Below, piece after piece: positions 1 to 15,641 of a DNA stretch of 15,641 bases. The notes below the pieces were generated by a model that was not told the DNA's origin, did no database searches, and worked only from the letters and a program-made list of their open reading frames with translations. Source of the DNA: Candidatus Asgardarchaeum abyssi (GTDB lineage: Archaea > Asgardarchaeota > Asgardarchaeia > Asgardarchaeales > Asgardarchaeaceae); the NCBI GenBank assembly GCA_040225955.1, contig JBECUL010000050.1, positions 1 through 15,641 of the forward strand. Reading direction: 5' to 3'. Position numbers and translations under genes: made by a program. The stretch's first letter is position 1; every line of letters begins with the position of its first letter.

Positions 1-76
1 CCCGGTGGAGGATGGTCGAACCTCCCCGCCGGGGAATCTTAGGATTCCCCGCACTTTAGTGCGGGGAGGAGGTCAA
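1..76 (+). mobile_element. Right end of an IS200/IS605-family (TnpB/IS1341-like) element; the rest lies outside the window
   Basis: GC-rich island in AT-rich DNA. Subterminal hairpin TCCCCGCAC(46-54)-TTTA-GTGCGGGGA(59-67) is followed by GGAGGTCAA (ending at 76), the layout typical of IS605-group right ends. It joins abruptly to a truncated sfsA. The exact end (75 or 76) is ambiguous. Confidence 0.8.
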
Positions 77-92
77 TTTAAGGAGTACTTTA
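1..92 (+). ncRNA. Putative 3' portion of a TnpB omegaRNA/reRNA scaffold plus flanking guide segment
   Basis: Stems: 1-11 with 21-33 (bulged), 30-38 with 43-51, 46-54 with 59-67. TnpB omegaRNAs derive from the IS right end and use the next ~16-20 flanking nt as guide. tnpB is not in the window, so expression is inferred. Confidence 0.45.
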
Positions 93-244
93 TTACCAGG
101 AATCATTAGTTCCTTTAACCTACCCGGATCGCGAAGATGCGAATTCTCCATATTTCCATTTACTTCAACTTGTAAAACAAAACGATTTAGTCTCCTAATT
201 AACCTGCCAATAATTAGTCTTTCATTGATTTTCATAGGAATCAC
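77..244 (-). pseudogene. sfsA: DNA/RNA nuclease SfsA, N-terminal 56 codons, interrupted by the IS
   Basis: GRLIRRLNRF...HLRDPGRLKELMIPGNKVLL matches the SfsA N-terminal OB-fold signature (RxNRF...HxxxxGRxxEL.xPG). Full SfsA is over 200 aa. The last residues of the predicted ORF (LTSSPH*, 56-76) come from IS sequence. The GTG start overlaps the sufC stop (GTGA). Confidence 0.85.
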
Positions 245-996
245 GCTTTATTTTTTACACCTAAGTTGAATTTCTTAGCTAATGGACACTTTTCTACGTT
301 GAATCCACACTTTTTAATCCAGTTCCATATCTGGATGTAATTTCCTTTGCAGGCTATTGTGCCATTTATTAAAACGTAGGCATAATTGGGTTTTAATATA
401 TTAAGAAAATCAATCCTATGAGTGACAAATATGCCACTGCGATTATGTTTCATTATCCAATCCTTTATGAAATAAACCATTCTATAAAGAAGTTGAGCAT
501 CAAGTCCAGAGTCTAATTCATCAAAGATTGCAAGCTTTGGATTAAGAGTCATAATCTGTATAACTTCAGATACCTTCTTTTCCCCGCCCGAGAATCCGAT
601 ATTTACTTCTCTCTCCAGGATGTCTTTATGAAATCCTATTTCTCTGAGAAAGTCTTCTGGGTTTTTGTTTCCCAGCACTTCTAAAAGTTTTCTTAATAAA
701 ACATTTTTAATTCCAGGAGGATCTTGAAAGCAAAGGGCGATTCCTAATTTAACTCTATCTTCTATTGGTAATGATGTGATATCTTTCCCCTCAAATAGTA
801 TTTTCCCCTCCAAAACCTCATATTCTGGAAAGCCTAAAATTGTTTTTACTAAACTAGATTTACCAGAAGCGTTTGGACCTAACAGTGCAACGATCTCGTT
901 ACTTTTGATTTCTAAATTCACATTCCTTAGAACTATTTTATCCTCAATTTTTACTTTTAGGTTTTTAATTTTAAGCAAACTGAGCACCTCACTCAC
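241..996 (-). CDS. sufC: Fe-S cluster assembly ABC ATPase SufC (SmsC-type)
   Basis: Walker A GPNASGKSS, Q-loop FQDP, signature FSGGEKK, Walker B/D-loop IFDELDSGLD, H-loop VTH, Cys-containing C-terminus. Overlaps a SufB/D-family gene. True start may be a few codons downstream. Confidence 0.9.
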   Translation of the reverse strand: MSEVLSLLKIKNLKVKIEDKIVLRNVNLEIKSNEIVALLGPNASGKSSLVKTILGFPEYEVLEGKILFEGKDITSLPIEDRVKLGIALCFQDPPGIKNVLLRKLLEVLGNKNPEDFLREIGFHKDILEREVNIGFSGGEKKVSEVIQIMTLNPKLAIFDELDSGLDAQLLYRMVYFIKDWIMKHNRSGIFVTHRIDFLNILKPNYAYVLINGTIACKGNYIQIWNWIKKCGFNVEKCPLAKKFNLGVKNKA

Positions 997-1921
997 TCAT
1001 GAGAAATCCATTAACTATAAGATCTATTGCTTGTTCCTCCGTTAGACCACGAGATCTTAAATAATTTAAGACATCTGGAGTAATTCTTCCAATGGAAGCT
1101 TCATGTGTTAACATTGATGTTTTATTTTTACTCTCTAATTCTGGTATTAAATCTATTCTTGTATCGTTTGATAGAACTAAGCCTTGACAATCAAGATGAC
1201 CTCTAGTTTTATCTCCAACTGCGCTAATTCTACTAATTCCTACGACATCAGCTCCATTTCGACTAACGACTCTGAGCTTAATTATAGCATCTGAATGGGA
1301 GCCTATGAGTTCAAAATTTTCATTCATTCTAATTTTACTGTTATCACCTAATGTTGCTACTGTAACATTTGCAGAGGCATAATCATACAATCTTGCTTTC
1401 GTAAGAACGTAGAACTCTTTTGGACTTTCAAGGCTCCTATACTTATAAGTAAGTTTGGCATTTTTTCTTAACTCAAGGTTTAATACCATACTCACTAAAT
1501 CTCTCTTCCCCCATTTATGAATATGTTCATATACTACATTTGAGTTCTCCTTGATTATCATTTTTGTGAAATCCATATGTTTTCCAGCTAAATCGGGCAA
1601 CTCAGCCATACAAAGACCTTTAAAAGTTACATTAACATTTTTCTCTATTAAGATAAAATTTGTTAAGCGTTGACTAACTCCTCGACTTGCAATAAGAAAA
1701 CACGTGACTATTGGAAATCTTGGTGATTTTTTAACCCATAAGAAATAACCCTGACTTGGTTTTTTGATATACTCTCTCAGCCAGCTGTATTTTTCTTTAG
1801 CCTTTACGATAGGAAGAAGTTCAAAATCGGGCGCTTCTTTTATAGAGTAATCGTAATCTTTTTGTAGATATTGTGCTTCCTCCTTTATTTCACTTATTAT
1901 CTTCTTTTCAGAAACGGACAC
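989..1921 (-). CDS. sufB: SufB/SufD-family Fe-S scaffold protein (SmsB-type)
   Basis: C-terminal GHLDCQGL...IPELE...LTHEASIGRI...YLRSRGLTEEQAIDLIVNGFL is the SufBD signature. GGAGG lies 8 nt upstream of the GTG start. Confidence 0.88.
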   Translation of the reverse strand: MSVSEKKIISEIKEEAQYLQKDYDYSIKEAPDFELLPIVKAKEKYSWLREYIKKPSQGYFLWVKKSPRFPIVTCFLIASRGVSQRLTNFILIEKNVNVTFKGLCMAELPDLAGKHMDFTKMIIKENSNVVYEHIHKWGKRDLVSMVLNLELRKNAKLTYKYRSLESPKEFYVLTKARLYDYASANVTVATLGDNSKIRMNENFELIGSHSDAIIKLRVVSRNGADVVGISRISAVGDKTRGHLDCQGLVLSNDTRIDLIPELESKNKTSMLTHEASIGRITPDVLNYLRSRGLTEEQAIDLIVNGFLMSE

Positions 1922-2108
1922 ACCATAAACCTCCTGATGTCCATCCTAAGCTGAATTTTTGGAACCTTTGCAGAGAGATATTGATAAATTTCTTAATCCT
2001 TGTTGTTTCAAGGGGTAATAATTTTCAATTTGTCGCTCTTATTTTATCTCTTAGTATGTATGTTAGAAAAAGAAAATTGCTTAATAAAATATTTCAAATT
2101 TTAATATT

Positions 2109-3083
2109 TTAACTTCTGTCGGCAAATTTTTTCGTGATATAATGAAACGCACTATCAGCAGCTATAGCACCTTCAGCAGCTGCTGTTACAATTTGTCTAA
2201 GCTTATTAGATGCTGTAGTACAATCACCAGCTGCAAATATTCCAGGTATATTTGTACTTTGGTCAGGTCCTACCACCACATATCCCTCATCATCTGTTTT
2301 TATCCCAATTTTCTGGAAGAACTCTTTTGGTGGCTTTATTCCTATCGCAACAAAGAGACCATCAACTTTTAGGATTGTATCATCATCTAAAATTATCTCT
2401 TCAAGCTTATTATGCCCTCTTAGTTCCTTAATGGTATGTTTCAACACAAGTTCTATCTTTAGGTTTGATTTTATCCTATCAACATATATTGGCTCTGCTC
2501 TAAACTGATCTCGTCTATGTATCAAATAGACCTTCTCAGCATAATCTACTAAATGTAAGGCCTCCTTAACCGCAGTATCTCCTCCACCCACCACTGCTAC
2601 TATTTTTCCTTTAAAAAGAGGGGCATCACATGTTGCACAGTATGAAACTCCTCTTCCAAAAAATTCTTTTTCCCCTGGCACTCCTAGTTTTACCCTTTCT
2701 GCGCCTAATGTAAGAATTACTGCTTTCGTCTCCCATTCTCCGCTAAATGTTTTTACAATAACCATATCATCTTTTTTCTGAATATCTATTACTTCTTCAA
2801 TATATATGTCAACATCATAATATTTAACATGCTGAACAAACTTATTAACAAGGGCTTCACCTTCTATCTCTATAAATCCTGGGTAATTCTCTATAATGCC
2901 TGCTGTAGCAGTAGCCCCCCCTATATCTTTTGTAAGGATTATAGTATCCAGTTTATATCTTGCTGCATATATTGCAGCTGTTAAGCCCGCAACTCCAGCT
3001 CCAACAATAATGACATCATATTTTCTTTTTCCTTTTTTCTCCTTTCTTACGACAGGAGCCACAAGAGGTCCTAAGAGTGACAC
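2109..3083 (-). CDS. trxB: Thioredoxin-disulfide reductase
   Basis: FAD motif IIVGAGVAGLTAAIY, redox motif GVSYCATCD, NAD(P)H motif VVGGGDTA, HRRDQFRA, GIFAAGD. GGAGG upstream of the GTG start. Confidence 0.93.
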   Translation of the reverse strand: MSLLGPLVAPVVRKEKKGKRKYDVIIVGAGVAGLTAAIYAARYKLDTIILTKDIGGATATAGIIENYPGFIEIEGEALVNKFVQHVKYYDVDIYIEEVIDIQKKDDMVIVKTFSGEWETKAVILTLGAERVKLGVPGEKEFFGRGVSYCATCDAPLFKGKIVAVVGGGDTAVKEALHLVDYAEKVYLIHRRDQFRAEPIYVDRIKSNLKIELVLKHTIKELRGHNKLEEIILDDDTILKVDGLFVAIGIKPPKEFFQKIGIKTDDEGYVVVGPDQSTNIPGIFAAGDCTTASNKLRQIVTAAAEGAIAADSAFHYITKKFADRS

Positions 3084-3188
3084 ATGAAAAGCCTCCTTTA
3101 AGCTAGAATATGAAATTATAAAGAGTATCTCTTATGTTTTTCTTTATTTTTAAAATGATACCATTTAAGCTCCTATTACACTGTTATG

Positions 3189-3701
3189 CTAATTTATAAG
3201 CTTTACTCTTTTTAAAATTTTTAAAAGAATATCCACTATGTCATAAGCTGTTTTTTTGATAGGCGTTGACATTGTCTCCGAAAGTTCTATTCTATATGGC
3301 TGAATTCCGATAATAAATACTTCTGGCGTATATTCTAACCTTCTACTTATGTACTCTATAAGTAATGTAAGTGGAACATTATGTGTAGAAACTAACCTAT
3401 TTACAATATCAGTAATATTAAATACTTTAAACGTACCAGGTTTGCAATCAAAAAGAGCAGCATCTATAAAAAGTATATGAGTTGGTTTTTCTTGAATTAT
3501 CTTTTCAACAAAGCTTTCAGGTATCTCCTCGCAATTAAAAAGTGCAACTTTATCGTGCGTAAGGTTCTTTAATCTTTCACTTAAAAGGTCAACTATAAAA
3601 GGCCCTACGTAGTCATCCCCTTTCATTATATTGCCTACTCCACATATTACAAGCTTTTTGCAATTCTTTAATCGTTTTAATAATTCACTTTCAAAATCCA
3701 C
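3189..3701 (-). CDS. hycI: Hydrogenase maturation protease, HycI-like
   Basis: GVGNIMKGDDYVG, PE, FIDAA, STHNVPL and IGIQP motifs of peptidase A31. Confidence 0.88.
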   Translation of the reverse strand: MDFESELLKRLKNCKKLVICGVGNIMKGDDYVGPFIVDLLSERLKNLTHDKVALFNCEEIPESFVEKIIQEKPTHILFIDAALFDCKPGTFKVFNITDIVNRLVSTHNVPLTLLIEYISRRLEYTPEVFIIGIQPYRIELSETMSTPIKKTAYDIVDILLKILKRVKLIN

Positions 3702-3735
3702 TGTTCAGAACACCCCTAACTTATGTTTCCCATTA

Positions 3736-4353
3736 TTATGCGCATTTTAGTAAGTTCTTTATAATATCTTCTATCTCTAACCAATCATCAACTATAAAGT
3801 CTGCAGAGTCTAATTCGTTTCTTGAAAAGTTTGTTGTTATCGCTATGGATATTATCCTATTTACCTTAGCAGCGGCAACATCATTTGACGTATCCCCAAT
3901 AACAGCAACTATATCAAATTCCATTTTAAGCTCTGAGAAGACTCTTTTCTTAAAATCAAACTCCTTTTCATACTTTCTCTTTTTCATATAAAGCTCGCCA
4001 ATTGGATAACCATGCAATTTTAACCATTTTATAGTTATTCGTCTCATTTTTTCTGGTCTACCTGTTACATAGATAACTTTAAGTCCCATATCTTTGTGAA
4101 TGCGATTAATAACCTCTTTTGAGTTAGGAATAGGTTCATCCATTGGCACATATTTTGGGGATAAAAAAATATCGTAAATTTTTGATCTGATTCTTGGATT
4201 ATCTGAAACCTCCTTGATGATGTCATAGCTTCTTCTGATAAGAGAAATCTCATGTCCAATAACATCTTTTATACTCATTAGCAATCTTTTCTCATTGTTT
4301 GCAATTGTTCCATCCAAATCTATAATTATTGCTTTAGGTAAATCCATATTCAT
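3736..4353 (-). CDS. HAD-superfamily hydrolase (phosphatase)
   Basis: Motif I DLDGT, motif II VTGR, motif III Lys (FKK), motif IV IGDTSND. Confidence 0.85.
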   Translation of the reverse strand: MNMDLPKAIIIDLDGTIANNEKRLLMSIKDVIGHEISLIRRSYDIIKEVSDNPRIRSKIYDIFLSPKYVPMDEPIPNSKEVINRIHKDMGLKVIYVTGRPEKMRRITIKWLKLHGYPIGELYMKKRKYEKEFDFKKRVFSELKMEFDIVAVIGDTSNDVAAAKVNRIISIAITTNFSRNELDSADFIVDDWLEIEDIIKNLLKCA

Positions 4354-4438
4354 GACTCCTGCTTTATATGTAATATATAAATAAATTTTTAGGTATTAGC
4401 ATTATCAATATATTTTTGTTTGTAGCCCGCACTTGGTG

Positions 4439-5665
4439 ATGGTAAATGCGAAAAGTACAATTCTTCTTCTATTATGGATCTTACCTTCAATATCTATAAT
4501 TGGTTACTTAAACTCTATCCATGCGTCATCACAACAAGAATTTGAAAATCTCGTTATTAATATTTTATACAATTTATAATGATTATTCCTTATCATTAAG
4601 CAACGCTCTTAACCTATATCCTTGCTTTAGGGTAACAGAAGGGAATGATCTTCTCTTACTTAATGAATTGGAATTTGATGTACTAATTTTATTAGATATC
4701 CCTATTAACTCATCGGATGTGGATTTAATTAATGCGTTTCTAAATAAGGGTAGTGGCGTTATATATCTTTTTGGACCAAGAACTACACAACTTTCTGGCT
4801 TAGAAAAAACTAAATGTGACTCTTACTGATGTTTTTGATAAGAATTCAGAAGACGGCATAACAAACTCTATCGATAGTGAAAATCCCTTAACTATAAATA
4901 TCGCATGGAATTCCATCCCAGAGGCAAAAAATTATACCGTGATTTCTCAAAACTCCTTGGCATTAGGTGTCAATGTAATTCCTGAGGAGGCTACATATAA
5001 GCATCCTAAGCTTTTGAGAAAAACATAGGATTAAGTAAAATAAATAATAGTATATACAGTCTGGTTGACTTCGAATAACAATAAAGAAATAAAGTTATGG
5101 CCATATTTTAACTATTTTATTTACTCAAGGTTTTCTTTCAGGAATTTTCAGAGAGTTATTCACATGGTAGACAAGTCCTTACCGACTATTATGTTTCTCA
5201 AGGGCTTAAATGGTCTAACTTTTTCACTTTTTTGCTTGTGTCTTCCCTATCTGCTGTTAGAGCAAGATTCATTTTAGGCGCAGTGGGTCCAGATTGGGCA
5301 CTCGCAATGGTTCTTTTAGGATCCTTATTAATTTTTCAATTACTAGATCCGTATTCTTGGCTTGGCGATCAAATTCCTGCTGGTGTAGGCAGAACTAGAA
5401 GCCTTGCCGTAATATGGGCTATATAACAATCAATCCGTGCTATATTTCTTATACTTTTTATTCCAATGTACGGAATGGTTAGTGTTGTTTATGCATATAT
5501 TCTGGTTTTATCGTTAAAGACATAGGAGCTTGGATACTTATTAGAAAATATGTTGCTAAGCCAAAAATAAGCTCACTTCACAATAGGTATTCTGTAGATA
5601 TTTTTGATGAAGCTGTGTGTGAAGCAGAAGAATTAACAAAGGAGAAAAAGCACTTAAATATTAGC
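4439..5665 (+). pseudogene. Decayed gene for a signal-peptide-bearing multipass membrane protein, probably with a Wzx/MATE-like flippase portion
   Basis: ATG 4439 encodes a signal-peptide-like MVNAKSTILLLLWILPSISIIG (stop at 4579). Protein-like text continues across frameshifts: DVLILLD...GVIYLFGP / NPLTINIAWNSIPE / LWPYFNYFIY / SESYSHGRQVLTDYYVSQGLKWSNFFTF...GAVGPDW...WAI*QSIRAIFLILFIP...AYIL / IGAWILIRKYVAKPKI...LHNRYSVDIFDEAVCEAEELTKEKKHL. The family assignment is from recalled resemblance only; the end coordinate is approximate. Confidence 0.7.
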
Positions 5666-5694
5666 TTCCTCTATACCTTATTATTTCTATTTAA

Positions 5695-6879
5695 TTATCT
5701 TGTGATCCTTATTTCTTTCATTCTTTCAAAAGCTTTTTTACCAGGACCGCTACTAAAGTACTTATTTATAGGATCTAACTTTCTGATAAGCCATTCTGCA
5801 ACACCATTCTTCAAATCTAGTGGATGTAAAGCTCCTTTTTGGAAATCACTCTTTAGTTCATCGAAGCTCGTGTAATCCACTGGTCCGCCAAATTTAGCGG
5901 GTCTATCAATATGGAGTTCTCCATCGAGGGGGAATATTAATAATCTTGTAATGTCTATAATTGGGTTATATTCTATTTGCCTAGCTGGGCAATATGCACT
6001 CCTTATTTTATCTTTTATCTCCTCTGGAGAATCGTGAACAAAAATAGCACTTTTTGGCTTTGATTTGCTCATTTTTACGTCAATAAATATATCTTTAGCT
6101 GCTATGGAGTCTCCCTTGCTTTCCGCTTCTTTTATCATTCTCACATCATCATCACTTATTTGGAATCCAAGCAAGAGAGAATGGTGCAATGCTATTGGTT
6201 TTATTACTTTTTCTTCCCCATCAATCTCTGCTGTTAATTTATTAACTCTTATTTTTAGTGCTACTTCTCTAGCTATAACATGAGCTTTTCTTTGATCTAA
6301 TCCGGCATGTGCGATGTTAACTTGAAGGGTGAAAATATCTGCAACTTGCATAACGGGATATATTAGTTTGGCAAAATCAAGACTTTCTCCCATTTTTCTG
6401 CCCATTATAGTTATCGATCTTCTAACTCTTGATAGTGTGGTATGTTTTGCTACATCGATCACTGTCTCCCAATAGTGTGGATTTTCCTCATACAATTCAC
6501 TACCCAAAATAATATTTACTTTATCTGGATCTCCACCCATCGCTTTAACACTGAGTTTCATGGCTTCTGCGAAATAGTTTTTTGCAACCCACCTTATTGT
6601 TTCCATATCTCCTCCTAATTTATCATTTATCCAGCTATGCCAATCAGCTAGGAAAATTGTTGTTTCTACTCCTGCCTTTTGAAGATGCGCTATTTTTAGG
6701 CCACTAATCAATCCAGTTCCTAAGTGAACAAATCCCGATATTTCAAAACCTTGATAGTGTTTCAAAGGAATGCCATTTTCAATGTAATTATGAAGATCTT
6801 CTATTGTTAATATTTCCTCTGTAGGTGGTTTTTTGAATAATTCAATTTTCTTCTCTATGTCCAAGAAAAACACCACCAT
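5695..6879 (-). CDS. tyrS: Tyrosine--tRNA ligase, archaeal type
   Basis: YQGFEISGFVHLGT (HIGH-like), ADWHSWINDK, IYPVMQVADIF, GLDQRKAH, KMSKS, AYCP, LHPLDLK. The real start may be TTG at 6864. Confidence 0.96.
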   Translation of the reverse strand: MVVFFLDIEKKIELFKKPPTEEILTIEDLHNYIENGIPLKHYQGFEISGFVHLGTGLISGLKIAHLQKAGVETTIFLADWHSWINDKLGGDMETIRWVAKNYFAEAMKLSVKAMGGDPDKVNIILGSELYEENPHYWETVIDVAKHTTLSRVRRSITIMGRKMGESLDFAKLIYPVMQVADIFTLQVNIAHAGLDQRKAHVIAREVALKIRVNKLTAEIDGEEKVIKPIALHHSLLLGFQISDDDVRMIKEAESKGDSIAAKDIFIDVKMSKSKPKSAIFVHDSPEEIKDKIRSAYCPARQIEYNPIIDITRLLIFPLDGELHIDRPAKFGGPVDYTSFDELKSDFQKGALHPLDLKNGVAEWLIRKLDPINKYFSSGPGKKAFERMKEIRITR

Positions 6880-7323
6880 TACATATAGATTTTTGTACTA
6901 AACTTGATGTTGACGAAATTATAAATCTATCTATATGAAAATCGTTAGTAACTCTATTTATATAATCATGATTATTGTATTTCAATTCTTTCTGATATAT
7001 TAATTATTTATAGCAAGAAAAGCGAAAGTGCTCCATACGTATAAGAAGAATGTATTATACTTTATGAGCGCTAAAAATTTCCAATAGAATTAAAAATATG
7101 TACGATTATAACCTTAAATTTAATTAAGTGCTTTAGCATTATTAATAATAGCAGTTAATAGTTTTTGCATAAAATGTATAGCTTGGGAATAATACCATAT
7201 TTTGAGGGTAGTGCGTTTAGGAGTTATGTAGTTAAAATTATAATATGTTTTTCCTCAAATCTAATATAAAATAAAGGTGAATAATTAATAGCATACTATA
7301 GTTGTGTTAGTATACTCCTAAAA

Positions 7324-7638
7324 ATGATTTGGAGTTTGTTTAAGGTGGTTACTGTAAAGGTTCCTCCATTTAAATGTTTATTCTGTGAGTACCAATTTAC
7401 TGATATAACTGTTGAGTTAGAGAGAATTAAAAAGTTATATAGAGAAACTACTAGGCCTGTTCCTGTACCTGTGAAATGTCCTAATGGTCATGAGTTAGTT
7501 ATCTTTTTATATACTCAAGGAGATGAAATTAGGATTAGATCTATAATGCCAGCTGTTGGTTCTGCAGAAACTGATATTGATAAGAAAAAAGATGAAGAAA
7601 AAGAGAGGAAACCTCTTGATTGGTTTGAGGTGTGGTGA
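7324..7638 (+). CDS. Small Zn-finger protein (CxxC...CxxxH), first gene of the GTPase operon
   Basis: CLFC and CPNGH provide four candidate Zn ligands; charged tail. The stop codon is part of the GGTGA RBS of the next gene. Likely start is GTG 7345. Confidence 0.75.
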   Translation: MIWSLFKVVTVKVPPFKCLFCEYQFTDITVELERIKKLYRETTRPVPVPVKCPNGHELVIFLYTQGDEIRIRSIMPAVGSAETDIDKKKDEEKERKPLDWFEVW

Positions 7639-7643
7639 TTTAA

Positions 7644-8051
7644 GTGATTCATAAGGTAGTAGTTATTGAGGAAGATAAAGGGCTTCCTGTATTACAAATA
7701 GATAATAAAGATTCCAAATTTAAAATTAACATAGCAGATCTATCAGGTGTGATAGAAGCTATTAATGTGACAATAAAGTCTTTAGTTGATAGTCAGGAAA
7801 GAGTTCAAAAGATGAGTTTTAGAACATTTACTATTCTTGCTGAGAGGTGCAAAGAAAAGCCCTATACTGTCATCGTAATTGCTGATTCTGACAGCCGGGT
7901 TAATTATCAACGATTAAGACAAATGGTTGAGATTATAGATAAATCCACACACATAGACTCTGATGAAACTAAAGACAAACTCATTGAAATTTTGAGTGAA
8001 AAGACATTCCTTGAAGAGCTAAAGGATTGGGGTGAAAAATTGTGGACGTAA
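7644..8051 (+). CDS. Longin-like (longin/roadblock superfamily) domain protein
   Basis: beta-beta-alpha-beta-beta-beta-alpha pattern: MIHKVVVI / GLPVL / LSGVIEAINVTIKSL / VQKMSF / FTILAE / YTVIVIAD / YQRLRQMVEII. The GLP and SGxxxAI motifs resemble Asgard longins. GGTGA lies 5 nt before the GTG. Confidence 0.7.
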   Translation: MIHKVVVIEEDKGLPVLQIDNKDSKFKINIADLSGVIEAINVTIKSLVDSQERVQKMSFRTFTILAERCKEKPYTVIVIADSDSRVNYQRLRQMVEIIDKSTHIDSDETKDKLIEILSEKTFLEELKDWGEKLWT

Positions 8052-9559
8052 GTGGTGTGGAGAGTATTTTTATCTCTTTCGATAAAGATATAGCCTTGGT
8101 AATCATAATCATTGGAATTTTATCGATAATTATTGGGCTTTTAAAATTGTTTAAGCTGATTAAAGAAAAGAAAGGTCGTGAAGTAATTATAAGTTATATT
8201 TTTCTTTTGCATGGATTCCTATTCCTCAGCCTGCAATTAATTTTTGAGCACTTTATACTTCTGTATCCAGAAATACTTCCAACGATATTTTTCATATTTG
8301 CAGTTGCATCATTTGCAGCTTTCATAGCTTATGGTTTTTCTAAATATCTCCTATTTGCGATTTTATCCTCATTTTCAATATCATCCTACATTTTATATTT
8401 GCTTGGTGTAAGTGGTAGTATTGCAATTGCAATATATTATATGTTCTCAGCTATTGCTTTCTCTGTCGTGATAATTCCAGCAGGCATTTATTTATCCATT
8501 AAGCGGTATCCACCCTTCTGCTTCTCGCTTGGTTATGCATTATATATATTTACTTACATAGTTGAGAAAGTCGGCGAATTTATTGTAGCGAGAACTGGTT
8601 TCTTATACCTACAATATTTATTTAACCTTTTTAGAGCACTAGAAATTTATCTATATTCCTTTATTATAATCTTTTTAGCATCTTCGTTGATATTTTCGAA
8701 TGAACAAAGTGTTATAAGAGGGTTAACTAGAAGTCTTACAATATATATTGGTATTATAGGTGCTGGTACGTTTCTTTATCTTTATTTCTCAAAGCTGATG
8801 GCAATTCGACTTACTCCAAATCCAGAAACGGCATATCAACTCTATATGAGTGGTATACCAACAGCATTATTCTTATTTGCTGGTATCATAGCGGCAGCAA
8901 TAACAGTATCTGCTATAACTTCTATATTCATTGAAAAATACATTCTCTTCAAGGATAGGCCCTCGTTCTACATGGGACTCGGATATCTATCATTAGCTAT
9001 CGGCCTTATTGCTTATGTTTATCTGTTACTGTTTACTTTAGAGTATTTAACTCCTTTAGGCTATTTCTATACAATAAACTACCAATATCAAATACCTTAT
9101 AGAGTTTATCTACTTTCATTATTAATTGCTGGCTCATTGTTTTCATTAGGCAGCCTTATGATATTGCGAAAGGAATCCTATTATTACTTCTTGTCATGGG
9201 TGACTGGATTTGCAATCGCATCGCTCTTATTCACAAAACATATACCAATCAATATATTGAATCCATTAATTTTTATGGAGCTCCCCCTCTCAGCATTTCT
9301 GATATCCTTGCTCATATTATTCTTTATACCAATAGCGATATTCTTAAGATACGGTTTCTTACTCTATAGACGTGGTTCTCCTGCAGCCGTTATTACATTA
9401 GGAATTGGTTTATCGCTAGTTATATTTATAATAGGTCTTTTCTTCCATATTTTTGTTCTTGAAAATCTATTACGATTCTTTGGAGGAGTACTCTACTTTT
9501 TCAACTCGGTAATTGTATATGCTCTCTTATTACAAAGAGGTAGAAGTAGAAAAACATGA
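8042..9559 (+). CDS. Multipass membrane protein (~15 TM), function unknown
   Basis: 505 aa, almost entirely hydrophobic segments with short loops and a basic C-tail QRGRSRKT. Overlaps the upstream gene by 10 nt; GGTGA at 8031-8035. Confidence 0.8.
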   Translation: MDVSGVESIFISFDKDIALVIIIIGILSIIIGLLKLFKLIKEKKGREVIISYIFLLHGFLFLSLQLIFEHFILLYPEILPTIFFIFAVASFAAFIAYGFSKYLLFAILSSFSISSYILYLLGVSGSIAIAIYYMFSAIAFSVVIIPAGIYLSIKRYPPFCFSLGYALYIFTYIVEKVGEFIVARTGFLYLQYLFNLFRALEIYLYSFIIIFLASSLIFSNEQSVIRGLTRSLTIYIGIIGAGTFLYLYFSKLMAIRLTPNPETAYQLYMSGIPTALFLFAGIIAAAITVSAITSIFIEKYILFKDRPSFYMGLGYLSLAIGLIAYVYLLLFTLEYLTPLGYFYTINYQYQIPYRVYLLSLLIAGSLFSLGSLMILRKESYYYFLSWVTGFAIASLLFTKHIPINILNPLIFMELPLSAFLISLLILFFIPIAIFLRYGFLLYRRGSPAAVITLGIGLSLVIFIIGLFFHIFVLENLLRFFGGVLYFFNSVIVYALLLQRGRSRKT

Positions 9560-9562
9560 TGG

Positions 9563-10177
9563 GTGATAACTTTGAGTTATGAAGTAATTAAAGAAAGGGT
9601 GTTGAAGATACTTTTGCTTGGCGATACCAGTGTTGGAAAGACTAGTATGGCAATTCGTTATGTAGAAGGTGTTTTCCCAGATCCCGATAAGTTGAAATCG
9701 ACAATAGGTGTAGCCTTTTTCTCAAAAAAGGTAAAAGTAAATAATGAGGTTATTATAGCACAAATATGGGACTTTGCGGGTCAAGAACATTTTCGATCTT
9801 TTATGAAAGATATGTTTCGTGGCGCAGCTGGTGGTCTCTTTGTTTTCGATGTAACGCAAGTCACAACACTTGACGACCTAAAGAACTTCTGGATACCTGA
9901 ATTGGAATCAAAATTAGGATTCAAACTTTCTGAAACAAAAAATCATCCTTTTGTTCTTGTTGGTAATAAGGTAGATTTGCTTGATTATGTTTCTTCTATT
10001 TCTACTGTGAATATAGTCTCTATGAGTGAATTAGATGAGTTTCTGGATAAATATGGATTCCAATATTTCGCCACTTCAGCAAAAACTGGTGAAAATATAG
10101 ATATAGCTTTTAAATCCGCCGTAAAAAAGGCCTATCAATTTTACATTAAACCATCTAAGCAAGCTACTATTATATAA
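9563..10177 (+). CDS. Rab-like small GTPase (Ras superfamily)
   Basis: G1 GDTSVGKT, G2 STIG, G3 WDFAGQE, G4 NKVD, G5 TSAK. RabF-like motifs IGVAF, AQIW, HFRSF, MFRGA, FVFDVT. Likely start is TTG 9572 (GGTGA at 9562-9566). Confidence 0.93.
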   Translation: MITLSYEVIKERVLKILLLGDTSVGKTSMAIRYVEGVFPDPDKLKSTIGVAFFSKKVKVNNEVIIAQIWDFAGQEHFRSFMKDMFRGAAGGLFVFDVTQVTTLDDLKNFWIPELESKLGFKLSETKNHPFVLVGNKVDLLDYVSSISTVNIVSMSELDEFLDKYGFQYFATSAKTGENIDIAFKSAVKKAYQFYIKPSKQATII

Positions 10178-10201
10178 TAAATTTTATGTAAACTCATCAT
10201 G

Positions 10202-10222
10202 TCCTTCTTTATTTCTTTCTCT
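10202..10222 (+). terminator. Possible pyrimidine/T-rich archaeal terminator of the GTPase operon
   Basis: TCCTTCTTTATTTCTTTCTCT lies 25 nt after the GTPase stop, in the gap between convergent genes. Confidence 0.3.
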
Positions 10223-10229
10223 AATCTAA

Positions 10230-10970
10230 CTATATTGTAGTTATTGATGTGTATTTTTCACTTGCACGGAAAAAGTTGTATATTATCATTGCTCGTTTTC
10301 TACCTATACCTGGAACTTTTGAAAGGGAATCTGCAGAAGCATTGACTATATTATAAATTGTCCTATATCTTCTTAAGAGGTTTTTAGCAAGATTAGGACC
10401 TATTGTTGGGATTGAAGATAACATAATCACTCTATAATCTCTTTCACCCGAAACTTTAACTTCCTCTCGAGTCCATATAGCTTCAGGAAGTGCTTCATTT
10501 TTTCCCTTTTCCTCTCTCTGAACTAATATTCTAAAAAATTGCCTGAGCGCTGCTTTATTATCTGCAAAAATAACAGGAATTGCGTACACAAAAAGAATTT
10601 GCTGAATAGCACCAATCATTGAAGCGTAGAAAACGTCCTTTTGTCTATCGCTAATGAATTGAGAATCAGGCATATATTGGTCAAAAGTTCCATCAATTAG
10701 TAGAATTTTTCTTCTTATAGGAAGATTTTCTATTTCATTTGTCTTTACTATTCTATAAAGCTGATCCCAAAGCCTATTGTTTCGTACAGAATTTACAAAG
10801 TCGCTTATGTTTTTTCTTTCTATGAGTACAGCATATTTTGCAAAGTTAAAAAGGAAATCACCGATTTCTAATTGCTTGATTTTAACTTTTCCTGGAAATA
10901 ACTTTTCTAAGGTTTCAATGATATCAGATTTTTCTCTGTTATCTATAGTCAATTGTTTTAGAAATACCAT
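10230..10970 (-). CDS. xpf: XPF/ERCC4-family structure-specific endonuclease, short form (nuclease + HhH2)
   Basis: IDNRE, LEIGDF, IERKNISDFVNSV...RLWDQ (GDxnERKx3D); two HhH motifs IPTIGP and VPGIGRKRA. Start placed at ATG 10970, which has GGTGA upstream and removes the overlap with the neighbour (ORF track start 11015). Confidence 0.88.
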   Translation of the reverse strand: MVFLKQLTIDNREKSDIIETLEKLFPGKVKIKQLEIGDFLFNFAKYAVLIERKNISDFVNSVRNNRLWDQLYRIVKTNEIENLPIRRKILLIDGTFDQYMPDSQFISDRQKDVFYASMIGAIQQILFVYAIPVIFADNKAALRQFFRILVQREEKGKNEALPEAIWTREEVKVSGERDYRVIMLSSIPTIGPNLAKNLLRRYRTIYNIVNASADSLSKVPGIGRKRAMIIYNFFRASEKYTSITTI

Positions 10971-10996
10971 CTCAATCACCTTTACAATTAATAAGC

Positions 10997-11404
10997 TTAC
11001 GGTAATAACTTGCATAAAAATGATAACAAGAGGAAAATAATTGAAAGAATGCCAAAAACATCCTTTAGCTCTGTTTTTTTCTCTGGTGTTTTTTCAGTTT
11101 TCTGAAGATACGAAACATATCGCAGATATTCTTTATATTTCATTTGAGGCAGATAGCGATATGTATGTTTAGGATCTATTATTTTCGAACTATATGGCGT
11201 AATTGAGTATAAAAATAAGAATACTACAAATTCTACAAAAAATGTTAATGCAAAAGCGGTTTTAAAAGTGTTTATATCTCCAAATTTCAAATAAGTCCAA
11301 AGATAGAATACACTAAGTGCTACATTACAAATAAAAGTTATAATTAAAATTACCTTGACATTTTTTAGTAACTCTAATAAGTTAATACTTCTCATTTTAA
11401 CCAC
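10997..11404 (-). CDS. Small membrane protein (3 predicted TM), unknown function
   Basis: Two N-terminal hydrophobic helices, a charged loop and a C-terminal hydrophobic helix. Fits with short gaps between co-oriented genes. Confidence 0.65.
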   Translation of the reverse strand: MVKMRSINLLELLKNVKVILIITFICNVALSVFYLWTYLKFGDINTFKTAFALTFFVEFVVFLFLYSITPYSSKIIDPKHTYRYLPQMKYKEYLRYVSYLQKTEKTPEKKTELKDVFGILSIIFLLLSFLCKLLP

Positions 11405-11420
11405 GGCACAGTAAAAACAT

Positions 11421-13070
11421 TTACTCTATTCCTAAACTTACTTTTATTTGCTTAGCAGTAGTATTCCAACTATAGTATGTCTCTGCTACTCTCCTTATTG
11501 ATCTTTTAATAACACTTTTTATCTCCTCTTTTTTCAGCACCGAAATCCAATATTTAAGATTTAAAGCTAGCCTGTTGATTCTTACATTTGGATCTGGTGG
11601 AATTGTTAAAGTCTTGTAGTTAATCTTTGTTATTGTATTACATATACTAATAGCTATGTCTTTCAAAAGATCATTATTTGTAATTATAGGTACTAATCCT
11701 GATGCCATACCTTTTAATACCGAAGATCTGTGAATTTTTGGGGAAGTTACTGGAAAAACAATAATATCGAATAGTGGTAGAATTTCAGCCAATGCGTAAT
11801 CATCAAGATTGCCTAATATCTTTATTTTATCTTTTATTCTAAGTTGCTGAGCATTCATGAAATATTCTTGAAGTCTTCCTTCAGACTTTAATTTCTCAAA
11901 AAATATCATAATTGCAGAAAGTAACTCCTTCTCTTTGATGGTCTCTTTAACAGCTTCTAAGATAAGTCTAACTAAGCCATAATTTCTCATATTTAAGGCT
12001 TTTAAAAGCATTTCAATGAACTCTCTGTATATACTGTATCCTATGAAAATAAAATCTATATCATGAAGTAAAAGTACCTTAGGAATAGCAAAAATCAAAT
12101 CAAAAATCCCTGAATATGGTGAGAAATCGCCAACATAGGCAACAATTGGTCTTTTTTCCCATCTGATCCGCTTAATCTTATATAGAATATCCGCGTCTGG
12201 GTGATCTGGATTGTAGACATTTTTAATTTTACTTGATAACTCAATCAAGTCTCTTTTACTTAATGTACCTCTCTTAAGAGTCTCATCCATTAGTACACTA
12301 TATTCTTCCTTTCGACCGTCTTTAAACTTACTAACTAGTGATGCAAAATTCGCTATTCGTTTATTAAATTGTGTTACAGTTCCATCATATAATTGAAATT
12401 GCGCAGTATCTACACCATCGGGAATTATTTTAATTTTTGATTCTAAGTTTTCTACAAGCTCGCTGAATGCACTTACAACTTTATTTTTGGCAAATAAATC
12501 ATTTACAAATATAAATTCTGTTTCTACTAATCCTTTAAGCGTATATTTAAGGACATGAGACGGTACTTTTAATATATTCTCTATATTCTGTGTAGGTATC
12601 CTAATTGCAAATTTCAATTTATACCTCTCTTTAAACTTCGCTGCAATATACGGCAATATGGGAAAGTCCATCAATATTAAACCGTTTAATCCAAACGTAT
12701 TGTATAATTCATGTAAACTTTCTTCGTAAGCTCTCATATACCCATTTATCTCATCATTATTTGCATCAGAAAGTTTCTTCACATTTTTTTCCTTGCATAT
12801 ATCGTTAGTGCTTGTCAGCATTATAGGTAAATTAAGTGAAATCAATGATATCCTTTGACTCTCAGCGTGTTCTTTTTCATAAACTCGTTTAAGTTTCCTA
12901 TTTTGTATGACATATGCGGTATCTATAAAATCATACTTGTTTACATTTTCCTCATAAGCACAAAGAATATAAACCTCGTCATTTAGTTCAGATAATGCTT
13001 TTGCCAAACCTTTAATAAAGTATAAATCTTCCATTAAGGTGTTTCCGTAGATAATTCCTACTTTGCCCAT
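11421..13070 (-). CDS. GT4 (GT-B fold) glycosyltransferase-like protein, probably catalytically degenerate
   Basis: LAKALSELNDEVYIL, IIPDGVDTAQF, IVAYVG, DIIVFP, MASGLVPII, YYSWNTTAKQI follow the GT4 scaffold. Key donor-binding residues are substituted. Confidence 0.8.
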   Translation of the reverse strand: MGKVGIIYGNTLMEDLYFIKGLAKALSELNDEVYILCAYEENVNKYDFIDTAYVIQNRKLKRVYEKEHAESQRISLISLNLPIMLTSTNDICKEKNVKKLSDANNDEINGYMRAYEESLHELYNTFGLNGLILMDFPILPYIAAKFKERYKLKFAIRIPTQNIENILKVPSHVLKYTLKGLVETEFIFVNDLFAKNKVVSAFSELVENLESKIKIIPDGVDTAQFQLYDGTVTQFNKRIANFASLVSKFKDGRKEEYSVLMDETLKRGTLSKRDLIELSSKIKNVYNPDHPDADILYKIKRIRWEKRPIVAYVGDFSPYSGIFDLIFAIPKVLLLHDIDFIFIGYSIYREFIEMLLKALNMRNYGLVRLILEAVKETIKEKELLSAIMIFFEKLKSEGRLQEYFMNAQQLRIKDKIKILGNLDDYALAEILPLFDIIVFPVTSPKIHRSSVLKGMASGLVPIITNNDLLKDIAISICNTITKINYKTLTIPPDPNVRINRLALNLKYWISVLKKEEIKSVIKRSIRRVAETYYSWNTTAKQIKVSLGIE

Positions 13071-13188
13071 CTAAAGCACCAAGGCTTATCTGCTCATCTC
13101 AATATAATTTCAAGTTGCACATAAATTTTTTGTAATATTAAAAGTATTTAGAATTAGTCACCTTATATACGAATAAAAATATCCTAGG

Positions 13189-13923
13189 TTGATTGATGTG
13201 AATTACTCTCTGACACAATTTAAAGAAAATATTCTTGAAATAAGAGAATTCAGAGATGAAATTAGTATTTTTGATGATAGATGGCACGCAGGTGAGATTC
13301 TTGCAAAGGTACTATCTAAAATTTTAGTTGATGAACCTAAATTAATTACTCTTGCGATTCCTGCTGGTGGTGTACCTATAGGTATTCAAATAGCTAAGAG
13401 TCTAAATACTCCACTCGACTTAATTATAGTTAGAAAGATGCCGATTCCCACAGACCCAGAGGCAGGATTTGGAGCTCTAGCTCCAGATGGAACAATGTTT
13501 CTAAATAAAACACTGTTAGAATTCATTAATTTAGCTGATAATGAAATAGAATTGATTAAAGAGAAAGTTCTTGAGATAATTAAACGACGTAATATCTTAT
13601 TTAGAAGGAATAGAAAATACCCGGACCTTAAAAATACTACTATTATATTGACCGATGATGGTTTAGCATCTGGATATACAATGAGAGCTGCGATACATTG
13701 GGCAAAGAAACATAACCCAAAGAAAGTAATAGTTGCAGTTCCCACATCTCCTATAAATACTGCTCTAGAAATTTCTACAATGGTAAACCTCGTTGTTGTT
13801 TTGAATTTGAGAGAAAGTTTCTATTTTGCTGTTGCTGATGCATATAAAAAGTGGTATGATATAAGTGACGAGGAGATAATCCTGATGTTAAATGAGTTTG
13901 GGTACTATAAAAAGGAAGAATAA
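13189..13923 (+). CDS. Phosphoribosyltransferase family protein (COG1926-like)
   Basis: FDDRWHAGEILA, LAIPAGGVP, IVRK, EAGFGA and the PRPP-binding loop IILTDDGLASGYTM; VAVP. Confidence 0.88.
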   Translation: MIDVNYSLTQFKENILEIREFRDEISIFDDRWHAGEILAKVLSKILVDEPKLITLAIPAGGVPIGIQIAKSLNTPLDLIIVRKMPIPTDPEAGFGALAPDGTMFLNKTLLEFINLADNEIELIKEKVLEIIKRRNILFRRNRKYPDLKNTTIILTDDGLASGYTMRAAIHWAKKHNPKKVIVAVPTSPINTALEISTMVNLVVVLNLRESFYFAVADAYKKWYDISDEEIILMLNEFGYYKKEE

Positions 13924-14005
13924 ACGTAAAAGCTATAGCATACTTAATAGAGATTCGTCAAAAATTAAATATCATGAGCGATATATCAAAATCTAGTGCT
14001 AAAAG

Positions 14006-15013
14006 GTGTTTCCTATGCGGGTTATAGAATTTGGAGTAGATTTGATTCCATATTCGGTGAGAAAAATAATTCCCTTGGCGAAGGCGCTTGAAGAAAACAA
14101 TTTTGATTATTTATGGGTCGCTGATGTAGATTTCGAAAGAGACGCATATACCGCTTTAGCCCTTATAGGATATTCTACAACTAAAATTAAAATTGGAACT
14201 GGTGTCACTAATCCATTAACTAGACATCCTGTCACAACAGCTATTGCAATTTCTACAATGAGTGAATTAACAAATGGTCGAGTTACCCTGGCTTTAGGTA
14301 CTGGGGACTACCATGTAATGCGCATGCTTAATATTCTACCAGAAAAGCCCTTGCGTGCGCTTAAAGAGGCAACATTCATAATTAGAGAGCTTCTTGCAAA
14401 TAAAAAAGTGTCTTTTGAGGGAACTTACTTTAAGATAAAGGATGTAAAACTCTCTTTTGAGAATCCTTTTAAAGTTTCAATATTCATAGCTGGCAAGGGA
14501 CCAAAGTTGCTTAGACTGGCTGGAAAAATTGGCGATGGAGTATATCTTGATGCTATACCATATGAAGTATTCCCTAAGGTAAAAGAAATTATTAGAAGGG
14601 GTGCTGAAAGTGAAGGACGGAAGATAGATGATCTTTATTTAGCCAATGTAATAGCTTTTGCTATGGACAAGGATCATGAAAAAGCTGTTTTAATGGCAAG
14701 GAAAAATACAATATATGCTTTAGCGAGTTTACCAGAATATTTACTTAATGAACTTAAGGTGGAGCATGAAATAATTGAGAATGTTCGTCAATCACTACCA
14801 GATTTTGATAAAGCTGAAAAATATGTACCTATAGATGTAGCAGAACTTTTCTCAATATCTGGAACCCCTGAAGAGTGTATAGAAAAAATTGATAAATACC
14901 ATAAAGAGGGCTTATCTCAAGTGGTATTCATACTCCCTCCAACACAAGATCTAATAGAAGTAGCGAAGCAAGTTAATGAAAAAATAATATCCTATTTTAA
15001 AGAGCAACAATAA
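14006..15013 (+). CDS. LLM-class (luciferase-like) oxidoreductase, Mer-like, probably F420-dependent
   Basis: FDYLWVAD, TTKIKIGTGVTNPLTRHP, SNGR-like TNGRVTLALGTGD, GPKLLRLAGKIGDG, SISGTPEECIEKI. Start may be ATG 14015. Confidence 0.88.
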   Translation: MFPMRVIEFGVDLIPYSVRKIIPLAKALEENNFDYLWVADVDFERDAYTALALIGYSTTKIKIGTGVTNPLTRHPVTTAIAISTMSELTNGRVTLALGTGDYHVMRMLNILPEKPLRALKEATFIIRELLANKKVSFEGTYFKIKDVKLSFENPFKVSIFIAGKGPKLLRLAGKIGDGVYLDAIPYEVFPKVKEIIRRGAESEGRKIDDLYLANVIAFAMDKDHEKAVLMARKNTIYALASLPEYLLNELKVEHEIIENVRQSLPDFDKAEKYVPIDVAELFSISGTPEECIEKIDKYHKEGLSQVVFILPPTQDLIEVAKQVNEKIISYFKEQQ

Positions 15014-15641
15014 GAAAAAGTAGCATGCTAAATCAAAAGCGTTAAAAAATTAAAAGAAAAATTAAGAACCCTTTTCCTCACGATTTATCTTAAATTTTAT
15101 TTTCTTTTTCAATTGCTCTTAGGTCAACAAATAATTGGGTTCCGATTCCACTAATTTGTTGAACTGCAAGTTGTGAGATTAGAAAAGGATGGTTATTTCT
15201 TTTTGAAAAACTGTTACCCATTGTTAACAAAGAACCATACTATAATGCAGTAAAAAGATGTATGAGAATATTGAAAAAAGTATGAATAAAAATACTAAAA
15301 GGAACAATATGTCTTTCACTTTTCTCTTTATATTATCATTTAAAATTTAGGAGAATGGAGTGAAAACAATCAACCCCATTAATGTCACGTATGATCATAT
15401 GATTCATGTTACTTTATCATGATATTATTTATTTTGTAGTGATTTAAAAGCTTTTGTAAAAATATTACGTTTAGATAATACTATTATTGTAACTAATAGT
15501 TTATTTTAGTTGCGTAGGCAGAGAAAATTATAATTTGAGTTGTAATTATATGATCTTTAAGAGCCGAGCACATGTAAAAATTAAGGAATTTCTGATTTAA
15601 GATGTTTTCGCATTCATCAATCCCCAAAATCATGACCCTCT

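Follow-up and report, generated by a model that had tools for sequence, protein, structure and literature searches.

Gene organisation and conservation of the locus

Four co-oriented genes are located at positions 7324 to 10177 of the window, i.e. the whole stretch of 15,641 nucleotides from Candidatus Asgardarchaeum abyssi taken for the analysis, and encode a predicted zinc-ribbon-type protein, a longin-fold protein, a polytopic membrane protein and a Rab-like GTPase (Table 1). The gaps of 5, -10 and 3 nt given by the first-pass annotation agree with the coordinates of the open reading frames, and matches of the flanking genes confirm the divergent tyrS and convergent XPF neighbours. The same annotation had assigned a GGTGA ribosome binding site to each downstream gene, which holds for the longin (GTG 7644) and membrane-protein (GTG 8042) genes; for the GTPase gene the motif overlaps GTG 9563 and fits a start further downstream. 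The GTPase probably starts at TTG 9572, giving a gap of 12 nt, since the spacing of the GGTGA motif and the N-termini and 201-aa length of the closest homologues fit this codon. No GGTGA motif was found in the sequence at a workable distance upstream of ATG 7324, and the alternative start of the zinc protein, GTG 7345, is preceded by GGAG. The operon is likely to end in the spacer at 10178-10229.

Table 1. Features of the locus, with positions in the window
Feature	Position	Strand	Remarks
Class I Trp/Tyr-tRNA synthetase (tyrS)	5695-6879	-	Divergent flank
Zinc-protein gene, 104 aa	7324-7638	+	ORF; alternative start GTG 7345
C-terminal Trp motif of zinc protein, LDWFEVW	7615-7635	+	Family tail
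GGTGA motif	7633-7637	+	6 nt upstream of GTG 7644; overlaps zinc-protein stop codon; read from sequence
Longin gene, 135 aa	7644-8051	+	ORF, GTG start
C-terminal Trp motif of longin, LKDWGEKLWT	8019-8048	+	W129 invariant in 27 sequences
GGTGA motif	8031-8035	+	6 nt upstream of GTG 8042; read from sequence
Membrane-protein gene, 505 aa	8042-9559	+	ORF, GTG start; 10-nt overlap with longin gene
GGTGA motif	9562-9566	+	5 nt upstream of TTG 9572; overlaps GTG 9563; read from sequence
GTPase gene, 204 aa from GTG	9563-10177	+	ORF
GTPase gene, 201 aa from TTG	9572-10177	+	Preferred start
T-rich spacer, 52 nt	10178-10229		Between convergent GTPase and XPF genes; read from sequence
ERCC4+HhH nuclease (XPF)	10230-11015	-	Convergent flank

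A scan for promoters and terminators returned sites no more numerous than those in shuffled sequences, with a consensus that is bacterial and inapplicable to archaea. Contigs of an RNA library cover the zinc-protein gene and bridge its junction with the longin gene at low depth; these are no proof of transcription, because their depth is similar to that of the DNA library of the same sample, and carry-over of DNA is possible, while the uncovered parts carry no meaning. Comparison with a 97% identical strain gave pN/pS values of 0.11-0.26 across all four genes.

The same layout was observed in a metagenome contig of 97% identity, in dozens of distant Asgard genomes and in a relative whose proteins are 37-72% identical and whose longin, membrane protein and GTPase have the consecutive accessions MGQ4832472-74; a layout shared so widely is not due to chance. 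Conservation of the four-gene cluster among Asgard archaea is borne out by a survey of 60 zinc-protein loci from four families, in which a gene for a protein of about 130 aa adjoins the zinc-protein gene in 47 loci, the longin and the membrane protein are both present in 39 and the full set of four genes in 33. The GTPase gene lies either 3' of the membrane-protein gene or 5' of the zinc-protein gene, having been relocated to the opposite end of the cassette in one subgroup, and the gaps are mostly between -22 and +20 nt. Across the four families the genes remain linked at protein identities of 15-35%. Some genomes carry a duplicated cassette; the source genome has a second one on contig C75, as well as a zinc-longin pair on contig C36 that has both of the Trp tails described below and no adjacent membrane protein. 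This conservation makes a functional link between the four genes very likely. Judged by its sequences, the window carries a divergent subtype of the cassette, the GTPase of which forms a separate clade. No description of the cassette was found in a literature search that covered subscription journals thinly.

The four encoded proteins

The earlier designation of the last gene product as a Rab-like GTPase is supported by the matches to Pfam Ras (2.1e-39) and TIGR00231 (6e-19) and by the best solved relatives, namely Ypt7/Rab7 (9e-27), Rab14, Rab1, Rab9, Rab11 and the Thorarchaeota Rab 7EZB. The motifs G1 (GDTSVGKT), switch I (T47), G3 (WDFAGQ), G4 (NKVD) and G5 (SAK) are present. As implied by the first-pass annotation, there is no prenylation site: the C-terminus (...KQATII) is devoid of Cys, and the C-terminal Cys of a geranylgeranylation motif is absent from the GTPase and from 30 aligned relatives. 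The protein is among about 25 Ras-family matches of the source genome. In a phylogenetic tree it belongs to a separate clade (support 99/97) outside the main clade of cassette GTPases, in the half that holds three eukaryotic Rabs, the deep forks of this tree being unsupported. The cassette subtypes may be unlike in their working, since the GTPase of the window falls outside the main cassette clade.

The 135-aa protein had been annotated as a longin, and the AF2 model, Foldseek and VIA-align all bear out this fold. The model, of moderate confidence (pLDDT 66, pTM 0.63), has the order beta-beta-alpha-beta-beta-alpha-alpha-alpha, with four strands, as against the canonical longin order beta-beta-alpha-beta-beta-beta-alpha-alpha, the fifth strand of which is not seen. 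The leading Foldseek matches all fall within the longin/roadblock superfamily, with AP2 sigma (6e-5), TRAPP Bet5, Fuzzy, Mon1/Ccz1, LAMTOR and MglB at the top. VIA-align gave Z scores of 10-12 over 108-126 residues for Fuzzy (11.9), synbindin (11.6), zeta-COP, AP sigma (AP3 sigma 11.4), sedlin and the VAMP7 longin, and of 8-9.6 for roadblocks. An HMM built from the cassette longins with the sequence of the window left out matched the window longin at 9.6e-15. Searched against Pfam, the window longin had no match above the cut-off, and its cassette relatives had sub-threshold matches to Robl_LC7 (4e-4) and Fuz_longin_1 (0.06); the first PDB rows for the family profile were roadblock, Bet5 and MON1 proteins (E 0.02-2). 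A match to Pfam CRAL_TRIO_2 (E 0.004), being below the family cut-off, was rejected, and two long repeat proteins (P0152 and P0153), with FN3- or PKD-like repeats each matching the same 55 residues, were judged spurious as longin relatives.

A CPxC...C...H pattern characterises the conserved family of the 104-aa protein. Among 28 aligned family sequences, C18, C21, P45 and C52 occur without exception, and H56, R43, D66, R72 and W100 reach a conservation of at least 90%. The ligand pairs of a zinc ribbon (CxxC ... CxxxH/C) are present as C18, C21, C52 and H56, the last being replaced by Asp in one of the 28 sequences, and the protein is predicted to be of the zinc-ribbon type. When 400 genomes of the phylum were searched with a profile, 58 gave strong matches (E<1e-15). 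Searches of Pfam (to E 0.1) and NCBIfam gave no match, and the PDB profile rows, all non-significant (E at least 0.18), were small zinc proteins. The pN/pS of 0.25 against the 97% identical strain is based on few changes.

Both of these small proteins end in a Trp motif. A Trp lies 3-7 residues from the C-terminus in 38 of the 39 zinc proteins of loci with the membrane protein, and the Trp tail of the longin is present in all 39 such loci, with the Trp slightly further from the end in two. The tail was not found in the longer zinc-domain proteins outside these loci. The Trp motifs go along with loci holding the membrane protein. The AF2 model places longin residues 127-134 in a separate, low-confidence helix after a disordered linker.

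The 505-aa protein, described earlier as having about 15 TM helices, does have 15 by hydropathy (7+1+7, N-terminus out, C-terminus in), with 22 K/R in the cytoplasmic loops versus 7 outside, in line with the positive-inside rule; the generic label can be refined to a probable tandem of two 7TM receptor-shaped units. No Pfam or NCBIfam match was obtained for this protein, and neither it nor three relatives matched the 7TM families of Pfam (7tm_1-3, 7TMR-DISM_7TM, HisKA_7TM). No HATPase, HisKA or other soluble domain was found in it or in the membrane proteins of the relatives, and a PDB profile search returned nothing relevant. An orthologue with 37% identity adjoins orthologues of the longin and the GTPase; contig scans queried with either of the two membrane proteins gave no match, and a profile of the two gave none in the 399 other genomes of the phylum.

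Remote similarity was detected between the C-terminal half of the window protein (226-505) and the repeat unit of the cassette membrane proteins (hhalign 90.9%, E 1.2e-6; reversed and unrelated-TM controls at most 2%), a match that needed an alignment of 34 sequences, as an alignment of four gave 0.3%. The N-terminal half had no hhalign match to the family, and the same comparison gave no match for either membrane protein of the C75 cassette. In a global alignment 17 of 88 family-consensus residues are shared by the window protein. The family is itself internally duplicated (hhalign of N-half versus C-half 97.5%, E 6e-12), and the AF2 model of a relative (pLDDT 91.8) has 15 helices arranged as 7+1+7, the two 7TM repeats being parallel and not inverted. 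The C-half of this model resembles the adhesion GPCR ADGRL3 (Z 16.2, rmsd 3.8 A over 200 residues) and a designed GPCR-like fold (Z 15.1); the highest-ranking matches of the fold search are GPCR bundles, with no transporter fold among the high ranks. Foldseek against the PDB with the same model gave nothing at E <=1e-3, LYCHOS/GPR155 forming the first rows (E 0.2). In the ESM Atlas the window protein and the relative are both nearest to the same archaeal cluster, and the nearest structures are 7TM modules of bacterial sensor kinases and cyclases (TM-scores 0.3-0.65), with the Atlas model of the window protein being poor (pLDDT 0.58).

By these sequence comparisons, the membrane protein of the window is classed as a remote, divergent member of a tandem-7TM receptor-shaped family. 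Its tie to the 7TM fold lies in the hhalign match of the C-half, the 15 hydropathy segments and the positive-inside rule; the 7TM bundle is a common helical arrangement and no indicator of function. Among the membrane proteins of the relatives, 17 of the 19 most conserved positions are cytoplasmic and none is outside, and identity between the window protein and its orthologue is 46% in the inner half versus 32% in the outer half (p = 0.0015).

Proposed mechanism, alternatives and significance

With a probability of roughly 0.55, the four genes constitute one operon for a membrane-associated small-GTPase switch module. The double-7TM protein would serve as the membrane platform, possibly as a sensor, and the GTPase as the switch, bound to the membrane through this platform; such a route is suggested by the lack of a prenyl or myristoyl site on the GTPase. 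The longin, probably paired with the zinc protein, would set the nucleotide state of the GTPase as a GEF or a GAP, a role proposed by analogy because the counterparts in Mon1-Ccz1, TRAPP, MglB and the actinobacterial conservon do so. The zinc protein and the longin have similar C-terminal Trp helices, which would hold them at the conserved cytoplasmic side of the membrane protein, perhaps with one helix for each 7TM unit. A complex prediction for the zinc protein, the longin and the GTPase scored 0.23 for the GTPase as partner (mark 0.32), was run without controls and counts neither way.

A bolder proposal, which we consider unlikely, is that the double-7TM protein is a true receptor coupled directly to the monomeric Rab-like GTPase. 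One bundle would take the Trp helix of the longin and the other that of the zinc protein, as a GPCR takes the C-terminal helix of G-alpha, and a change in the bundles would toggle the longin/zinc pair between an exchange-promoting and an inactive state. If true, this would amount to a pathway from a 7TM receptor to a small GTPase in the archaea most closely related to eukaryotes, and to a prenylation-independent placing of a Rab-like switch on the membrane.

Other explanations of the cassette were also weighed. It could be a module for membrane identity or targeting, with the membrane protein as a landmark or cargo and the longin and zinc proteins as a resident GEF loading the GTPase there; the active GTPase would then recruit effectors for membrane remodelling or protein delivery, in parallel with Mon1-Ccz1 or TRAPP acting with Rabs and with the SRX longin domain pairing with membrane-bound SR-beta. 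In structure the longin is most similar to longins of trafficking systems (Fuzzy, synbindin, sedlin, AP and COPI sigma/zeta, SRX), Rab7/Ypt7 and Rab11 are among the best solved relatives of the GTPase, and the conservation of the membrane protein is cytoplasmic with none on the outer face, a conserved ligand pocket not being called for. However, the cassette loci retain no gene for an effector, a coat or a tether, the membrane protein is shaped like receptor bundles and internal membranes are not known to be established for these organisms, and this explanation is rated as rather unlikely. A transporter or transceptor, in which the 15-helix protein moves a solute and the longin, zinc protein and GTPase gate transport or read occupancy, would have eukaryotic parallels in SLC38A9 or LYCHOS with Ragulator/GATOR and Rag GTPases. 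LYCHOS/GPR155 does head the Foldseek rows, at an E of only 0.2, a TauE-type exporter gene follows the C75 cassette of the source genome, and transporters are often built from tandem repeats of helical units. This possibility is nevertheless distinctly unlikely, as the repeats are parallel and not inverted, the strongest matches are to receptor bundles rather than transporter folds, and no transporter family was matched in Pfam or NCBIfam.

Least probable by far is a set of neighbours without common function, held together by inherited synteny. Adjacency of a GTPase gene to any class of genes is to be expected at times because of the many Ras-family matches in the genome, and in cultured Asgard archaea the majority of small-GTPase genes are reported to lie outside roadblock/longin operons (PMC10933270). 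Against this stand the linkage of four genes at such low identity in four families with overlapping or near-abutting frames, the changed place of the GTPase gene, which one subgroup carries at the opposite end, and the duplication of the cassette in some genomes.

Asgard archaea possess many Rab-, Arf- and Rag-like GTPases along with many longin/roadblock proteins. Matching a GTPase to its regulator is difficult in these organisms, since the genes concerned are generally not in operons (PMC10933270). In the cassette the genome itself supplies this matching: in at least four Asgard families a single switch is found together with two candidate regulators and a membrane partner. The cassette also represents a concrete candidate route to membrane action for a Rab-like GTPase that has no lipid anchor, and it sets a receptor-shaped 7TM protein beside a small GTPase in a prokaryote; the small size of all four proteins suits them to direct biochemical work. 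The window contributes a divergent subtype from a lineage without close sequenced relatives, and the cassette is therefore old or fast-evolving as a unit.

Comparison with known systems

The membrane protein recalls GPCRs and the 7TMR-DISM and HisKA_7TM modules in that the C-half of the relative superposes on GPCR bundles and the topology is N-out and C-in. Unlike in 7TM receptors, an eighth helix joins two fused units and no output domain is attached, and unlike in GPCRs the partner is a monomeric Rab-like GTPase and not a heterotrimeric G protein; the likeness, drawn from a model, may be a matter of shape only. The longin finds its best structural matches in Mon1-Ccz1, TRAPP, Fuzzy-Inturned and SRX-SR-beta, with which it shares the fold. 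Eukaryotic longin pairs provide a surface for loading a Rab-type GTPase or holding a GTPase at the membrane. These platforms are multi-domain or multi-subunit and act with prenylated Rabs, whereas the cassette combines one longin of 135 aa, ending in a Trp tail, with a GTPase that carries no lipid, and the likeness is at the level of fold.

Among prokaryotic systems, MglA-MglB and other pairs likewise place a small GTPase gene beside that of a roadblock/longin-fold regulator, but are two-gene units to which the cassette adds a dedicated membrane protein and a zinc protein (PMC4316618). MglB aligns with the window longin at Z 9.6, below the Z of 10-12 for eukaryote-type longins. Within Asgard archaea, an operon of a LAMTOR1-like roadblock, a Rab-like GTPase and a DENN protein has been described, most such genes lying outside conserved neighbourhoods (Liu et al., preprint 10.1101/2020.10.19.343400). 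It is similar to the present cassette in being a conserved neighbourhood that joins a Rab-like GTPase to regulators of the roadblock/longin superfamily, and differs in having a DENN-domain partner and no zinc-ribbon or polytopic membrane protein.

The first-pass annotation knew of no characterised system with this four-part layout, but a four-part analogue exists in the actinobacterial conservon (AGPS), in which a sensor kinase in the membrane is combined with a roadblock GAP, a probable GEF of small size and a Ras-like GTPase (PMC13343842). In the Mfp operon the CvnB homologue MfpD is a GAP and the CvnC homologue MfpC a likely GEF (PMC13343842). Published work provides a precedent both for the regulation of GTPases by longin/roadblock proteins and for a four-part arrangement with a membrane sensor (PMC13343842; PMC3747258). 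The conservon and the cassette differ in gene order and in their components. The sensor CvnA is histidine-kinase-like, whereas the membrane protein of the cassette has no kinase or other soluble domain; CvnB is an MglB-type roadblock, whereas the cassette regulator is by its best matches of the longin type within the same superfamily; CvnC is a DUF742 protein, whereas the small protein of the cassette is of the predicted zinc-ribbon type with no detectable DUF742; and CvnD is MglA-like in an actinobacterial host, whereas the cassette GTPase is Rab-like by its best matches and its host is an Asgard archaeon. Both are nevertheless four-gene operons (CvnA-CvnD in the conservon) that combine a membrane protein and two regulators with one switch. 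The conservon is the closest known analogue, and the four-part logic of the cassette is therefore not unprecedented.

Operon layout, gene starts and occurrence

The stretch is contig C50 of an Asgard genome bin of 2.6 Mb (93% complete), in which the ORF map establishes four co-oriented genes with intergenic gaps of 5, -10 and 3 nt, flanked upstream by a divergent class I Trp/Tyr-tRNA synthetase gene on the opposite strand and downstream by a convergent ERCC4+HhH (XPF-type) nuclease gene, all as described by the first-pass annotation from the sequence alone. That annotation also assigned a GGTGA ribosome-binding site to each downstream gene. The motif was located 6 nt before GTG 7644 and before GTG 8042; however, the third copy (9562-9566) overlaps GTG 9563, assumed to initiate the GTPase gene, and lies 5 nt upstream of an in-frame TTG at 9572. 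Given this spacing, and since the closest GTPase homologues are 201 aa long and their N-termini align to TTG 9572, the true start is most likely 9572. Base composition is uniform across the region, and the same four ORFs, of identical lengths, are present on a 97% identical metagenome contig, relative to which pN/pS is 0.11-0.26 per gene, a value that for the two small genes is based on a small number of substitutions. Genes for two further proteins occur beyond the XPF-type gene, one of them matching glycosyltransferase group 1 in Pfam (6e-8).

The stretch was found in marine and hydrothermal sediment sequencing runs of 16 studies. In one metatranscriptome library from marine sediment, contigs of 95-99% identity cover the zinc-protein gene, the zinc/longin junction and the membrane-protein gene; they give only a hint of expression, since the matching DNA library from that sample has a similar depth. 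In one run of 2022 (X4), labelled by an organism name and not as a metagenome, a 17.2-kb contig covers 6800-10400 of the window at a depth of 44 and ~99% identity, so that a close strain may have been enriched or cultured.

Locations of the cassette genes and of related or neighbouring loci in the same genome (C36, C75 and C82, other contigs of the genome; L, locus handles)
Feature	Location	Strand	Length	Basis
Putative zinc-ribbon-type protein	window 7324-7638	+	104 aa	ORF map
Longin	window 7644-8051	+	135 aa	ORF map
Membrane protein	window 8042-9559	+	505 aa	ORF map
GTPase	window 9563-10177	+	204 aa	ORF map
Protein with ~3 helices	window 10997-11404	-	135 aa	
Glycosyltransferase-group-1-like protein	window 11421-13070	-	549 aa	Pfam
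Second cassette (L027)	C75:4410-7936			
Convergent protein next to second cassette	C75:7923-8891		322 aa	GTPase and longin profiles
Zinc-longin pair (L026)	C36:6493-8278			
FrhB/FdhB-like locus (L116)	C82:3283-6872			
Small GTPase of L116	C82:5420-5950			

The four protein families

The putative zinc protein matches no curated family, yet it is part of a clearly delimited one, the alignment of which contains three invariant Cys, an invariant Pro and a nearly invariant His, a ligand pattern of the zinc-ribbon type. No Pfam or NCBIfam match was obtained for the second protein either, and only four full-length relatives were detectable among 1.8 billion representatives. Its AF2 model, built on a four-sequence alignment (pLDDT 66, pTM 0.63), has the order strand-strand-helix-strand-strand-helix-helix-helix, and the leading Foldseek matches all belong to the longin/roadblock superfamily. 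An independent fold search gave Z scores of 10-12 to the longins of Fuzzy, synbindin, zeta-COP, AP sigma, sedlin, VAMP7 and Sec22, with the roadblocks MglB and LAMTOR lower at 8-9.6. The longin assignment of the first-pass annotation is thus borne out by both searches, at moderate model confidence, and a hidden Markov model of the cassette longins from which the sequences of the window were left out still matched the window longin at 9.6e-15.

The GTPase matches Pfam Ras (2e-39) and TIGR00231, and the solved structures best related to it are Ypt7/Rab7, other Rabs and a crystallised Thorarchaeota Rab. All five G motifs are retained in the alignment and the aligned sequence has no C-terminal cysteine. 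It is one of ~25 Ras-family matches in the genome.

About 15 hydrophobic helices are predicted by hydropathy in the membrane protein, and the distribution of K/R in its loops (22 inside, 7 outside) fits a topology with the N-terminus out and the C-terminus in. A sequence search with it gave no match in any of 399 further genomes of the phylum. Across the remaining cassettes, the membrane proteins constitute a single family in which the N-terminal half is homologous to the C-terminal half (hhalign 97.5%, E 6e-12). The C-terminal half of the window protein (226-505) matched this repeat unit (90.9%, E 1.2e-6), with reversed alignments and five unrelated polytopic proteins of the same loci all at or below 2%; its N-terminal half gave no hhalign match to the family, and in the global alignment it has 17 of the 88 family-consensus residues. 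By sequence comparison it is accordingly a very divergent member of the family. In the ESM Atlas, one archaeal cluster of 472-aa proteins lies nearest to both the window protein and a family member, and their structural neighbours are the 7TM modules of bacterial sensor kinases and cyclases.

The model of a family member (28-row alignment; pLDDT 91.8, pTM 0.87) has 15 helices arranged as 7+1+7. Foldseek gave no significant match for it, the first rows being LYCHOS/GPR155 (E 0.2). With an exhaustive aligner, the top 50 rows for residues 238-452 consisted almost entirely of GPCR bundles, led by ADGRL3 (Z 16.2; rmsd 3.8 A over 200 residues) and by a designed GPCR-like fold (15.1). In this model-based comparison the score is higher than chance similarity between helical bundles often produces, but it shows shape, not function. 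Conservation is biased to the cytoplasmic side: of the 19 positions at least 85% identical in the family, 17 map to helix ends or loops on the cytoplasmic side and none to the outside, and the window protein is 46% identical to its orthologue in the inner half against 32% in the outer half (p = 0.0015).

A short motif whose Trp is invariant or nearly so closes both the zinc proteins and the longins, after a variable linker, and the two tails are similar to each other in the main family. The motif is present in 38/39 zinc proteins and 39/39 longins at loci with a membrane protein, counts that are not independent as the loci are related, and is absent from longer zinc-domain proteins outside such loci. 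The longin tail is modelled as a detached helix of low confidence.

Distribution of the cassette in Asgard archaea and related loci

The longin and zinc-protein profiles reach far further than sequence searches with the membrane protein. Strong zinc-protein matches (E<1e-15) were identified in 58 of 400 genomes and in only four families, namely that of the window, f12 (3/3 genomes), f11 (8/19) and f5 (46/86), the last probably Thorarchaeia by its Atlas cluster label. ORFs were mapped at 60 zinc-protein loci, several of the incomplete ones stopping at a contig edge. A ~130-aa gene lies immediately 3' of the zinc gene at 47 loci, and is accompanied at 39 by a protein of 450-520 aa with 12-15 helices; all four genes, including the small GTPase, are present at 33, which establishes their conserved association. 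Most neighbouring genes are separated by -22 to +20 nt, and the GTPase gene mostly follows the membrane-protein gene directly or, in a subgroup, directly precedes the zinc gene.

Paired cassettes adjoin in tandem or divergently at two f5 loci (L089, G331:C194; L098, G325:C119), one copy at L089 being without the membrane protein. At four f11 loci (L080, L082, L099, L101) a second GTPase gene and a gene for a 458-aa protein precede the cassette; two f11 genomes apparently miss the longin and membrane-protein genes and keep both GTPases, with the zinc gene in one.

A maximum-likelihood tree built from 69 GTPases unites the main-cassette GTPases of either gene order in a single clade (support 94/97), and the window GTPase falls in a separate clade (99/97) with relatives of 51-72% identity and two more GTPases of its own genome. 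The window cassette is thus a divergent subtype, all four parts of which differ from the main type. No relative of the same class as the window's genome was present among the species representatives searched. One relative, listed at NCBI as Candidatus Asgardarchaeia archaeon, has the longin, membrane protein and GTPase (58, 37 and 72% identity) under consecutive accessions (MGQ4832472, -73, -74). For a longin of 35% and a GTPase of 51% identity, the longest contig listed has the same length, 14,920 bp, which is a hint that the window's subtype has a third lineage.

The second, paralogous cassette of the genome, on C75, encodes a zinc protein (86 aa) without the Trp tail, a longin (131 aa), two membrane proteins (263 and 178 aa) in place of the expected one, which could reflect a split or frameshifted gene or else a different protein, and a GTPase (181 aa), followed by a TauE/SafE exporter. 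The zinc-longin pair on C36 carries both Trp tails, but the next gene is metallo-beta-lactamase/tRNase Z-like, with no adjoining membrane-protein or GTPase gene; the pair may serve a membrane protein encoded elsewhere. At L116, a 525-aa FrhB/FdhB-like iron-sulfur protein with a longin-profile match (E 8e-8) precedes the small GTPase and a protein of 312 aa that weakly matches the zinc protein, and the locus could represent another GTPase/longin/zinc association of different architecture.

Probable mechanism and comparison with known systems

The longin, probably together with the zinc protein, would set the nucleotide state of the GTPase, as suggested by the established roles of longin and roadblock proteins, precedents for which include Mon1-Ccz1, TRAPP, MglB and the conservon CvnB and CvnC homologues (PMC13343842; PMC3747258). 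The membrane protein would keep the set at the membrane and may relay a signal, with the Trp tails as putative tethers.

A different Asgard operon, of a roadblock, a Rab-like GTPase and DENN, has been reported by Liu et al. (10.1101/2020.10.19.343400), who found conserved neighbourhoods absent for most such genes. The GTPase genes of a cultured strain are generally outside operons with roadblock or longin genes (Tran et al., PMC10933270), and a 2026 preprint includes 7TM proteins among Asgard signature families and reports no operon. A literature search, in which subscription journals were thinly covered, found no published description of the four-gene cassette; specific to the window are the divergent subtype and its lineage. 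The first-pass statement that no characterised system is known with this four-part layout does not hold, as the actinobacterial conservon, the nearest characterised system, has the same four-part logic. In the conservon the sensor is of the kinase type, the roadblock is of the MglB type and a further part is a DUF742 protein, whereas the cassette gave no Pfam matches to the sensor or DUF742, and MglB reached Z 9.6 with the window longin, below the longins. The cassette would therefore work like a conservon and is not itself one.
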